Source: an uncultured Clostridia bacterium
GTDB lineage: Bacteria; Bacillota; Clostridia; Christensenellales; Borkfalkiaceae
Direction: 5' to 3'
DNA length: 64,000 nt
Assembly: GCA_947087265.1 (NCBI GenBank)
Contig: CAMUBY010000007.1
Location: 2,758 to 66,757, forward strand
In this document: one piece after another, positions 1 through 64,000 of the stretch
Position numbering within the stretch: the first letter of the stretch is position 1
Layout of the letters: each line of letters starts with the position of its first letter
The notes under the pieces: generated by a model
Databases searched by the model: none
What the model was told of the DNA's origin: nothing
Seen by the model: only the letters and a program-made list of their open reading frames with translations
Translations under genes and position numbers: made by a program

Positions 1-2277
1 CAGAAAATGGGCGTAAATGCTTCCACGTTCTGTATCGCGGGCGATACGCTTTTTGTTGCCGCCGTTTCCAACTCGGGTACGACGTACACCATGAGCAAAC
101 TGGACACCCCCTCCGATTATACGCAGTTTAACAAAACGGATTTTCAGGTAAAGCCGCAGATGTCCTATACGGACGGAAAACTTTACTGCGTAGTAAACAG
201 TTTCGTCAGCGTCTACCGTAACGACCCCGTCGAAAACAAGTACGTATTGCTCACGCAAAAAGCGCTCTACGAAACGGTGAGCGTAACGGGCTTGAAATCG
301 GCTTGCGCGACGGGCGGCTATCTCTATTACACCATCGCCAACGAAACGGAAAGCAGTTTGCTTGCAAACGGCATTTACCGCTGCGATTTAACGGATTTTA
401 CGGTCAATCCCCCCCTCTTTTCAGACAACGGTTTCGGCGCGCTTACAACCCATCACGGATATCTTTACGCCATAAAAGACAACTCCGTTTTGGAATATTC
501 CGTTTTCGGCGAAGACGCGGCACTAACGGGTTATGAAATTGCGTCGTCTTCGCAATCGGTAAACCGTCTTTCGGGCGCGGTAGACACGGCGCGCGCGGGA
601 GACCTTCTCGTCACGGCGGACGCAGGCAACAACCGTGTTTCCGTCTATAATTTTGCGACGGACGAATATTCCGTTATCCCCTGCGAAGATGCGCCCACGC
701 TCGTTGCAACCGACGGAAAAACGATTGCCGTAGCAAGCAACGAAAAAATTTATACTTGCGATTACGGCGATACCGAACTCACTTCCCACGGCAAAAAACC
801 TTCCAATATCATGGGGCTTGCGTGTGTATACGGAAACGTCTATTTCGTTACTAAGAACGCAGGTCACGGCCGTATCGGAGAAAACGACATTTTATATCAG
901 GACACGGGCACGCCCGTCTGCATGACGAGCGACATCTACGGAAATATCTACGTTTCCACCGACAGAGGCACGGTTTATAAGTTCACGGAAGAAACCTTCC
1001 TGAAACGCAACCAGGGCGAGCAACTCGGCGCTACGCTGCCCGCGGCGCACTCCTGCCTCCGTGCCGACTTCGAAGGCAATCTGTATTACCTTTCGGGCGA
1101 CAAAATTTACAAAAACGGCGAAGAATTTACAACCGTCAACGGCAACGATTTCGTATATCATACGGAAGAAACCGCGGCAACGCCCGTTTCGTTTGCACTC
1201 GGGTTCGAGGACAGCGAAGTTTATTTCAATTTCGGAAATTACATTGTAAAAAGTAACGAAGACGCGCTTGAAATTCCCACGCTCAACCGCATTGTTGCTG
1301 GAAATGCCAAAACGGATACCTTCACCGTACACGGCGCAGAAAAACTGTTTGCGGACGTTCCCGAAAAAACGGTCGCTATCCGCATCAATCTTACGGACAT
1401 GAGAACGGGCGATTCCGAATATTTCCCCTACGAGGGATATTGCCGACTCCCCGAAGGACAGCGCTGCGTTCTTGTTTCGGAGACGGATGACTTCTACGTA
1501 ATGATTGTTCCCGACTGTCTGTGCGACGAAGACTGCCCCGTCTGCCCCACAGAATTCGACTGCAAGGCGGAAATGTGCCATTGCATCGAGCACGGTTATA
1601 TCGTTCACAAAGACGAATCGCTGCTTGCGAACAAAGAAGATTATTGGCATGAGCCCGAAGACGGTGAAGTCACGCAGTTTTATCTTTCGAGCAACGTTCA
1701 TTCCTACTTTGCGCCGAGCCTTGAAACCGCCATGCAGGACGGCAACCTCAAACGCGGAACGCAAGTCAACGTACTCGGCTATGCGACCGCGCCCGACAGG
1801 GTTTACGCACTCATCGGTTACACGGACGGTTCAAACGGAGAAACCACACGCGAAAACAAAACGGGTTATGTGCCGAAGTCGTTTTTAACAAAAACTTCGC
1901 CCAATCCTGCGGAAAACGAAGAATATCTTTCCGTATATCTGAAAGCAAGTGAAGACGGCGTCACTTTTGTTTCGGAAGACGGAAACGGGGAGATAACCGT
2001 ATATGAACGCACCGAAGCGAAAGCCGTAAAAAATGCGGACGGCACCTATACGTTGACGATTGAAAAGGACGGCAAGTGCTACGTTGCCAAATCGGTCACG
2101 GAAAAACAAATCGAATGGAAGACGTCCGATGCCTGGCGAATTGCACTGATAATCATTTTGTCCGTTCTTGCGCTCGTGATTATCGGCGCGTACATTTTCC
2201 TTCTGCCGAGAAACAATCAAGAAAAACCCCCGAAGAAAAAAGAAAAAGCGGAACCGAATTCCGCCAAAAAAGAATAA
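1..2277 (+). CDS. Membrane-anchored repeat (beta-propeller-like) protein with a Cys-rich insert, an SH3b-like segment and a C-terminal TM anchor; the 5' end may lie outside the window
   Basis: ORF 7..2277 stays open back to nt 1 and has no signal peptide at Met7. Recurrent strand motifs are present (DGKLYCV, GGYLYYT, HGYLYAI, GNVYFVT, GNIYVST, GNLYYLS). There is a CLCDEDCPVCPTEFDCKAEMCHC block. The hydrophobic AWRIALIIILSVLALVIIGAYIFLL is followed by a Lys-rich tail. Confidence 0.6.
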   Translation, partial: QKMGVNASTFCIAGDTLFVAAVSNSGTTYTMSKLDTPSDYTQFNKTDFQVKPQMSYTDGKLYCVVNSFVSVYRNDPVENKYVLLTQKALYETVSVTGLKSACATGGYLYYTIANETESSLLANGIYRCDLTDFTVNPPLFSDNGFGALTTHHGYLYAIKDNSVLEYSVFGEDAALTGYEIASSSQSVNRLSGAVDTARAGDLLVTADAGNNRVSVYNFATDEYSVIPCEDAPTLVATDGKTIAVASNEKIYTCDYGDTELTSHGKKPSNIMGLACVYGNVYFVTKNAGHGRIGENDILYQDTGTPVCMTSDIYGNIYVSTDRGTVYKFTEETFLKRNQGEQLGATLPAAHSCLRADFEGNLYYLSGDKIYKNGEEFTTVNGNDFVYHTEETAATPVSFALGFEDSEVYFNFGNYIVKSNEDALEIPTLNRIVAGNAKTDTFTVHGAEKLFADVPEKTVAIRINLTDMRTGDSEYFPYEGYCRLPEGQRCVLVSETDDFYVMIVPDCLCDEDCPVCPTEFDCKAEMCHCIEHGYIVHKDESLLANKEDYWHEPEDGEVTQFYLSSNVHSYFAPSLETAMQDGNLKRGTQVNVLGYATAPDRVYALIGYTDGSNGETTRENKTGYVPKSFLTKTSPNPAENEEYLSVYLKASEDGVTFVSEDGNGEITVYERTEAKAVKNADGTYTLTIEKDGKCYVAKSVTEKQIEWKTSDAWRIALIIILSVLALVIIGAYIFLLPRNNQEKPPKKKEKAEPNSAKKE

Positions 2278-2289
2278 ACGAATAATATA

Positions 2290-2334
2290 AAAACCCCCGA
2301 CGGTTTCCCTTGCAACCGTCGGGGGTTTATTTTA
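2290..2334. terminator. Bidirectional rho-independent terminator between convergent genes
   Basis: Stem cccccgacggtt (2294-2305) pairs with aaccgtcggggg (2314-2325). It is flanked by an A-run upstream and a T-run downstream. Confidence 0.75.
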
Positions 2335-2356
2335 CTTTATTTGCGGAACCGCCGTT

Positions 2357-3673
2357 TCAGCTCTCTGAATTTTTCATTCCTTTCCGTTTTCTGATTTCTT
2401 TTACCTGCTTTTCATAGCCGTGACCGCTCGGCTCGTAATAAACTCTGTCTTTCAGGCTGTCGGGCAGATACTGCTGTGCAACCCAGCCCCCGTAGTTATG
2501 CGGATACCGATATTTTCCGCTCTCCGCTTTCATCTCGCGATTGCCGAACGAATTATCGCGCAGATATTTCGGAATGTCGTCATCCTTATTCTTCACCGCG
2601 TCTTGTTTCGCCGCACCCATCGCGGTAACCACCGTATTGCTCTTTTCCGCTTCGCAGACGTAGATAATCGCTTCCGAAAGCGGAATCAATCCCTCGGGAT
2701 AGCCCATATTCTGATACGCGGTCAGTGCGGAAACCGCCACCACAAGCGCGTTGGGGTCCGCCATACCCACGTCCTCGGCAGAATGCGCAATCAGGCGGCG
2801 AAGAACCAACAGCGGGTCGCACCCCCCTTCGATGAGCCGCATGGCATAATACAGCGCGGCATTGGAATCGCTTCCGCGCAGCGATTTGCAAAACGCAGAA
2901 AGAATATCGTAATACAAATCTTCGTTATAAGAAAGCGCTTTGCGCTGAATAGACTGTTCCGCGTCGGCAAGCGAAACGTGAATTTTGCCGTTACCGTCGG
3001 GCGGCGTCGTCAGAACGGCAAGTTCCAACGCATTATAAGCGGTACGCAAATCTCCGCCCGCCGTCACGGAGATATGCGTGAGCGCGTCGTCGTCAACCTC
3101 GGCGTCATAAGTACCGAGCCCCTTGCGTTTGTCGGCAAGCGCTTTTTCGAGCGCGCCTTTTATCTCGTTTGACGTGAGCGGCAAAAACTCGAATACGCGG
3201 CAACGCGACACGATAGCCGGCGTCATGGACGCATACGGGTTTTCCGTCGTCGAACCGATGAACAAAATCGTCCCCTGTTCGATGGCGGGGAGCAAAGAAT
3301 CGGACTGCGTTTTATTGAAGCGGTGACACTCGTCAAGCATCAAATAGGTACGCTTTCCGTATAATTTCAGATTGTCGCGCGCGGTTTCCACTGCTTTTTT
3401 GACGTCCGCAACGCCCGAACTGACCGCATTGAGTTTGATAAACTCCGCGTTTGTCTGCGCGGCAATCACGTTTGCAAGCGTCGTTTTTCCGCAGCCGGGC
3501 GGTCCCCAGAAAATACAACTTCCGAGCCTGTCGAGCGCAATCGCGCGGCGAAGCAGAGAGCCCTCCGCTACAATGTGGCTCTGCCCTACAAAATCGTTTA
3601 ATGTCGAGGCGCGCATACGCTCCGCAAGCGGTTTCGCTTTTTCCTCGTTGCCGTTAAAATCGAATAAATCCAT
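2357..3673 (-). CDS. rarA: Replication-associated recombination protein A (AAA+ ATPase, MgsA/RarA)
   Basis: Walker A is GPPGCGKTTLANVIA and Walker B is YLMLDECHRFNK. The C-terminal MgsA-type helical domain is present (DLYYDILSAFCKSLRGSD). Confidence 0.9.
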   Translation of the reverse strand: MDLFDFNGNEEKAKPLAERMRASTLNDFVGQSHIVAEGSLLRRAIALDRLGSCIFWGPPGCGKTTLANVIAAQTNAEFIKLNAVSSGVADVKKAVETARDNLKLYGKRTYLMLDECHRFNKTQSDSLLPAIEQGTILFIGSTTENPYASMTPAIVSRCRVFEFLPLTSNEIKGALEKALADKRKGLGTYDAEVDDDALTHISVTAGGDLRTAYNALELAVLTTPPDGNGKIHVSLADAEQSIQRKALSYNEDLYYDILSAFCKSLRGSDSNAALYYAMRLIEGGCDPLLVLRRLIAHSAEDVGMADPNALVVAVSALTAYQNMGYPEGLIPLSEAIIYVCEAEKSNTVVTAMGAAKQDAVKNKDDDIPKYLRDNSFGNREMKAESGKYRYPHNYGGWVAQQYLPDSLKDRVYYEPSGHGYEKQVKEIRKRKGMKNSES

Positions 3674-4634
3674 GCTTCCTCACATATTCTTTATCGTGAA
3701 AATTAAAAAAATACTTCCGTCTATTCTTGCGTCGGCGGCAGTTCTTCTCGCCATGACGTTCTTTTTCATCTCGCCTGCCCGCTACGCAAAAAGCGTGAGC
3801 GAGGGCATTTCTCTTTGGGCGGTCAGCGTTCTGCCGGCGACCTTTCCGCTCCTGTTTTTAACCGCCCTGTTTACGCGGCTAAAAGTCTATCAATTGCTTT
3901 CGCGCGCCGTATCTCCCATTGCAAGAAAGGGTTTCCGCATTTCGGGGGCAGGCGGCTGTGCCGCGCTGCTCTCCATGCTCTCGGGTTATCCCGTGGGAGC
4001 GCGCACCGTACTCGATTTGTATGAAAAAGGCTATGTCTCCGAAGAAGAGACCTTCCGACTTTCCTGCCTGTGTTCCACCACGGGTCCCATGTTCCTCGTG
4101 GGCGTTGTTGGCAGCGCCATGTTTCAAAACGCGCTTCTCGGTTGGGTACTGCTCTTATCCCATTATATCGGAATCCTTACCGTTTGTTTTTTCCTGCGCT
4201 TTACTGCGAAAAACAAGCCCGTCAAACAAGAGTTCCTGCCCGTCATTCAGAACGGAAATCTCGTGTCCGAAAGTCTTACGTCTTCCGTCCTTTCTATCCT
4301 TTGCGTAGGAGGAAGCATTGCGGTATTTTACGCGTTCGGACAAATGCTTTCCGACATCGGCGCATTTCTTTCTATGGGAACTACCGCGGAGGGCATTTTA
4401 AGAGGACTGCTTGAAATGACTTCGGGCTGCGCTCTGCTGTCAAAGAACTGTACGCCCCTCTCTCTCGCCCTCTGCTGTTTTTTGGTGACGTTCGGCGGAC
4501 TTTGCGTACTCGTGCAACAAATTGCCTATCTCTCGCGCGCGAAAGTGAATACGCTCCGCTTTGTTGCGGTCAAATTACTGCAAGCCGTCATCGCAGGCAC
4601 AACCGCCTATCTGCTTGCCCTATTCATTCTCTAA
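3672..4634 (+). CDS. ylbJ: Sporulation integral membrane protein YlbJ-like (nucleoside-recognition/Gate domain family)
   Basis: Polytopic membrane protein. The SVSEGISLWAVSVLPATFPLLFL and LLSMLSGYPVGARTVLDLYEKGYVSEEE motifs resemble YlbJ. I chose the ATG at 3672 (alternative GTG at 3696) inside the longer ORF 3372..4634, whose first 100 codons are antisense to rarA. Confidence 0.6.
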   Translation: MLPHIFFIVKIKKILPSILASAAVLLAMTFFFISPARYAKSVSEGISLWAVSVLPATFPLLFLTALFTRLKVYQLLSRAVSPIARKGFRISGAGGCAALLSMLSGYPVGARTVLDLYEKGYVSEEETFRLSCLCSTTGPMFLVGVVGSAMFQNALLGWVLLLSHYIGILTVCFFLRFTAKNKPVKQEFLPVIQNGNLVSESLTSSVLSILCVGGSIAVFYAFGQMLSDIGAFLSMGTTAEGILRGLLEMTSGCALLSKNCTPLSLALCCFLVTFGGLCVLVQQIAYLSRAKVNTLRFVAVKLLQAVIAGTTAYLLALFIL

Positions 4635-5431
4635 TTGTACGCCCCTAAAATGCGGAACTGCCTGCAATACTCTTGCGCACGCGCGAGCATTTCCTTGACG
4701 TCAGCGGCGGCAATATTTCCTTCCAGCTCCATAAAGAAGCGGTATTCGCCGAATACGTTTTTGATGGGACGGGATTCTATTCTCGTCAAGTTGTAACCGT
4801 AATCCGCAAAAATCTGTAACAGGCGGGTCAGCGTACCCGGTTTATGCTCGCACACGGCGCAGATAAAAATCATTTTGCTTGGAACTTCGGGCTGTTCAAC
4901 GCGTCGGACAAGCCGCAAAAAACGCGTGAAATTTTTTGTTTCGTTTGCAATATTTTCACGGGAGAGTACAACTCCTTCCGCTTTCACGTGCGACCCCACA
5001 ATGCCTGCCGATTCGTTGTCTAATTTTCCGAGGCTCTCCGCAGTAGACGAAGTAAAAATGCACTGCGCTTGCGGCAGACGGGTACGCAAAAATTCCGAAC
5101 ACTGCCCGATTGCCTGCTCGTGCGAATACACGCGCTTCACGTTTGCAAGCGGTACGCCGTTTAAGGTTGCCAAACGGTGGTCGACGGGCAGAGTCAATTC
5201 CTCTACCGCAAATACTTCGGACTTTTCCAGCAAATCCAGATTTTGAAGAACGCCGCCCTGAATAGAATTTTCAATGGGAATAACGGCATTATCAACTTCT
5301 TCGGAAAGGAGTTTTTCAATAACTTCCGCAAAGTTTCCGGCAAGCACCGTTTCCGCGCTGCCGCTGAAAAAACGCTCCGCCGCGAGTTCCGAATAACTCC
5401 CTTTGGGTCCCAAACAACTTACTTTTTTCAT
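4631..5431 (-). CDS. pheA: Prephenate dehydratase with C-terminal ACT domain
   Basis: MKKVSCLGPKGSYSELAA N-terminus and a TRFL motif, with an ACT-like C-terminus (IFICAVCEHKPGTL...ESRP). I used the internal Met; the upstream extension in the ORF track overlaps the preceding gene. Confidence 0.85.
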   Translation of the reverse strand: MKKVSCLGPKGSYSELAAERFFSGSAETVLAGNFAEVIEKLLSEEVDNAVIPIENSIQGGVLQNLDLLEKSEVFAVEELTLPVDHRLATLNGVPLANVKRVYSHEQAIGQCSEFLRTRLPQAQCIFTSSTAESLGKLDNESAGIVGSHVKAEGVVLSRENIANETKNFTRFLRLVRRVEQPEVPSKMIFICAVCEHKPGTLTRLLQIFADYGYNLTRIESRPIKNVFGEYRFFMELEGNIAAADVKEMLARAQEYCRQFRILGAYN

Positions 5432-5432
5432 G

Positions 5433-6461
5433 TTACGCCTTCTCCGCAATGTCGAGAATAAGCCGCTCCGTATCCGCCCAACCGAGGCAAGGGTCAGTAA
5501 TCGATTTCCCGAACACTTCGTCGCGCGGCTGGTTTCCCTCTTCGAGGAAACTTTCAATCATGAAACCTTTTACAATCTTCTTGAAATCCGAATCGTATAA
5601 ACGGTTTTGCAACACCTCTTCCACAATTCGGATTTGCTGATAAAACCGCTTGCCCGAATTGGAATGGTTTGCGTCGATAACAATGGCGGGATTTTTAAGT
5701 TCTCCGCCCGATTTCGCATACCCCTCGAAAATCTGCATGACGGTTTCGTAGTGGAAGTTTGGAATATCGTTTCCGTATTCGTCCACTTTTCCGCGAAGCA
5801 CGGCGTGCGCGTATTCGTTCCCGCGCGTAGCGACCTGATAGTTGTGGTATTTGAACACCTGCGCGCTCTGCGCCGCGTAAACGGAATTGAGCAGCACGGG
5901 AACGCTTCCGCCCATGGGATTTTTGATACCGACGGGAAGTTCGATACCGCTCGAAACGAGGCGGTGCATCTGGTTTTCGCTCGACCGCGCTCCCACGGCA
6001 ATATAGGTAAGCAAATCTTCGAGATACGCGTAATTTTCGGGATAAAGCATTTCGTCCGCCGCCGATAGCCCAGACTCTTCAATGGCGTGAATGTGCAGAT
6101 TTCTGATAGTACGGATTCCCTTTAAGATGTCCTCTTTGTTTTCGGGGTCGGGCTGGGAGAACATTCCCTTATAGCCGACGCCTTTGGTGCGCGGCTTGTT
6201 CGTATAAATGCGCGGCACTAAAACAAGTTTGTCCTTTACCTTTTCGTTGAGTTTGCCGAGCCTGCGCACGTATTCAAGCACAGGTTTACTGTCGTGCGCC
6301 GAACAGGGACCGACGACGAGCATGAGCAAATTAGAACGCCCCGAAATGACTGATTTACACAGTTCGTCGCGCTCTTTTTTTATTTTAACGAGGTCTTTCG
6401 GAAGAGGTAATTCCGCTAAAATTTCTTCCGCCGAAGGAATTTCGATTTGTTTTTCAAACAT
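5433..6461 (-). CDS. 3-deoxy-7-phosphoheptulonate (DAHP) synthase, class I
   Basis: GPCSAHD, RIYTNKPRTKGVGYKG and IGARSSENQMHR motifs are typical of class I DAHP synthases. It is adjacent to pheA. Confidence 0.85.
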   Translation of the reverse strand: MFEKQIEIPSAEEILAELPLPKDLVKIKKERDELCKSVISGRSNLLMLVVGPCSAHDSKPVLEYVRRLGKLNEKVKDKLVLVPRIYTNKPRTKGVGYKGMFSQPDPENKEDILKGIRTIRNLHIHAIEESGLSAADEMLYPENYAYLEDLLTYIAVGARSSENQMHRLVSSGIELPVGIKNPMGGSVPVLLNSVYAAQSAQVFKYHNYQVATRGNEYAHAVLRGKVDEYGNDIPNFHYETVMQIFEGYAKSGGELKNPAIVIDANHSNSGKRFYQQIRIVEEVLQNRLYDSDFKKIVKGFMIESFLEEGNQPRDEVFGKSITDPCLGWADTERLILDIAEKA

Positions 6462-6463
6462 AT

Positions 6464-6937
6464 TCAGCCTCTCTTTTGTATCATTTCGAAAACAGCTTTC
6501 GGAACATACTCTTCATACGGTTTTCCGAATGCGATGCAGTTTTTAACCAGCGTGGAACTCACGTGCAGAAGCTCCTGTTCGGCAGGAATGTAGAGCGTAA
6601 TCATTTCGGGGGAAAGCCGCTTGCTCGCGTAATAGTCGGCATTTTCATACTCAAAATCGACGGTATTCCGCACGCCGCGCACATAATAGGGCGTTTGTTC
6701 GGCTTGCAATAAATCAACCGCCGCACCGTTCCAAATTACCACTTTTACCCGCGCGTTATCGCGGTAGACGGCTTGAATCATCTCCGCACGTTCCTTCGGC
6801 GAAAACATACAAGACTTGCTTTTATTCTCCGCCACTGCAACGACCACTTCGTCGAACAGCGACAAACACTTTTGCACGGTAGAAAAATGTCCCGAAGTAA
6901 ACGGGTCGAACGTCCCTGCAAACACACACTTTTTCAT
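6464..6937 (-). CDS. coaD: Phosphopantetheine adenylyltransferase
   Basis: The FAGTFDPFTSGH nucleotidyltransferase motif is present, and size (157 aa) and family layout fit. Confidence 0.9.
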   Translation of the reverse strand: MKKCVFAGTFDPFTSGHFSTVQKCLSLFDEVVVAVAENKSKSCMFSPKERAEMIQAVYRDNARVKVVIWNGAAVDLLQAEQTPYYVRGVRNTVDFEYENADYYASKRLSPEMITLYIPAEQELLHVSSTLVKNCIAFGKPYEEYVPKAVFEMIQKRG

Positions 6938-7467
6938 GCTTCCGTCTCCCTGAAAAACATCACTTTCACTCTGCCGTAACTGCGCATATCCGCAAGCGTA
7001 AAGCCCTCTTTTGCCTGTTCTTCGCGCTCGCTTTCGTAGATAAGCAGTCCGCCCTCCGCAAGCAATTTCCGCGACTTCACAAGTGAAAAAATTTCCGCCG
7101 CAAAATTTTCGCGGTACGGAGGGTCCGCAAAAATCAAATTAAATTTTCCCGTCACCGCCGCAAGGCACGAACGGTAATCCAAGCGGTAAATTTTCGCGCT
7201 TTCGCGCAGAGCGGTAAGATTTTTTTGAAGAAGCGCAAGACTCTCCGCCGAACAGTCGTTAAATACCGCTTCGCCCGCGCCGCGCGAAATACATTCCAAG
7301 CCGAGCGCACCGCTGCCGCAAAACAAATCCAACACGCGCGCGCCTTGCAAATACGGCGATAAAATCTGAAAGAGCGATTCTTTCACTCGGTCGGGAGTCG
7401 GGCGAATGTCCCGCCCCTGAAACTGCGCCAAAACGCGCCCTCTGTGTTTCCCTGCGATAATTCTCAT
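6934..7467 (-). CDS. rsmD: 16S rRNA (guanine966-N2)-methyltransferase
   Basis: MRIIAGKHRGR N-terminus, DLFCGSGALGLE SAM motif and DPPY catalytic motif. It shows the conserved rsmD-coaD pairing. Confidence 0.85.
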   Translation of the reverse strand: MRIIAGKHRGRVLAQFQGRDIRPTPDRVKESLFQILSPYLQGARVLDLFCGSGALGLECISRGAGEAVFNDCSAESLALLQKNLTALRESAKIYRLDYRSCLAAVTGKFNLIFADPPYRENFAAEIFSLVKSRKLLAEGGLLIYESEREEQAKEGFTLADMRSYGRVKVMFFRETEA

Positions 7468-7479
7468 AATTTCTTTTTA

Positions 7480-8064
7480 TTATACCCCGAACGGGTTTTC
7501 GCTGTCAAGCCGTTGCGGAAAAAAGCGAACGCCCTCTTCCGTGACGATTGCGTGCAACGGAATATCCGTACTCTCGCGGGGAAGCGGCGTTTCTACGGCT
7601 TGTCCCGCATAACAGAGTCCGACGCGAAACACGTGCGGGTGCGTTTGAAAATAGCGGTCGTAATATCCGCCGCCGTAACCCAAGCGATAGCCCTCTTCGT
7701 CCACGGCGAGCAAAGGAACAGCCGCCACGTCAACGTGAGTATCCGCGCCCGAAATCGGTTCTGAAATGCCGAAACGGTTGAATGCGGTATTCCCTGAAAG
7801 CGGCACGGCAAACATCTCTTTCCCCGAAAGTTTGGGCACGCACACGCAAGCCCCCTTATTTTGCAAGGCGCGGATAATTTCTTCCGTTGCGACTTCCGTG
7901 CGGAAAGCGCAATAAACAAAAAAGTTTCTCTCCTCGGAAAATAAGGAAAGAAATTTTCGGCAAATTTGCGCGTCTTTTTCCGCTGACTGTAAGAGGGCGC
8001 GCCTCTGCGCATAAACTTTTCTGAGCGTCTGCTTTTCTTCCTCACGGTTCAACGTACTTTCCAC
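7480..8064 (-). CDS. 5-formyltetrahydrofolate cyclo-ligase
   Basis: GYGGGYYDRY motif and family-typical size (194 aa). Confidence 0.8.
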   Translation of the reverse strand: MESTLNREEEKQTLRKVYAQRRALLQSAEKDAQICRKFLSLFSEERNFFVYCAFRTEVATEEIIRALQNKGACVCVPKLSGKEMFAVPLSGNTAFNRFGISEPISGADTHVDVAAVPLLAVDEEGYRLGYGGGYYDRYFQTHPHVFRVGLCYAGQAVETPLPRESTDIPLHAIVTEEGVRFFPQRLDSENPFGV

Positions 8065-8090
8065 CGCCTTTTTACTTGTGTTTCCGAACG

Positions 8091-9107
8091 CTATTCAATG
8101 TATTTTTTTACCGATTTTTTCCCTGCGTTTACAAGTACCTCGTACTCCGTTGTTCCCAGTTGCCGCGCATATGCGGAAATATCTTTTACCGCAATCCGCC
8201 GCGTTCCGAAATCGCCGCGCCCTTCCCGCACGGTAGCGTCCATACACAGTTTTCCGATTCCCAAACCGCCCGCGCGCAAAAATCCGTCGCCATAGCCGAG
8301 ACGGAGCGTATGAATTTTTCCGTAACGCTTTTCGGCGCGCGCATAACCCGCGCCGCCGCCGGTAAACGTTCCGCCCTGCGCAACTGTTGCGTAAATTTTC
8401 ATGGCGGGTTTGAGTCCGATACCGCAGTTTTCAAAACCGCTCGGAAGGTATCCGTACAGCCCGATGCCGATTCTCACGGCATCGAATAATTCTCCGCCCG
8501 CAAGCGTGCCGCCGGTAGCGGCAATATGCCTGAGCGCGTTCGGAAATTCCTTTTGAACCGCTTCGCTTGCCTTTTGAAAAATCTTCGCCTGTGCGCGGCG
8601 AATGCGTCCGTTTTCGGGCAGATAGTAGTGCGAATAAACGCCCTCCACATCTACGCCGTTCTGCAATGCATGGCGGCATACGCTTGCAACGCGTTCGGGG
8701 CGGAGCCCGTAACGGTTCATGCCCGTATTCACCGCAAGATGCGCGCGGACAGACTCGAATCCGAAATCTTCCTTCACGCGCACAAGAAGTTTTAACACTG
8801 CCGGCGACGATACGGTTGCAATCAAATTGTAACCGCACAGCCTTACCGCTTCCTCTTCGCAAAGAGGCGGCGTAAGAACTAAAATATCGTTCCCGATTCC
8901 TGCCGTGCGGAGCGCCGCACCTTCGTCCACGGTAGCAACGGCAAAGCCGTCGGCAATCCCCGAAAGCGCACGCGCGACTTCCGCCGCGCCGTGTCCGTAA
9001 GCGTCGTCTTTTACCACCGCAATCAAGGATTTATTAGAAATGCGCCTGAACAACGCGGCGTTTGACAGAATGTTTTTTAATGAAATCACAGTGAGTACGT
9101 TTTGCAT
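8091..9107 (-). CDS. alr: Alanine racemase (short form)
   Basis: PLP-lysine motif VVKDDAYGHGA and downstream LRLGYGDGF motif. Confidence 0.8.
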   Translation of the reverse strand: MQNVLTVISLKNILSNAALFRRISNKSLIAVVKDDAYGHGAAEVARALSGIADGFAVATVDEGAALRTAGIGNDILVLTPPLCEEEAVRLCGYNLIATVSSPAVLKLLVRVKEDFGFESVRAHLAVNTGMNRYGLRPERVASVCRHALQNGVDVEGVYSHYYLPENGRIRRAQAKIFQKASEAVQKEFPNALRHIAATGGTLAGGELFDAVRIGIGLYGYLPSGFENCGIGLKPAMKIYATVAQGGTFTGGGAGYARAEKRYGKIHTLRLGYGDGFLRAGGLGIGKLCMDATVREGRGDFGTRRIAVKDISAYARQLGTTEYEVLVNAGKKSVKKYIE

Positions 9108-9146
9108 ACTTTATTTTATGCAAAACCTCTCATTTTTGTCTTGTGT

Positions 9147-9848
9147 TTACTCTGCGTTATAAATCAGTCTGCGGCAATGCTCGCATTCGATGACGTTACC
9201 GCCCGCGAGTTTCCCTTGCTGTGCAAGCGGTAAATCCATACCGCAGACGCACCGTCCGCCCGTAAGGGGCACAAGCACGGGAAAAATGCGTTCTTTCCGT
9301 TTTTGTAAATATTTTTCGAGATTTTCGGCAGGAATTTTTTTCGCAATCTTTTCAAGTTTCTTGTTGATTTCAGCCGCCTCGTTTGCACGCGCGCCCTTCA
9401 CTTCCTTGAATTTTTCGCTGTATTCCTTAAACTGCTTCTGCATGAGAATCGTCTGTTCTTTGAGCTTTTTATACTCGTCAGACGCACTGTTAATATCCGA
9501 AAGCAGGGTATTGAGTTCATTCTTCAAGGAACGCAGCCGTTCGGAAATCGCCTGTGCATTCTTTTTGTAGAAAGAAATATCGCCGCCGCCCTCTAACATT
9601 TCATCGAGCTCGGCATACTCGTCAATCGCCTTGGAAGTTTCTTCGCAACGCAAAACAAGTCTGTCGCGCAGCGCTTTGAGTTCCACGGCGCGTTTATCCT
9701 GCGCTTCGAGTTTCTCCCGCGCGCTCTCCATAAACTTTTTGGCTTGCATATACTTTTTCCGTTCTTCGCTTGCGCCAAGTTCCTGCTCGATTTTCCGCAG
9801 TTCGCCGTCTACTTTTTGATACTCCAACATTTCGTTTAATACCGACAT
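9147..9848 (-). CDS. Coiled-coil protein with C-terminal C4 zinc ribbon (COG1579/DUF164-like)
   Basis: Long heptad-rich N-terminus and a CVCGMDLP...CEHCRRLIY zinc ribbon. It occupies the conserved position next to nif3. Confidence 0.7.
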   Translation of the reverse strand: MSVLNEMLEYQKVDGELRKIEQELGASEERKKYMQAKKFMESAREKLEAQDKRAVELKALRDRLVLRCEETSKAIDEYAELDEMLEGGGDISFYKKNAQAISERLRSLKNELNTLLSDINSASDEYKKLKEQTILMQKQFKEYSEKFKEVKGARANEAAEINKKLEKIAKKIPAENLEKYLQKRKERIFPVLVPLTGGRCVCGMDLPLAQQGKLAGGNVIECEHCRRLIYNAE

Positions 9849-9858
9849 AATATACTCC

Positions 9859-10644
9859 TTACAGAAACCGCTCGTCCGTGAACAAATTTGCGCGAACGTT
9901 CGACTCCTTCAATAATTTCAAAAATTTTTGATAAAAACGGTTAAACCCGTAATATTCCGCCGCATAATGGGTGAGCAGCACCACGTTTACGCCCTTTTCA
10001 AAAAGCTCTTTGATAAGGTGATGCTTGCCGTCCGAAGAAACAAAGGTATCCGCACCGCTTTCGAGCGCAAACGAAACCGCTTCCGAGCTCATTCCCGCGC
10101 CGCAAAAACTTGCAACTTTCTTCACCGCTTTATTGCCGTATGCAACAATTTTATCCGTAAAAAACGTTTCACGCAGTTCCGCGATAAAACCGTTCATCGG
10201 CGTTTCTTTCCTGCTGCTTATTTTTCCGTATCCGCCTTGCGTAAGCGGTTCCATTACCTGCTCCGCAGTGCCGTTTGTAAGCCCTTTCATAAGGCAGTCG
10301 TCAATACCGCCCGAAGCACAGTCCAGATTCAAATGCGCCGAAATAACGGAAATACCGCTCTTTGCACATTCGAGAATTTCGCTACCCGCGCCCTCTTCCT
10401 GCAAAGAAGTGAGCGACCCGAAAATAGCGGGGTGGTGCGTGATAATGCAGTTTGCACCCAATTCCTTTGCCTTTGCGATTGCCGCTTTGCTCAAATCGAG
10501 CGAAAACAACACGTGCTTGATTTCTCCGCCGCAATCGAGTTGAATGCCGCTGTTGTCGTAAGCGTTGTATTTTTCGCAATATTCTTTGGAGAGCGCGAAC
10601 GGCGCAAGCGAATCCGCCATTTCATAAATCGTCTTCAAATACAT
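9859..10644 (-). CDS. Nif3-like dinuclear metal centre protein (YqfO family)
   Basis: ITHHP motif near residue 70, C-terminal LTHYAAE, and the trmK-nif3 gene pair typical of Firmicutes. Confidence 0.85.
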   Translation of the reverse strand: MYLKTIYEMADSLAPFALSKEYCEKYNAYDNSGIQLDCGGEIKHVLFSLDLSKAAIAKAKELGANCIITHHPAIFGSLTSLQEEGAGSEILECAKSGISVISAHLNLDCASGGIDDCLMKGLTNGTAEQVMEPLTQGGYGKISSRKETPMNGFIAELRETFFTDKIVAYGNKAVKKVASFCGAGMSSEAVSFALESGADTFVSSDGKHHLIKELFEKGVNVVLLTHYAAEYYGFNRFYQKFLKLLKESNVRANLFTDERFL

Positions 10645-11296
10645 CGTTCACCTCGTCGTAAAATTTGAGTTTTGCGAGCAGTTCTTCGCGCGACTTTACG
10701 CTCATCTTTGCCGTAAGGCGCTTGCGCAAATTTGCGCGTTCCCTGCGTATCTTCCGTTTGAAATCTTCCGTCGGCGCAAGCAGATTATCGCGCCCGAACA
10801 GCAGTTCAAAATCGGTGTAACGCTCGTCGGCGTGTTCATTTCCGCCCGATGAACCCACGATTAAATCGTAAAATTTACCGTCCTGAAATGTAAAATCTTT
10901 TGTAATACGCGCCCCTCGCGCAATTAAAAAACCGCGTACTTTTTCCGAGTTCTTCATGGGCTGTAACACAAAGTTCTGAGGAAGCGGAACGGATTCGAGA
11001 ATATGCACAATCTCTTCGCCGCCCATGCCGGCAATCAAAACGCAATCGCACGGCTCGGTAATACCCGAAAGCCCGTCCGCACACACCGCCGTACATTGCC
11101 CCGATTCCAGAAATTCCGCAAGCAGCGTTTCCGCTTTCTTCAAACTGCCCGCGCTGATGTCCGAAATATACGCCCTCTCGCACAAACCGTTTTGCAGCAT
11201 AAACTGCGTGCAGTAGCCGTGGTCGCACCCCACGTCCGCAAATACGCGCGCCTTAGGTAAATGCGAACAAATCACCGAAATACGCTTGGTCATCAA
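10622..11296 (-). CDS. trmK: tRNA (adenine22-N1)-methyltransferase
   Basis: [13 protein letters not shown]-binding start and IAGMGG motif. It lies immediately downstream of rpoD with an ATGA overlap. Confidence 0.85.
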
Positions 11297-12348
11297 TCGA
11301 GGAAGTCTTTGAGTTTCTTGCTGCGGCTGGGGTGACGGAGTTTGCGGAGCGCCTTCGCTTCGATTTGGCGGATTCGTTCACGCGTGACGTTGAACTCCCT
11401 GCCCACTTCTTCGAGCGTTCTTGGCTTGCCGTCGTCGATTCCGTAACGCAGACGGAGCACTTTTTCTTCACGCGGCGTGAGCGTATCCAAAACGCCGAGC
11501 AACTGTTCTTTGAGCATGATGAACACAACGGAATCACCGGGGGTTTGGGTCTTATCGTCTTCGATGAAATCGCCGAGGTGGGAATCTTCTTCCTCGCCGA
11601 TGGGCGTTTCGAGGGAAACGGGGTCTTGCGCAATTTTACGGATTTCGCGCACTTTGGCAACGTCCACGCCCATTGCTTCGGCAATTTCTTCGGGCGAGGG
11701 TTCTCTGCCGAGTTCCTGCGTCAGCATACGCGAAACGCGCGTAAGTTTGTTGATGGTTTCCACCATGTGCACGGGAATGCGGATGGTACGCGCCTGGTCG
11801 GCAATCGCACGCGTAATCGATTGACGAATCCACCAGGTTGCATAGGTGGAGAATTTGAACCCCTTCTGGTAATCGAATTTTTCGACCGCCTTCATAAGCC
11901 CTAAATTCCCCTCCTGAATGAGGTCTAAAAAGAGCATTCCGCGCCCGACGTAACGTTTTGCAATGGAAACGACAAGCCTTAAATTGGCTTCGGAAAGCCG
12001 CTGTTTTGCAACCTCGTCGCCCTCCTGCATTTTACGCGCAAGTTCGATTTCTTCCTCGCCCGTAAGGAGCGGTACCCTGCCGATGTCTTTTAAGTACATC
12101 TTTACGGGGTCGTCGAGTCCGATATCCGAAAGCGCCTGCTCGAACAGTTCCTTGTCGCGCTCGTCCTCGTCGATAATGGTAATACCCATATCGGGCAACG
12201 ATTTATAAACAAGTTCGATTTGCTGCGGGTTCAGTTCAAACCGTTCCAAAGCGTCGCAAAGCGCGTTGGTGGAAATGCTCCCCTTCATTTTATAGGCGTC
12301 CGCGATACTGGAAATGAGTTCGCCGAGCTGTTGTTCCGTCACATTCAT
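11293..12348 (-). CDS. rpoD: Primary RNA polymerase sigma factor (SigA/RpoD)
   Basis: Full regions 1.2-4.2 are present: [59 protein letters not shown]. Confidence 0.95.
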
Positions 12349-14144
12349 ATTCTTCCTCCGATGCGAATGTTTTTCATTTTTTTCGTATAATCGTCTATTC
12401 GCGCGAGTATTTCGCGCTTTTCTTCCGTCGTTTTAGCCGTGGCGAGTTTCTCCGTTTCGGCGGCTTTTTTGTCCGCTAAGGTCTGCCGCTGTAAAGTTGC
12501 TATGCTGTCAGAAAAGTACTGCCTGCCCTCTTCGCTGTCGAGGTTGTCGCCGTAATCGAGATTAAGTACTTCCGAAAGTTCCGCCGAGTCCGAACCCAGC
12601 ACGTCGAAAATACCGCTCGGACGTACTTCTCCAGATTTTCTGCTTTCCGTGATATATTCGGCAATCGCACGATGTTCTTCTTCCTGAAATTCGATTTGCG
12701 TCAAGTCGAAACTCTGCGCGTAGGGTTTGGAAAGCAGACACGCCGCAAGCACAAACCGCGCCGCTTTTTTCACGCCCCAAACGTTCTCTTCTTTTACTGG
12801 CACAGCCTTCACGGGTACGGGAGCGGCAACCGCAGGCGCCGCTTCCAAATCCCTTAACAGCGAAGAAAGCGTAACGCCCGAAATGTCCGACAGTTTTTTC
12901 AACAGTTCTTCGCGTTCGGTCGCGCTTTCCGCTTCCTTTACGATGGGCAGCGCCTCGCGGATAAAATCGCGCTTTTCGTCCGTCTTGTTTAAGTCGTACT
13001 TCCTCTGTGCGGCAAAAATGCGGTAATCGATGAGCGGCATGGCGTTATCGAGGCACTTCTGATACCCCTCCGCGCCGCGTTTCTGAATCACGTCGTCGGG
13101 GTCTAAGCCTTCGGGCATGGGCACTACGCGCACCTTAATGCCCTCCTGCTTGAAAATATCCAGTCCGCGCAAATTCGCTTTCTGCCCCGCGAAATCGCCG
13201 TCGTAACTGATAAACACGTTTTCGGAATACCGTTTGCACAGCCTTGCCTGTTCTTTGGTGAGCGACGTGCCCATACTCGCCACCACGTTATGAAAGCCGG
13301 CTTCGTAGAGGGAAATGGCGTCCATATACCCCTCTACCATAATGACGGACGACAGCCCGCCCGCGCGTTTTTCCTTTTTCACGAGGTTGATATTGTATAA
13401 ATTTTTGCTCTTGTTGAAGAGGAGCGTTTCGCGCGTGTTCTTGTATTTGGCGCGGTCGGCTTTTTCGAGCAGCCGTCCGCCGAAGGCAATCACTTCGTCC
13501 ATGTGATTGATAACGGGGATAATCAGCCGACCGCCGAGCGAGTCGAAAATCCTCCCCTCGTCGGTTTTGGCACAAACGCCGCTCTCGACGCATTCTTCCG
13601 CCGTATACCCCTGCGCGAGCAGGTGAGCGGGCAGGGCGTTAAAATCGAGCGACGCGCCTATCCCGAATTTTTTCATGGTCGATTGCGACACCCGTCTCTT
13701 CGCTAGGTATGCAAGATGCGGTTCCGCGCGCCCCGAATAGAGGTTGTTAAGATAAAACCGCGCCGTATCTTTTAAGAGGCTCAAAAGTCTGTCGCGCTTA
13801 CGTTTTTTCTCGGCGGTCTCCTCGGCGGAGCGGCCGTCATACGCAGGTACTTCCAATCCCGCGCGGGCGGCAAGAATCTGCACCGCTTGCGCGTAGTCTA
13901 CGTTTTCATAGTTCTTTACAAAGGTGATGACGTCGCCCGATTCCGAGCATCCGAAACAGTGGTAATACTTGTCCGCCGCGTTAATATGGAAAGAAGGCGT
14001 ATTTTCATGATGAAAGGGACAACACGCCCAATAATCGTAGCCCCTGCGCTCCAATTTGAGGTAAGAGCCGATGACGTCCACCAAGTCGTTTTTCTCTTTG
14101 AGTACGCGTATGAATTCCGCGTACTCCGAATTCTGCATTCTCAT
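12345..14144 (-). CDS. dnaG: DNA primase
   Basis: Zinc-binding [14 protein letters not shown]...CFGC, TOPRIM EGYMD...DGDFAG, and the dnaG-rpoD operon order. Confidence 0.95.
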
Positions 14145-15130
14145 ACGCTCCCCTCCTGCGGCACGAACAGGCGGTTGAATACGCCGATGGCATACTTGTC
14201 CGTCATGGAAGAGAGATAGTCGCAGACGGCGCGCGGCACGTCGGTTTGAGCAGTTTTCAGATACAACTGCGGCAATTCTTCGGGGCGGTTCATAAAGTAT
14301 GTATATAAGTTGGTAATCAAGCGCTCCGCACTCTCTTGTATGAGTTTATTTGCACGTTCGTATACGTGTTCGAACATAAATGTTCTGAGTAAATCCAGCG
14401 CACGCCCCGTTTTTTCGGACATACGAACGTAATCTTTTCCCTTAGATTCCTGGTAAATATCGAGAATGGCTGCGTTGATGCGTTCGGACGTATCCGAACC
14501 GAACACGCGCACTGCCTCTTCGGGAAGTTCTTCCGCTTTGAGAAACCCTGCGCGAATGGCGTCCTCGATGTCGTGATTGATATAGGCGATGCGGTCGGCA
14601 AGGGAAACTGCCGCCCCTTCGAGCGTGGCAGGCTTGCCGCTCTTCGTGTGGTTGATAATACCGTTTCGCACTTCAAACGTGAGATTGAGTCCGTTTCCGT
14701 CCTTTTCGAGTACGTCTACGACGCGAAGACTCTGTTCGTTGTGTCGGAACCCGTGCGGCGAGAGCGCGTTCAGCACCCGTTCCCCCACGTGTCCGAACGG
14801 CGTATGCCCCAAATCGTGCCCCAAAGCGATGGCTTCCGTCAAATCTTCGTTGAGGGATAAACACCGCGCCAGAGAACGCGCGATTTGAGAAACGTCGAGC
14901 GTGTGCGTAAGGCGCGACATATAATGGTCGCCGTCGGGCGCAAAAAAGACCTGCGTCTTATTTTTCAAACGCAGAAACGCTTTCGAGTAGATAATGCGGT
15001 CTCTGTCGCGCTGAAAGTCCGTGCGCATCCCGCAGGGCTTTTCGTCGCGCAACCGTCCTTTACTCTCGAACGATTTTTTTGCATAGGGCGATAAAAACGC
15101 CTTTTCTTTTTCAAAGGTAATTTCCTTCAT
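14141..15130 (-). CDS. dgt: dGTP triphosphohydrolase-like HD-domain protein
   Basis: RLTHTLDVSQIAR and LGHDLGHTPFGH HD motifs. It sits upstream of dnaG with a 4-nt overlap. Confidence 0.85.
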   Translation of the reverse strand: MKEITFEKEKAFLSPYAKKSFESKGRLRDEKPCGMRTDFQRDRDRIIYSKAFLRLKNKTQVFFAPDGDHYMSRLTHTLDVSQIARSLARCLSLNEDLTEAIALGHDLGHTPFGHVGERVLNALSPHGFRHNEQSLRVVDVLEKDGNGLNLTFEVRNGIINHTKSGKPATLEGAAVSLADRIAYINHDIEDAIRAGFLKAEELPEEAVRVFGSDTSERINAAILDIYQESKGKDYVRMSEKTGRALDLLRTFMFEHVYERANKLIQESAERLITNLYTYFMNRPEELPQLYLKTAQTDVPRAVCDYLSSMTDKYAIGVFNRLFVPQEGSV

Positions 15131-15246
15131 CTTTTATTATTTCGGCGAAAAATAAAAAAACTCCTTTTTTTCAGGAGATTTTTTCATAAAAATATTGAAT
15201 TTTTTGCACATTATCAAATCGTGCTCCGTGGCATTATGGAAACCTT

Positions 15247-15948
15247 CTAAATTGCAAAACCGCCGTTTACGCAAAGAATCTGCCCCGTAATGTAGGTCGC
15301 CTCCGCAAGAAACAGCACCGCGCGCGCCACTTCCTCCGCCGTGCCGAAGCGGCCAAGCGGAATTTCCTCCGTGAGCGCCGCCGCCTCTTCTTCGGAAAGA
15401 TGCGCGTTCATTTCGGTACCGATAACACCGGGGGAAACGCAATTCACCGTAATGCCGCTCGGCGCAAGTTCCTTGGCAAGCGCCTTGGTGAAACTGTCAA
15501 CCGCGCCTTTGGAAGCGGAATAAACGCTTTCGCAACTCCCGCCCGTCTGTCCCCATACGGAAGAAATATTCACAATCGCGCCGCCTTCCCCGAGCATCTT
15601 TTTTACAGCATACTTTGTACAGAAAAACACGCCCCCCGCATTCACGTCCATCACGCGCCGATACTCCGCCTCAGTAGTATCCTGCACCTGTGCATAAAGC
15701 GCAACGCCCGCGTTGTTAACCAGCAAATCGAGCCGCGGAATAGTGTCAAAAACCGCTTTCACCGCCTGTTCGTCGCTCACGTCCGCCTGTACGAAATTTA
15801 CTTCGGGCAACTCCTTTTTGGCTTCCGATAAGCCGCCGCCCGCGGAATACAGCGCGGTCACAAGGTAATCGTGCCGTACCAACAGTTTACAGACTGCAAG
15901 CCCGATTCCGCGCGTTCCGCCCGTTACAACCGCCTGTTTCATGTTCAC
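15247..15948 (-). CDS. SDR-family oxidoreductase (FabG-like)
   Basis: TGGTRGIG cofactor motif, NNAG, and catalytic YSASK. Confidence 0.8.
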   Translation of the reverse strand: MNMKQAVVTGGTRGIGLAVCKLLVRHDYLVTALYSAGGGLSEAKKELPEVNFVQADVSDEQAVKAVFDTIPRLDLLVNNAGVALYAQVQDTTEAEYRRVMDVNAGGVFFCTKYAVKKMLGEGGAIVNISSVWGQTGGSCESVYSASKGAVDSFTKALAKELAPSGITVNCVSPGVIGTEMNAHLSEEEAAALTEEIPLGRFGTAEEVARAVLFLAEATYITGQILCVNGGFAI

Positions 15949-16445
15949 TCCTTGATACGCGCGAGAATTTCCCGCGCCACTCTGTCCACCGATTTCCCGT
16001 CCGTATTCACAATGTAATCCGCCACACGCTCATAGACGGGAGTACGCTCTTTGAGCAAAACGTTTAAGCGTTCTTCCCTGCCCTCGCCGCTAAGAAGAGG
16101 GCGCGAACCATCGTCGCGCACGCGCGAGAGAATCGCCGCCGCCGAAGCCCGCAAAAAAATTATTTTTCCGTTCCGTTTTAAGAGTTCCACATTCTCCGTC
16201 GCAAGCACCAGACCGCCGCCCGTAGAGATGACGAGTCCGTCCTTTTCGGCAAGTTCGCGCACGGTCTCCGTTTCGAGCGCACGGAAATACGCTTCGCCGT
16301 GCTGTGCAAAAATATCCGAAATCTTGCCGTATTTATCTGCAATCAATCTGTCGGTATCCAACCATTCTCTGTGCATCAGGCGCGCAATTCTTCGCCCCAC
16401 GCTCGATTTTCCTGCGCCCATCATGCCGCAAAGCACAATGTTCAT
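15945..16445 (-). CDS. aroK: Shikimate kinase
   Basis: GMMGAGKSSVG P-loop and ISTGGG motif, in shikimate cluster context. Confidence 0.9.
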   Translation of the reverse strand: MNIVLCGMMGAGKSSVGRRIARLMHREWLDTDRLIADKYGKISDIFAQHGEAYFRALETETVRELAEKDGLVISTGGGLVLATENVELLKRNGKIIFLRASAAAILSRVRDDGSRPLLSGEGREERLNVLLKERTPVYERVADYIVNTDGKSVDRVAREILARIKE

Positions 16446-16864
16446 AAACGGAAACTCTCCATGGCAAGCAGGTAACTGTTTTTACCGAACCCTAAAATTT
16501 CACCGCGGCAAACTTCCGTCAACACCGATTTATGGCGGAATTCCTCGCGCGCGTATACATTGCTCATGTGCACTTCCACCACGGGCACGGAAACCGCGGC
16601 AATCGCATCGCGGATGGCAACCGAATAGTGCGTATACGCGCCTGCGTTCAAAACGATTCCGTCATACTTGCCTTGTGCGTTGTGAATATAATTGCACAGT
16701 TCGCCCTCTAAATTGCTCTGTACACAGTCCACGCTGTACCCGTGCTCTTCGGCGTAAGTTTGCAGTTCGCGGTTAATCTCTTCGAGGGTCTGCTGTCCGT
16801 AAACGCCCTTTTCACGCGTTCCCGTCAAATTAAGATTGACGCCGTTCAGAATGAGTAATTTCAT
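16442..16864 (-). CDS. aroQ: 3-dehydroquinate dehydratase, type II
   Basis: MKLLILNGVNLNLTGTREKGVYG and NAGAYTHYSVAIRDA motifs. The start is set at the internal Met that forms an ATGA overlap with aroE. Confidence 0.9.
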   Translation of the reverse strand: MKLLILNGVNLNLTGTREKGVYGQQTLEEINRELQTYAEEHGYSVDCVQSNLEGELCNYIHNAQGKYDGIVLNAGAYTHYSVAIRDAIAAVSVPVVEVHMSNVYAREEFRHKSVLTEVCRGEILGFGKNSYLLAMESFRL

Positions 16865-17661
16865 ATGTTTTTCTCCCGATAGGTATTCCATAATTCCTTC
16901 GCCTGCGCGGCGGAAGGTTCTCTGCCCAAATAGATACAATCGCTCCTGTATGCCTGATAAAAGAGCATCGCCGCGCCGTTCAGCGTACGTTTTTGCAAAG
17001 TGCGCGCAAGGCGCAAAAATTCCGATTCCTGCGGTTCGTAAATTAAATCAACCGCCGCCGAACAAAGCGACAATAAATCGCTGCCCACAGGCGATTTTCC
17101 AACCGTATCGTGCATTCCCACGCCCGTGCAGTTTACAATGATATCGAACGGTATCATCTCGATTTCGCTTAGCGGCGTAAATCCGCCCACCTCACGCTTT
17201 ACGGTTTGCAACCTTTCAAACGACTTATCGTAAACGAACACGCCTGCACGCGTTTCAACCAACTTCTTAATACAGCTTCTGCCCGCACCGCCTGCGCCCA
17301 ACACCAAAACTTTTTTGCCCGAAACCGCAATTCCTGCATTTTCGAGCATCAGCAAAAATCCGTATCCGTCCGTATTGTAGCCCGTCCGCGTCGCCGAAAC
17401 AACGGTGTTCACCGCACCGAAAGAACGCGCGTCCCCTTTCAATTCTTTCAGAAAAGGAATTATCTCTCCCTTAAAAGGAATGGTCACATTGAATGCGTCG
17501 TATGTTTCAAACAACGACTCTGCACGCGCCGCAAACTGTTCGGGAGGAATAGAAACGGTATCGTAAGTGCACCGTTCTCCCATTGCGCCTAAAATAAACG
17601 CGTGCATAGCAGGACTTTGCGATTTGGAAACGTCCTTTCCGACGACGGCAAGTTTTAACAT
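16861..17661 (-). CDS. aroE: Shikimate dehydrogenase
   Basis: SQSPAMH, NVTIPFK and GAGGAG Rossmann motifs. Confidence 0.85.
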   Translation of the reverse strand: MLKLAVVGKDVSKSQSPAMHAFILGAMGERCTYDTVSIPPEQFAARAESLFETYDAFNVTIPFKGEIIPFLKELKGDARSFGAVNTVVSATRTGYNTDGYGFLLMLENAGIAVSGKKVLVLGAGGAGRSCIKKLVETRAGVFVYDKSFERLQTVKREVGGFTPLSEIEMIPFDIIVNCTGVGMHDTVGKSPVGSDLLSLCSAAVDLIYEPQESEFLRLARTLQKRTLNGAAMLFYQAYRSDCIYLGREPSAAQAKELWNTYREKNI

Positions 17662-18698
17662 ATACTGTCTCCGAGTTTTTTGAGCTCTCTTTTATACTGC
17701 GTAAACGGCAGTTCGAGAAGCTCAAATTTACCTTTTGCGGTGGGCACGGCAAGCGCAATGCTGTCGTTCTTCGCATTCTTTTTATCGAGCCGAGCAAGTT
17801 CCGCCGCCGCTACGGGGTCGGTTTTCGGCACGGTGCCCAGCACCTTGACCGCTAAATTGTGCAACACGCGCAAATACGCTTCGTCGCATTTGAGATATTT
17901 TTTTGCGATTTCGATTTCGTAGAGAAGCCCTAAAAGCACATACTCGCCGTGCGAGAGTCCGCCTCCGCTGAGTTCAAATGCGTGCCCCGTGGTATGCCCC
18001 ACGTTGAGAAATTTACGCAGTCCCGTTTCGTAAGGGTCGTTTTGCACAAACGCCGTTTTTACGGCAATATTGTCGGGAACGATACCGCCTAAAAATTCCA
18101 AATCAAAAAGCCTTGCACGGTTGGCAATCAACCTGTCGAACAGCACGCCCGAAAGCGCCGAATGTTTGACGATTTCCCCTAATCCGCAGCGGAGTTCGCG
18201 CTCGGGTAATGTTCCCAAAAACTCACTATCGACAAACACGCGCGAGGGCATTTTGAACGCCCCCACCAGATTTTTAATTCCCCCGAAGTCGACGGCTGTC
18301 TTTCCGCCGACCGAAGAATCGACCTGCGCGAGCAAAGTCGTCGGAATTTGAACACAGTCGATACCGCGCATATAGAGCGCGCTGGCAAGACCGCCGATAT
18401 CCCCGACGACGCCGCCGCCGATACATACGAGCGTATCCTTACGGTGGAGCCCCGCTTTTGCCATTTCACGAAGAAGCGCAAACAGCGTTTCTGGCGTCTT
18501 GTGTTCTTCGCCCGCGTCCATAGCAAAAATCGGCTTTTTCGGAAACTTTTTTTTGATTTTCTTTTCGTAAAGCGAAAGCATGTTGGTATCGGTAAACACA
18601 AACGCCGCGGAAATTTCCGCGCTTTCAAACACGCCCCGTCCGCAGAAAATTTCGCTCTTTTCAGGGCGCAGTTCCGTTTGAATGCAAAACGTTTTCAT
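17655..18698 (-). CDS. aroB: 3-dehydroquinate synthase
   Basis: GGGVVGDIGG glycine-rich loop, and metal-site GHTTGHAFE and HGEYV. Confidence 0.9.
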   Translation of the reverse strand: MKTFCIQTELRPEKSEIFCGRGVFESAEISAAFVFTDTNMLSLYEKKIKKKFPKKPIFAMDAGEEHKTPETLFALLREMAKAGLHRKDTLVCIGGGVVGDIGGLASALYMRGIDCVQIPTTLLAQVDSSVGGKTAVDFGGIKNLVGAFKMPSRVFVDSEFLGTLPERELRCGLGEIVKHSALSGVLFDRLIANRARLFDLEFLGGIVPDNIAVKTAFVQNDPYETGLRKFLNVGHTTGHAFELSGGGLSHGEYVLLGLLYEIEIAKKYLKCDEAYLRVLHNLAVKVLGTVPKTDPVAAAELARLDKKNAKNDSIALAVPTAKGKFELLELPFTQYKRELKKLGDSIC

Positions 18699-19825
18699 GA
18701 GGGAAGCCTCCCGTAACGCTCGGAAATTTCGCTCACATTGTCGCCGCCCAAACGCTCGCAGACAACCGCCGCAAGTTCGCTTGCAACAACGCTTTCAAGA
18801 ATAACTTCCAAAGCGAGAATCGCCGTCACGTCGCTGCGTTCCGCCGCCGCACGCGCGGCTTTTCCCGTTTCAACGTCCACCGTATTCAGCCCTTTCATGA
18901 GAGTCGGAATGGGCTTCATTGCCGCACGGAGTACAATTTCTTCCCCGTTGCTCATGCCGCCTTCGATGCCGCCTGCGCGGTTGGTTTTGCGAATGTACTC
19001 ACCCTCAGCGGCAAAAATTTCATCGTGCACTTCACTGCCGCGCCTCTCTGCCGCCTGAAAGCCGATTCCCACTTCCACGCCCTTTACCGCCTGTACGCTC
19101 ATGAGCGCGCCGCAAAGCCGCGCGTCGAGTTTTTGGGCGTACGTCATACAACTGCCGAACCCGCTTTTCAAGCCTTTTACGCGCACTTCCGCAACGCCGC
19201 CGCAGGTATCGCCCTCCGCTTTCAAACGGTCGATGAGCGCAACCGCTTCCTCCTGCTTGTGCTTGTCTAACATAAAGAGTTCGGGCAAGCGTTTGTTTGC
19301 GATTTCTTCAAACGAATATTCCCGTTCGTCTTTCACCGTCAGTACGGAGCGGACGTAGCCCGTAATTTCCACGCCGAGCGCTTTCAAAAACTGACGGCAC
19401 ACCGCGCCCGCCGCCGTCCGCACCGCCGTTTCGCGCGCGGAGGCGCGTTCTAAAATATTACGCGCGTCCTGCACGTTGAATTTTTTGATACCCGTCAAAT
19501 CCGCGTGCCCCGGGCGCACTTTTGTCAGACGGCGAAGGGAAGTATCGCACCCCTCGGGCGCCATACACTCCGCCCAGTTTTCATAGTCGCGGTTATAAAC
19601 GGCGAGCGTGACGGGACTGCCGAGCGTAACTTTATTCCGCACGCCCGAAAGAATTTCCGCTTTGTCCGTTTCGATTTTTTGCCGTCCGCCTCTGCCGTAG
19701 CCGCTTTGACGGAGCGCAAGATATGAATTGATTTCTTCTAAATCAAGCGTGAGCCCCGCAGGAAGCCCCTCAATGATTGCAATCAGCGCTTTTCCGTGCG
19801 ATTCGCCGGCAGTGGTAATTTTCAT
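18695..19825 (-). CDS. aroC: Chorismate synthase
   Basis: MKITTAGESHGKALIAIIEG N-terminus, GRGGRQ motif, RPGHAD. The start is set at the internal Met (19825); the longer ORF-track start overlaps the upstream gene. Confidence 0.9.
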   Translation of the reverse strand: MKITTAGESHGKALIAIIEGLPAGLTLDLEEINSYLALRQSGYGRGGRQKIETDKAEILSGVRNKVTLGSPVTLAVYNRDYENWAECMAPEGCDTSLRRLTKVRPGHADLTGIKKFNVQDARNILERASARETAVRTAAGAVCRQFLKALGVEITGYVRSVLTVKDEREYSFEEIANKRLPELFMLDKHKQEEAVALIDRLKAEGDTCGGVAEVRVKGLKSGFGSCMTYAQKLDARLCGALMSVQAVKGVEVGIGFQAAERRGSEVHDEIFAAEGEYIRKTNRAGGIEGGMSNGEEIVLRAAMKPIPTLMKGLNTVDVETGKAARAAAERSDVTAILALEVILESVVASELAAVVCERLGGDNVSEISERYGRLPS

Positions 19826-19829
19826 AGGT

Positions 19830-20762
19830 TTACTCCAAAACTGTATAATTTCCGTTCTTGATTGAAATAACGATTGTTCCGAGTTCGTCCGTGCGGTAAA
19901 CGTCTGCACCGCACTCCGCAAGCCGTGCAACCGTACCGCCCGCAGGATGAGCATAAGAATTGCCCCTGCCGCAACTGATGACGGCGGTACTCGGTTTGAG
20001 AAGTTTTAGCCATTCCTCAGACGAAGAATATGCGGAGCCGTGATGAGAAACTTTCAGAACGTGCGTTTCTTCGAGCCGAACGCGGTAACTGCCGCTGTCG
20101 AACATTCCTTCCATGAGCGCATACTCGCTCAAAAGTTTTTCTTCCCGCTTTGCGGAAATATCTCCGCCGAGCAAAAAATTTACGCCGCCGCAATTTACAA
20201 ACAGAACGGTGGAACTCTCGTTCGTATCCGTAAATTCCGACGAATCGGGAGAAATACAAACCGCATAAGCGCCAGAAAATCTGTCGATGACCGAATAGCG
20301 TTTCAGCGTATTCACAGCGCAACCGCTGTCTTTCACCGCAGAAAGAAACCGTTTGTACGCACCTGATTCCGAGGGGATAAGCGGCAGATACACGCTGTCT
20401 GCACCGAATGTTTGTATGAACTGAGCAAAACCGCCGTAGTGGTCTGAATCTGCGTGCGTTGCAATCATGGTATAGGAATTTGCACGCAAGCCTTTGAGAT
20501 AACGGACAAGTCTGTTTTCCGTAATAAACGCGCCGTCGCCGGAATCGACAATCATCACGCCGTCCGCATACTCGAAAACGGTGCAGTCGCCCTCGTCGGC
20601 GTCTAAAAAATGTACGCGGATTTCCCCTTCGCCGAGCGGAGGAATTTTTCGGGCGGGCAATAGCGTTTTTAGCGGTAAGAAGTATTCGAGCAGCGCCAGA
20701 AGAATCACCATGCCCGCGCAAACGGTAATATAAACTATCTTTTTGAGCGACGACGTTTTCAA
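19830..20762 (-). CDS. ComEC/Rec2-related metallo-beta-lactamase domain protein with N-terminal TM helix
   Basis: N-terminal hydrophobic helix, THADSDHYGG metal motif, and C-terminal VSHHGS and YAHP motifs as in the ComEC MBL domain. Confidence 0.7.
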   Translation of the reverse strand: MKTSSLKKIVYITVCAGMVILLALLEYFLPLKTLLPARKIPPLGEGEIRVHFLDADEGDCTVFEYADGVMIVDSGDGAFITENRLVRYLKGLRANSYTMIATHADSDHYGGFAQFIQTFGADSVYLPLIPSESGAYKRFLSAVKDSGCAVNTLKRYSVIDRFSGAYAVCISPDSSEFTDTNESSTVLFVNCGGVNFLLGGDISAKREEKLLSEYALMEGMFDSGSYRVRLEETHVLKVSHHGSAYSSSEEWLKLLKPSTAVISCGRGNSYAHPAGGTVARLAECGADVYRTDELGTIVISIKNGNYTVLE

Positions 20763-21598
20763 CGCTTCTTTCTCTGAAAATTTTTGATTGTTTCTTTGAT
20801 TTCCTGCATCTTCGCCTTGGCTTCGTTGTAACCGATTTCCATCATGGCGTCCATTGCGGCAGGCGATACGTCCGTCGCGCGGTAATCGTAGAGATAAGGT
20901 TTCAGCATGACGTCCGCCGCGTCATAACCGCGCGATTTGGCATTGTCGAGCGTTTTGACGGGCACGAACGCGTTAATAGCCGAACCCACAAGGCGGCTGA
21001 GTTTTCCCTTTTCTTCGTCGGGGCGAACGTATGCGGAAAGGTCTACGGCAATCACAACATCCGCGCCCATACTCTTACAGACGTCGGCGGGAATGGCGTT
21101 GGTATACGCGCCGTCGTATAAGCGTCTCCCTTCCCATTCCACTGCTCTGAAAAAGGGCGGTATTGCCGCGGATGCCGTGAGTGCGCGCGCGGTGTTGCCC
21201 GCATTCAAAAGCACGCCCTCGTTGGTTGAACCGTCCGTCGCCCAAGCGGCAAACGGTTTGGGAAGAGAGGAAATTTCCCCTTCCAGATAATGCGATAAAA
21301 ATTCTTCTGCAAACGCGAGGTCGGCAAACGGGTGCAGATTTGACGAAAATTCTTTGCGGTTCAGACTTTCGATGATGCCGAACATATCCTGCGCGGTATA
21401 ACCCTTTGCATACAGTGCGCCGACAATCGCGCCGATTGACGTACCCGTAACAATCTGAAAGGAAATCCCCTCCTCCTCGAACGCTTTTAACGCGCCGAGG
21501 TGAGCAAGTCCCTTTGCGCCGCCGCTGCCGAGCGCAAGCCCGAGCGTGAGTTGTTTTTTATTTGAGAATGCCGATTTAATTCGGGCAAATAATCCCAT
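20759..21598 (-). CDS. Patatin-like phospholipase
   Basis: GSGGAKGLAHLG oxyanion motif, GTSIG nucleophile elbow, and a DGAY Asp motif. Confidence 0.85.
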   Translation of the reverse strand: MGLFARIKSAFSNKKQLTLGLALGSGGAKGLAHLGALKAFEEEGISFQIVTGTSIGAIVGALYAKGYTAQDMFGIIESLNRKEFSSNLHPFADLAFAEEFLSHYLEGEISSLPKPFAAWATDGSTNEGVLLNAGNTARALTASAAIPPFFRAVEWEGRRLYDGAYTNAIPADVCKSMGADVVIAVDLSAYVRPDEEKGKLSRLVGSAINAFVPVKTLDNAKSRGYDAADVMLKPYLYDYRATDVSPAAMDAMMEIGYNEAKAKMQEIKETIKNFQRKKR

Positions 21599-21703
21599 AA
21601 ATTCCCCCGAAGCGGAGCTCCTGTTTTAAGCGGTTCCGCTCTGTTTCATGTCCGTTCAGGACAATCTTATTTTACACATTTTTCAAAAAAATGTAAACCG
21701 TAT

Positions 21704-22564
21704 TCACACGCTTTCGCTTTTTTTATGAAATGAACTATCGCCGAGAAGATTGTGTTCCAGCCAATGCGCAACGCTGTCCTCGGTATTCCTGCCGATGACC
21801 GCAGTCGCCTTCTCTTTCAATGCGTCCGCCGCATTTCCAACGGCGTAACATTCGTCCGCCGCCGCAAACAGTGCAATATCGTTCACGTCGTCGCCGAAAC
21901 AAACGAGTTTGTCGCAACCGAGCATTTCTTTGAGTTTGATTGCGGCGGCGGCTTTGCCCGCTCTTTTCGGCAGCACTTCGAGCCAATATTCCCCCGAATA
22001 AATATCGCGCAGATAAAAACAGCGGTACTTCTCTTTCAGACTGTCATAAATACGATTCAGCGCTTGCTCTTCGTCGATACAGGTAAAATAAAAGACTTCG
22101 CCGTCCAGTGCGCTCGCTTCGTCGGAAATCTCCCGTGCGCGGCGGGATACGTCGAATACGCCGACGCGCGTTTTCAAAAATTCCCTCTGTGCGCGGCTGC
22201 CTTTATCGGAAAGAAAACTGAAACGGTTGCGCTCCTCGATGAGCGAGTAAACAAGCGGATACAACCCCGCACCGCGGAACGTTTGATAAATTTCCGCGCT
22301 CTCGGCTTTTGTAAATCCGTGAAAGAGAAGAGTTTTTCCGTTTGTACCGTCCGCAAGGAAAGTACCGTTATGCACAATGACGGGAAGCGTAATTTTGCAA
22401 CGTTTCATAATTTCGCTTGCGGTTGCAAACGAACGCGCCGTCGCGTAAGAAAAAAGCACCCCGCGCGCGGCAAGACGGTTCAAAACAGAAACCGTGTATT
22501 CGCTCACTCGCTCGTCGGGGTGCAATAATGTACCGTCTAAATCGCTTACATACAGCGTTCTCAT
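21704..22564 (-). CDS. HAD-superfamily Cof-type hydrolase
   Basis: The DLDGTLL motif I and GDDVNDI motif IV are present. Confidence 0.8.
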   Translation of the reverse strand: MRTLYVSDLDGTLLHPDERVSEYTVSVLNRLAARGVLFSYATARSFATASEIMKRCKITLPVIVHNGTFLADGTNGKTLLFHGFTKAESAEIYQTFRGAGLYPLVYSLIEERNRFSFLSDKGSRAQREFLKTRVGVFDVSRRAREISDEASALDGEVFYFTCIDEEQALNRIYDSLKEKYRCFYLRDIYSGEYWLEVLPKRAGKAAAAIKLKEMLGCDKLVCFGDDVNDIALFAAADECYAVGNAADALKEKATAVIGRNTEDSVAHWLEHNLLGDSSFHKKSESV

Positions 22565-23403
22565 TATAACTCCAAACTCATGCCGTCATGTGCGGCAAGA
22601 TAGCCGTACTCTTTGCAGGCACGGCGGATATTTTTCTTTGACGGTTCGCTATTGTGCGAAAAATGCGTAATCACTTTTACGGTACGCTTATCCGCAAGCC
22701 CAATCTCCTCCAACCGATTGAGCACAACCGCATTTTCTCTAAGCCCCATGTGCCGCGCGTTTTCCTGCGCCGCATTCCAAAGGAATGTACAGTCGAACGT
22801 AATCAAATCGAGCGGCGCACCGCCGAGCGCCGATAAAAACTCATAATCTTCTTCGGGCAACAGCCCCGTATCGGTGAGGTGCAGAATACGCTTGCCGTCT
22901 TTTTCTATGAGGAATACAAACGGCTCTTGGGAAGAATGGCGCGCTTTCAGAGGATATACGGTATAACCGCCGAACTGTGTCTTTTCAAACGCGCGCAGAA
23001 TATGAACGGAAATGGTTTGCGCTACGCTTTCCCGAAGTTCCCTGCGGGTGCATTTGGAAAAAATCTCCGCCGCTTCGGCATTCGCATAAATGTCGAGCGT
23101 AGGTGAAGTCATGTGAAACGCATACTTGTAGCCGCGCAGAATAAAGTCGTGCGCGTAGAAATGGTCCATGTGCGAATGGGTTACCAGCAAATATCTGACA
23201 GCGGAAAGGTCGGCGCCCAAAACGCCGTTGTGATAAAAAGCGTCGGGCGGAAAATCAACGGAAAGTTCGCCGTCCACAAGCACCTGTGAACGGGAACGGA
23301 CTTCTGCTCCCCCGCGTTTTCTCACGCCTTTACAGTATTCGCAATTACAGAACAGTGCGGGAATACCCTCCGCCGCCCCCGTTCCGAGATAGGTAACCTT
23401 CAT
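22564..23403 (-). CDS. MBL-fold metallo-hydrolase (PhnP-like)
   Basis: N-terminal CNCEYC zinc cluster and THSHMDH metal motif. Confidence 0.75.
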   Translation of the reverse strand: MKVTYLGTGAAEGIPALFCNCEYCKGVRKRGGAEVRSRSQVLVDGELSVDFPPDAFYHNGVLGADLSAVRYLLVTHSHMDHFYAHDFILRGYKYAFHMTSPTLDIYANAEAAEIFSKCTRRELRESVAQTISVHILRAFEKTQFGGYTVYPLKARHSSQEPFVFLIEKDGKRILHLTDTGLLPEEDYEFLSALGGAPLDLITFDCTFLWNAAQENARHMGLRENAVVLNRLEEIGLADKRTVKVITHFSHNSEPSKKNIRRACKEYGYLAAHDGMSLEL

Positions 23404-23545
23404 AAATCACTCTTTTTCGCAAACATAAACTGCCGAATTAAACTTTTAGCCAGACTTTTTTTGTCAATCTCAAACTGTCAAGATAAACTTTCAGCCCGCG
23501 TCCGAAATGCGGAAACGGGCTGTGCGAGAAACAATTTTTACAGAC

Positions 23546-24109
23546 TTAAACTCTGCTCATATATTCGCCCGTACGGGTATCGATACGGATGGTATCGCCC
23601 TCGTTGACGAACATCGGCACTTGGAAAGTTGCGCCCGTTTCCACTTTCGCCGCCTTGGTAACGTTGGTAGCCGTGTTGCCCTTGACGCCCGGTTCCGCTT
23701 CCACAACTTTGAGTTCCACGAAATTTTCAGGCTCTACGGAGAAAGCGTTATCATAGAGGAATTTCACGGTTACGGTATCGTTTTCGCGGATATAGCGGAG
23801 CGCGTCCTCCACCTGGCTGTGGTTGAGGGGCGTAAGATTGAACTCTTCGTCCATGAAATAGTAGAATTCGCCGTCGGTGTAGGAGTAGGTCATTTTCTTG
23901 GTTTCTACCTGCGCCGTTTCGAGTTTAGTCGTAGGGTTAAACGTTTCGTCGGAAAGAACCTGTCCCGTAACTACGTTTTTGAGCGTGGTACGAACGAACG
24001 CCGCGCCCTTGCCCGGTTTTACGTGCTGGAACTCGGTGACCGTGTAAACGCCGCTCTTATATTCAAACGTCGTGCCCTTTCTGATATCGCCTGCCATAAT
24101 TTGTGCCAT
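23546..24109 (-). CDS. efp: Translation elongation factor P
   Basis: The [19 protein letters not shown] loop with the conserved modified Lys is present, at 187 aa. Confidence 0.95.
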
Positions 24110-24131
24110 AATATAAGTTCTCCTTAAAAAA

Positions 24132-25181
24132 TTACAATATCAAGAGATTTCTCTCTGTTTTTTTCATAAACGATTGAACTTTTTCGTTCGTGAGAGATAC
24201 GGTATCCTCAATACGGATTCCCGTTTCTCCCGCGAGATATACGCCCGGTTCGTCGGAAAACACCATTCCGTCCGACAAAACTTCTTCGCTGCGCGGCGCA
24301 AGTACGGGATATTCGTGAATTTGCAGTCCCACACCGTGCCCCAGCGAATGCGTAAAATACTTATCCAAACCTTTTTCACGCAGGTATCCGCGCGCGATTT
24401 CGTCCGCTTCGCGCCCCGTCATTCCTGCGTGCGTCCGTTCTTTCACAAGTTCGTGCGCGGTCAGTACTTCCGCGTAAATTTTCTTGAACTCTTCGTGTTT
24501 TTTATCGTCGCCGAAGAGGAAGGTGCGCGTGCAGTCCGAACAATAGCCGCCGTATTTACAGCCGAAGTCGATAAGCACCGCGTCTCCGAATTTGAGTTTC
24601 GTATTGCCCGTTTCATGGTGCGGCACGCTGCCGTTTGCGCCGAACGCGACAATCGTTTCAAACGAAACGCCGCTTGCGCCGAACGAACGCATTTTATATT
24701 CGAGAAGCGCCGCGACCTCCGTTTCCCTCATTCCCTCTTTCAGTTCGGGAAGAAGCGCAAGAAAAGCGTCTTCCGCAATTTCGCACGCTTTCTGAATGAA
24801 CGCAAGTTCTTCGGAAGTTTTCACTTCCATAGCGGTTTTAAGCGCAGGCATACAGTCCACCAGCGTAAATCCGCTTTTTTTGAGCGTTTCCGCGCGGGAT
24901 AAGTATACAAACGGATAAGGCACGCCCACCGTTTTTGCGCCGTCAAGCAGCGCCTCTGCCTGTTGATACAACCCTTCATGCAAGCGCACGGCAGAACCTT
25001 TCAACGCTTTTTCCGCCGCCTCGTAGTAGCGCGAATCGACAACGAGCGATAAACCCTCTCGCGTAAGAACCGCATAGCCGTCTGTCGAATAAAAACCTGT
25101 CAGATAGCGGCGGATAAAATCCTGTTCGAGAAACAGCGCGTCCGCGCCGCATTCCGCATATATTTTGCGCAATTTATCCAT
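24132..25181 (-). CDS. M24-family Xaa-Pro aminopeptidase
   Basis: Metal ligands are in [29 protein letters not shown] and GIRIED. It shows the conserved pairing with efp. Confidence 0.85.
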
Positions 25182-25192
25182 AGGTTGTCCAT

Positions 25193-25221
25193 ATTATACC
25201 AAAAGTATAGAGTCAAGTCAA
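25193..25221 (-). promoter_or_regulatory. Sigma-A type promoter for the aminopeptidase-efp operon (very short or no leader)
   Basis: The minus strand reads TTGACT-17 nt-TATAAT with a TGG extended -10. The -10 ends 11 nt before the ATG at 25181. Confidence 0.55.
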
Positions 25222-25479
25222 GGTTTTTTGAAAAATTATAATCAAATGTAAACAGCGCGGCATTTCTTAAAAAACGCCGCGCCCGTCATTCAATTCAAAT
25301 GCGCTAAAAATATTACAATAGTTCATCTGCCGCCCATTACGTTCGGCTTTGCGTTTGTTTCGCCGCACTTTTGCTTTCGGCAATCATATTTTTGACCGTC
25401 GCTTTAATTTCTTCCGCAACGCCGCGGTTGTTTTTGTGGTTGTTTTTACGTTTGTTATGGTTGGTTACTTTATGGGGGA

Positions 25480-25611
25480 GAAAAACTAGGGTTTTCGGCA
25501 CGTACCGTTTCCGATTGGGAGCACGGAAATACCGAACCGAATATTGCAACAATCAAAGCAATCGTAAAATTATTCGATATCAGTTATGAAGAATTTTTCG
25601 GTGAAATATAA
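25480..25611 (+). pseudogene. Remnant of an XRE-family HTH gene (3' two-thirds only, no start codon)
   Basis: Frame 1 reads EKLGFSARTVSDWEHGNTEPNIATIKAIVKLFDISYEEFFGEI-stop. The frame opens after a stop at 25405-25407 and has no start codon and no first helix upstream. Confidence 0.45.
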
Positions 25612-25616
25612 ATATA

Positions 25617-25658
25617 AACCGACGCGCCGCCTGAATAAAGGCGGCGCGTCGGTTTTCT
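25617..25658. terminator. Strong bidirectional rho-independent terminator
   Basis: A 13-bp perfect stem, ccgacgcgccgcc (25619-25631) pairing with ggcggcgcgtcgg (25640-25652), is followed by a T-run. Confidence 0.8.
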
Positions 25659-25671
25659 TATCTTGATTAAA

Positions 25672-26523
25672 TTATCCCCTCGCCTGTTCGTAAACGCGTT
25701 TCATGTAGGCGGCATCCTCGATTTGCGTGCCTGCCGACTCGCTCACGATATACGGCTCCAACTTCCATTCGAGGAGCACTTCCGCAAGCGGCTCGAATTC
25801 GGGGCCGTACACGGTATCTTCAAACGTAAGGTGTTTTATCTCCCCCCGTGCGCCGTACATGATTTTTGAAAAATGTACGTGAAAGTGTTTCATGCGCTCG
25901 AAGCCGAGGCGGTCAATCATATACCCGATGAGACGCTTATAGTCGTCCGCCGTTTTCAGACTCCCCTGCTCGCGCGAATTGACGTGACCGAAATCCACGC
26001 AAGGCGTATAGATATTGTCCACTTTGCAAAAGCGCGTAATCTCCTCGACCGTGCCGATTTGCGCGAGTTTGCCCATCGTTTCGGGGCAGAACATCAAATC
26101 CTGCAAGCCGTTCAAATAGATATAATCGCGCAGAATGTTCAACCGTTCTTCGGTACGCATGACGACGGTTTCGCGCCCCTCTTTGCCCTGCGCGGCAGGG
26201 TGAAAGACGAGGCGTTTCCCGCCCAATAATTTTAACGCTTTTGCGCTGTCCAGAACGTAGCCGTAAGACTTTGCCGCCATCTCGTCGTCGGGGTTGCCGA
26301 AATTGATAAAGTAAGGCGCGTGCACGGAAATTTCCACGCCCGCCCGCTCAAACGCCGCGCCGATAGAGCGCGCCTTGCTTTCCGTCATACGCACGCCTCG
26401 CCCGAAGGAATATTCAAAGCAGTCGAGTCCGTGCTCTTTGACGAACGCCGCCGAATCTTCGGAGTGTTCGTAACCCGCCGCATAAAAACTTTCGCTGTTT
26501 CCGCTCGGTCCGAATTTTATCAT
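25672..26523 (-). CDS. Endonuclease IV (Nfo)-like / xylose-isomerase-like TIM-barrel protein
   Basis: The ISVHAPYFINFGNP motif resembles the Nfo HAxYLIN motif. Later HFHVHFS and DFGH metal-type motifs are present. Confidence 0.65.
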   Translation of the reverse strand: MIKFGPSGNSESFYAAGYEHSEDSAAFVKEHGLDCFEYSFGRGVRMTESKARSIGAAFERAGVEISVHAPYFINFGNPDDEMAAKSYGYVLDSAKALKLLGGKRLVFHPAAQGKEGRETVVMRTEERLNILRDYIYLNGLQDLMFCPETMGKLAQIGTVEEITRFCKVDNIYTPCVDFGHVNSREQGSLKTADDYKRLIGYMIDRLGFERMKHFHVHFSKIMYGARGEIKHLTFEDTVYGPEFEPLAEVLLEWKLEPYIVSESAGTQIEDAAYMKRVYEQARG

Positions 26524-27374
26524 ACCTTTTCAATGTCCTTTTTTAACTGATTTTTGAGTTCCGTTTCGGAAGAAAACTTCTGCACGGGGCGCAGAAATTC
26601 CGTCGGATAAATTCTGATTTCCGTACCGTACAAATCGCCCGAAAATCCTTTCAGATACGCTTCCGTCTTTTTTTCTTCCACGCCGAACGTGGGGCGTGCA
26701 CCGAAGTTGATAATCGCAGGAAACCGCCCTGCGCCCGTTTCGGCAAATCCGCCGTATACACCTTCTTTCAACGGAAATTTGGTGTTCGGATAGGTAAGAT
26801 TGAGCGTAGGAAAACCGTATGTATGGCCGACGCCGCGCCCCCTTTCTACCCTTCCCTGCAAAAAAAAGCCGCCCGACAAGATACGGTTGGCGTTCTTTAA
26901 GTCGCCGCCGAGTAAACATTTCTTCACCGTGGAAGTCGCAATCTTTTCGCCGCCGTCCGTCTTCAATGGCAATGCGGTCACAGGGCAGGGCGCGGATTGT
27001 TTCAGCAGTTCTATGGTGCCGAGCGCGTCTTTGCCGAAACGGAAATCTTCGCCGCAAAACACCGCTTTCACGTTGATTTTTTCAAACAACCCGCGCAGAA
27101 AATCGTCCGCGGAGGTATTCTTCAACGATTCGGAAAATTCAATTTCATGCACAAACGAAAACCCTTCGCGCGCAAAAATAAACTCGCGCTCCGCAAACGT
27201 GAATACGTCGCCGCCGAACTTTCCACCCGAAATGGTCGTAAGCCCTACGGGCAACCCCGTCTCTTTCGCTTTTGCTAGCAACGTTTCATGCCCGATATGG
27301 AACCCGTCGAAACCGCCCAAGAGAAGCGCACAGGGTTCTTTATAATTTTCTCCGTCGTGCAATACCTTTAACAT
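26520..27374 (-). CDS. ribF: Bifunctional riboflavin kinase / FAD synthetase
   Basis: GGFDGFHIGH nucleotidyltransferase motif and C-terminal kinase motif GRGVGHTYGFPTLN. It shows truB-ribF synteny. Confidence 0.9.
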   Translation of the reverse strand: MLKVLHDGENYKEPCALLLGGFDGFHIGHETLLAKAKETGLPVGLTTISGGKFGGDVFTFAEREFIFAREGFSFVHEIEFSESLKNTSADDFLRGLFEKINVKAVFCGEDFRFGKDALGTIELLKQSAPCPVTALPLKTDGGEKIATSTVKKCLLGGDLKNANRILSGGFFLQGRVERGRGVGHTYGFPTLNLTYPNTKFPLKEGVYGGFAETGAGRFPAIINFGARPTFGVEEKKTEAYLKGFSGDLYGTEIRIYPTEFLRPVQKFSSETELKNQLKKDIEKV

Positions 27375-28201
27375 AATTTTTTCTCCGCGCGCGCAATGCC
27401 GTTTTGCACGCGTGCCAAACCGTAAAACACGCCTTCACGGTACAGTTTATAGAGTCCGTCCGCGTTATCGCAAGGCACGCTCACGCCGTTGAAAATACGC
27501 GCGTCCGCCGCCCCGAATACAGGATAGGGTAATACGCTTTCGGTGGGAATCAAAAATTCTTCCACGTTTTCACGCGTGAGTTTATCGAGCCGCACCGCCG
27601 TTTGTTCGTCGAACACGCCGCTGCGGTTTCTTATGAGTGCGGACATATATGCGTTCGTACCGAGCAATTTAGCCAAATCCCGTGCCAAGGCACGGATATA
27701 CGTTCCGCCGCCGCAGGTAATTTCAAACGAGTATTCGTCCGTGCCCGTTTGTTCGAGCAAGCGAAAATCATCGACGCGCACTCTTTTGGGCGCAAGCTCA
27801 AACTCCGCGCCCGCACGCGCGAGTTCGTAGCCGCGCTTGCCGTTCACGCTTTTCGCACTGTATTTGGGAGGTATCTGTTCGATTTCGCCCGTCAACTCAG
27901 GCAGCGCCGCCGCAATCTCCTCCGCGTTCGGCACTCTGCCGCCGAACACCTGTTCCCCCTCCCTGTCGAGCGTGGGAGTGGTAACGCCGAAGCGAAAACG
28001 CGCCGTGTATCCTTTGGTTTTTCCCGAAAAATAATCGAAGAGGCGAGTCGCATTCCCCACGCCGACGGGAAGCACTCCCTCGGCAAGCGGGTCGAGCGTT
28101 CCCATGTGACCTGCAGGCGTGCGGCAAAGCCACTTCACCCGATTCGTCACGAACGCCGACGAAACTCCCTCTTCCTTGTAAATATTGATAAATCCCGTCA
28201 T
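27368..28201 (-). CDS. truB: tRNA pseudouridine(55) synthase
   Basis: The catalytic HMGTLDPLAEGVLPV motif is present (Asp in TLDP). Confidence 0.9.
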   Translation of the reverse strand: MTGFINIYKEEGVSSAFVTNRVKWLCRTPAGHMGTLDPLAEGVLPVGVGNATRLFDYFSGKTKGYTARFRFGVTTPTLDREGEQVFGGRVPNAEEIAAALPELTGEIEQIPPKYSAKSVNGKRGYELARAGAEFELAPKRVRVDDFRLLEQTGTDEYSFEITCGGGTYIRALARDLAKLLGTNAYMSALIRNRSGVFDEQTAVRLDKLTRENVEEFLIPTESVLPYPVFGAADARIFNGVSVPCDNADGLYKLYREGVFYGLARVQNGIARAEKKLC

Positions 28202-29166
28202 AAATTCCCGAGTTGCGAAACCGTAAACGTCAGTCGGTCGTAAATTTCTTCAATGCTTCCGAACAGCATACAGCCCGAAGCAAGAATGTGTCCGCCGCCG
28301 CCGAACGTCCGCGCAATTTCGTTCACGTTGACTTTCCCTTTGGAACGGAAAGATACTTTATACTGCTCCGCCTTCACTTCCATGAGGCAGACGCTGACTT
28401 CCACCGTATCGATAGTGAGCGCGAAATCGACGATACCCTCCGTTGCGTCCTGTTTGAGCCCGTATTTTTCGAGCGCTTCCTTTTCAACGAGCGAAATCGC
28501 AAGTTTATCGTCCGCATAAAAACGCAGTTTTGAAAGCACCTGGAGATAGAGCGACGCGCGCGCCTTGCTCTGTTTTTTAAAAATTTCGTAAGTGATACGG
28601 TTGACGTCCGCGCCTGCGTCCGCGCAATACGCCGCAGCGCGGAACGTATCGCCGTTTACGTCCGAGTGAGAAAACCCGCCCGAATCGGTTACCATACCCG
28701 TCAAGAGATATTCCGCAACCGTTTTATCGGGCGCCACGCCGAGCGCCGTAATCAGTTCCGCGATATTTTCGCAGTTGCTCGCGCGTTCGCGCACAAAATT
28801 GTACTTGCAAAAACGGGTGTTGGAAACGTGGTGGTCGATATTCACCGTCAGTTTTCCCTTTCCTGCAGCACGTAGAAAAGTTTGCTGTAATTCCCCGAGC
28901 CGCGCCTCGTCGCTCGTATCTACACAGATATAGCAGTCCGCATTTTCCGAAGGCACGCGCCCGATTTTTCCTATCCCTTCGAGAAAGGAAAACTTATCGG
29001 GAATTTCGCCCTCGTTAACGACCTGCGCTTTTTTTCCCAGAAGTTCGAGCGCGCGGCAAAGCGCCATGCCGCTGCCGATAGTATCGCCGTCGGGGCGGAC
29101 GTGCGTGAAAATCACCGCGTTTTTTACTTTTTTGAGTACCCCTGCAATTTCGGGAATGGTGTTCAT
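28198..29166 (-). CDS. nrnA: DHH/DHHA1 phosphoesterase (NrnA-type oligoribonuclease / pAp phosphatase)
   Basis: HVRPDGDTIGS, DHH (NIDHHVSN) and GGGH motifs. Confidence 0.85.
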   Translation of the reverse strand: MNTIPEIAGVLKKVKNAVIFTHVRPDGDTIGSGMALCRALELLGKKAQVVNEGEIPDKFSFLEGIGKIGRVPSENADCYICVDTSDEARLGELQQTFLRAAGKGKLTVNIDHHVSNTRFCKYNFVRERASNCENIAELITALGVAPDKTVAEYLLTGMVTDSGGFSHSDVNGDTFRAAAYCADAGADVNRITYEIFKKQSKARASLYLQVLSKLRFYADDKLAISLVEKEALEKYGLKQDATEGIVDFALTIDTVEVSVCLMEVKAEQYKVSFRSKGKVNVNEIARTFGGGGHILASGCMLFGSIEEIYDRLTFTVSQLGNL

Positions 29167-29522
29167 TCGTTTCCGTCCTTGTGCAGTTTTGCGAAAATAT
29201 CGTCCATCTTTGCGCCGTATTCCATGCTCTTATCCTCGAAAAAGGTGAGCGCAGGCACGGTGCGCGTGCGCATCACAGAGGAAAGTTCGCGGCGGATAAA
29301 CCCTGCGTTCTCCCGAATGACAGCAAGCGTCTGCTGTTTTTCATCGGGAGTAACCGCATAGACGCTGACGTAAATTTTCGCCGTTTTTAAGTCGGGCGCG
29401 ACGTCCGCTTCAGTTACGCTGACAAGCCCTTTCAAGTTGGGTTCCTTGTTTTTGAGCGCGCCCGAAAGAATGGCGGAAATTTCTTTTCTGTATTCGCTGT
29501 CCAGTCGTTCGGTGCGGTTCAT
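29163..29522 (-). CDS. rbfA: Ribosome-binding factor A
   Basis: 119 aa, with VSVTEADVAPDLKTAKIYVS typical of RbfA. It lies immediately downstream of infB. Confidence 0.9.
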   Translation of the reverse strand: MNRTERLDSEYRKEISAILSGALKNKEPNLKGLVSVTEADVAPDLKTAKIYVSVYAVTPDEKQQTLAVIRENAGFIRRELSSVMRTRTVPALTFFEDKSMEYGAKMDDIFAKLHKDGNE

Positions 29523-32041
29523 GCCTGTTTCAACTCCTCAATGAGATAGCACTCGATGAAATCGCCGATTTTGATTTCGTTGAAGTTTTCAATCGCACAG
29601 CCGCATTCAAGACCTGCTGCAATTTCCTTTGCGTCGTCTTTATAGTGTTTGAGTTGTTTGACGTTGCCTTCGACAATCATCACGTCGTCGCGGTAAATGC
29701 GGAGTTTTCCGCCGCGCACAAGTTTGCCTTCGGTTACAAGACAGCCCGCAACCACGCCTACGCCCGTAATGTTGAAGGTTTGGCGCACTTCGGCTTTGCC
29801 CATATAAATTTCATGATATTTGGGCGCGAGCATTCCTTTGAGCGCGGCTTCCATATCGTCTAAAAGTTCGTAGATAATGCGGTAGGAGCGTACGTCCACT
29901 TTGCTGCGCTCGGCAAGCGTCTTTGCCTTCGCGTCGGGACGAACGTTGAAGCCGATGACGATGGCGTTTGCGGAATCGGCGAGCATAATATCGCTCTCGT
30001 TGATGGCGCCCGCGCCTGCGTGAATGACTTTCACGCGCACTTCCTCGTTGGAAATTTTCACGAGCGAACTTCTCACAGCTTCCACAGAACCCTGAACGTC
30101 GCCCTTGACGATAACGTTGAGGTCTTTGATATTTCCTTCGGCAACCTGTTTGAACACGTCGTCGAGCGTCACTTTCTGCGTTTCTTTAATCATGGATTCG
30201 CGCTCGTGCGTCTTGCGCTCTTCCTGTACCTTCTTCATGAGGTTCTGTTCTACGGCGAAAATAGCGTCGCCCGCGTTGGGCACGTCCTCCAAACCGAGCA
30301 CGGAAACCGCCGTAGAGGGACCCGCCTCTTTCACGGTCTTGCCCTTGTCGTCAATCATGGCGCGCACTTTACCCGTCATCATACCCGAAATGAGGTAATC
30401 CCCCGTGCGGAGCGTTCCGTTCTGCACGAGCACGCTTGCAACGGGACCCTTGCCCTTATCGAGTTTCGCTTCGATGACGACGCCCTTCGCCTTGCGTTCG
30501 GGGTTGGCTTTGAGTTCCTGCATTTCCGCAACCAGCCAGATGTTTTCAAGCAGTTGCTCTACCCCCTCGCCCGTCTTTGCGGATACGGGCACGACGATGA
30601 CGTCGCCGCCCCACTCTTCGGGCACGAGGTTGTGTTCCATGAGCCCCTGTTTCACTCTGTCGGGGTTGACGTGCGGTTTATCCATTTTATTCATGGCAAC
30701 GATGACGGGCACGTTCGCCGCCTTCGCGTGGTCGATAGCTTCCACCGTCTGCGGCATAATGCCGTCGTCCGCGGCAACTACGAGCACTACGATATCGGTG
30801 ACTTTCGCGCCGCGCGCACGCATTGCCGTGAACGCCGCGTGACCGGGCGTATCGATGAACGTAATCTCTTTGCCGTCCGAAAGCGAAACGGTATACGCGC
30901 CGATGCTCTGCGTAATGCCGCCCGCTTCGCCTGCCGTCACGTTGGTGCGACGGATATAGTCGAGCAAAGAAGTTTTGCCGTGGTCGACGTGCCCCATCAC
31001 GGTAACGACGGGCGCGCGCGTGATGAGGTTTTCCGCCTCGTCGCCGCCGTGCTCCTCGAAAAGCGCTTCTTCCGCCGTCTTTTCGGGTTTATATTCGAGG
31101 TCGATACCCAGTTCGAGCGCGATAAACGCCGCGTTGTCGTAATCCACCGATTCGTTTACCGTTTTCATAATGCCTTCTTTGAACAAACGCTTGGTAATTT
31201 CCACCGCGGAAATACCGAGTTTTTCGGAAAGCACTTTAATGGGAATGTCCTGCGTCGTGACGACCGCGTGGTCGATTTTTATGGTCTGCGTTTCCTTTCT
31301 CGCGCCCTTCTTGCCGAAGCGCGCCTTGCGGTAACCGCTCTTTTCCTCGTCGAAATCGCCGATACTTGCGCCCTGCTGACGGATGAGCGCACGCTTATTA
31401 ACGGGACGGCGTTCCACATACGTCTTTTCAAATTTCTTGGGCGTATCGCGCCGCTGTGCGGGAGGGGGCGGAGGCGGCGGAAGCGGGCGTTTCCCTGCGG
31501 CGGGTCTTGCGGTTGCAGGACGCGCTCCAAGCCCTTGCGGACGTGCGCCGAAAGGCGGTTTAGCGCCTTGCCCTACTCTTGCGCCTGCGCCCGTATAGGT
31601 AGGACGCGCGCCTTGTGAACCCTGTGCGCGGTCGGGACGGAACGTAGGACGGGAAGCAGCCCCTGCCGCAGGACGGTATTCGCCCTGCGCGGTTTTGGGA
31701 GGACGCGCAGACGCGGTCTGCGGTTTTGCAGACGGCGCTTTTTGGGATTCGGCGGCGGCTTGTTCTTTCGCCTTTTCCTGTTCCGCCTTCTCCTCCTGCG
31801 CTTTCTTTTCCGCTTTCTCGGCATCCGCGGCAGCTTTTATCGCCTCTTCTTTCAGACGCGCTTCTTCTCTTGCGCGTTCTTCCTCTTCCGCACGCGCCTG
31901 CGCGGCGGCGGCTTCAAACTCCGAAAGTTTTTTCATGAGTTCGCCGAGCCGTTTTTCGCTCGCCGCAACCGCTTTTTTCAACGCTGCGGTTTCGCCGTCC
32001 GTAAGAAGGGCGCTTAATTTTTCGATATTTTCGTAAGCCAT
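29519..32041 (-). CDS. infB: Translation initiation factor IF-2
   Basis: G-domain [17 protein letters not shown] and NKMD motifs, with a long Ala/Glu/Lys/Pro-rich N-terminal region. Confidence 0.95.
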
Positions 32042-32055
32042 ATTTCCTCCGAAAT

Positions 32056-32346
32056 TTAATCTCTCTGCACGGCGAGAATCGCTTCCGCCAGATTCTGCTC
32101 TTTCAAAGCGGCGAGTTTACAGCTCTCTTTGCCGACAAGAAATTCTAACTGTTCCGTCCAAATCAGCGGAGCCGAAAGTTTCCGCGATAATTTTTCGATT
32201 TCTTTTACGGTATTCTCCGAAGCGGAAGAATCTGCCACAAGCAAATAGACTCCGCCCCGCAGCGTACTTACGGCGTTTACGCCCAGCGTGAGTTTCCCCG
32301 CACGCCGCGCAAACCCGAGATACGTTTTTAGTTTATCCGCGTCCAA
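32056..32346 (-). CDS. ylxQ: L7Ae-family RNA-binding protein (YlxQ)
   Basis: 96 aa in the conserved position between ylxR and infB, with an L7Ae-like GFARRAGKL motif. Confidence 0.8.
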   Translation of the reverse strand: MDADKLKTYLGFARRAGKLTLGVNAVSTLRGGVYLLVADSSASENTVKEIEKLSRKLSAPLIWTEQLEFLVGKESCKLAALKEQNLAEAILAVQRD

Positions 32347-32605
32347 GGAATTCCTCCTCGATTGCCTTGTAAACCTCTTCGCTCACTTCCTGCGAAAAAG
32401 TTTTATGCAGAAGTTTGTATTTGCAAACGCGTTTCACGCACGATTCCGAATTGCAAACGTACGCGCCGCGCCCTGCCGTTTTCCCTGAAAAATCAAGGTG
32501 AATTTCCCCTGCCGCATTCTTTACGATGCGAAGCATCTCTTTCTTCGGCTTTTCCTCGCGGCAGCCGATACAGGTGCGCATGGGAATTTTTTTAGGCTGT
32601 TGCAT
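32333..32605 (-). CDS. ylxR: YlxR/RnpM family (DUF448) RNA-binding protein
   Basis: PMRTCIGCREEKPKKEMLRIV and GRGAYVC motifs. It is downstream of nusA. Confidence 0.85.
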   Translation of the reverse strand: MQQPKKIPMRTCIGCREEKPKKEMLRIVKNAAGEIHLDFSGKTAGRGAYVCNSESCVKRVCKYKLLHKTFSQEVSEEVYKAIEEEFLGRG

Positions 32606-33724
32606 TTATTCCTCCGAAGAGACTTCTCCCGCCTCTGTTTCGGCTGCGGTTTCCTCCGCGGCGTTCGCTTCGAGGTTCAACTTCTCCGCGGCGGATTCGC
32701 TCTTGACGTCGATTTTCCAACCCGTCAGTCTAGCCGCAAGGCGGGCGTTCTGTCCGTCTCTGCCGATGGCAAGCGAAAGTTTATCGTCGGGCACAACCGC
32801 TACGGCAGCCTTTTCGTCGATTTGCGTCACCGAAACGACCGTTGCGGGCGAAAGCGCCTTTGCGATAAATTCGAGCGGATTTTCGCTCCACGGAATAATG
32901 TCGATTTTTTCGCCGCCGAGTTCGGTAACGACCGCGTTGACTCTCGCGCCCTTATTGCCGACGCACGCGCCGATAGCGTCCACTCTCGCGTCTTCGGTAG
33001 CAATTGCGATTTTGGTTCTGTGTCCTGGTTCGCGCGCAACCGATTTGATAAGCACAACGCCCTGTTTGATTTCGGGCACTTCTTCCTCGAACAAACGCTT
33101 TACAAGCCCGGGCGCGGCGCGGGATACGAGCACCTGCGCGTTTCTGCCGCCGTTTCTCACGCGTTTGACGTAAACTTTAATCTTATCGCCTACTTCGTAG
33201 CGTTCGCCGGGAACCTGGTCCTGCGGGAGCATCAAACCTTCAATCGTACCCTTGCCGAGTTCAATGCTCACGTTTTTCATATCGACTTTACGCACCAGAC
33301 CGCTCATCAGTTCTCCCTCTTTGTCGGAAAACTCGGTGAGTGTGTTGTCGCGCTCGGTTTCGTGTATTTTCTGTAAAATCACCTGTTTTGCGGTTTGTGC
33401 GGCAATCCGCGAAAAATCTTTCGGAACAAACTCTTCCGAAAGCACGTCTCCGGGCTTTGCGCTCTTCTTTTTCAGGCGCGCTTCTTCCAGCGTTATTTCG
33501 CCGTCCTGCGGTTCGTCGCCCTCTACCACCGTCTGCGTGAGATAGAAGCGAATGGTGCACTTTTCGGGATTGAGCCGAACTTCCACGTTGCCTGCGTCGC
33601 CGAAATACATTTTCTTGTACGCAGACGCAAGCGCGCCCGAAAGCGCCTCGATGAACGCCGCTTCGCTGATGCCTTTTTCGTGCTCCAAATCGGCAAGAGC
33701 CGCAAAGAAATCTTTGTTTACCAT
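32606..33724 (-). CDS. nusA: Transcription termination/antitermination factor NusA
   Basis: The N-terminal domain, S1 and two KH domains are present (IGACVGNKGARV, LAIGRDGQNARLAARLTGWKIDV). Confidence 0.95.
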   Translation of the reverse strand: MVNKDFFAALADLEHEKGISEAAFIEALSGALASAYKKMYFGDAGNVEVRLNPEKCTIRFYLTQTVVEGDEPQDGEITLEEARLKKKSAKPGDVLSEEFVPKDFSRIAAQTAKQVILQKIHETERDNTLTEFSDKEGELMSGLVRKVDMKNVSIELGKGTIEGLMLPQDQVPGERYEVGDKIKVYVKRVRNGGRNAQVLVSRAAPGLVKRLFEEEVPEIKQGVVLIKSVAREPGHRTKIAIATEDARVDAIGACVGNKGARVNAVVTELGGEKIDIIPWSENPLEFIAKALSPATVVSVTQIDEKAAVAVVPDDKLSLAIGRDGQNARLAARLTGWKIDVKSESAAEKLNLEANAAEETAAETEAGEVSSEE

Positions 33725-33766
33725 AATATACTCCTTTCAGTTTTCACAAACTTTATCTTACAAATT

Positions 33767-34222
33767 TTATATTTCGATACAAAGACAAATTTTCGAGGTC
33801 TTCTCTCTCGGAACTTTCATTTCGCCCTTTTCCGTCCGAACGGTTACCGTTTCTTCGTCGAAAGCGGTAAGCACACCCTCGTAAAGTTTCCTGCCCTCGT
33901 AAGGCGCATAGAAATGCAGTTCGATTTTGTTTCCGAGATTTTTTTCAAAATCGCGCGCCGTTCTGAACGGGCGGTCTAACCCTAACGACGAACAGTTGAG
34001 CGTATAACCTTCGCCGAACGTGGGGTCGAACCCGTCGAGCGGTTCGTCTATCCTGCGGTGAAATTTTTCGCAGAGATTGAGGTCTACTCCGCCCTCCACG
34101 TCGATATACAGCGTGAGAGATTTGGTACGCATATCCCACTGAGCGTCGACAAGTTCCACGCCGACTTCCTCCGCAAACGGACGGAGAAATTCAACCGTTT
34201 CCGCAATCGGTTTTGTTTTCAT
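33767..34222 (-). CDS. rimP: Ribosome maturation factor RimP
   Basis: 151 aa upstream of nusA, with LTLYID-type N-domain motifs. Confidence 0.9.
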   Translation of the reverse strand: MKTKPIAETVEFLRPFAEEVGVELVDAQWDMRTKSLTLYIDVEGGVDLNLCEKFHRRIDEPLDGFDPTFGEGYTLNCSSLGLDRPFRTARDFEKNLGNKIELHFYAPYEGRKLYEGVLTAFDEETVTVRTEKGEMKVPREKTSKICLCIEI

Positions 34223-34249
34223 ATTCCCCCCTGTGAAAGCCCTTATATA

Positions 34250-34290
34250 AAGAATTGAGAGCGGAAACCCGCTCTCAATCTCTTTTCATC
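34250..34290 (-). terminator. Rho-independent terminator after the ABC exporter operon
   Basis: Stem gagagcgg (34257-34264), loop aaac, stem ccgctctc (34269-34276). It lies between the ABC stop (34352) and the rimP start (34222). Confidence 0.6.
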
Positions 34291-34351
34291 GATTAAGCAA
34301 CTGTATTGTAGCACACCCCGCAAAAAATTGCAAGCGTTTTCAAAAAATTTT

Positions 34352-36295
34352 TTATTCCAACTCGAACGCGCCCGTATACAGTCTGTAATACTGCCCTTTT
34401 TCGGCAATCAGCTGCTCGTGCGAACCGCGCTCGATAATGCGCCCGTGGTCGAGCACCATAATGACGTCGGAATTTTTCACGGTGGAAAGACGGTGCGCGA
34501 TAACGAATACCGTTCTGCCTTTCATGAGGTTATCCATGCCGCGCTGCACAATCGCTTCGGTGCGGGTATCGATAGAACTCGTCGCCTCGTCCAGAATCAT
34601 GACGGGCGGGTCTGCAACCGCGGCGCGCGCAATGGAGATTAACTGCCGCTGTCCCTGCGAAAGGTTCGCGCCGTTCTGATAGAGCATGGTCTGATACCCT
34701 TCGGGCAGCCGCGTAATGAAGTCGTCCGCGCCTGCAAGTTTTGCCGCCGCAATACACTCTTCGTCCGTCGCTTCCAAAAGTCCGTAACGGATATTATCCA
34801 TCACCGTGCCCGTAAACAGGTTGGTATCCTGCAATACCATGCCGAGCGAGCGGCGCAAATCAGACTTTCTGATTTTATTGAGGTTAATTCCGTCGTAGCG
34901 GATTTTACCGTCCGCAATGTCGTAGAAACGCGTGAGCAGGTTGGTAATCGTCGTCTTGCCCGCGCCCGTCGCGCCGACGAACGCCACCTTCTGTCCGGGA
35001 CGCGCATACAGGCTGATGTCGTGGAGCACGATTTTTTCTTCCGTGTAGCCGAAGTCGACTTCCTCCATCACGACGTCGCCTTCTAACTTGGTATAACTGA
35101 CCGTGCCGTCCGCCTGGTGAGGGTGTTTCCACGCCCACATTCCCGTATGCTCCGCGCATTCCGTGAGTTCGCCGTCCACCTCTTTTGCATTAACGAGAGT
35201 GACGTAGCCGTCGTCCGCTTCGGGCTTTTCGTCGATGAGCGCAAAACATCTGCCTGCGCCCGCAAGACCCATGACAACCGAGTTAAGTTGGTTGGAAACC
35301 TGATTGATATTGTTGGAGAACTGCCGCGCCATTTGCAGGAAGGAGAAGACGAGCGCGCCGCTGAATACGGAGAGCGCGGCGTCGGAGAGCATTCCGATAG
35401 ACACGTTGGAAACTTCGTTGATGAAGAACACGCCGCCGAGTACTGCAACGAGCACGTAGAGCAAATGCCCGAAGTTGCCTAAAATAGGCATGAGCATGTT
35501 TGCGTATCCGTTCGCGCGTACCGATTGCCCGTAAAGGCTTTCGTTCACTTTATCGAAATCGGCTTTCGCCTCTTCCTCGTGGCAGAACACTTTTACAACT
35601 TTCTGCCCGTTCATCATCTCTTCGATGAAGCCTTCCGTTCTTGCAACCTCTTTCTGCTGACCGACAAAGTATTTGCCCGCGCCGCCGCCAATCACTTTGG
35701 TAATGAGAACGATTACGACGATTGCCGCAAGCACCACGAGCGTAAGATAGACGCTGTACCAAAGCATGATGCAAAGCAGCGTAATGACCATGACGGAAGA
35801 AGTGAGAAGTTCGGGCAACGACTGCGAAATCATCTGACGGAGCGCGTCGATATCGTTGGTGTAATAACTCATGATATCGCCGTGGTTATGCGTATCGAAA
35901 TATCGGATAGGCAAATCCTGCATTCCGTTGAACATGAGTTCGCGCATTTTTTTCAGATACCCCTGCGTAATAATCGCCATGAGCTGTTTGTTGACGGCGC
36001 CAAGAATAAGCGAGAAAACGTACAACCCGATGAGGATAAGCATATACTTCGTGATTTCTCCGCCGAAGACCGACCAGCCGTCGGGAGAAAGCAGTCCGCT
36101 CTTTTGCGCACCCTCGATAATCGCAAAAATTTTCTGCATGAAAACGGACGGAATGGAACTGATGACCGCATTCAGAATAATGCAGACGAGCGCAACCGTC
36201 ATCATTTTGGGATAGAAATGAAAGACGGATTTAATCGCTCTTCCCAAAACGCCCTTTGTTTTCACTTTCTTTTGCGCAGCGATATTATTCTTCAT
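34352..36295 (-). CDS. ABC exporter permease/ATPase fusion, subunit 2 of a heterodimeric pair
   Basis: Six-TM domain followed by Walker A GATGAGKTT, signature LSQGQRQ, Walker B ILDEATS. The start is set at MKNNIAAQ (36295), which overlaps the upstream stop by 11 nt. Confidence 0.85.
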   Translation of the reverse strand: MKNNIAAQKKVKTKGVLGRAIKSVFHFYPKMMTVALVCIILNAVISSIPSVFMQKIFAIIEGAQKSGLLSPDGWSVFGGEITKYMLILIGLYVFSLILGAVNKQLMAIITQGYLKKMRELMFNGMQDLPIRYFDTHNHGDIMSYYTNDIDALRQMISQSLPELLTSSVMVITLLCIMLWYSVYLTLVVLAAIVVIVLITKVIGGGAGKYFVGQQKEVARTEGFIEEMMNGQKVVKVFCHEEEAKADFDKVNESLYGQSVRANGYANMLMPILGNFGHLLYVLVAVLGGVFFINEVSNVSIGMLSDAALSVFSGALVFSFLQMARQFSNNINQVSNQLNSVVMGLAGAGRCFALIDEKPEADDGYVTLVNAKEVDGELTECAEHTGMWAWKHPHQADGTVSYTKLEGDVVMEEVDFGYTEEKIVLHDISLYARPGQKVAFVGATGAGKTTITNLLTRFYDIADGKIRYDGINLNKIRKSDLRRSLGMVLQDTNLFTGTVMDNIRYGLLEATDEECIAAAKLAGADDFITRLPEGYQTMLYQNGANLSQGQRQLISIARAAVADPPVMILDEATSSIDTRTEAIVQRGMDNLMKGRTVFVIAHRLSTVKNSDVIMVLDHGRIIERGSHEQLIAEKGQYYRLYTGAFELE

Positions 36296-38054
36296 CGTTA
36301 TTCCCTCCCTTGGTCTGAGAATTGTAAACTTCCGAATAAATCGCACTGGATTTCAAGAGTTCTTTATGGGTGCCGAGGTCGCCGATTTTACCGCCGTCGA
36401 GCACGAGAATGCGGTCGGCGTCTTCCACGGAAGAAATGCGCTGCGCGATAATGATTTTCGTCGTCTGAGGGATGTACTCGCGGAGCGATTTGCGGATGAG
36501 CGCGTCCGTCTTGGTATCGACCGCCGAAGTCGAATCGTCGAGAATAAGAATCTTCGGCTTTTTCAAAAGCGCGCGCGCAATGCACAAACGCTGTTTTTGT
36601 CCGCCCGATACGTTAGAACCGCCCTGCTCGATATAAGTATCGTACTTTTTGGGAAACCCTTGAATGAAATCGTCCGCCTGTGCCAAGCGGCAAGCCTCTT
36701 CGATTTCTTCGTCCGTTGCGTTTTCATCGCCCCAGCGCAGATTTTCTTTAATGGTTCCCGAAAAAAGCACGTTCTTTTGCAGCACCACCGCAACCTGATT
36801 GCGGAGCGCTTCCAAATCATAATCTTTTACGTTTTTACCGCCCACCTTGACTTCGCCCTCGGTGACGTCGTAGAGGCGCGAAATCAAATTGACGAGCGAA
36901 GTTTTACTCGAACCCGTGCCGCCGATGATGCCGATTGTTTCGCCCGAACGGATATGAAGGTTGATTCCTTCCAAAACGTTGCGCTCGGCGTTTTCCGAAT
37001 ATTTGAACGAAACGTTTTCAAAATCAACGGAGCCGTCCGCCACTTCGTATTCAGGGTTTTCGGGGTTATGCAGCGTGCTTTCTTCCCTTAAAATTTCGCA
37101 GATACGATTCGCGCTTTCCACCGACATGGCGATAATCGCGAATACCATGGAGAACATAATGAGCGACATTAAAATCTGCATTCCGTAAACAATGAGTTGG
37201 GAAACTGCTACATAACTTGTTTCTCCGCTCGTACTGAATGCGAAATAGGAACCGACAAACAGCACCGACGAAAGTACGCCGTAGAAAAAGAGCTGCATAA
37301 CGGGTTGGTTCCATGCGAGAATGCGCTCGGCAAGCGTGAAGTCTTTGCAGACGTCTTCAGCGGAACGGGAAAATTTTTCTTTTTCGTAATCTTCGCGCAC
37401 ATAGGACTTGACGACGCGAATTCCTTTGATATTCTCCTGTACGGACTCGTTGAGATTATCGTACTTTTTGAACACGCGGTGAAAAAGCGGCAACGCTTTT
37501 TTGATGATGAGAAACAGGATTAACACGAGGGGCGGAATGACCGCAACAAAAATCCAGGCAAGGCTGCCGCCCATGACGAACGCCATTACAAGCGAAAAAA
37601 TCATCATCATCGGCGAACGCACGGCAACGCGGATAATCATCATAAACGACATCTGAACATTGTTCACGTCCGTCGTCATACGCGTCACCAGCGAAGGAGT
37701 GGAAAATTTATCGATATTCGCAAAGGAAAATTCCTGAATCTTGTAATATAAGTCTTTGCGCATATTTTTCGCATAGCCTGAAGAAGCTTTCGCGCAGAAG
37801 ATACCCGAAAGCGCGCCGAACGCAAGGGATGCAAGTGCGATGACAATTAAAATACCGCCCCAAAGAAGCACGTTGTTGAGGTCTCCGTACAAAGGATTCG
37901 GGGCGCCGCCTGTCTGTTCTTCAAACGTTCTGCCGAGCAGAGCAATGATAAAAGGAATGGCGCATTCGCAAATAACTTCCAGCGAAACAAATACCGGAGA
38001 GAGAATTGCCGCCGTTTTATATTCGCGTATACATTTTGCAAGCGTCTTTATCAA
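36285..38054 (-). CDS. ABC exporter permease/ATPase fusion, subunit 1 of a heterodimeric pair
   Basis: Walker A GGTGSSKTS, signature VSGGQKQR, Walker B ILILDDSTSAVD. I preferred the TTG start at 38054, 8 nt after GGAGG; the ORF-track GTG at 38063 overlaps the RBS. Confidence 0.85.
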   Translation of the reverse strand: MIKTLAKCIREYKTAAILSPVFVSLEVICECAIPFIIALLGRTFEEQTGGAPNPLYGDLNNVLLWGGILIVIALASLAFGALSGIFCAKASSGYAKNMRKDLYYKIQEFSFANIDKFSTPSLVTRMTTDVNNVQMSFMMIIRVAVRSPMMMIFSLVMAFVMGGSLAWIFVAVIPPLVLILFLIIKKALPLFHRVFKKYDNLNESVQENIKGIRVVKSYVREDYEKEKFSRSAEDVCKDFTLAERILAWNQPVMQLFFYGVLSSVLFVGSYFAFSTSGETSYVAVSQLIVYGMQILMSLIMFSMVFAIIAMSVESANRICEILREESTLHNPENPEYEVADGSVDFENVSFKYSENAERNVLEGINLHIRSGETIGIIGGTGSSKTSLVNLISRLYDVTEGEVKVGGKNVKDYDLEALRNQVAVVLQKNVLFSGTIKENLRWGDENATDEEIEEACRLAQADDFIQGFPKKYDTYIEQGGSNVSGGQKQRLCIARALLKKPKILILDDSTSAVDTKTDALIRKSLREYIPQTTKIIIAQRISSVEDADRILVLDGGKIGDLGTHKELLKSSAIYSEVYNSQTKGGNNDEE

Positions 38055-38119
38055 ACAAAACACCTCCCATAAATGAATAAAAAAGCGTAAGTTTCCTCAC
38101 GCAATTTTCAGTAACGATA

Positions 38120-38148
38120 ATCTTAACAGTTTTGGGAATAATTGTCAA
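38120..38148 (-). promoter_or_regulatory. Candidate sigma-A promoter of the ABC exporter operon
   Basis: The minus strand reads TTGACA (38143-38148), a 17-nt spacer, then TAAGAT (38120-38125). Confidence 0.5.
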
Positions 38149-38198
38149 ACGGTTTGCCGTTCAATTTTCAAATGTGAAAAAATTTTCATTTTTGCGAT

Positions 38199-38229
38199 AT
38201 TAAAACGGACGGAAGTGTTCCGTCCGTTC
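38199..38229 (-). terminator. Rho-independent terminator after the sigG 3' segment
   Basis: Stem acggacgg (38205-38212) pairs with ccgtccgt (38220-38227). A T-rich tract follows on the minus strand, directly after the stop at 38232. Confidence 0.7.
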
Positions 38230-38231
38230 CT

Positions 38232-38717
38232 TTACATAATACTCGCTTTGATTTGTTTTAGTGCCGTTTTTTCAAGACGCGAAACCTGCGCCTGCGAAAT
38301 CCCGACTTCTGCGGAAATTTCCGTCTGCGTCTTTCCTTCGTAATAACGGAGAGTGAGAATTTTCCGCTCCCGCTCGGTGAGTCTGTGAATCGCCTCTTTG
38401 AGTGCGACGCGCTCCGTCCAGATTTCGTCCGACTGCGATTCGTCGCACAGTTGGTCGAGAAGTTGCAGCGTATCGCCCGATTTGTTGTATACGGGTTCGT
38501 ACAGAGAAACGGGGTCGGAAATCGCGTCTAACGCATAGACGACTTCGCGCTCCTGCACCTGCATTTCGTTTGCGATTTTCTGAATAGTCGCCTCTTCGTC
38601 GCGTTCTTCGATTGCCTCGCGGACTTTTAAAATTTTATACGCGGTATCTCGGATGGAACGGGAAACGCGCAGGGAATTCCCGTCCCGCAAAAAGCGTTTG
38701 ATTTCACCGAGTATCAT
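38232..38717 (-). CDS. sigG: 3' segment (residues ~96-256) of a split sporulation sigma factor SigG gene
   Basis: It begins MILGEIKRFLRDGNSLRVSRSIRD, the region 2.4 onward of SigF/SigG-type sigmas, and ends with the region 4.2 motif GISQAQVSRLEK. Regions 1.2-2.3 are missing here and are found at 47957..48253. Confidence 0.9.
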   Translation of the reverse strand: MILGEIKRFLRDGNSLRVSRSIRDTAYKILKVREAIEERDEEATIQKIANEMQVQEREVVYALDAISDPVSLYEPVYNKSGDTLQLLDQLCDESQSDEIWTERVALKEAIHRLTERERKILTLRYYEGKTQTEISAEVGISQAQVSRLEKTALKQIKASIM

Positions 38718-38741
38718 GGGAATAACGCTTGTATGTTGAAA
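38702..38741. repeat. Recombination junction (host half-site + GG core + element half-site with a 15-bp terminal inverted repeat)
   Basis: The plus strand reads tttcaccgagtatcatg GG aataac GCTTGTATGTTGAAA. The last 15 nt (38727-38741) are the exact reverse complement of 47949-47963. Confidence 0.8.
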
Positions 38742-38804
38742 ATTTATCCCGTTCAGTATATTTACTCTACCACAAAATCATAAAAAAATCAAGCATATAA
38801 ATAC

Positions 38805-38836
38805 GAAATACCCGCCGTCAGTGTCGGCGGATATTT
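38805..38836 (-). terminator. Terminator after the TIR-STAND gene, just inside the element end
   Basis: Stem cccgccg (38811-38817) pairs with cggcgg (38825-38830). A T-rich tract follows on the minus strand. It lies between the stop at 38876 and the att junction. Confidence 0.6.
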
Positions 38837-38875
38837 CATGTTCGGGAATTGACAGGCGTTTATAAAACACTTCGC

Positions 38876-41197
38876 TTATATGCCTATCGACTCCCAGCGT
38901 GGTATGGTTTTATCAAGTTCCAAAATATTTAATATCTCATACGTCTTTTTGGCATATTTGTCGGCTTCGGCCCGGTTGCCGAGTTTTGCGTTTGCAGTAG
39001 AAAGCATCCTGTACGACTGCGCGGCGTCGCGCTGCGTTTCGCCCACCGAGCCCGCAAAAAGTTCAAGCGCGGAGTGTGCGTAGTTGATTGCTTCGGAATA
39101 TTTTTTCATGCGTATACAGGCAAAAGCCATTGCGTTTATGCAACATGCCTTGGCAAAAGCGAACGAGCACTTTTCGCAAAATTCTATGCTTTTATTCAAG
39201 TAATCAAAACTTTCGTCAAATCTGTCGAGATGTGCAAGGTCAAGCCCGACGTTATAATGCGCCCATGCAAGTTCGGAATAGTTGTCGGGGAAGTGATTCG
39301 TGTCGATATCGACTTTTTTCATAAAATATCCGAGTGCTTTGTCGTATTCGGCATCCATCCAATAATACCAGCCGAACAGCGGCGAAAGCCAGGACGTGCG
39401 TTCCAACCTTTCCGATTCGGTAAAACCGTCTCCGCGTAAAATCCGCTCGGCTTCCGTCATATGTTTATACAGCCCTTCCCTATCCTCTTTGCACCTGTAC
39501 GCAGTACAAATCTCGATATGCGCTCCGTAGCGCTGCTTCGGACTTATCGAACCGCTAGCAAGATACTCGCCGAACACCCCGATAACTCTGTCGTGCCGCG
39601 AAAAATGCTGAAATACTTTTGCGGTCTCGGGCAGCCATTCCGCATACAATGCGGAAGAACGCGGCATAAATTTCAGCAAGCGTTCGGTAACGTACAGCAA
39701 CCATACGTTGCGGTCAAACGTTCCGAAACGCGACGACGGAAAATACATGGCCGCAAGCGAACGAACGAAATCCCCCGATACGTCGTCCTGAAAAGGCATT
39801 TTGGTCAAACATAAGTCTTGCACGATGGGGTGCAGCGATATGTAATCGGTAGCGTTGTTATGCAAAATCCAATTTTTACTGATGAGCGAGTCTATTTCGT
39901 CGTAGCTTTTCAGTTTGCACATATCGTAAAAATCCATTGCCTCCACCCCCGAAACGGGTACGAAAGCAAGGTTGTACAAAACGCGTTTTTCTTCTTCGCT
40001 CAGTCCGGCAAGATTAAACATATCGGTGATGACGTGCTTTGCTTTTTCTTGCCCGTCGTCTATGCTGTCGAGCACTTGTACCGTGCTTAGTTTCAAATGT
40101 TCGAGCATGTCGGCGGGGCGTATGCGCTTATCTTTCATCATAGTGGAAATAAGGCGGATAGAAAGCGTATGCCCCGAAAGCAGCCTAATCATTTCCATTA
40201 CGGTTTTTTTGTTTTGCCCGTCCAATTCACGCGGATAGCCCTTTGTAAAGAGTTCAAACAGTTCGTCGTCGTTGTCGATACAGTCGATTGCGTAATTATT
40301 GACGCTCCGCGCGATTCTCGTTGTAAAAATAATACTCATCGGCAGGGCGACAATCTCTTCAAAATACGGGTCGTTTTGCACGTTGTAGTCGTCTACGATA
40401 AGCAAATCGTCCTCTACCGCATTCTCGCGCAAAAATTCGTACTTGCGCTTATAATAAACGTTAACGTCCTCGTTGACGCCCTTGGAAAACCCGCTGATTC
40501 GCACGTTTGCGTCCGACACAAGCAAATCTTTCAAATCCGAGCCGTAAGTCGCCCACGAGACCGACCTGAATTCGTTGCGGAAATTCACCGCAAATTTGCG
40601 CACCGTTTGACTTTTGCCGATACCGCCCATACCGCTTACGAATATTTTTTTGTTGGTTTTCAGAAAATCGAGCAGCTCTGCCTGCTCGCGTTTTCTGCCC
40701 ACAAAATACGAAACGGGAGTGATTGCACTCGAAACAATGCGACGTTCGGCATCACTTGCCGTAAAATTGTTTAATACAAAATTAGATTTCGCATAAATTA
40801 CGCGTTCGCACAAATCATCGATTTTCTCGCCGATAGGCGGTTCTTTGCCGTTAATGCGGTGAAAGCGCCCCAAAAAATATTGCACCGTGTCGTTTACGGG
40901 ATAGTCATCCGTCTGAAAAATAATGAGTTCCATGCTCTTTTCCCTATAACGGTTAAACGCCGCATGAATTTCGTTTTTTACGTGCTCGGACTGCATGGAC
41001 CCCTTATTGATTATCAACAAAAATATAGACGCTTTGTTTAACGCCACCATGATGGCTTCATCGAAATTTCCTTCGCAATCACGGGGCGCATACCAGCACG
41101 ACACCCCTTTGCTTTCCAACTTTGTGCCGATTTCCGCCACAATTTCTTTCGCGGTGTTGGTATGGTACGAAATAAATACGTCTCTTTTGTCGTTCAT
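38876..41197 (-). CDS. TIR - NB-ARC/STAND P-loop NTPase - TPR protein (candidate anti-phage/abortive-infection sensor)
   Basis: The N-terminal TIR has DVFISYHTNTAKE...SEHVKNEI (conserved Glu). Walker A is VSGMGGIGKSQT and Walker B is LLIVDDYN. The C-terminal ~200 aa contain TPR-like repeats (AWAHYNVGLDLAHLDRFDESFDYLNKSIEF, AAQSYRMLSTANAKLGNRAEADKYAKK). An AGGAG RBS precedes the start. Confidence 0.85.
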   Translation of the reverse strand: MNDKRDVFISYHTNTAKEIVAEIGTKLESKGVSCWYAPRDCEGNFDEAIMVALNKASIFLLIINKGSMQSEHVKNEIHAAFNRYREKSMELIIFQTDDYPVNDTVQYFLGRFHRINGKEPPIGEKIDDLCERVIYAKSNFVLNNFTASDAERRIVSSAITPVSYFVGRKREQAELLDFLKTNKKIFVSGMGGIGKSQTVRKFAVNFRNEFRSVSWATYGSDLKDLLVSDANVRISGFSKGVNEDVNVYYKRKYEFLRENAVEDDLLIVDDYNVQNDPYFEEIVALPMSIIFTTRIARSVNNYAIDCIDNDDELFELFTKGYPRELDGQNKKTVMEMIRLLSGHTLSIRLISTMMKDKRIRPADMLEHLKLSTVQVLDSIDDGQEKAKHVITDMFNLAGLSEEEKRVLYNLAFVPVSGVEAMDFYDMCKLKSYDEIDSLISKNWILHNNATDYISLHPIVQDLCLTKMPFQDDVSGDFVRSLAAMYFPSSRFGTFDRNVWLLYVTERLLKFMPRSSALYAEWLPETAKVFQHFSRHDRVIGVFGEYLASGSISPKQRYGAHIEICTAYRCKEDREGLYKHMTEAERILRGDGFTESERLERTSWLSPLFGWYYWMDAEYDKALGYFMKKVDIDTNHFPDNYSELAWAHYNVGLDLAHLDRFDESFDYLNKSIEFCEKCSFAFAKACCINAMAFACIRMKKYSEAINYAHSALELFAGSVGETQRDAAQSYRMLSTANAKLGNRAEADKYAKKTYEILNILELDKTIPRWESIGI

Positions 41198-41242
41198 CTT
41201 TTGCTCTCCTCTGTTGATAACAATGCTTTTATTTGCGTTCTT

Positions 41243-41998
41243 TTACCGTTGTGGAAAAACCTCATGCAGTTGAAATTCCAAAACTTTTTTATACGGCGAA
41301 TCCTTTTCGTTTGCAAGCCATGCAAAAGCTGACGGAACGTTCAGACAAAATCCTTTTCCGAAGTATTCATACACTGCCCGATGCGACCCGCCGAACGGAC
41401 GGGCGGTCACCTTTTTCACATTCTCCGACACGGATAAGTGATGATTGCGGGAAGAATTTCCGTTCAGAAGTGATTTGCCGTTATCGAAAATCGGAGCCGA
41501 ACGATAATTCCCTTCCCCGTCCATAATAATGCCTAAATTATGAAAGTGCCTGTCTTCGTTGAGAATGATATAATCGAGCGTAAACACCTTTTTGAAATAA
41601 TCGAACAAATCAAGCCCTGTAACTTCCTTTACAAAACGCAGAACAAACGCAACTCTGTTCTGAATATCCGAATATCCCTTGATTGCTTCATATAACGGAA
41701 CGCCGGCAACGTTTGTATATAACCGTTCCAAAGTAATAAACGACTCGTCGGCGCCTAAAAAATTCTTACTCCGACAGCCCTTTCTGCCGTTAATTTTTCC
41801 CTGCTCGTAAATAACGTACTCGTTCGGGCGCAAATCGGAAAAATTCAGCAACTGCGAAACAAGATATTCCACTTCCCCTTCGCGCTCGACGTTATCTTCC
41901 TTATACCAATAGCCCTCGTGAAAATACTTTAACTGCGTTCCGTCGCTCGTACCTTGCGTATCGACAAGAAATTCTTCCCCGATTTTGATATCAAACAT
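41243..41998 (-). CDS. HipA C-terminal-like Ser/Thr kinase domain protein (stand-alone, HipT-like)
   Basis: DYIILNEDRHFHNLGII matches the HipA catalytic N-x-D-x-H-x-x-N loop and is followed by APIFDNG. At 251 aa it lacks the HipA N-terminal domain. It overlaps the upstream HTH gene by 8 nt. Confidence 0.7.
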   Translation of the reverse strand: MFDIKIGEEFLVDTQGTSDGTQLKYFHEGYWYKEDNVEREGEVEYLVSQLLNFSDLRPNEYVIYEQGKINGRKGCRSKNFLGADESFITLERLYTNVAGVPLYEAIKGYSDIQNRVAFVLRFVKEVTGLDLFDYFKKVFTLDYIILNEDRHFHNLGIIMDGEGNYRSAPIFDNGKSLLNGNSSRNHHLSVSENVKKVTARPFGGSHRAVYEYFGKGFCLNVPSAFAWLANEKDSPYKKVLEFQLHEVFPQR

Positions 41999-42569
41999 AT
42001 CTGTTCCTCGTTGCTACGTCCGCCCAAAATAATTGTTCCCCGTCAAATTGAAACCAAAGAAAATCATTATAGGAAACCCCGTGCGTCTTTTTTACAATCG
42101 ATAACGGGTCGTAATGGGCAATTCCGAGTTTTTGCAGAATCTGTGCCAATCCGTCGCGGTTTTCTTCCCAGCACCGCCGTTTCAAAATTTCGGAAAGCGC
42201 CACAATGTCCATTTTTTCTTGATTAAAAATCTGCTTTACAGGGTGCTGAACAAACCTCTTGACGCGCACGACCGAACCGCTCACATAAAACTCGGATACA
42301 GGCTCGTCTTTCCAATAACAAATAGCGTGTAACCCGTCCCAGCGTTTCAGATAGTCGGGGCGGACGTCGCTTTCTTTGATTGCAAATTCCAAGGACAATG
42401 CCTCTGCAAGTTTTTCAAGCGTCGCCAAGTTCGGATTCACCTGTCCGCTTTCGATTCTTCCGATTGTAGATTGCGGAATACCGCAAAGCCTTCCAAGTTC
42501 GGCTTGGGACATTCTCCGCTTTTTCCGTTCCCGAATCATTTGATTTAGTAAAATGCTTTTCGTTGCCAT
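41991..42569 (-). CDS. XRE-family HTH protein with an extra ~125-aa C-terminal domain (candidate HipB/HipS-like partner)
   Basis: The HTH is MSQAELGRLCGIPQSTIGRIESGQVNPNLATLEKLAEAL. An uncharacterised C-terminal domain follows. It is translationally coupled to the kinase gene. Confidence 0.7.
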   Translation of the reverse strand: MATKSILLNQMIRERKKRRMSQAELGRLCGIPQSTIGRIESGQVNPNLATLEKLAEALSLEFAIKESDVRPDYLKRWDGLHAICYWKDEPVSEFYVSGSVVRVKRFVQHPVKQIFNQEKMDIVALSEILKRRCWEENRDGLAQILQKLGIAHYDPLSIVKKTHGVSYNDFLWFQFDGEQLFWADVATRNRYV

Positions 42570-42645
42570 ATTGCTTCACCATTATCATAATAGCACAAAT
42601 GCTATTATTTGTCAAATGGTTTGCAAAAAATAATATCTTAAAAAG

Positions 42646-44124
42646 TTAATTTTGGTTCAATACAATTTGCTCGTATTGCGTCTTATTCAGAACAACTTTC
42701 ATACGACCCGACGTAAGCACTACGCGCTCGACAAGTTCCCGAATAATATTTTGTTTTTCAACGTCCGTCATGTTCCGCCAAGTGTCGGGAAGCGTTCTGA
42801 GCATTCGTTCCTGCTCTTCGATTTTTCTCGCAATCGTCTGTTTTTCCTGTTCCTCCGCCATATCCCGCTCTATGCGTTTTCTGTCTTCGTTGAGAGTCCC
42901 CGCCTGGTCGAGCAATTTTTCATCGCCCAACTTTTTGTAAGCGTGAATTAGCCGATTGTATTCGATGTCTAATGCGTCGATTCTTTTTTGTAACCCTGCA
43001 ATAATATCTTCTCCGTTCATAACGCGGTATTTTAACTCATCGCGGTATTTCACGGCAAATTCCATAATCGTGCCGATAACCGCCTGCTCCACTTCTTCCG
43101 CATCGTAAACGATATTCGGACAATTAGAATCTTTCACCAAATAATGCTTGGTGGAGGGATACCTGGAATAACACAAAATTTTCAACGTTTGTTTCTTGCC
43201 TCTCCCCCATTTCATGTAACGCATTTTTGCGCCGCAGTTACCGCAATAAACGAGTGAGGATAAAAGATAATGCGAATCTCCGCGTTTAGCCTTTCGTTTT
43301 TGTAAAATTTCCTGTGCTTCCTTAAAAGTTTCTTCATCGATAAGCGGCGCGTGTTTGCCCTGATACTGTTCTCCGCGGAAAGTGATTTCACCGAGATACG
43401 TGCGGTTTTTTAGGATACCGAAAACAACCACGTCGCTGGAAAGCCCCAACCGTTCTGCAATTTGCCTCGGAGAATATTCGTTTGTATTATACAGTTCAAA
43501 AATCTTTCTGACTATCGGCGCTTTTTCGGCGTCGGGAATCAGATTATTTTCAGCCTTTGAATAAATATACCCGAACGGAGCAATACCTCCCCCTTTCCAA
43601 AACCCGTCTAACGCACGCTGCCTTCTGCCGAGCGTCAGTTTTGATACGATTGCGTCGTGGTCAAACTCCGCGAAAATGGACAAAATCGAAATCAAAATTC
43701 CGTAAGTTTGTTTGCTTCGGGAATCGATACTGTTCTTCAATGCCAGATACTCGCAACCCGCGCTGACGCACTTTTCTTTCAAAAAACGCAGAATCAGCAT
43801 TTGCGTTCTGCCGATACGGTCAAGGGTATAGGTAATAACCATCTTTATTTTACCCTTTTTCATGAGTTCCAACATTTTCTGATAAGCGGGTCTGTTTTCA
43901 TTCATTCCCGTATAGCCGTCGTCGATAAATACCACGGGATTACTCATTTCATAAGCCGTGCAGTATTTTTCGAGCGCAGCGTATTGAACGTCTAAACCGT
44001 AACCGTCTTTGGCTTGCGAATCCGTGGAAACTCTCAAATACAAAGCCGTAATGTTATCTAATTCATCGCCGATTTCGTCATAAATCGGATATGAAAATTT
44101 GATTTGTTTACTTGTTTCTTTCAT
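42646..44124 (-). CDS. Large serine recombinase (resolvase catalytic domain + recombinase domain + zinc ribbon + coiled coil)
   Basis: The catalytic ALYLRVSTDSQ motif is present. The recombinase domain shows GGIAPFGYIY. The zinc ribbon is CGNCGAKM...CPN. The C-terminal coiled coil includes RIDALDIEYNRLIHAYKKLGD. The architecture matches SpoIVCA/SprA/phage integrases. Confidence 0.9.
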   Translation of the reverse strand: MKETSKQIKFSYPIYDEIGDELDNITALYLRVSTDSQAKDGYGLDVQYAALEKYCTAYEMSNPVVFIDDGYTGMNENRPAYQKMLELMKKGKIKMVITYTLDRIGRTQMLILRFLKEKCVSAGCEYLALKNSIDSRSKQTYGILISILSIFAEFDHDAIVSKLTLGRRQRALDGFWKGGGIAPFGYIYSKAENNLIPDAEKAPIVRKIFELYNTNEYSPRQIAERLGLSSDVVVFGILKNRTYLGEITFRGEQYQGKHAPLIDEETFKEAQEILQKRKAKRGDSHYLLSSLVYCGNCGAKMRYMKWGRGKKQTLKILCYSRYPSTKHYLVKDSNCPNIVYDAEEVEQAVIGTIMEFAVKYRDELKYRVMNGEDIIAGLQKRIDALDIEYNRLIHAYKKLGDEKLLDQAGTLNEDRKRIERDMAEEQEKQTIARKIEEQERMLRTLPDTWRNMTDVEKQNIIRELVERVVLTSGRMKVVLNKTQYEQIVLNQN

Positions 44125-44266
44125 TTTTTCTCGGCTTCGTTTGCTTGTTTCTGTAATACACTCTGTTTACGATTTCGCTGACAAGCGGGCTCACGCAAAT
44201 ATACTTCTTCACGTCCTCCGAAGTAAGTTCTTCTTCCCCCATATATACCGTTATTTTTTCTACCAT
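44108..44266 (-). CDS. Unlisted 52-aa ORF overlapping the recombinase start (candidate accessory/directionality factor or leader)
   Basis: Read by hand: GAGGGGGGAG RBS, then ATG (44266), encoding MVEKITVYMGEEELTSEDVKKYICVSPLVSEIVNRVYYRNKQTKPRKNERNK. Its stop overlaps the recombinase ATG region by 17 nt. It is below the 60-aa ORF-track cutoff. Confidence 0.4.
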   Translation of the reverse strand: MVEKITVYMGEEELTSEDVKKYICVSPLVSEIVNRVYYRNKQTKPRKNERNK

Positions 44267-44324
44267 TTACTCCCCCCTCTTTCTTTCTTCTCTATTTTGA
44301 TTAAAAATAAACATTCGGGAAAGC

Positions 44325-44362
44325 AATAAAAAAGCGGCTACGGTGAACCGTAGCCGCTTTTG
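44325..44362 (-). terminator. Strong rho-independent terminator separating the AT-rich module from the recombinase module
   Basis: A 13-bp stem, aaagcggctacgg (44331-44343) pairing with ccgtagccgcttt (44348-44360), has loop tgaa. A T-run follows on the minus strand. Confidence 0.85.
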
Positions 44363-44381
44363 ATATTTTTTTAACCGACTT

Positions 44382-45086
44382 CTATTTGTCAAATTTTAAG
44401 ATGTCGTCCATAACATACAAAAATTTTCCGTTCCCTAATGAATACTCTTCATATCTAAAAACGAAAATATCATATTTTTCACTTTCGATTTTCGCCTGAC
44501 ACTGTATCAAGTTTATTCCGGTATCGGGGGCGAGAGCGATTTGCTGTTTATAATTAATAGAAAAATCAGGATATGTTTCCGACACAAAACTGCTGTCTGT
44601 TTCAAAATCTTTATAGTCGTATTTTTGATTAACGACTATCATTAACTCTAAACTATAATAGACTTCTATATTCGCCACGTTTACGTTTAGCGAATAATAT
44701 AAATCATCTCCGCTTACGGAATCGTAATATCTTTTAACCGTTGAAACGTTCTCTTCCGAAAGATTTAACATCAGATTTTTGAGCGCGCCCGACAATTCCG
44801 CAAAATCCGACTCGACCTGAACGAAATTGCTTTCGTCATAATAATTGTCATCCAAATTATTATTTGCAAACGGGACTAACTCAATCAGCAATACCGCAGC
44901 CACGGCGCAAGCCACCACTGCCGACGGAATCGCCCACACGAACTTGTTTCCGTTCCTCTTCGACCGGGAGCGGTTCTCTTCCTCAACAAAAAGTTCCAAA
45001 CGCTGTAAAAGTTCGTTGTCTTTGTCGGTCTGAATGGATTGTAAGTCCTTTTCTGATTCTTTTTTTAAGAATTTCTTTGTATTCAT
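44382..45086 (-). CDS. Single-pass membrane protein (possible anti-sigma/sensor partner of the ECF sigma)
   Basis: Charged N-terminal ~45 aa, one TM helix (FVWAIPSAVVACAVAAVLLIELVPF) and an extracytoplasmic C-terminal domain. It is the last gene of the XRE-sigma-peptidase string. No recognisable zinc anti-sigma motif is present. Confidence 0.55.
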   Translation of the reverse strand: MNTKKFLKKESEKDLQSIQTDKDNELLQRLELFVEEENRSRSKRNGNKFVWAIPSAVVACAVAAVLLIELVPFANNNLDDNYYDESNFVQVESDFAELSGALKNLMLNLSEENVSTVKRYYDSVSGDDLYYSLNVNVANIEVYYSLELMIVVNQKYDYKDFETDSSFVSETYPDFSINYKQQIALAPDTGINLIQCQAKIESEKYDIFVFRYEEYSLGNGKFLYVMDDILKFDK

Positions 45087-45090
45087 AATC

Positions 45091-45888
45091 CTAATAAATA
45101 TTTATTGCATATGCGTCGTCGATGTTTGTTTTGTAATCGATATCATAATATCCGTTGGATTTAAATGGATAACCCGATGCAACCGTTATGTATTGATAGA
45201 AAGCGCTTCCAGACGAACTTAATTCGTAACTGGTTTCTCTGTAACCGAACCCCACCATCACGTGATTGCCGGTAGATTCATAATAATAGATTGAATCAGT
45301 GTTTTCATCTGTATAAATATCAGCTACATTATATCCGCCGCAGAACAGAACGATAGGTTGGTTATATTCCATAAATGCTTTCGCCAAAGCATAATCGAAT
45401 TTTTTATTTTTCATAACGGAAGTAAAACTGATGCTCTTACCCATTCTGTTGCAGTAAGCAATCATTCCGTTCGTAAATTCTCTGACTGTTGTTCCGTCGT
45501 CGTCCGTCCCCATATCATTGTATAACTGCCTGACCACTTCGGTAACGGCATCGCTTGCGCTGTTATAAATAAACTGACCTTGGAACACAAATCCCGAAGT
45601 ATGGTTGGGAATTAAATTTTCATCGTATCTGTCGAAATAACCGATGATATTCGCGCCCGCCGTACAAGCGCAGTCGCCTAAGCCGACACTCTCGGTATAA
45701 TTCGGATGTTTGAGTACCATTCTGTACTCGTTTTCGTCTTTATTTTCATAATTGACCCTAACGGTTGATGCCGCATAAGGGGACATTCCGTCGTCGCTGT
45801 AAGTACTTTCTTGCACGGCAATTCCGCCCATGAAGAAATTTGCACCGCCCATAATTGCCATTAAGGCAACAGCCAAAAATTGTTTCAT
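45091..45888 (-). CDS. Secreted papain-fold cysteine peptidase-like protein
   Basis: A signal-peptide-like N-terminus (MKQFLAVALMAIMGGANFF) is present. The candidate nucleophile is in GDCACTAGANIIGYFDRY and the candidate His in TGNHVMVGFGY. The start is moved to the ATG at 45888, 6 nt after GAGGTG. Confidence 0.55.
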   Translation of the reverse strand: MKQFLAVALMAIMGGANFFMGGIAVQESTYSDDGMSPYAASTVRVNYENKDENEYRMVLKHPNYTESVGLGDCACTAGANIIGYFDRYDENLIPNHTSGFVFQGQFIYNSASDAVTEVVRQLYNDMGTDDDGTTVREFTNGMIAYCNRMGKSISFTSVMKNKKFDYALAKAFMEYNQPIVLFCGGYNVADIYTDENTDSIYYYESTGNHVMVGFGYRETSYELSSSGSAFYQYITVASGYPFKSNGYYDIDYKTNIDDAYAINIY

Positions 45889-45942
45889 ACAATTCACCTC
45901 ATTTGTTTGTTATATTTATAGACGGAAAAATGAGGCGAATTG

Positions 45943-46443
45943 TTACAAATATTTTTTCAAAGTTTTATACGCTCTGCTTACTTTTGTGCGAATGCTTATG
46001 TAACTTATGTTGAATTCGTTTGCCAATTCTTTCAGGCTGTAACCTTCCCAATAATGTAAATATAAAATCTCCTGCGTTAAGTCATCTAAATTCAATAGCG
46101 CTTTTTTCACATCGATATTTATGATTGTATTTTCTATATCGAATTTTGCAGCCACTATTTCATTCAATTCGATTTCTTCATGCTTTCCCCTCAAAATATC
46201 AATTGTATAATTATCTGCTAACTTATATAACCACGTCGTAGGATACTCAACATAATCCGGGGTTTTCATTTCTAATAATTTCAGGAATATATCATGCGCA
46301 ATATCTTCAGGATTGATTAGTTTTCCAAAACGCCTTTGAATATGTGCCTTCAATTTCAAATAGTAGTCTTCGTAAATAGATTTTACTGCATATTTGTTAT
46401 ATTTAATTTTCCCGATTAAGTAATTAAACTTTTGTGCATCCAT
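45943..46443 (-). CDS. ECF-type sigma-70 family sigma factor
   Basis: Region 2 shows PEDIAHDIFLKLLE and region 4 shows LHYWEGYSLKELANEFNISYISIRTKVSRAYKTLKK. It is 166 aa. Confidence 0.8.
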   Translation of the reverse strand: MDAQKFNYLIGKIKYNKYAVKSIYEDYYLKLKAHIQRRFGKLINPEDIAHDIFLKLLEMKTPDYVEYPTTWLYKLADNYTIDILRGKHEEIELNEIVAAKFDIENTIINIDVKKALLNLDDLTQEILYLHYWEGYSLKELANEFNISYISIRTKVSRAYKTLKKYL

Positions 46444-46459
46444 AATACTATTAAAAAAT

Positions 46460-46801
46460 TCAGGTATTTAAGTAACTATCCACATGAATCATAACTGCTT
46501 CCTTTTGTCTCTTATTCAGTATCCGAAACTTATCTAAAAGCTGTTTTGTTTCCCCTGTTAAAACAGTGACTTCTTCTTCGTTACACAACAACTCCGCAAC
46601 AGTTATATCAAATGCGTAGCATAATTTTTCAATCGCTTCAAGGCTGGGCGTGTAATTTCTCGCCGAATACCAGTTACGGATACACGCTTCGGTTAATTCC
46701 GCTTTTTGCGCCAAATCATAAATAGACATGCCTTTGGCTATCATGAGTTCTTTGATTTTTTGCTTCACTTTTATAATTAAAACACTATTATTTGTAGTCA
46801 T
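46460..46801 (-). CDS. XRE-family HTH transcriptional regulator
   Basis: The HTH is MSIYDLAQKAELTEACIRNWYSARNYTPSLEAIEKLCYAFDITVAELL. Confidence 0.8.
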   Translation of the reverse strand: MTTNNSVLIIKVKQKIKELMIAKGMSIYDLAQKAELTEACIRNWYSARNYTPSLEAIEKLCYAFDITVAELLCNEEEVTVLTGETKQLLDKFRILNKRQKEAVMIHVDSYLNT

Positions 46802-47040
46802 CGTATTTTAATTATATCGCATATATTAAGAAAAAATAAGGAGTTATCGTTTTGTATTTTAATAATTATGCCTATGATATCATATCATATTTCAAAGCTA
46901 CAATCAAGAGAAAACCAACTCGGTTATTTTAACGCGTTTATTTCCCGTATACTATCCATGAAGCAGATAAAAACAAAAAAGCCATACAACTAACGTAAGG
47001 CTTTCTTAACTTCACAACAAGTTTGATATTAAAATAACCT

Positions 47041-47208
47041 TCATAATTTATGCCCCATCCTGCCGTCGCCAACGCTACTTTCGCCTTTGCCTAAACAATT
47101 CTCTTCACTGCACCCTTCCGTGTGCGAATCACAGCCACAAGTTTCGTCGCAGTATTCATCGCAATCTTTTTCAGGCTCATTGTCGTCTGCACAGAAAATA
47201 ATATGCAT
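47041..47208 (-). CDS. Unlisted 55-aa acidic, cysteine-rich small ORF
   Basis: Read by hand: AAGGAGG RBS 7 nt before the ATG (47208), encoding MHIIFCADDNEPEKDCDEYCDETCGCDSHTEGCSEENCLGKGESSVGDGRMGHKL. It has 7 Cys and many Asp/Glu. It is below the ORF-track size cutoff. Confidence 0.45.
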   Translation of the reverse strand: MHIIFCADDNEPEKDCDEYCDETCGCDSHTEGCSEENCLGKGESSVGDGRMGHKL

Positions 47209-47388
47209 TTTAATACCTCCTTGGTTTTTTTGCTTTACAAATTAAATATTAAAAATAATCTCTTGCATATTCACTTTTTTCAGTATTAAAGACGAGACAA
47301 ACAACGAAAATGTTACAAAAAAAGCAAAATTTTTTATCGATACAAATTTTACTGCTGGAGCATCGGTTTAGCGCCGAATGCAAAATAA

Positions 47389-47928
47389 TTATCTGATTTC
47401 CACTTCAATTTCGGTAATAATCTTTTGCTTTGACTTTTTGTACGGAGTAAGTCCGCAAACGGAAAGCAACTTTTCCCAGCGGGAAATTCCGTTCCGCCGC
47501 ATGATTGTCTGAATACAACAAATAAGTTTTCTATTCCTTCTTGCATTAAAGTCGGTTTTAGAAAACGGCTTCAAACGGTTATATTCCGCAATAAATTCTT
47601 CTAACGAAGCCCCTTTCGCGCATTTATGTATGCTTGTTCCTTGTGCATATTCCGTCGGATAAAACTGCTTCATCCAAGCGGTATAAGTCGTTTGGAAACG
47701 GTAGTCGAATATTTCAATATACGGAAGCCCGTTTTTCCCGAATTCCTTTGAGCTTGGCAGCCGACCGTTCTTTACAAGAAACTCGTCGATTGCCTTGTTA
47801 ATTCGTTCTTCCGTCCATTTGCACCGCGGATGAACACGGATATCAGAATTTTGTTTTTTTGCCGATTTGGGTTCGTTTTCTGCATCTGATTGCCCGATTT
47901 TCGCCGATAATGCCTGTTTTCTAGCCAT
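47389..47928 (-). CDS. 179-aa basic protein with two helical repeats, the first gene inside the element (candidate DNA-binding/recombination directionality factor)
   Basis: An AAGGAG RBS lies 7 nt before the ATG at 47928, which is only 21 nt inside the element terminal repeat. Two related segments are WTEERINKAIDEFLVKNGRLPSSKEF and SLEEFIAEYNRLKPFSKTDF...ISRWEKLLSVCGL. There is no room for its own promoter. Confidence 0.6.
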   Translation of the reverse strand: MARKQALSAKIGQSDAENEPKSAKKQNSDIRVHPRCKWTEERINKAIDEFLVKNGRLPSSKEFGKNGLPYIEIFDYRFQTTYTAWMKQFYPTEYAQGTSIHKCAKGASLEEFIAEYNRLKPFSKTDFNARRNRKLICCIQTIMRRNGISRWEKLLSVCGLTPYKKSKQKIITEIEVEIR

Positions 47929-47948
47929 AAACCGCTCCTTTTGAAGGG

Positions 47949-47988
47949 TTTCAACATACAAGCATATTTGGCACGGCATAGGTTGAAA
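47949..47988. repeat. Recombination junction (element half-site with a 15-bp terminal inverted repeat + GG core + host half-site)
   Basis: The plus strand reads TTTCAACATACAAGC atattt GG cacggcataggttgaaa. The first 15 nt are the exact reverse complement of 38727-38741. Confidence 0.8.
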
Positions 47989-48253
47989 ACTTTACGTTGA
48001 AATCGAGGTTAAAGTTGTCGATTGCCTTGATAAGCCCCACGCAGCCCGCCTGAAATACGTCGTCCGCGTTAGAATTCTTCGCCCAGAACCGTTTGACGAG
48101 CGAGAGCACCAACCGCATATTTCCGACGATAAACGCTTCGCGCGCTTTTTCGTCGCCCTTTTTCAGCCGCCTCATCAGTTCGTCGTTTTCCTTTGCCGAG
48201 AGCTTGGGAAGCCCCGACGTATCCACTCCGCAAATGACTACTTTCTGTAACAT
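47951..48253 (-). CDS. sigG: 5' segment (residues 1-95) of the split sporulation sigma factor SigG gene, plus 5 element-encoded codons and a stop
   Basis: MLQKVVICGVDTSGLPKL (SigG-type N-terminus), NMRLVLSLVKRF (region 2.1) and DDVFQAGCVGLIKAIDNFN...KFSTYAVP (regions 2.2-2.3) are followed by NMLVC-stop. A GGAGG RBS precedes the start. Confidence 0.9.
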   Translation of the reverse strand: MLQKVVICGVDTSGLPKLSAKENDELMRRLKKGDEKAREAFIVGNMRLVLSLVKRFWAKNSNADDVFQAGCVGLIKAIDNFNLDFNVKFSTYAVPNMLVC

Positions 48254-48399
48254 ACACTCTTACCTCCTATGTACACGCCTTAGATTAAGAGTTTTTGCAA
48301 AGGACGGAAATTTATGCGGAACCACAGAGTACCATTCGGAGGCATAAAAAATTTGTATTATTTTGCCGAAACGCCTCTCTTTTGCGCGAAAAAACCAGC

Positions 48400-48447
48400 A
48401 AATAAAAACAACCGCCGCCGAAAGTTTCGGCGGCGGTTGTTTCTTTT
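48400..48447 (-). terminator. Strong terminator between the lipoprotein/vWA operon and sigG
   Basis: Stem caaccgccgccg (48408-48419) pairs with cggcggcggttg (48427-48438). T-runs are present on both strands. Confidence 0.85.
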
Positions 48448-48453
48448 ATCCGA

Positions 48454-50772
48454 TTAAGATTTTTTCAGTTCGTAAAGTTTGGAATATCTGTCGGTTAACA
48501 TCAGTTTTTTGTCTACGGTTGCGGAGAAAGTTACGCCGAGTTCGTCGCCCGAAATTTTCTCGTCAAGAACAATCTTTCCCGAGGCAACGCTGTATGCGTA
48601 AACGGTTTCTGCGGGTTCCCCGTCCTTTACGGTATACACGATTGCAACCCTACCGCTCGTTGCGCCTTCGGATTCAGGCGTAAACGTCACCGAATACTGA
48701 TTCTGCGCGTTATCCTTCACGGAATAAGTGCCGCTCAATAATCCCGCGAAATCAATCTCTTTTACGGTAAAGGTAATCGTCGTTGAAACGGTAGGCTTTA
48801 CCGTAGAAGTCATTTTTACGCTGTATGTGCCTGCCGCCGATGCCGTGAACTTCCAATATTTCAATGTGGGGTCCGCCGCAATTTCGTCCGCCGCGGCGTC
48901 CGCGTCGGGCGGTGTGAGCGTGACGTTTGCCGTAACGCCCGAACTCAACTCGGCCGTATAAGCGCCGTTTGCGTACTGGTTGGGTTCACAGCTGAAATAC
49001 ACGGTTTCGCCGACGCCAATCGTCTTTTGCGCCGCAGTCGTTTCAAACTTGGTGAGCGGATTATACACGCGGGGCGTAAGCGAGGTAGGGTCTGAACCCG
49101 TGACGTCGAAATAAATTGTCTTCGTGGTCTTCGCCGTTGTAAAGACAAGTTTCATCGACCCGCCGCGCCGCGCTTCCACCAAACGGGTATTGCCGCCCAT
49201 ACCGAATACGTATAAATCATCGCCGTAGAACCAATTATGGCTGTTTTCTTTCTTTTTCGTGCCGTCGGTAACGAACAGCGGGTCGGTAGTAAAATCCGAA
49301 CCCTCGGGCAAAATATTTTTGAACGTAAGCGTTATCTGATTGGTATGCCCGCTGCTGCCTTCGTTGCCGCGATTGAATTTGATGGTGTCGCCGTCGTTTA
49401 TCTCTTTTCCGTTATAGAAAATCTGATAACTTTGCACCTCGCCCGTCTTTTCATCTTCGGTGATGAAGGGATTTTTTTCGGTACGCTTGCCCGCAACCTG
49501 CTGACAGGTAATTCTCCATTGGAAATCAGGCGATTCCTGGGTGGGAGACGTAACGCCCTCTGAATCGGTAACGAAATGGGAATACTTATTTTCCTCGAAA
49601 TCGCTTGAGAACCATGCTTTCTGCAATACGGTAGCCGATTCTATGAAGTAGGAATTACCGAGCTTAAATTCTACGTCCACCGTGAAGTAATAGTGTCTGT
49701 TCGCGCCGCCCGGATACAGATAACCGAACGAGAAGAAGAACTGCTGTTGAGAAAGTTCCGCGCCCTCCCGATAATCCTTGTTGGGATTGGTTTTGCCGAT
49801 ATCGTACATATCCGTTACAAGTTTCTCGATACCGTAAGCCGCTTTGTCGGAATCGAAATACCAGGGTCTGTAAAAAACGCCCTCCATCATTTCCGTACTC
49901 TTACGCGGGGATTCGTATTGCGAACCGTCGTAAAAATAAACAACGTCGATTTTATCATCCTTCATACTCGTGTGAAATTCACTGATGTAGCCGACATCGT
50001 CCTCTTTCACATAGGTGTAATTATCTCCGAAGCGGTAAGTATAATTGATGTTCGTCCACCCTTTATTGATGTAAGACGACGCCGTAGAGGTTCCGCTCAC
50101 CACATTGCTCTTGAAGAAATTGCCGAGAGAAAGCGCGTTTTGTACGGAGCTGAGATTCACCCCCGCAACCGTAACGGTGTAGGAAGCGCTGACCGCACCC
50201 TTTGAAACGGAAACGGTATAATTGCCCTCCGCCGTAAATACGTCGTCATACGCCGAACCGTATTCGGAAACCACTTCGAATCTGAGTGAGCGGAGCGAGG
50301 TAATTTCTTCATCAAATTCCTGCTTCTGCGCATTCTCGTACGTTCCCGTAACTTTGAGCCCTTCGTAAGAAATGCTTTCTCCGATTTGATAGTTGAGTTT
50401 CGCGTTTTCGGTATTTAACTTGAGCGCTTTCAACACGTTGTTGAAGTCGTTTACCATAATATAGTAAACTTCTTTCTTGCCCTGATAACTGACCGTTACC
50501 GCATAACTCCCGAGCGCGTTCATATCGAGCGAACTTTCGGGCTTCACGGTCGCCTCCGCCGTTACGTCCACCTTTTCGCCCTTACCGTTTTGCAGATAGA
50601 CTTTGAAACTTTCACCCGTCGTGAACTCGTCGCCGATATAAAACGCCGTTTTCTGTCCTTCGATGATAAGGCGCTCGCCCGATTCGTCACCGCACGCCAC
50701 AGGCAACACGCAGCCCAAACAAATAATGAAAGTAAGAGCAAAAGTCAATAATAATTTTTTAAGATTTTTCAT
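48454..50772 (-). CDS. Large lipoprotein with repeated beta-rich (Ig-like) modules
   Basis: The signal peptide with lipobox is MKNLKKLLLTFALTFIICLGCVLPVACG. Repeated Thr/Val/Tyr-rich beta segments (YTVSVS..SYTVTVAG, GTYSVKMTST) are present. It is the last gene of the MoxR/vWA operon. Confidence 0.6.
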   Translation of the reverse strand: MKNLKKLLLTFALTFIICLGCVLPVACGDESGERLIIEGQKTAFYIGDEFTTGESFKVYLQNGKGEKVDVTAEATVKPESSLDMNALGSYAVTVSYQGKKEVYYIMVNDFNNVLKALKLNTENAKLNYQIGESISYEGLKVTGTYENAQKQEFDEEITSLRSLRFEVVSEYGSAYDDVFTAEGNYTVSVSKGAVSASYTVTVAGVNLSSVQNALSLGNFFKSNVVSGTSTASSYINKGWTNINYTYRFGDNYTYVKEDDVGYISEFHTSMKDDKIDVVYFYDGSQYESPRKSTEMMEGVFYRPWYFDSDKAAYGIEKLVTDMYDIGKTNPNKDYREGAELSQQQFFFSFGYLYPGGANRHYYFTVDVEFKLGNSYFIESATVLQKAWFSSDFEENKYSHFVTDSEGVTSPTQESPDFQWRITCQQVAGKRTEKNPFITEDEKTGEVQSYQIFYNGKEINDGDTIKFNRGNEGSSGHTNQITLTFKNILPEGSDFTTDPLFVTDGTKKKENSHNWFYGDDLYVFGMGGNTRLVEARRGGSMKLVFTTAKTTKTIYFDVTGSDPTSLTPRVYNPLTKFETTAAQKTIGVGETVYFSCEPNQYANGAYTAELSSGVTANVTLTPPDADAAADEIAADPTLKYWKFTASAAGTYSVKMTSTVKPTVSTTITFTVKEIDFAGLLSGTYSVKDNAQNQYSVTFTPESEGATSGRVAIVYTVKDGEPAETVYAYSVASGKIVLDEKISGDELGVTFSATVDKKLMLTDRYSKLYELKKS

Positions 50773-50796
50773 AATACCTCCGTCAACAAACAGACG

Positions 50797-52380
50797 TTAA
50801 TCGTAATAACCGCAAGCAAACAGCCAGAACGAATCCTGCGTTGCAAAATAACCTTGCCCTTCGGGCGTCGTATAGTCGAAAATTCCCGTATCGAACATAT
50901 TATCCGACCAGAACCAACGCGCTTCGGCATACAGTTGCAGGAAGATTTTGAGTTCTTTGGTAACGTATACCCTGCCGTCGTTGTTCGCTTTTTCGTAATA
51001 ATCGGTTCTGACAAATTCGGTGAAATCCCAATAGAGCGATTCTTCCGTGTATTTTTCAAAGATACGGTTGAGCGTCGAATTTTCATAATCTTCGTCGTAT
51101 TTTTTCTCGTCGTAGGGAACGCCGACATACGACGCGTTGAGTTTCAGCCAATTCTGCGGCGATGCGGGCGGAGGAGGAACAATGTTGTTTGCATTGTACA
51201 GCGAAGTATAATTAAAACAAGGCGTTGTTTTGGTAATATCGCAATATAATCTGGGTCCGAACCCGTCGCCGTAAGCGGCATATTTGTTGTTGGGGTCGTT
51301 CACCTTATAAAGGTCGCGGTCGTAAACGTGATAGCACTGCGTCTTGAAGTTGTATTTGAAGCGGCTTGCATCGAACGTTTTTCCTCCCGAAACCGCGTCG
51401 GCATAATGGTAAGGAAGCGTAGAATTGACCGACTTCGTACGCGGCGCGTATGCCGCTCTGATTGTCTGATAGGTCAACGTATCCTTGACTTCGCCCTCGT
51501 ATTTAATCGTAAAATCAATGGAAACGGGGTAAGTGCCGAACTTATGTTCCCCCTGCACCGTAAAGTAATAGGTGTTACCAACGTATTTGGGTTCCACGAA
51601 TACATTGTAGACAAAATTTTTGGTGTAAGTTCCTTCTTCCCCGCCGCTTGTAATCACTTCGGACGGGGTAGGACTAACCCATCCCCCTTTGTTACCGATA
51701 TAGGTCGATAAAACAGGACGCACTTCGTCAGTAAAGATATCTACCCAGGAACTGATGGAATACCAGCCCGATTCGGTGGGACTGAAGCAGTAATGCACTT
51801 CCTGCCCCGACGAGCGCATTTGCGCGCGGTATGTGCCGAGTACGCTGATTTGGTAACACTCCCCGTTGCGCCAGCCCGTGCCGCTGCCCGTGGAAGGCTT
51901 TAACGGATATTTCAGATTGATGAAAATTTTGCGTTCGCTCGGCGTCGCCACATAACCGTTCGGGTTATAGGAATACTGAACGGGTAAATTCAGAAGGTGC
52001 ACGTAATATTCAGCCTCTTCGATTTCGCCCGCGTCGGCAAATCCTTTTTCGTTGAGCGAAGCAAGAAAACGTTTCTTGTTGTTCCGCTTGTTCACCCACT
52101 CCACCTGAATGGAGCTGTCTTCAAATATGTGGAGCGCACTGTCTACCAACACGTTTACCGTATAGTGTTTTTCCGTGTCGGGGTCATTGCCGCCGATATC
52201 GGGGTTATCAGGGTCAACGGGCTGTACGGGCGTACTCGGGTCGCCGCCCGGTTTTGAACCGCCGCCGTTCGGCTTGCCGTTACTGTCCGTATAAGAACCG
52301 AACTCACAGCCCACGCAAGTAAAAACAAGTAAAAGGCAGAGAAATACGGCAAGAAATTTGGTTTTGAAAAAATTTTTCAA
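50797..52380 (-). CDS. Lipoprotein of unknown function with a Gly/Pro-rich linker
   Basis: A TTG start lies 8 nt after GGAGGG. The signal/lipobox is FLAVFLCLLLVFTCVGC, followed by the linker NGKPNGGGSKPGGDPSTPVQPVDPDNPDIGG. Confidence 0.6.
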   Translation of the reverse strand: MKNFFKTKFLAVFLCLLLVFTCVGCEFGSYTDSNGKPNGGGSKPGGDPSTPVQPVDPDNPDIGGNDPDTEKHYTVNVLVDSALHIFEDSSIQVEWVNKRNNKKRFLASLNEKGFADAGEIEEAEYYVHLLNLPVQYSYNPNGYVATPSERKIFINLKYPLKPSTGSGTGWRNGECYQISVLGTYRAQMRSSGQEVHYCFSPTESGWYSISSWVDIFTDEVRPVLSTYIGNKGGWVSPTPSEVITSGGEEGTYTKNFVYNVFVEPKYVGNTYYFTVQGEHKFGTYPVSIDFTIKYEGEVKDTLTYQTIRAAYAPRTKSVNSTLPYHYADAVSGGKTFDASRFKYNFKTQCYHVYDRDLYKVNDPNNKYAAYGDGFGPRLYCDITKTTPCFNYTSLYNANNIVPPPPASPQNWLKLNASYVGVPYDEKKYDEDYENSTLNRIFEKYTEESLYWDFTEFVRTDYYEKANNDGRVYVTKELKIFLQLYAEARWFWSDNMFDTGIFDYTTPEGQGYFATQDSFWLFACGYYD

Positions 52381-52393
52381 CTCTATTCCCTCC

Positions 52394-55159
52394 TCATACT
52401 TTCTTATCGCTGTTTACGTTTTTATTCTTGCGCTTGAAGAACGTTACGATATCTTTCCAGCGCAATTTTCTGATTGTTATATCCGCTACGACGAGCACGA
52501 CGCTGAATATCATGAGCGGAATTGTGAAATCGAAGCGGAACGAAGTGTGTTCGAGATTATCAACACTCAAATCTACGACGCCGTCCTCCGAAATCTTGCC
52601 CGTCGTCACAAGCCGATACAGATTCCCGACAGAATACGAAGCAAAACCGTTGTATTCGGGATAGTACGAAATAGAGAACGACGAACTGTCTTCATAGCGG
52701 TGCAGGTAACGGCGGTTCGTTTCACTCTCTTCTTCGCGTTCGTTAAAGTCGGGATTGCGCCCGTATTCGTAACGGATAACGACGTCGTAAGTGCCGAGCT
52801 GCGGCGTTTCAAACAACGCCCGATAATCTTCGGTTGCAAACGTAAGCGTTTTCGTCGTCTGCGTACCGTCCGGCGCAGTTAACGTTACTTGAAGCAATGA
52901 ATCGGAGTACACCGCCGCCGTCGTCACAGAAAGTTCGGCATTCATGCCCGAAATTTCCGTTTCGATGATGAGCGGCGTATCGATACTCTCTTCGGGCAAC
53001 GTTGCCAACTTGATATTGTCGAGAATTTTACTGCCAGAAGTATCCGAACCCCAATTCGCCGTCCAATCCGAAGCAATATCGGTCAGAATGGAGACAACCT
53101 TTCCTTTTTCGTAATTCCAATAGGCGTAAATCGGCATTTCTTTGGTGGTAATGCCCGAATCGCGCGAATAGGAAGCGGAAAGCACGACGTTGACGCCGAC
53201 GCCCTCTTTTTCTTTACTGCACCAGAACCCGCGCACGTCCTCAACGGAGGTAATTCCGTTGACGAGCGTTTCATTTTTACGCTTAATGTTAACGGCAAAA
53301 TTTGCGCCTTCCATTTTCAGTTCCGCAGTATCTTCTGCAATGGAACGAATGGTGTAGTCGATTTCGGACTCGCTTTTAATACTTTTATAATACCCTTTTC
53401 CGTTTGCGTTGGGGTTTTCGACAAGCCCTCTCAAGAACGCGTCGTCCTTTGTTTCGGGATATAAGCCGATTGCGGAAATAATCACGTTTCCGCCCGGCCC
53501 CGACATTTCGGCGGCAAGCTGATTACAGTTGTTCGATTCCGAACCGTGCACAATGCCGTCGGAAATCATAATGAGTTCGCGGTTGTGGCAGTCCTCTTCC
53601 TGAATGGCTTTATACGCCTTTTGCATGGCGATGCTGAGGAGCGTGCCGTTACGCACCGTAATGTTGTTGATAGCTTCGATAATCTTCTTTCTGCTCTTCA
53701 ATTTGGTCGGCTCGCAATAGGTAATGCGGTCGCCCGAAAAGCCGACAACCATCACTTTATCGTTTTCGCCGAACACGTTGAGAAGCGAAATTGCCGTTGC
53801 CTTTGCCGCGTCCAATTTACCCGCAAGCCCTTCGCTCGTAGAAATGTCGATGAGCAGGACGATAATTCTTTCGTCCTTTTCGCTCTTGCCCACGTCGACG
53901 GGAAGCATATTGCCGAACCTTGTGAGCGCCTCGTTCGGCGCTTCTTCGCTGAGCGTGTTCTGGATAAACGTATTTCCGTATGTCGTGAGCGTCTTGCCGA
54001 ATTTGGATACCGCCGATTCCAGACAGTCGAGGAAAGTAAGGCTTGCGCCCCAACTGCTCAAATCGAAATTGGAAAGCACGATTTCGTCATAAGCGCACAA
54101 ATCTTCCACCGTGAGAGGAATCTCATAAGGGTTGGTGATAAACGTCACATTCTCCGTGCCGTATATGCGCCTGCCTGCCATCAGGTCAAACTGCGTACCG
54201 CCGATGAAAAGCACGTTTACGTCCTGAGAAACTTTCTGCGTAAAATAGTACGCATTGTTTTCTTCGGTCGTATCGTACTCACCTTGCCCGTCGTCTCCGA
54301 GTTCCAGCCGCACGGTATATTCAAAATTTCCCGCTTCACCGGTATCGAGGCGCATTGTCACCACGTTCAGACCTTTATCGAAGGACGCGGCGGTGCGTTC
54401 CACCCTTTCGCCGTTACGCAGGAGTACGACCCACCCGGGCGTATGCTGCGCGTTGTTGCTGCGTACCAGCACGTTAACTTCTTCAAACTTATCGAGATAA
54501 GTGGATTCCGTCACTTCCACGCCGTCAATCTGTATTTCGTTGACGCTTTCGGGCAGATTGTCGTTGAGATACACCGCGTCGATAATCACGCCGTCGTTTC
54601 TGAGCGCGTTCACGACTTTAACGGTATCGTTTGTGGAAACCGTTTCCACGCCGTCCGTAATTACCACGATGCGTTTAATTACGCCGTCGTCGAAGCGGTT
54701 GCCCGCATAGCGCATGGCGGCGGCTATATCGGTGGCGCTCTGGTCGATGACGGGGTTATCGCCCTCGAACAGCGTTTTCACGCTCTTTCGGCTTTCGCCG
54801 AGGTCGGAAAGCAACGTATAGTTTCTGCCGAACGCAACGACTGCCATGCGAGAATTGCCCGGCATACTCTTTTCTACTTTTTCAATGTATTCGTCCACTT
54901 TATCGAGATTATGATTGGTGGAATAGGAAACGTCCGCCACAACATACACATTGGTTTCCGTAATGACTTTTTGGTACGAAACACCCGAAATTGCAAAGAC
55001 GATACTCGTACAAATAACGAGGTGCAATACACAGGAAAGAATATTGTGCCAGTTCATATTCCGCTTGCGGACCGTGATAATAAACGGAATGAGTATAAGC
55101 GCAAAAAGCGGAATTAAAAGGAATAATAACCAGGGATTATCGAAGTTGATATTGCTCAT
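52394..55159 (-). CDS. Membrane-anchored protein with two vWA (MIDAS) domains and a C-terminal TM helix
   Basis: The BatA-like N-terminal TM region is MSNINFDNPWLLFLLIPLFALILIPF. MIDAS motifs are VVADVSYS and LLIDISTS. The C-terminal hydrophobic helix is PLMIFSVVLVVADITI. The start is set at the internal Met (55159). Confidence 0.75.
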   Translation of the reverse strand: MSNINFDNPWLLFLLIPLFALILIPFIITVRKRNMNWHNILSCVLHLVICTSIVFAISGVSYQKVITETNVYVVADVSYSTNHNLDKVDEYIEKVEKSMPGNSRMAVVAFGRNYTLLSDLGESRKSVKTLFEGDNPVIDQSATDIAAAMRYAGNRFDDGVIKRIVVITDGVETVSTNDTVKVVNALRNDGVIIDAVYLNDNLPESVNEIQIDGVEVTESTYLDKFEEVNVLVRSNNAQHTPGWVVLLRNGERVERTAASFDKGLNVVTMRLDTGEAGNFEYTVRLELGDDGQGEYDTTEENNAYYFTQKVSQDVNVLFIGGTQFDLMAGRRIYGTENVTFITNPYEIPLTVEDLCAYDEIVLSNFDLSSWGASLTFLDCLESAVSKFGKTLTTYGNTFIQNTLSEEAPNEALTRFGNMLPVDVGKSEKDERIIVLLIDISTSEGLAGKLDAAKATAISLLNVFGENDKVMVVGFSGDRITYCEPTKLKSRKKIIEAINNITVRNGTLLSIAMQKAYKAIQEEDCHNRELIMISDGIVHGSESNNCNQLAAEMSGPGGNVIISAIGLYPETKDDAFLRGLVENPNANGKGYYKSIKSESEIDYTIRSIAEDTAELKMEGANFAVNIKRKNETLVNGITSVEDVRGFWCSKEKEGVGVNVVLSASYSRDSGITTKEMPIYAYWNYEKGKVVSILTDIASDWTANWGSDTSGSKILDNIKLATLPEESIDTPLIIETEISGMNAELSVTTAAVYSDSLLQVTLTAPDGTQTTKTLTFATEDYRALFETPQLGTYDVVIRYEYGRNPDFNEREEESETNRRYLHRYEDSSSFSISYYPEYNGFASYSVGNLYRLVTTGKISEDGVVDLSVDNLEHTSFRFDFTIPLMIFSVVLVVADITIRKLRWKDIVTFFKRKNKNVNSDKKV

Positions 55160-57068
55160 AACAATAAACCCCCCAGTCCAGAATAAAAATAACGGCAAGT
55201 ATAATGAGGTACGGCAGAATATCGTCGTAGAAACCGTCCGCATACTCCGAAGTAGGCGTGCCGACTACGGATACGGAACCCGTCGCTACCGAATGGCTCT
55301 CCGACTCGGAAACCCCTGCGTACAACGAATAAACGCGTTCCTTATCGTTCACCGTTGCGGTCAACTCATAGACTCCCGACTCGGTAAGCTGCGTTTCCGA
55401 AACCGAAGACGCGGTCGGAAGCGAAATGCGCGCACCAGAAGGCGCACGGAGCACGAGCGCGGTGCAACCGTGAAGCACGTTAACGGAAAGCGTATCTCCC
55501 GTTTCAAACATCGTTTCGTCCAACACGGAGGGCGAAGAATAACGGTAGAGGTTTCTCATTAAAATCAGACAGTTAATCTGACCCGTAAAGTTGGTATCCG
55601 AAAGATTGAAGGAAACGACAACCTGTTTATCGCCGTTTTCGTTCATTCCTGCAAAGATAAGCGGATTACTGTTGAGTTCGAGAATGCTTGTGAATCCGCT
55701 ACCTACGGCATACTTGGCATATTTATGAACGGTTACCTTTTGCTGTTTGAGGAGATTTTGCATGAACACTTTTTCCTCGGTAGAATTTTGCGGGTATTCC
55801 GTATAACTTGCCTCATAATAGTAGATTCCATCCTCGGACACGTCCATATTCTTATCCTCGTCGGCGTCAACGACTTTCTGAAAACTGAAACCGGACTTCG
55901 GCACGCTCGCCGTTGGATTGATAAGCCAAACCGTTGCGCCTTTCGGAAGTTCCTTAGGCGTGTAGCAGTCGAATATATACAAACCGTACAAATCCGCCTC
56001 GCCTCTCTTGTAAGACGCGTAATAGTCTTCATAGTCCTGCGTGCTCATAACGTCGAGCTGGGTATTACCGATTGCGGTAAGCGCGTAACGCAGATAGGAC
56101 GGAGAATCGCCGACCAGCAACGTAGGAAGCTCATCCCCTGCCGCCGTTTCGTAAAAGAATACCGAATTGTCCCGCATAAAAGAATCGGTATTTTTAATGC
56201 GGAGCTCAAACGAACGGTATTCCGACACGGTGCACATGAAACTGAACGCGGTTTTCATATTTTTCTTTACCGGAACGTCAAGCGAATCGGTAGGCACGTC
56301 TTCTCCGTTCACATAGAGTTCAACGGTGAGCGTAGCGTCGCTTTGATAAGAAATAAGCGAACCCTCCAAAAGATAACCCGCTTTCTCCGTTTCCTTATCA
56401 AACTGTTTTCTCACGGAATAATTGACAATCGCGTAATTTTCCTCGTTTTTGGAAACGTCGATAACTTCGATATTTTCGCTCTCCTCATACGCCTTATCGG
56501 TGACGAAATAAATTTTCGTCGAGGAGTTTTTTTCAAAACACTTCTGCGCTTCGGCAACGGCTTCCGCACAATCCGTATTGCTCCAAGTGCATTTCAAATC
56601 GTCGATTAAAATTTCCGCCGATTTCTTATCGTTGATATTTTCAAAAACGGAATAGGTCGTATCGCCGATAAACACGAGCGCGTAATTACTGCCGCTGCGC
56701 GAACTTTTAATGAGCGATTTGATTTCGTCTTTGGCGCGGTCGAACCGCGTTTCGTTATCCGTTTCGGCGTGCATACTGCCCGTTCCGTCGAGAATAAAGC
56801 AATACTCTCTTGCCGAGTTAGGCAGAACAAAACTCGGCTGAGCGATTGTTATAGAAATCGCAAGCACGATGATAATTTGCAGAATCAAACTGATAATGCC
56901 CGTTACTTTGGAAACGGGTCTCTTGCGTTTCAAAAACTTTTCGCTCAGTTCCCAAAGATAGGTCGACGGAATGACCTGCTCCGTATATTTACTTTTAATA
57001 ATATAAATGAGGATAAGCGCGGGAATGCCGAGCAACCCCAAAAGTCCCAAAGGATATGCAAAACTCAT
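55137..57068 (-). CDS. BatA-like membrane-anchored vWA domain protein
   Basis: The N-terminus is FAYPLGLLGLLGIPALILIYII (aerotolerance BatA N-terminal type). The MIDAS-like motif is ILDGTGSMH. A C-terminal TM helix is present. It has an ATGA overlap with the DUF58 gene. Confidence 0.75.
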   Translation of the reverse strand: MSFAYPLGLLGLLGIPALILIYIIKSKYTEQVIPSTYLWELSEKFLKRKRPVSKVTGIISLILQIIIVLAISITIAQPSFVLPNSAREYCFILDGTGSMHAETDNETRFDRAKDEIKSLIKSSRSGSNYALVFIGDTTYSVFENINDKKSAEILIDDLKCTWSNTDCAEAVAEAQKCFEKNSSTKIYFVTDKAYEESENIEVIDVSKNEENYAIVNYSVRKQFDKETEKAGYLLEGSLISYQSDATLTVELYVNGEDVPTDSLDVPVKKNMKTAFSFMCTVSEYRSFELRIKNTDSFMRDNSVFFYETAAGDELPTLLVGDSPSYLRYALTAIGNTQLDVMSTQDYEDYYASYKRGEADLYGLYIFDCYTPKELPKGATVWLINPTASVPKSGFSFQKVVDADEDKNMDVSEDGIYYYEASYTEYPQNSTEEKVFMQNLLKQQKVTVHKYAKYAVGSGFTSILELNSNPLIFAGMNENGDKQVVVSFNLSDTNFTGQINCLILMRNLYRYSSPSVLDETMFETGDTLSVNVLHGCTALVLRAPSGARISLPTASSVSETQLTESGVYELTATVNDKERVYSLYAGVSESESHSVATGSVSVVGTPTSEYADGFYDDILPYLIILAVIFILDWGVYCYEQYQLR

Positions 57069-57949
57069 TTCAACACCCCCGATTGGGCAAGGTTTTCAAA
57101 GAAAATCTGTTCCAGTTGCTGTGCGTCCGATACAAGAAGATAGCCCGCCTCACGCGCGTTGCAGTAGTTTCGGATTCTGTTCTGTACGAACTCGACCGCC
57201 TCTTTGTAAGCGTTCAGAATATCGCGGTTGATGTTGCGCCGATAGTAGCGCTCAGGGTGTTCGGAATCGAAGAAGTGGTTTTTTCCGCGCGCCGAAGGGT
57301 TGAGTTCCTCTTCGGAAAGCACCTGCACGCAAAGCAAATCGCGTTTCTTTTCGGCAAGATAGTCGATTGCCCGTTCGTAATCGTTATCCGTTAAAAAGTC
57401 GGAAATGATAACGGAAAGCCCGTCGCCGTAGCCGACCTTTGCAGGCAGCATTCCTTCCGAGATGAAGCAGTCTCCGTTGAATTGAATCTGGTTGAGTTTT
57501 CCGATTTCGTTGTAAAACCGTTCTCTTCCCACCATACCGTCAATGAGAGTCGTCACCTCGCTCTCCTGAATGGTATAAACGGACACCCTGTCGAGTTCGC
57601 ATACGGAAAGATAGGCGAACGTTGCCGCCATTTCCAAGGCGCGCGCCCCCTTCTTACTCTTGCCGAAATCCATCGAACGGCTGGCATCGATATAGATACG
57701 CGTATGCAGCTGCCGCTCGTCGAGATACAGTTTCAGATACAGCGTTTCAAAGCGCGCGTAAGCATTCCAGTCAATCTTCGTAATATCGTCGCCCGGAATA
57801 TAATTGCGGTAGTCTGCAAATTCGCACGACGAACCGAACGTCTTACTCTGGTGGTTGCCGCCGAACAGACCTGCTATGTTGTTTTTCAGAAGCGTCTGCA
57901 ACCGCTCCACGCGTTGCAGAAACGCCTCGTTTATCACGTATTCAGCCAT
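57065..57949 (-). CDS. DUF58 domain protein (MoxR/vWA system component)
   Basis: YRNYIPGDDITKIDWNAYARFETLYLKLY is typical of DUF58. It lies between MoxR and the vWA genes. Confidence 0.8.
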   Translation of the reverse strand: MAEYVINEAFLQRVERLQTLLKNNIAGLFGGNHQSKTFGSSCEFADYRNYIPGDDITKIDWNAYARFETLYLKLYLDERQLHTRIYIDASRSMDFGKSKKGARALEMAATFAYLSVCELDRVSVYTIQESEVTTLIDGMVGRERFYNEIGKLNQIQFNGDCFISEGMLPAKVGYGDGLSVIISDFLTDNDYERAIDYLAEKKRDLLCVQVLSEEELNPSARGKNHFFDSEHPERYYRRNINRDILNAYKEAVEFVQNRIRNYCNAREAGYLLVSDAQQLEQIFFENLAQSGVLK

Positions 57950-57951
57950 GA

Positions 57952-59088
57952 TTATTTGCGATATTTTCTATCCTCTTTGATGAGCAGTCCGACGACGTCG
58001 TCAATGGTAAGACCGTCGTTCACCGCATTGTAATTGATTTTAATTCTGTGCCGCATGACGGGGTACAGGAGTTCTTCGATGTCCTCGTAAGCAACGTTGT
58101 AATTTCCGTTCACGAGCGCGCGCACCTTCGCACAGGTAATAATTGCCTGTCCTGCACGCGGCGAACAGCCGTATTTAATATACTTCTTCGCAGTTTCGCT
58201 CGTATCGGAAAGTTCGGGGTGCGTATGCGCCACAAGCGTCATAGCGTATTCGAGCACGTTGTCGAGCACGGGCACGTTTTTTGCCGTTTCGCGCATATTC
58301 AGAATGGTTTCACCGTCTACAACCGTCTGCGCCGTTTCCTCCATCGTAACCTGCGTCATGTTGACAATCCCTTTGAGTTCCGTTACCGTAGGGAACTGCA
58401 TGAGAAGTTTGAACATGAAACGGTCCATTTGTGCTTCGGGCAGAGGGTAAGTACCGTCCTGCTCGATGGGGTTCTGGGTTGCGAGCACGAAGAAAGGCTC
58501 GTTGATTTTATAAGACTGGTTTGCAACGGTAACTTTATGCTCCTGCATGACTTCAAGCATTGCCGACTGCGTTTTGGGCGTTGCACGGTTGATTTCGTCC
58601 GCAAGCACGAGGTTTGCAAAAATGGGTCCGCGCTGGAACACCGTTTTCATTCTGCCCGCTTCGTCCTTTTCGATAACGTTGGTACCCGTAACGTCCGAAG
58701 GCATTAAATCGGGCGTGAACTGAATCCGCGAGAACGGCAATTTCAATACCTTGCTGAGGCTTCGTACAAGACGCGTTTTCCCGACGCCGGGCACGCCTTC
58801 GAGAAGCACGTTACCGCCTGCGATAATCGCAATGATGATGTTATTTACAACTTCGTCCTGACCGACAAGGTCTTTGCGGAGTTCCTGCTTGATTTTAGCA
58901 ATCGCTTCGCTGAATTGGGCGACTTTCGAGTTCTTCGGCGCCTGTTTCGTCTGAGACTGTTCAGCGGGCTTCTCCGCTTCCGTCTCCGCAACGGGTTCCG
59001 CAACGGGCTGTTCCGTTTCAATCTCTGTTACGGGCTCCGCGACGGATTGTTCTGCTTCGGCATTTTTAGATTTGTTTTTTCTTAACAT
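57952..59088 (-). CDS. MoxR-family AAA+ ATPase with an acidic repeat N-terminal extension
   Basis: Walker A is EGVPGVGKTRL and Walker B is VLADEINRATPKTQSAMLEVMQE. About 55 N-terminal residues of E/P/V/A repeats are present (EQSVAEPVTEIETEQPVAEPVAETEAEKPAEQ). Confidence 0.9.
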   Translation of the reverse strand: MLRKNKSKNAEAEQSVAEPVTEIETEQPVAEPVAETEAEKPAEQSQTKQAPKNSKVAQFSEAIAKIKQELRKDLVGQDEVVNNIIIAIIAGGNVLLEGVPGVGKTRLVRSLSKVLKLPFSRIQFTPDLMPSDVTGTNVIEKDEAGRMKTVFQRGPIFANLVLADEINRATPKTQSAMLEVMQEHKVTVANQSYKINEPFFVLATQNPIEQDGTYPLPEAQMDRFMFKLLMQFPTVTELKGIVNMTQVTMEETAQTVVDGETILNMRETAKNVPVLDNVLEYAMTLVAHTHPELSDTSETAKKYIKYGCSPRAGQAIITCAKVRALVNGNYNVAYEDIEELLYPVMRHRIKINYNAVNDGLTIDDVVGLLIKEDRKYRK

Positions 59089-59122
59089 TATGATTTCTCC
59101 TACGGAAATTTTTTACTGATGA

Positions 59123-60118
59123 TTAGCGTACGCCTTCTAATATCTGGAAGTAGAGCATGACGATATCGAACCATTCGTCCGAATCGACAACGCCTTCATC
59201 CATTGCCGCGTCGATGATATCGTGATACTTTTTGGAAATTACGTCAAATGTGACGTAGCCGAGTTCGGGGTCGAAAAACAGTTCGCGCGAACCGTCGTTT
59301 CCGCCCTCAATCGGCGGGTCTTTCACGTCGGGGTCGGTGGGGTCGTTCGGATTTGTACCCGGTTTATCCCCGCCCTCTATCGGCGGAGGCGCGATATCGA
59401 AAATTTTGTAAAGTTCCTGCACCACATATTCGCCGACTTCACTGTTGATTCGTTTTTGCGCCCGGTCCGCTTCCTTTTCGTTTTCTCCCGAAGTATAGTT
59501 GCCGTTTGCCGCCGTATAAACGGAACGCACGTTGGTAACTGCTTCCTGAACAAACCCTGCAAGCGACGAGCCCGTAACCCCCATTTCTTCGAGGTTTACA
59601 AGTTTCATCAATTCCGCCGTAATACCCTCTTTCGTGTCCTCGTCCGCCTGTGAATTTTTTACGTAAAGAATGAGCGAGGCAAGCCTGCTCTGCTGCCAGT
59701 CGGTAATCTCGTAAGGGTCGTCCGCCGCATCGGGTTCTTTGTTTGTCGTAATCAGACAGCCGCACAGAAACACCGCAAGCGTTAAGACGGGTAATAGAAT
59801 AAACAGCCAGAGCCGCGTGAATTTCGGTTTGACGGGCGCAAGTTTTTCGCAGGCGTCCGCACGCTGTAACTCGTAAATATCACCTTCGCTTTCCTGATAG
59901 GCAAGCGCCGTCTGCACGCGTTCGCGCCCGACGGTTTTATCGAGTTCGCGTGCAATTTTCCCGTCGGTAACGCGGAAAAAGCAGAAGGATACGCCTGCGC
60001 ACGCGAGAAAACACCCGACACCGATGAGCGCGTACCAAAGCGCATACAGATTGTATTTTGCGAGATGGCAAGCAAGCAGCACAACGCCCGTAACAAAAAG
60101 CGCGGCGGCTGCGCCCAC
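59123..60118 (-). CDS. Membrane protein of unknown function (first gene of the MoxR/vWA operon)
   Basis: It has a GTG start and three predicted TM helices (two N-terminal, plus LWLFILLPVLTLAVFLCGCLI) followed by a soluble acidic domain. No family is recognised. Confidence 0.5.
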   Translation of the reverse strand: MGAAAALFVTGVVLLACHLAKYNLYALWYALIGVGCFLACAGVSFCFFRVTDGKIARELDKTVGRERVQTALAYQESEGDIYELQRADACEKLAPVKPKFTRLWLFILLPVLTLAVFLCGCLITTNKEPDAADDPYEITDWQQSRLASLILYVKNSQADEDTKEGITAELMKLVNLEEMGVTGSSLAGFVQEAVTNVRSVYTAANGNYTSGENEKEADRAQKRINSEVGEYVVQELYKIFDIAPPPIEGGDKPGTNPNDPTDPDVKDPPIEGGNDGSRELFFDPELGYVTFDVISKKYHDIIDAAMDEGVVDSDEWFDIVMLYFQILEGVR

Positions 60119-60349
60119 AAGAAGGCTTTTTATAATCGCAAATATCTGTGCCTGTTTTTTCAGTTTTTGATAAGATTTACTTATAATATAGTTTTATATT
60201 TATAATATTATATTGCAAAATACTAAATTTTGCTTAACGCAAAAAATTTAAGATTTTCCATTTTTATGAAAATATACTAAAATTATGCAATAAATATTCA
60301 TTTTTTCAGATTTTATGCAACAAAAAAGATAATTTTTTTGGGTTTTTTC

Positions 60350-60390
60350 ACAACAAAAACGGCTGACTTCACTTAAAAAGTCAGCCGTTT
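60350..60390 (-). terminator. Rho-independent terminator of tex
   Basis: Stem acggctgactt (60359-60369) pairs with aagtcagccgt (60378-60388). A T-run follows on the minus strand. Confidence 0.8.
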
Positions 60391-60410
60391 ATAATTTATG
60401 ATTGTGCGCT

Positions 60411-62579
60411 TTACTTTTGTGCCTGCCGCATGGTGAGGGAAATACGGTTTTTCTTCTCGTCCACTTCCTTCACCCAGACGGTAACGACGTCGCCTACCGC
60501 GAGCACTTCGGAGGGGTGACGGATAAATTTATCGCAAATCTGCGAGATATGAACGAGTCCGTCCTGATGCACGCCGATATCGACGAACGCGCCGAAATCG
60601 ATAACGTTACGCACCGTACCTTTGAGTTCCATGCCCGGTTTCAGGTCTTTGATTTCGAGAACGTCGGTACGGAGTACGGGCGGCGGCAGTTCGTCGCGCG
60701 GGTCGCGCCCCGGTTTTCTGAGTTCGTCGGCAATATCGAACAGCGTAGGAAGTCCGATACCGCATTCCTTCGCCGCTTTTTCTTCGCCGTACGCGTGGAG
60801 ATTGCGCATCATGTTCATAAGCCGCCCCGCCTTCACGTCCTCCATCGTATAACCGCAGAAGGAGAGCACTTTTTCCGCCGCCTCGTAAGACTCGGGGTGG
60901 ACGGACGTGTTATCGAGTACCTGTTTGCTTTCGGGCACGCGCAAAAAGCCCGCACACTGCTCGAATGCCTTTGCGCCGAGTTTGGGCACTTTCAGCACTT
61001 CCTGACGGGAAGCGAACGCGCCCTTTTCTTCGCGGTATTTGACGATGTTCTGCGCGACGGCGGTATTCAGCCCCGAAACGCGCGCGAGGAGCGGCACGGA
61101 AGCCGTGTTCAAATCAACGCCCACCGCGTTCACGCAATCTTCCACCACGCCGTCCAGCGTTTCGGAAAGCCGTTTTTCGGGCATATCGTGCTGATACTGC
61201 CCCACACCGATAGACTTCGGGTCAATTTTCACGAGTTCGGCAAGAGGGTCCTGCAAGCGGCGCGCAATGGAAACCGCCGAACGCAGGTTGACGTCGTATT
61301 CGGGAAATTCCTGCGCGGCAAGTTTGGACGCCGAATAGACGGACGCGCCGGCTTCGTTGACGATGGCATACGAAACGCCCGAACCCGCGCCGAGCGAGCC
61401 GATTAACTCCACGGTCATCTGTTCGGTTTCGCGGCTTGCCGTGCCGTTGCCGATTGCAATGTGCTGCACTTTGTGTTTTTTGATGAGCACGGAAAGTTTA
61501 TCGATGCACTCTTTTTTCTGCCGCTCGCCGTAAGTGGGATAGACGACCGTCGTATCGAGCACCTTGCCCGTACCGTCCACCACCGCCACTTTACAACCCA
61601 TGCGGTAGCCGGGGTCGAGCCCCATGGTAACAAAGCCTTTTACGGGCGGCTGCATGAGCAGCGGACGCAGATTGAGCGCAAACTGCCCGATAGCACCCTC
61701 GTTGGCGCTGTCGGTGAGCGCCGTTCTGATTTCGCGCTCCACGGAGGGGAAAATCAAACGGTCGTATGCGTCCTGTGCACACGTGCGCACAAATTCCGTC
61801 GAGGCGCACGGCTCTTTCAGCGTATAGCGGTAAATGAGGTCGAGCGCGACGTCGCGGTTCATATCGATGGAAACTTTGAGAATTTCCTCCCGTTCGCCAC
61901 GGTTCATGGCAAGTACCTGATGCCCCTGCACCTTGCTCACCGCCGATACAAACGCGTAATAGTTACGGTAAACGGTGTCTTCCGGCTCTTTCTTCGCGCT
62001 CGTCGAGAGAATGTCCGCACGGCTCATAAACAGTTCGCGCAACGCCTTTCTGATTTCCGCGTCGTTGGAAATGACTTCCGCAATAATATCCCCCGCGCCC
62101 GCAAGCGCTTCCTCGGCGGTATTCACTCCCTTTTCTTCGTCGACGTATTTTGCGGCTTCTTCGAGCGGCACGGGGCAATCCTTTTCCTGCGCGTAGAGAA
62201 TTTCCGCAAGCGGCTCCAACCCCTTTTCGCGCGCAACCGTTGCACGCGTGCGGCGCTTTTGCTTGTAAGGGCGGTATAAGTCCTCCACTTCGGCAAGCGT
62301 TGCCGCCTCGTCTATTTTGAGGGCAAGTTCTTCCGTGAGTTTGCCCTGGTTTTCAATCGATTTTTTCACTTCCTGTTTGCGTTCTTCGAGTCCGCGCAGG
62401 TAGGCAAGACGGTCGGCGATTTCGCGGATGGTCTGGTCGTCCGTCGTGCCGTGCATCTCCTTGCGGTAACGCGCGATGAAGGGAACGGTGTTGCCCTCGT
62501 CGAGAAGGGTGACGATATTCTGCACGTGCTCCTCGTTCTTGTTGAATTCCTGCGATAATGTTTGTACAATCGTTTGCAT
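60411..62579 (-). CDS. tex: Tex-like transcription accessory protein (YqgF/HhH/S1 domains)
   Basis: 722 aa. The N-terminus is IVTLLDEGNTVPFIARYRKE. The central YqgF-like region shows GLDPGYRMGCKVAVVD. The C-terminal S1 domain shows GTVRNVIDFGAFVDIG. Confidence 0.9.
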   Translation of the reverse strand: MQTIVQTLSQEFNKNEEHVQNIVTLLDEGNTVPFIARYRKEMHGTTDDQTIREIADRLAYLRGLEERKQEVKKSIENQGKLTEELALKIDEAATLAEVEDLYRPYKQKRRTRATVAREKGLEPLAEILYAQEKDCPVPLEEAAKYVDEEKGVNTAEEALAGAGDIIAEVISNDAEIRKALRELFMSRADILSTSAKKEPEDTVYRNYYAFVSAVSKVQGHQVLAMNRGEREEILKVSIDMNRDVALDLIYRYTLKEPCASTEFVRTCAQDAYDRLIFPSVEREIRTALTDSANEGAIGQFALNLRPLLMQPPVKGFVTMGLDPGYRMGCKVAVVDGTGKVLDTTVVYPTYGERQKKECIDKLSVLIKKHKVQHIAIGNGTASRETEQMTVELIGSLGAGSGVSYAIVNEAGASVYSASKLAAQEFPEYDVNLRSAVSIARRLQDPLAELVKIDPKSIGVGQYQHDMPEKRLSETLDGVVEDCVNAVGVDLNTASVPLLARVSGLNTAVAQNIVKYREEKGAFASRQEVLKVPKLGAKAFEQCAGFLRVPESKQVLDNTSVHPESYEAAEKVLSFCGYTMEDVKAGRLMNMMRNLHAYGEEKAAKECGIGLPTLFDIADELRKPGRDPRDELPPPVLRTDVLEIKDLKPGMELKGTVRNVIDFGAFVDIGVHQDGLVHISQICDKFIRHPSEVLAVGDVVTVWVKEVDEKKNRISLTMRQAQK

Positions 62580-62612
62580 AGTTGCTCCTGATACAATTAA
62601 AATGCAAAAAAT

Positions 62613-62641
62613 ATATTATCATATTTTAGGAGAATTGACAA
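62613..62641 (-). promoter_or_regulatory. Candidate sigma-A promoter of tex
   Basis: The minus strand reads TTGTCA (62636-62641), a 17-nt spacer, then TAATAT (62613-62618). An AGGAG RBS precedes the ATG at 62579. Confidence 0.45.
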
Positions 62642-62666
62642 GAATTTTACGGAAAATTTTTCCGTA

Positions 62667-62942
62667 TCAATCTCCCGTGAACGCGTCCACCGCCATGAGC
62701 AGCCCGAAACGGAAGCCCGATTGATAGTGGCATTCTTCGAGTTCTGCCTGCACTTCTAAATATGCATTGTGTACTTCTTCGTATAACGCCAACAGCGCGG
62801 GATACGCATTCAGTTCACTGTACAGTTTCTCTTCTAATTCAGAATAAACTTGATTCAGCGCGTGGTATTCTTTACTGAGCGGAATCTGCTGACCCTGTCC
62901 CCTGTTGCCGTGATACATTTTTTCGATTGCCGAAATTTTCAT
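62667..62942 (-). CDS. Small helical protein of unknown function, divergent from an XRE repressor gene
   Basis: 91 aa, with a GGAGG RBS and its own consensus promoter. No family is recognised with confidence. Confidence 0.5.
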   Translation of the reverse strand: MKISAIEKMYHGNRGQGQQIPLSKEYHALNQVYSELEEKLYSELNAYPALLALYEEVHNAYLEVQAELEECHYQSGFRFGLLMAVDAFTGD

Positions 62943-62960
62943 AAAACCTCCATATTCACT

Positions 62961-63027
62961 ATTGTGAATACATTATACATTCACAATTGGTAGTAGTCAA
63001 GCATTTTGTTCACAATTGTGATATAAT
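62961..63027. promoter_or_regulatory. Divergent promoter/operator region
   Basis: The minus-strand promoter reads TTGACT (62995-63000), 17 nt, then TATAAT (62972-62977). The plus-strand extended -10 is TGATATAAT (63019-63027). The inverted repeat attgtgaat (62961-62969) / attcacaat (62979-62987) brackets the minus -10. A 12-bp perfect palindrome tcacaattgtga (63010-63021) abuts the plus -10. Confidence 0.6.
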
Positions 63028-63033
63028 TTGTTT

Positions 63034-63237
63034 ATGGAAAAATTCATGGAACGATTAAAAACATTACGCATAGAAAAGGGGCTTTCGCAAAAACAACTTG
63101 CAAAAGAAACAGGATTTGGTTCAAGCGCAGTTTGTTATTGGGAAACTGGCAAAAGAATCCCGAGTGCGTTGGTAATTATAACGCTTGCAGATTATTTCGG
63201 AGTTACGACCGATTATTTATTAGGAAGAAGCAATTAA
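63034..63237 (+). CDS. XRE-family HTH transcriptional regulator (cI-like, possibly leaderless)
   Basis: The HTH is LSQKQLAKETGFGSSAVCYWETGKRIPSALVIITLADYFGVTTDYLLG. The ORF track starts at TTG 63028. The ATG at 63034 lies ~7 nt after the -10, and an alternative ATG is at 63046. Confidence 0.75.
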   Translation: MEKFMERLKTLRIEKGLSQKQLAKETGFGSSAVCYWETGKRIPSALVIITLADYFGVTTDYLLGRSN

Positions 63238-63269
63238 AAGAGCGGCTGAAAAGCCGCTTTTATCTTTTT
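63236..63269 (+). terminator. Rho-independent terminator after the XRE gene
   Basis: Stem agcggct (63241-63247), loop gaaa, stem agccgct (63252-63258), followed by a T-rich run. Confidence 0.7.
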
Positions 63270-63288
63270 GCTTGTATTTGCAATAACA

Positions 63289-63317
63289 TTGACATTTCTG
63301 CGCGTTTTTGCTACAAT
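63289..63317 (+). promoter_or_regulatory. Sigma-A promoter of the DeoR-family gene
   Basis: TTGACA (63289-63294), a 17-nt spacer, then TACAAT (63312-63317), about 30 nt upstream of the ATG at 63347. Confidence 0.6.
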
Positions 63318-63346
63318 ATAAGCACAAATGAGCAAAGGGAAATTTT

Positions 63347-64000
63347 ATGGCATACAACGACAGAAGCAACAAAATCGTCAAATATCTGAAAGAAAACCAT
63401 AAAGCCACGGTAGAGGAACTTGCCGCATATTTTTACGTAAGCGAAGCAACCATCCGCCGCGATTTAACGGAACTCAACAAATTAGGGCAAGTGAAACGAA
63501 CGCACGGCGGCGCGGTATTCACAGACGATACGGACGAAATTTCCATTTTTGTCCGTAAAACCAAAAACGCGAAGGAAAAGGAACAGACCGCCTTTATTGC
63601 TTTGAAGCATCTTACCGCCCTCGACTTTCATACGGTATTTTTTGACAACTCTTCGACAAGTTTAGCGCTTGCCGAACGCATGGACCTTGCGCACAAGACG
63701 GTAGTAACGAACGGCTTGCAGATTGCCATGAGCGTATTCAAGCAGGACAGCGTAAACCCGATTATCCCCGGCGGCGAACTTTTGTACAATACTTCCGCCG
63801 TTTTGGGCAGCCTGACGACTTCTATGATTAACAGTTTCAATTTCGACCTTTCGATTACTTCCTGTTCCGCGATTGACGCAGGCGGCACATACGAGTTATC
63901 GCTCGAATCCATGCAGATTAAAAAGACCGCATTTGCGCGCAGCAAAAAACGCGTTCTGCTTGCGGACAGCACCAAACTTAGCACGAATGCCGCCTTCAAA
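63347..64000 (+). CDS. DeoR-family transcriptional regulator (3' end outside the window)
   Basis: Read by hand in frame 2; it is not in the ORF track because it runs off the window. It reads MAYNDRSNKIVKYLKENHKATVEELAAYFYVSEATIRRDLTELNKLGQVKRTHGGA (DeoR HTH), followed by the sugar-binding-like domain FFDNSSTSLAL...IPGG. Confidence 0.85.
   Translation, partial: MAYNDRSNKIVKYLKENHKATVEELAAYFYVSEATIRRDLTELNKLGQVKRTHGGAVFTDDTDEISIFVRKTKNAKEKEQTAFIALKHLTALDFHTVFFDNSSTSLALAERMDLAHKTVVTNGLQIAMSVFKQDSVNPIIPGGELLYNTSAVLGSLTTSMINSFNFDLSITSCSAIDAGGTYELSLESMQIKKTAFARSKKRVLLADSTKLSTNAAFK

Follow-up and report, generated by a model that had tools for sequence, protein, structure and literature searches.

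The window, a 64,000-nucleotide stretch of a contig from an uncultured Clostridia bacterium, carries on its minus strand two halves of a single sigma-factor gene, a 100-codon ORF (48253-47951) and a 161-codon ORF (38717-38232), separated by an element of 9.25 kb. When residues 1-95 of the first are joined, after ...FSTYAVP, to the 161-amino-acid ORF, the resulting 256-amino-acid protein is SigG by the NCBIfam equivalog NF006071 (374.7 bits versus a cut-off of 372) and lies well under the NCBIfam cut-offs for SigF, SigE and SigK. As the joined protein passes NF006071, precise excision of the element would restore the sigG reading frame. The features on which our analysis turns are listed here in the order in which the minus strand is read.

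48406..48442, either strand: bidirectional terminator of the upstream 772-aa gene, with a 17-bp stem; upstream limit of the sigG promoter region
48254..48405, minus strand: putative sigG promoter region, with a forespore-type -35 element GCATA at 48317-48313 and a weak match to a -10 element
47970..48253, minus strand: sigG 5′ fragment, codons 1-95, from ATG 48253 to ...FSTYAVP, with its frame open into the element
47949..47971, minus strand: attL core, consisting of the crossover CC (47971-47970) and the attP P′ arm AAATATGCTTGTATGTTGAAA, from junction comparison
47935..47940, minus strand: ribosome-binding site AAGGAG of gene X, 6 nt ahead of its ATG, read from the sequence
47389..47928, minus strand: gene X, 179 aa, pI 9.7, with a MARKQAL N-terminal helix and two HNH_repeat-like helical units (276 relatives, family alignment and AF2 model)
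44330..44361, either strand: strong bidirectional terminator with a 14-bp stem, dividing the upstream genes (X to a 234-aa gene) from the S-recombinase unit
44108..44266, minus strand: gene S, 52 aa, overlapping the recombinase start by 17 nt; candidate directionality factor
42646..44124, minus strand: large serine recombinase, 492 aa (Pfam Resolvase, Recombinase and Zn_ribbon_recom; PHROG integrase)
38803..38839, minus strand: terminator 3′ of the TIR-NB-ARC-TPR cargo gene, from the terminator scan
38764..38792, minus strand: putative weak outward promoter, TTGATT-17-TGg-TAGAGT
38719..38741, minus strand: attR core, consisting of the attP P arm TTTCAACATACAAGCGTTATT and the crossover CC (38720-38719), from junction comparison
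38232..38718, minus strand: sigG 3′ fragment from Met96, MILGEIKRF..., from the ORF reading and the NF006071 match of the joined protein

The element and its attachment sites

The G+C content of the element is 32-48%, versus 48-55% in the flanks, and all of its genes lie on the minus strand (ORF list and domain searches). They encode X (179 aa), an XRE-type regulator, an ECF-like sigma factor, two proteins of unknown function, S (52 aa), the large serine recombinase (492 aa), an HTH protein, a HipA_C-like protein and a TIR-NB-ARC-TPR protein. X lies within the att boundaries, 3.3 kb upstream of the recombinase. The top NCBIfam match of the recombinase is XisF, at 126.6 bits versus a cut-off of 375, and the protein is therefore not an XisF member. 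Cargo sits between recombinase and attR in the window; in relatives, the recombinase is 150-200 nt from the sigG 3′ fragment.

CC is the sole sequence common to the two junctions (47971-47970 and 38720-38719). The initial annotation, which was made from the DNA sequence alone, had placed a terminal repeat of the element at 47949..47963 and the stop of the truncated sigG 5′ ORF at 47951. The stop is where it was said to be, the ORF running from ATG 48253 into the element as far as TGA 47953-47951. The repeat is also real, but it is inverted rather than direct: the element ends form a 15-bp perfect inverted repeat, GCTTGTATGTTGAAA, at 47963-47949 versus 38741-38727, and these copies are the two attP arms. 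Joining the element ends yields a reconstructed attP that is palindromic, TTTTCAACATACAAGCGTTATT-CC-AAATATGCTTGTATGTTGAAA. Exact scans of JGI metagenomes recovered neither the attP joint of this element nor its empty attB.

The breakpoint is identical in every related element, with sigG cut after TAYGCNGTNCC, the Y-A-V-P codons. Wherever sigG fragments were found (the 3′ fragment at 20 loci and the 5′ fragment at 7), they are open and share 50-87% protein identity with those of the window. As our searches of the open-access full-text literature yielded no description of a sigG element, or of an element in any other gene specific to the forespore, this family of sigG-splitting elements appears undescribed.

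Gene X at the sigG junction

Both the AAGGAG ribosome-binding site, which we place at 47940-47935, and the ATG at 47928 that had been proposed for X are borne out, and the start codon agrees with homologues, which begin MTRKQAL where X of the window has MARKQAL. A 196-aa ORF from 47979 is simply the longest open frame; homologues start at the position equivalent to 47928. The initial annotation had put the X start 21 nt behind the junction. This is its distance from the inner end of the attP arm, but the crossover, at 47971/47970, is 41 nt away. Crossover and start codon are 41-52 nt apart in four other lineages, so the lack of room for a promoter ahead of X is conserved; the same range was obtained for L014, L039 and L086, whose junctions were read at the sequence level.

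It had also been claimed that neither a promoter nor a terminator lies between the sigG start and X, and our scans predict none: there are no minus-strand promoter-like sites in 47000-48600 and no terminator-like sites from the sigG start at 48253 to the X start at 47928. A terminator-like site within X (47486-47472) has 6 pairs without a real T-run and was discarded. In the sigG promoter region of the window, the -35 element GCATA is a good match and is conserved in relatives: the sigG upstream regions of the window, L039 and L086 have CG[CT]ATAAA in common, and at the matching position L083 has GTTTA-15-GGCAATAATA.

A full HMMER scan of 1.84 billion representatives yielded 276 relatives of X at E≤1e-3; a word-indexed protein search with X returned nothing beyond X itself. 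The relatives are mostly 180-210 aa long, with a near-invariant MTRKQAL start and two helical units; at the C terminus they have a short hydrophobic strand. X of the window shares 24-30% identity with those aligned. The first helical unit is repeated up to 15 times in large proteins that match Pfam HNH_repeat. X had been described as basic and as carrying repeats of the type associated with homing endonucleases; its pI of 9.7 and the matches of its relatives to PF18780 agree with this description, but X itself is below the Pfam threshold, with no Pfam match at E≤0.01. Against a PF18780 gathering threshold of 26 bits, the X-family proteins P0124, P0129 and P0150 score 18-21 bits and the multi-repeat relatives 64-134 bits. 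Judged by these profile scores, X is homologous to PF18780 HNH_repeat as a divergent relative rather than a formal member.

Structure prediction, which had been proposed for X, gave a confident all-helical AF2 model (pLDDT 81), for which neither fold nor sequence searches gave a significant neighbour in the PDB. A Foldseek search of the model against the PDB found nothing below E=2, with weak fold matches to helix-turn-helix or homeodomain proteins only. Profile searches of X and S against PDB sequences returned only noise, and nothing usable emerged for either protein from Pfam, PHROGs and NCBIfam. Searching 50,697 deposited phage genomes by tblastn with X and a phage-borne homologue gave no match.

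Each X member with visible context is located at the margin of a phage or serine-recombinase element that interrupts sigG after Y-A-V-P, and X is present at every far margin in view among the sigG-inserted elements. Across about 1 Mb of retrieved loci, the X-family HMM matched only at sigG junctions or beside attP in free phages, with no X seen near related recombinases outside sigG. In the DNA of L014, L039, L086-88, L090, L091 and L092-93, X comes after the sigG 5′ fragment and shares its strand. Nine predicted proteins consist of SigG residues 1-95, about 14 further residues and an X homologue, and X therefore lies directly behind the same sigG breakpoint in those genomes as well. We do not regard the in-frame fusion of the SigG N terminus to X as a functional chimera: it occurs at 2 of 7 DNA-level junctions, approximately the chance rate, and X keeps its own start and ribosome-binding site. 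Since the junctions, the fusions and the HMM scan agree, the att-adjacent position is a conserved property of the X family and not an accident of the window. X is retained in the elements of the window and of L039, which are small and carry no phage genes, and the cargo beside it consists of variable defence genes. In phage L101, S, recombinase and attP are present and there is no X within 3 kb of attP.

Orientation relative to sigG varies. The window, L014, L039, L086, L090, L091 and L092 carry CC-orientation elements, and L081, L083 and L096-99 carry GG-orientation elements. At L081 and L083-85, X adjoins the sigG 3′ fragment, pointing away and antisense to sigG, and the recombinase adjoins the 5′ fragment. 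L096-99 are prophages with the recombinase toward sigG 5′, the same way round, and their X end lies outside the view. About half of the related lineages are inverted relative to the window, the two orientations being approximately equal in the examined sample. In the direction of X, the central dinucleotide reads CC in the window and phage L089 but GG in L082 and L083; this flip accounts for the difference in insertion orientation. At L083, a sigG-sense terminator lies just within the junction, two strong terminators are upstream of X, and the only promoter-like matches ahead of X are 9-of-12.

These arrangements bear on the proposal that X is transcribed from the sigG promoter only while the element is integrated. 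In the window, the sigG promoter region is the sole one upstream of X, but the wiring of X to sigG is not general across lineages, X being antisense at L081 and L083-85. That excision would part X from the sigG promoter, as had been argued, follows from the geometry.

The circular form and gene S

In the free phages L082 (the same as L100) and L089, the recombinase stop, the palindromic attP, a ribosome-binding site and the X start all fall within 72-77 nt, and the order of the module is S, recombinase, attP, X. Of 20 related ends in the recombinase clade of the window, 17 show the same succession: the recombinase is followed by a terminator, and this in turn by an outward-directed, near-consensus extended -10 promoter. 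This predicted promoter is of the type TTGNNN-17-TGnTATAAT, mostly TTGCAA-17-TGnTATAAT, and lies 44-71 nt before the sigG 3′ ATG. Its weak counterpart in the window (38764..38792) is below the threshold of the standard scan and was recognized with our own hexamer scan and from its distance to the sigG 3′ ATG in relatives. It lies downstream of the 38803..38839 terminator.

The initial annotation had reported this terminator at 38805..38836, where it is indeed present (mapped to 38839-38803), and had reasoned that X, coming to lie behind it, would be silent in the circle. The second part is contradicted by relatives: their predicted sigma-A promoter (17 of 20 ends) would read across attP, and in the free phages the recombinase gene runs into X. 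After excision, an outward sigma-A promoter would read across attP into X. By geometry, every lineage would have X as a gene of the circle, and the CC orientation would place it under the sigG promoter as well.

S is the rival candidate for the directionality factor. Of 39 related loci, 35 have an S homologue immediately ahead of the recombinase, among them loci whose recombinase is outside sigG (L009-type loci, next to the asd 3′ end); a homologue is also present in L083 and L089, which form a distant recombinase clade. Homology of S thus extends over all examined recombinase clades, and S is of wider occurrence than X. Its single-sequence structure model is poor (pLDDT 62). A 5-kb element that seemed to be bounded by CTATAAGTCGAT repeats in L009-type loci was rejected, one of the "repeats" falling within a conserved gene of the AraC family.

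In L083 and L089, a strong predicted sigma-A promoter lies between S and the recombinase, and in L083 it is preceded by a terminator; because this promoter separates the two genes, S appears to be separately regulated and the recombinase looks constitutive. A sigma-F-like motif, G[TA]TT[ATG]-N14/15-GGnAAnnAT, precedes S by 17-40 nt in L002, L006, L014, L018, L036 and L089; in L082/L100 and L098/99 it lies a short distance ahead of the corresponding small ORF. It resembles the sigma-F consensus and the sigG promoter of L083. The pattern, which was chosen after the data had been seen, has a background of 0.29 per kb per strand, with about 0.04 matches expected per 150 nt. Published work confirms a sigma-F promoter spacing of 14-15 nt. 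Because S is the wider recombinase partner and often has a forespore-type promoter motif, it is more likely than X to be the directionality factor.

The window fits this picture less neatly. Its S motif is degenerate (GTTTA-15-GAGAAGAAAG), and its S-recombinase unit lies behind the strong terminator at 44330..44361. Since the two genes overlap by 17 nt, S and the recombinase would always be produced at the same time, an awkward situation for a directionality factor. With the S motif and the outward promoter both degenerate and S overlapping the recombinase, the wiring of sigG to X is the only clear developmental input in the window.

Known excision systems and the possible roles of X

Known sporulation intervening elements occupy mother-cell genes and are excised only in the mother cell, the spore keeping the element (Abe et al., PMC4191935). 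With the class formed by skin, SPbeta and gin, the sigG element shares a split sporulation gene and, in relatives, a large serine recombinase near one junction; it departs from that class in its target, which is a late forespore sigma factor and not a mother-cell gene.

A parallel in layout is SPbeta, a large serine recombinase element (integrase SprA, directionality factor SprB) that, as here, splits a sporulation gene, spsM of Bacillus subtilis. Its recombinase is constitutive and its factor is under a sporulation-specific promoter (PMC4191935). In the prophage, sprA and sprB occupy the two margins, and in the circle they come to lie on either side of attP (PMC8270828); this sprA-attP-sprB arrangement is that of recombinase, attP and X in the free phages. 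However, spsM is a mother-cell gene, excision of SPbeta takes place in the mother cell only (PMC4191935), and SprB has its own promoter within the element, whereas the target here is a forespore sigma factor and X has no promoter of its own. No search that we made detected a resemblance of X or S to SprB.

The skin element of Clostridioides difficile (recombinase CD1231, factor CD1234) likewise splits a sigma-factor gene, sigK, and as in the sigG elements the recombinase is directly upstream of the 3′ half of the gene. The timing and cell type of skin excision are set by a small factor under a sporulation sigma factor (PMC5025042). The skin element differs in acting in the mother cell under sigma-E and SpoIIID control and in that neither a gene starting at the att junction nor transcription across the junction has been described for it. 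The gin element in gerE of Bacillus cereus (GirC and the 42-aa GirX) is, like that of the window, a non-phage element. Its very small factor and its recombinase are both sporulation-induced (PMC5595907), in parallel with an S-recombinase operon behind a sporulation promoter. However, gerE is a mother-cell gene, and gin has no third conserved gene at an att margin; we found no sequence similarity to gin. SPbeta, skin and gin have one design in common, in which the recombinase is constitutive and a sporulation sigma factor controls the small factor.

The Anabaena fdxN element (XisF, XisH and XisI) resembles the sigG elements in its large serine recombinase and, in the case of fdxN, is excised during development. 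XisF needs two accessory proteins, XisH and XisI, which set cell specificity. Unlike the sigG element, the fdxN element is excised in the terminally differentiated heterocyst, and an NCBIfam scan gave no XisH or XisI matches for X and S.

Building on the observed anatomy, conservation and geometry, together with predicted promoter activities and protein functions, we tentatively favor an explanation in which S is the main developmental directionality factor and X is a gene whose expression depends on the integration state and which acts with or after excision, although we hold it at somewhat less than even confidence. X would be a conserved accessory gene of the S-recombinase-attP-X module, whose carriers integrate into sigG after the Y-A-V-P codons. 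Without a promoter of its own, X would depend for transcription on the sequence beyond the att site. In the circle left by excision, transcripts would enter X through attP, starting at the recombinase promoter or at a dedicated outward sigma-A promoter, and integration would separate X from that promoter. In the CC orientation, as in the window, integrated X would lie behind the sigG promoter, silent in growing cells and read through when that promoter fires in the forespore. X would most likely act after or alongside excision, for example by controlling the return path of the circle, which is conjecture; it could be a DNA-binding regulator or a second cofactor.

The initial annotation had instead cast X as the directionality factor, such that firing of the sigG promoter in the forespore would produce X, X would trigger excision and sigG would be restored; in a variant, X and S would both be required, as XisH and XisI are for XisF. 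This is possible but, in our judgment, unlikely. The top NCBIfam match of the recombinase is XisF, with its need for two accessory proteins, and in the window only the sigG promoter region lies upstream of X, with no intervening terminator, while the overlap of S with the recombinase gene leaves S no separate regulation. X also occupies the margin opposite the recombinase and flanks attP, as SprB does in SPbeta, it is kept in the small elements of the window and L039, and directionality factors have no common fold or size (PMC12286644). However, in the inverted elements integrated X has no usable promoter, given the strong terminators and 9-of-12 matches at L083, and excision would lack a trigger there. 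X is also co-transcribed with the recombinase in free phages and faces a strong predicted sigma-A promoter in the circles of relatives, where a canonical factor would block integration, and phage L101 has the rest of the module with no X within 3 kb. Finally, the approximately equal frequency of CC and GG argues that the sigG wiring is not strongly selected.

The variable orientation of X relative to sigG and the variable defence genes beside it might equally suggest that X has no part in recombination and is a DNA-binding regulator or an entry-phase gene serving anti-defence, replication or host modulation. An ancestral phage would then have expressed X from the recombinase transcript, and its place behind sigG would be a by-product of orientation. 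The occurrence of its HNH_repeat-like units up to 15 times in large unrelated proteins and the helix-turn-helix and homeodomain character of its only weak fold matches are compatible with such a role. We nevertheless consider both this role and this origin doubtful, since adjacency to the att arm is strictly conserved despite 24-30% identity, X accompanies the sigG-targeting recombinase in every context seen, reduced elements retain it, and ordinary cargo is rarely held 41-52 nt from the crossover in all lineages. It is also conceivable that there is no developmental excision, sigG being a conserved but dispensable landing site in hosts that are past sporulating or in which it has simply been inactivated. 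The hosts are uncultured gut Clostridia MAGs labelled Christensenella, Borkfalkia and Gallimonas, the L039 recombinase is internally deleted, which leaves sigG of L039 permanently split, and the metagenome scans found neither attP nor empty attB of the element in the window. This alternative seems very unlikely to us, as the sigG fragments are open and 50-87% identical (20 loci for the 3′ fragment and 7 for the 5′ fragment), the joined SigG reaches the equivalog cut-off, pointing to continued selection on an intact gene, and forespore-type motifs ahead of S would be hard to explain without sporulation.

How might the element persist in its host? In all characterized rearrangements (sigK, spsM, gerE and others), excision takes place in the mother cell; since this cell dies, the element persists in the spore free of cost. 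Elements that split sigG break this logic because the gene is needed in the forespore, from which the next generation arises. This leaves two options: carriage of the element prevents the host from sporulating, or the element has to be excised and later reinserted. A full excise-and-return cycle through the germline can be outlined, and we regard it as quite unlikely: sigma-F in the forespore would induce S, joined in the CC orientation by X from the sigG promoter; the element would excise, restoring sigG, and the spore would carry the circle; upon germination, sigma-A transcription across attP would produce X, which would aid or license reintegration; and integration would switch X off. Were it true, this would be the first rearrangement of a sporulation gene in the cell of the next generation, with recombination itself swapping the promoter of a gene. 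As X would change promoter with integration state, the question of how such an element survives in the germline becomes directly testable. The element family, with its varied defence cargo, occurs widely among uncultured gut Clostridia and the phages of these bacteria, and its three-part module of S, recombinase and X offers new sets of recombinase and cofactors with a defined 40-50 bp target.

Return of an excised element has parallels outside sporulation. Listeria phi10403S in comK and SpyCI in mutL are reversible active-lysogeny switches; in both, excision restores the host gene and return is required, as the cell keeps dividing. Both use tyrosine integrases. Neither is linked to sporulation, and return of the sigG elements is conjecture. 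Recombination also joins or parts a gene and its promoter in the integration-dependent immunity of mycobacteriophages and at the joint-spanning promoters of IS circles and Tn916. There, the genes that report the state are repressor, transposase and transfer genes, whereas X is a gene without an assigned function; unlike in those cases, integration can place X under a developmental promoter of the host.

Finally, we note that the outward promoter could have a different purpose, for example offsetting polar effects on host genes, as does the promoter of SpyCI, which acts on flanking host genes (PMC3430984).

Cargo of the sigG element

The 9.25 kb element that splits sigG carries two sets of genes apart from X (the 179-aa gene at the att junction behind the sigG 5′ fragment), the large serine recombinase and S (the 52-aa ORF upstream of the recombinase). 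The features of the window considered here are as follows.

38876–42569: cargo genes between the recombinase and attR, namely the gene for a 773-aa TIR-NB-ARC-TPR protein and the genes of an HTH/HipA_C-like pair
42587–42615, minus strand: near-consensus promoter, TTGACA-17-TG-TATTAT (11/12), directly 3′ of the recombinase stop codon
44382–46801: genes within the element for an XRE regulator, an ECF-like sigma factor and two proteins of 268 and 234 aa

In related elements, the corresponding position is occupied by restriction-modification genes, GmrSD, or Fic or PIN genes. Together with the window cargo, these genes show that the sigG site acts as a defence-island hotspot. The promoter at 42587–42615 lies in the same place as the outward promoter of relatives, and in the window it now faces the HTH, HipA-like and TIR genes, which are downstream of it. 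The cargo may have been inserted between the ancestral outward promoter and attR. Within the element, the XRE regulator has its own promoter-like site (46907–46879), and the 268-aa and 234-aa proteins had no match in Pfam or PHROGs.

Reversed and possibly decayed sigG elements

In elements of the reverse orientation, such as the 7.4 kb sigG element of locus L083, a sigG-sense terminator lies just inside the junction (L083 17289–17303) and keeps antisense transcripts out of the recombinase gene. S is set apart from the recombinase by a terminator and a sigma-A promoter (15603–15699). The L083 element also encodes a methylase, a Bsp6I-type restriction enzyme and the following protein.

L083 12487–13290: REP_ORF2-G2P (rolling-circle type) replication protein

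Because this replication protein is encoded within the element, some members may replicate as circles after excision. The 4.5 kb sigG element of L039 has a recombinase lacking residues 71–430 through an internal deletion (L039 10001–10380), with X, S and both sigG halves intact. Barring an assembly error behind the deletion, sigG would be permanently split in this host.

Traces of the junction in public data

In nine public gene calls (P0126, P0146, P0245, P0246, P0257, P0271, P0272, P0275 and P0278), SigG residues 1–95 continue in frame into an X homologue, and the resulting "sigma-70 region 2" proteins are 289–387 aa long. They probably arise as artefacts of reading through the junction; a genuine fusion product is the less likely alternative. 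Two independent contigs (L094 and L095, position 1–74) both begin at the att junction, 73 nt ahead of the first base of X. Such a break would be expected of an assembly if the sample mixes integrated forms with empty or excised ones.

Related recombinases outside sigG

Recombinases with 56–59% identity to that of the window lie outside sigG at L009, L017, L019–L024, L026–L028 and L034, each with an S homologue, and several adjoin the 3′ end of asd. The motif CTATAAGTCGATTA occurs in several copies per locus around these recombinases, with some copies in terminator loops; at L020, L027 and L034, inverted copies lie on both sides of a 1.7 kb S-recombinase unit. The loci with this recurring motif could represent a different, multi-site recombination system.
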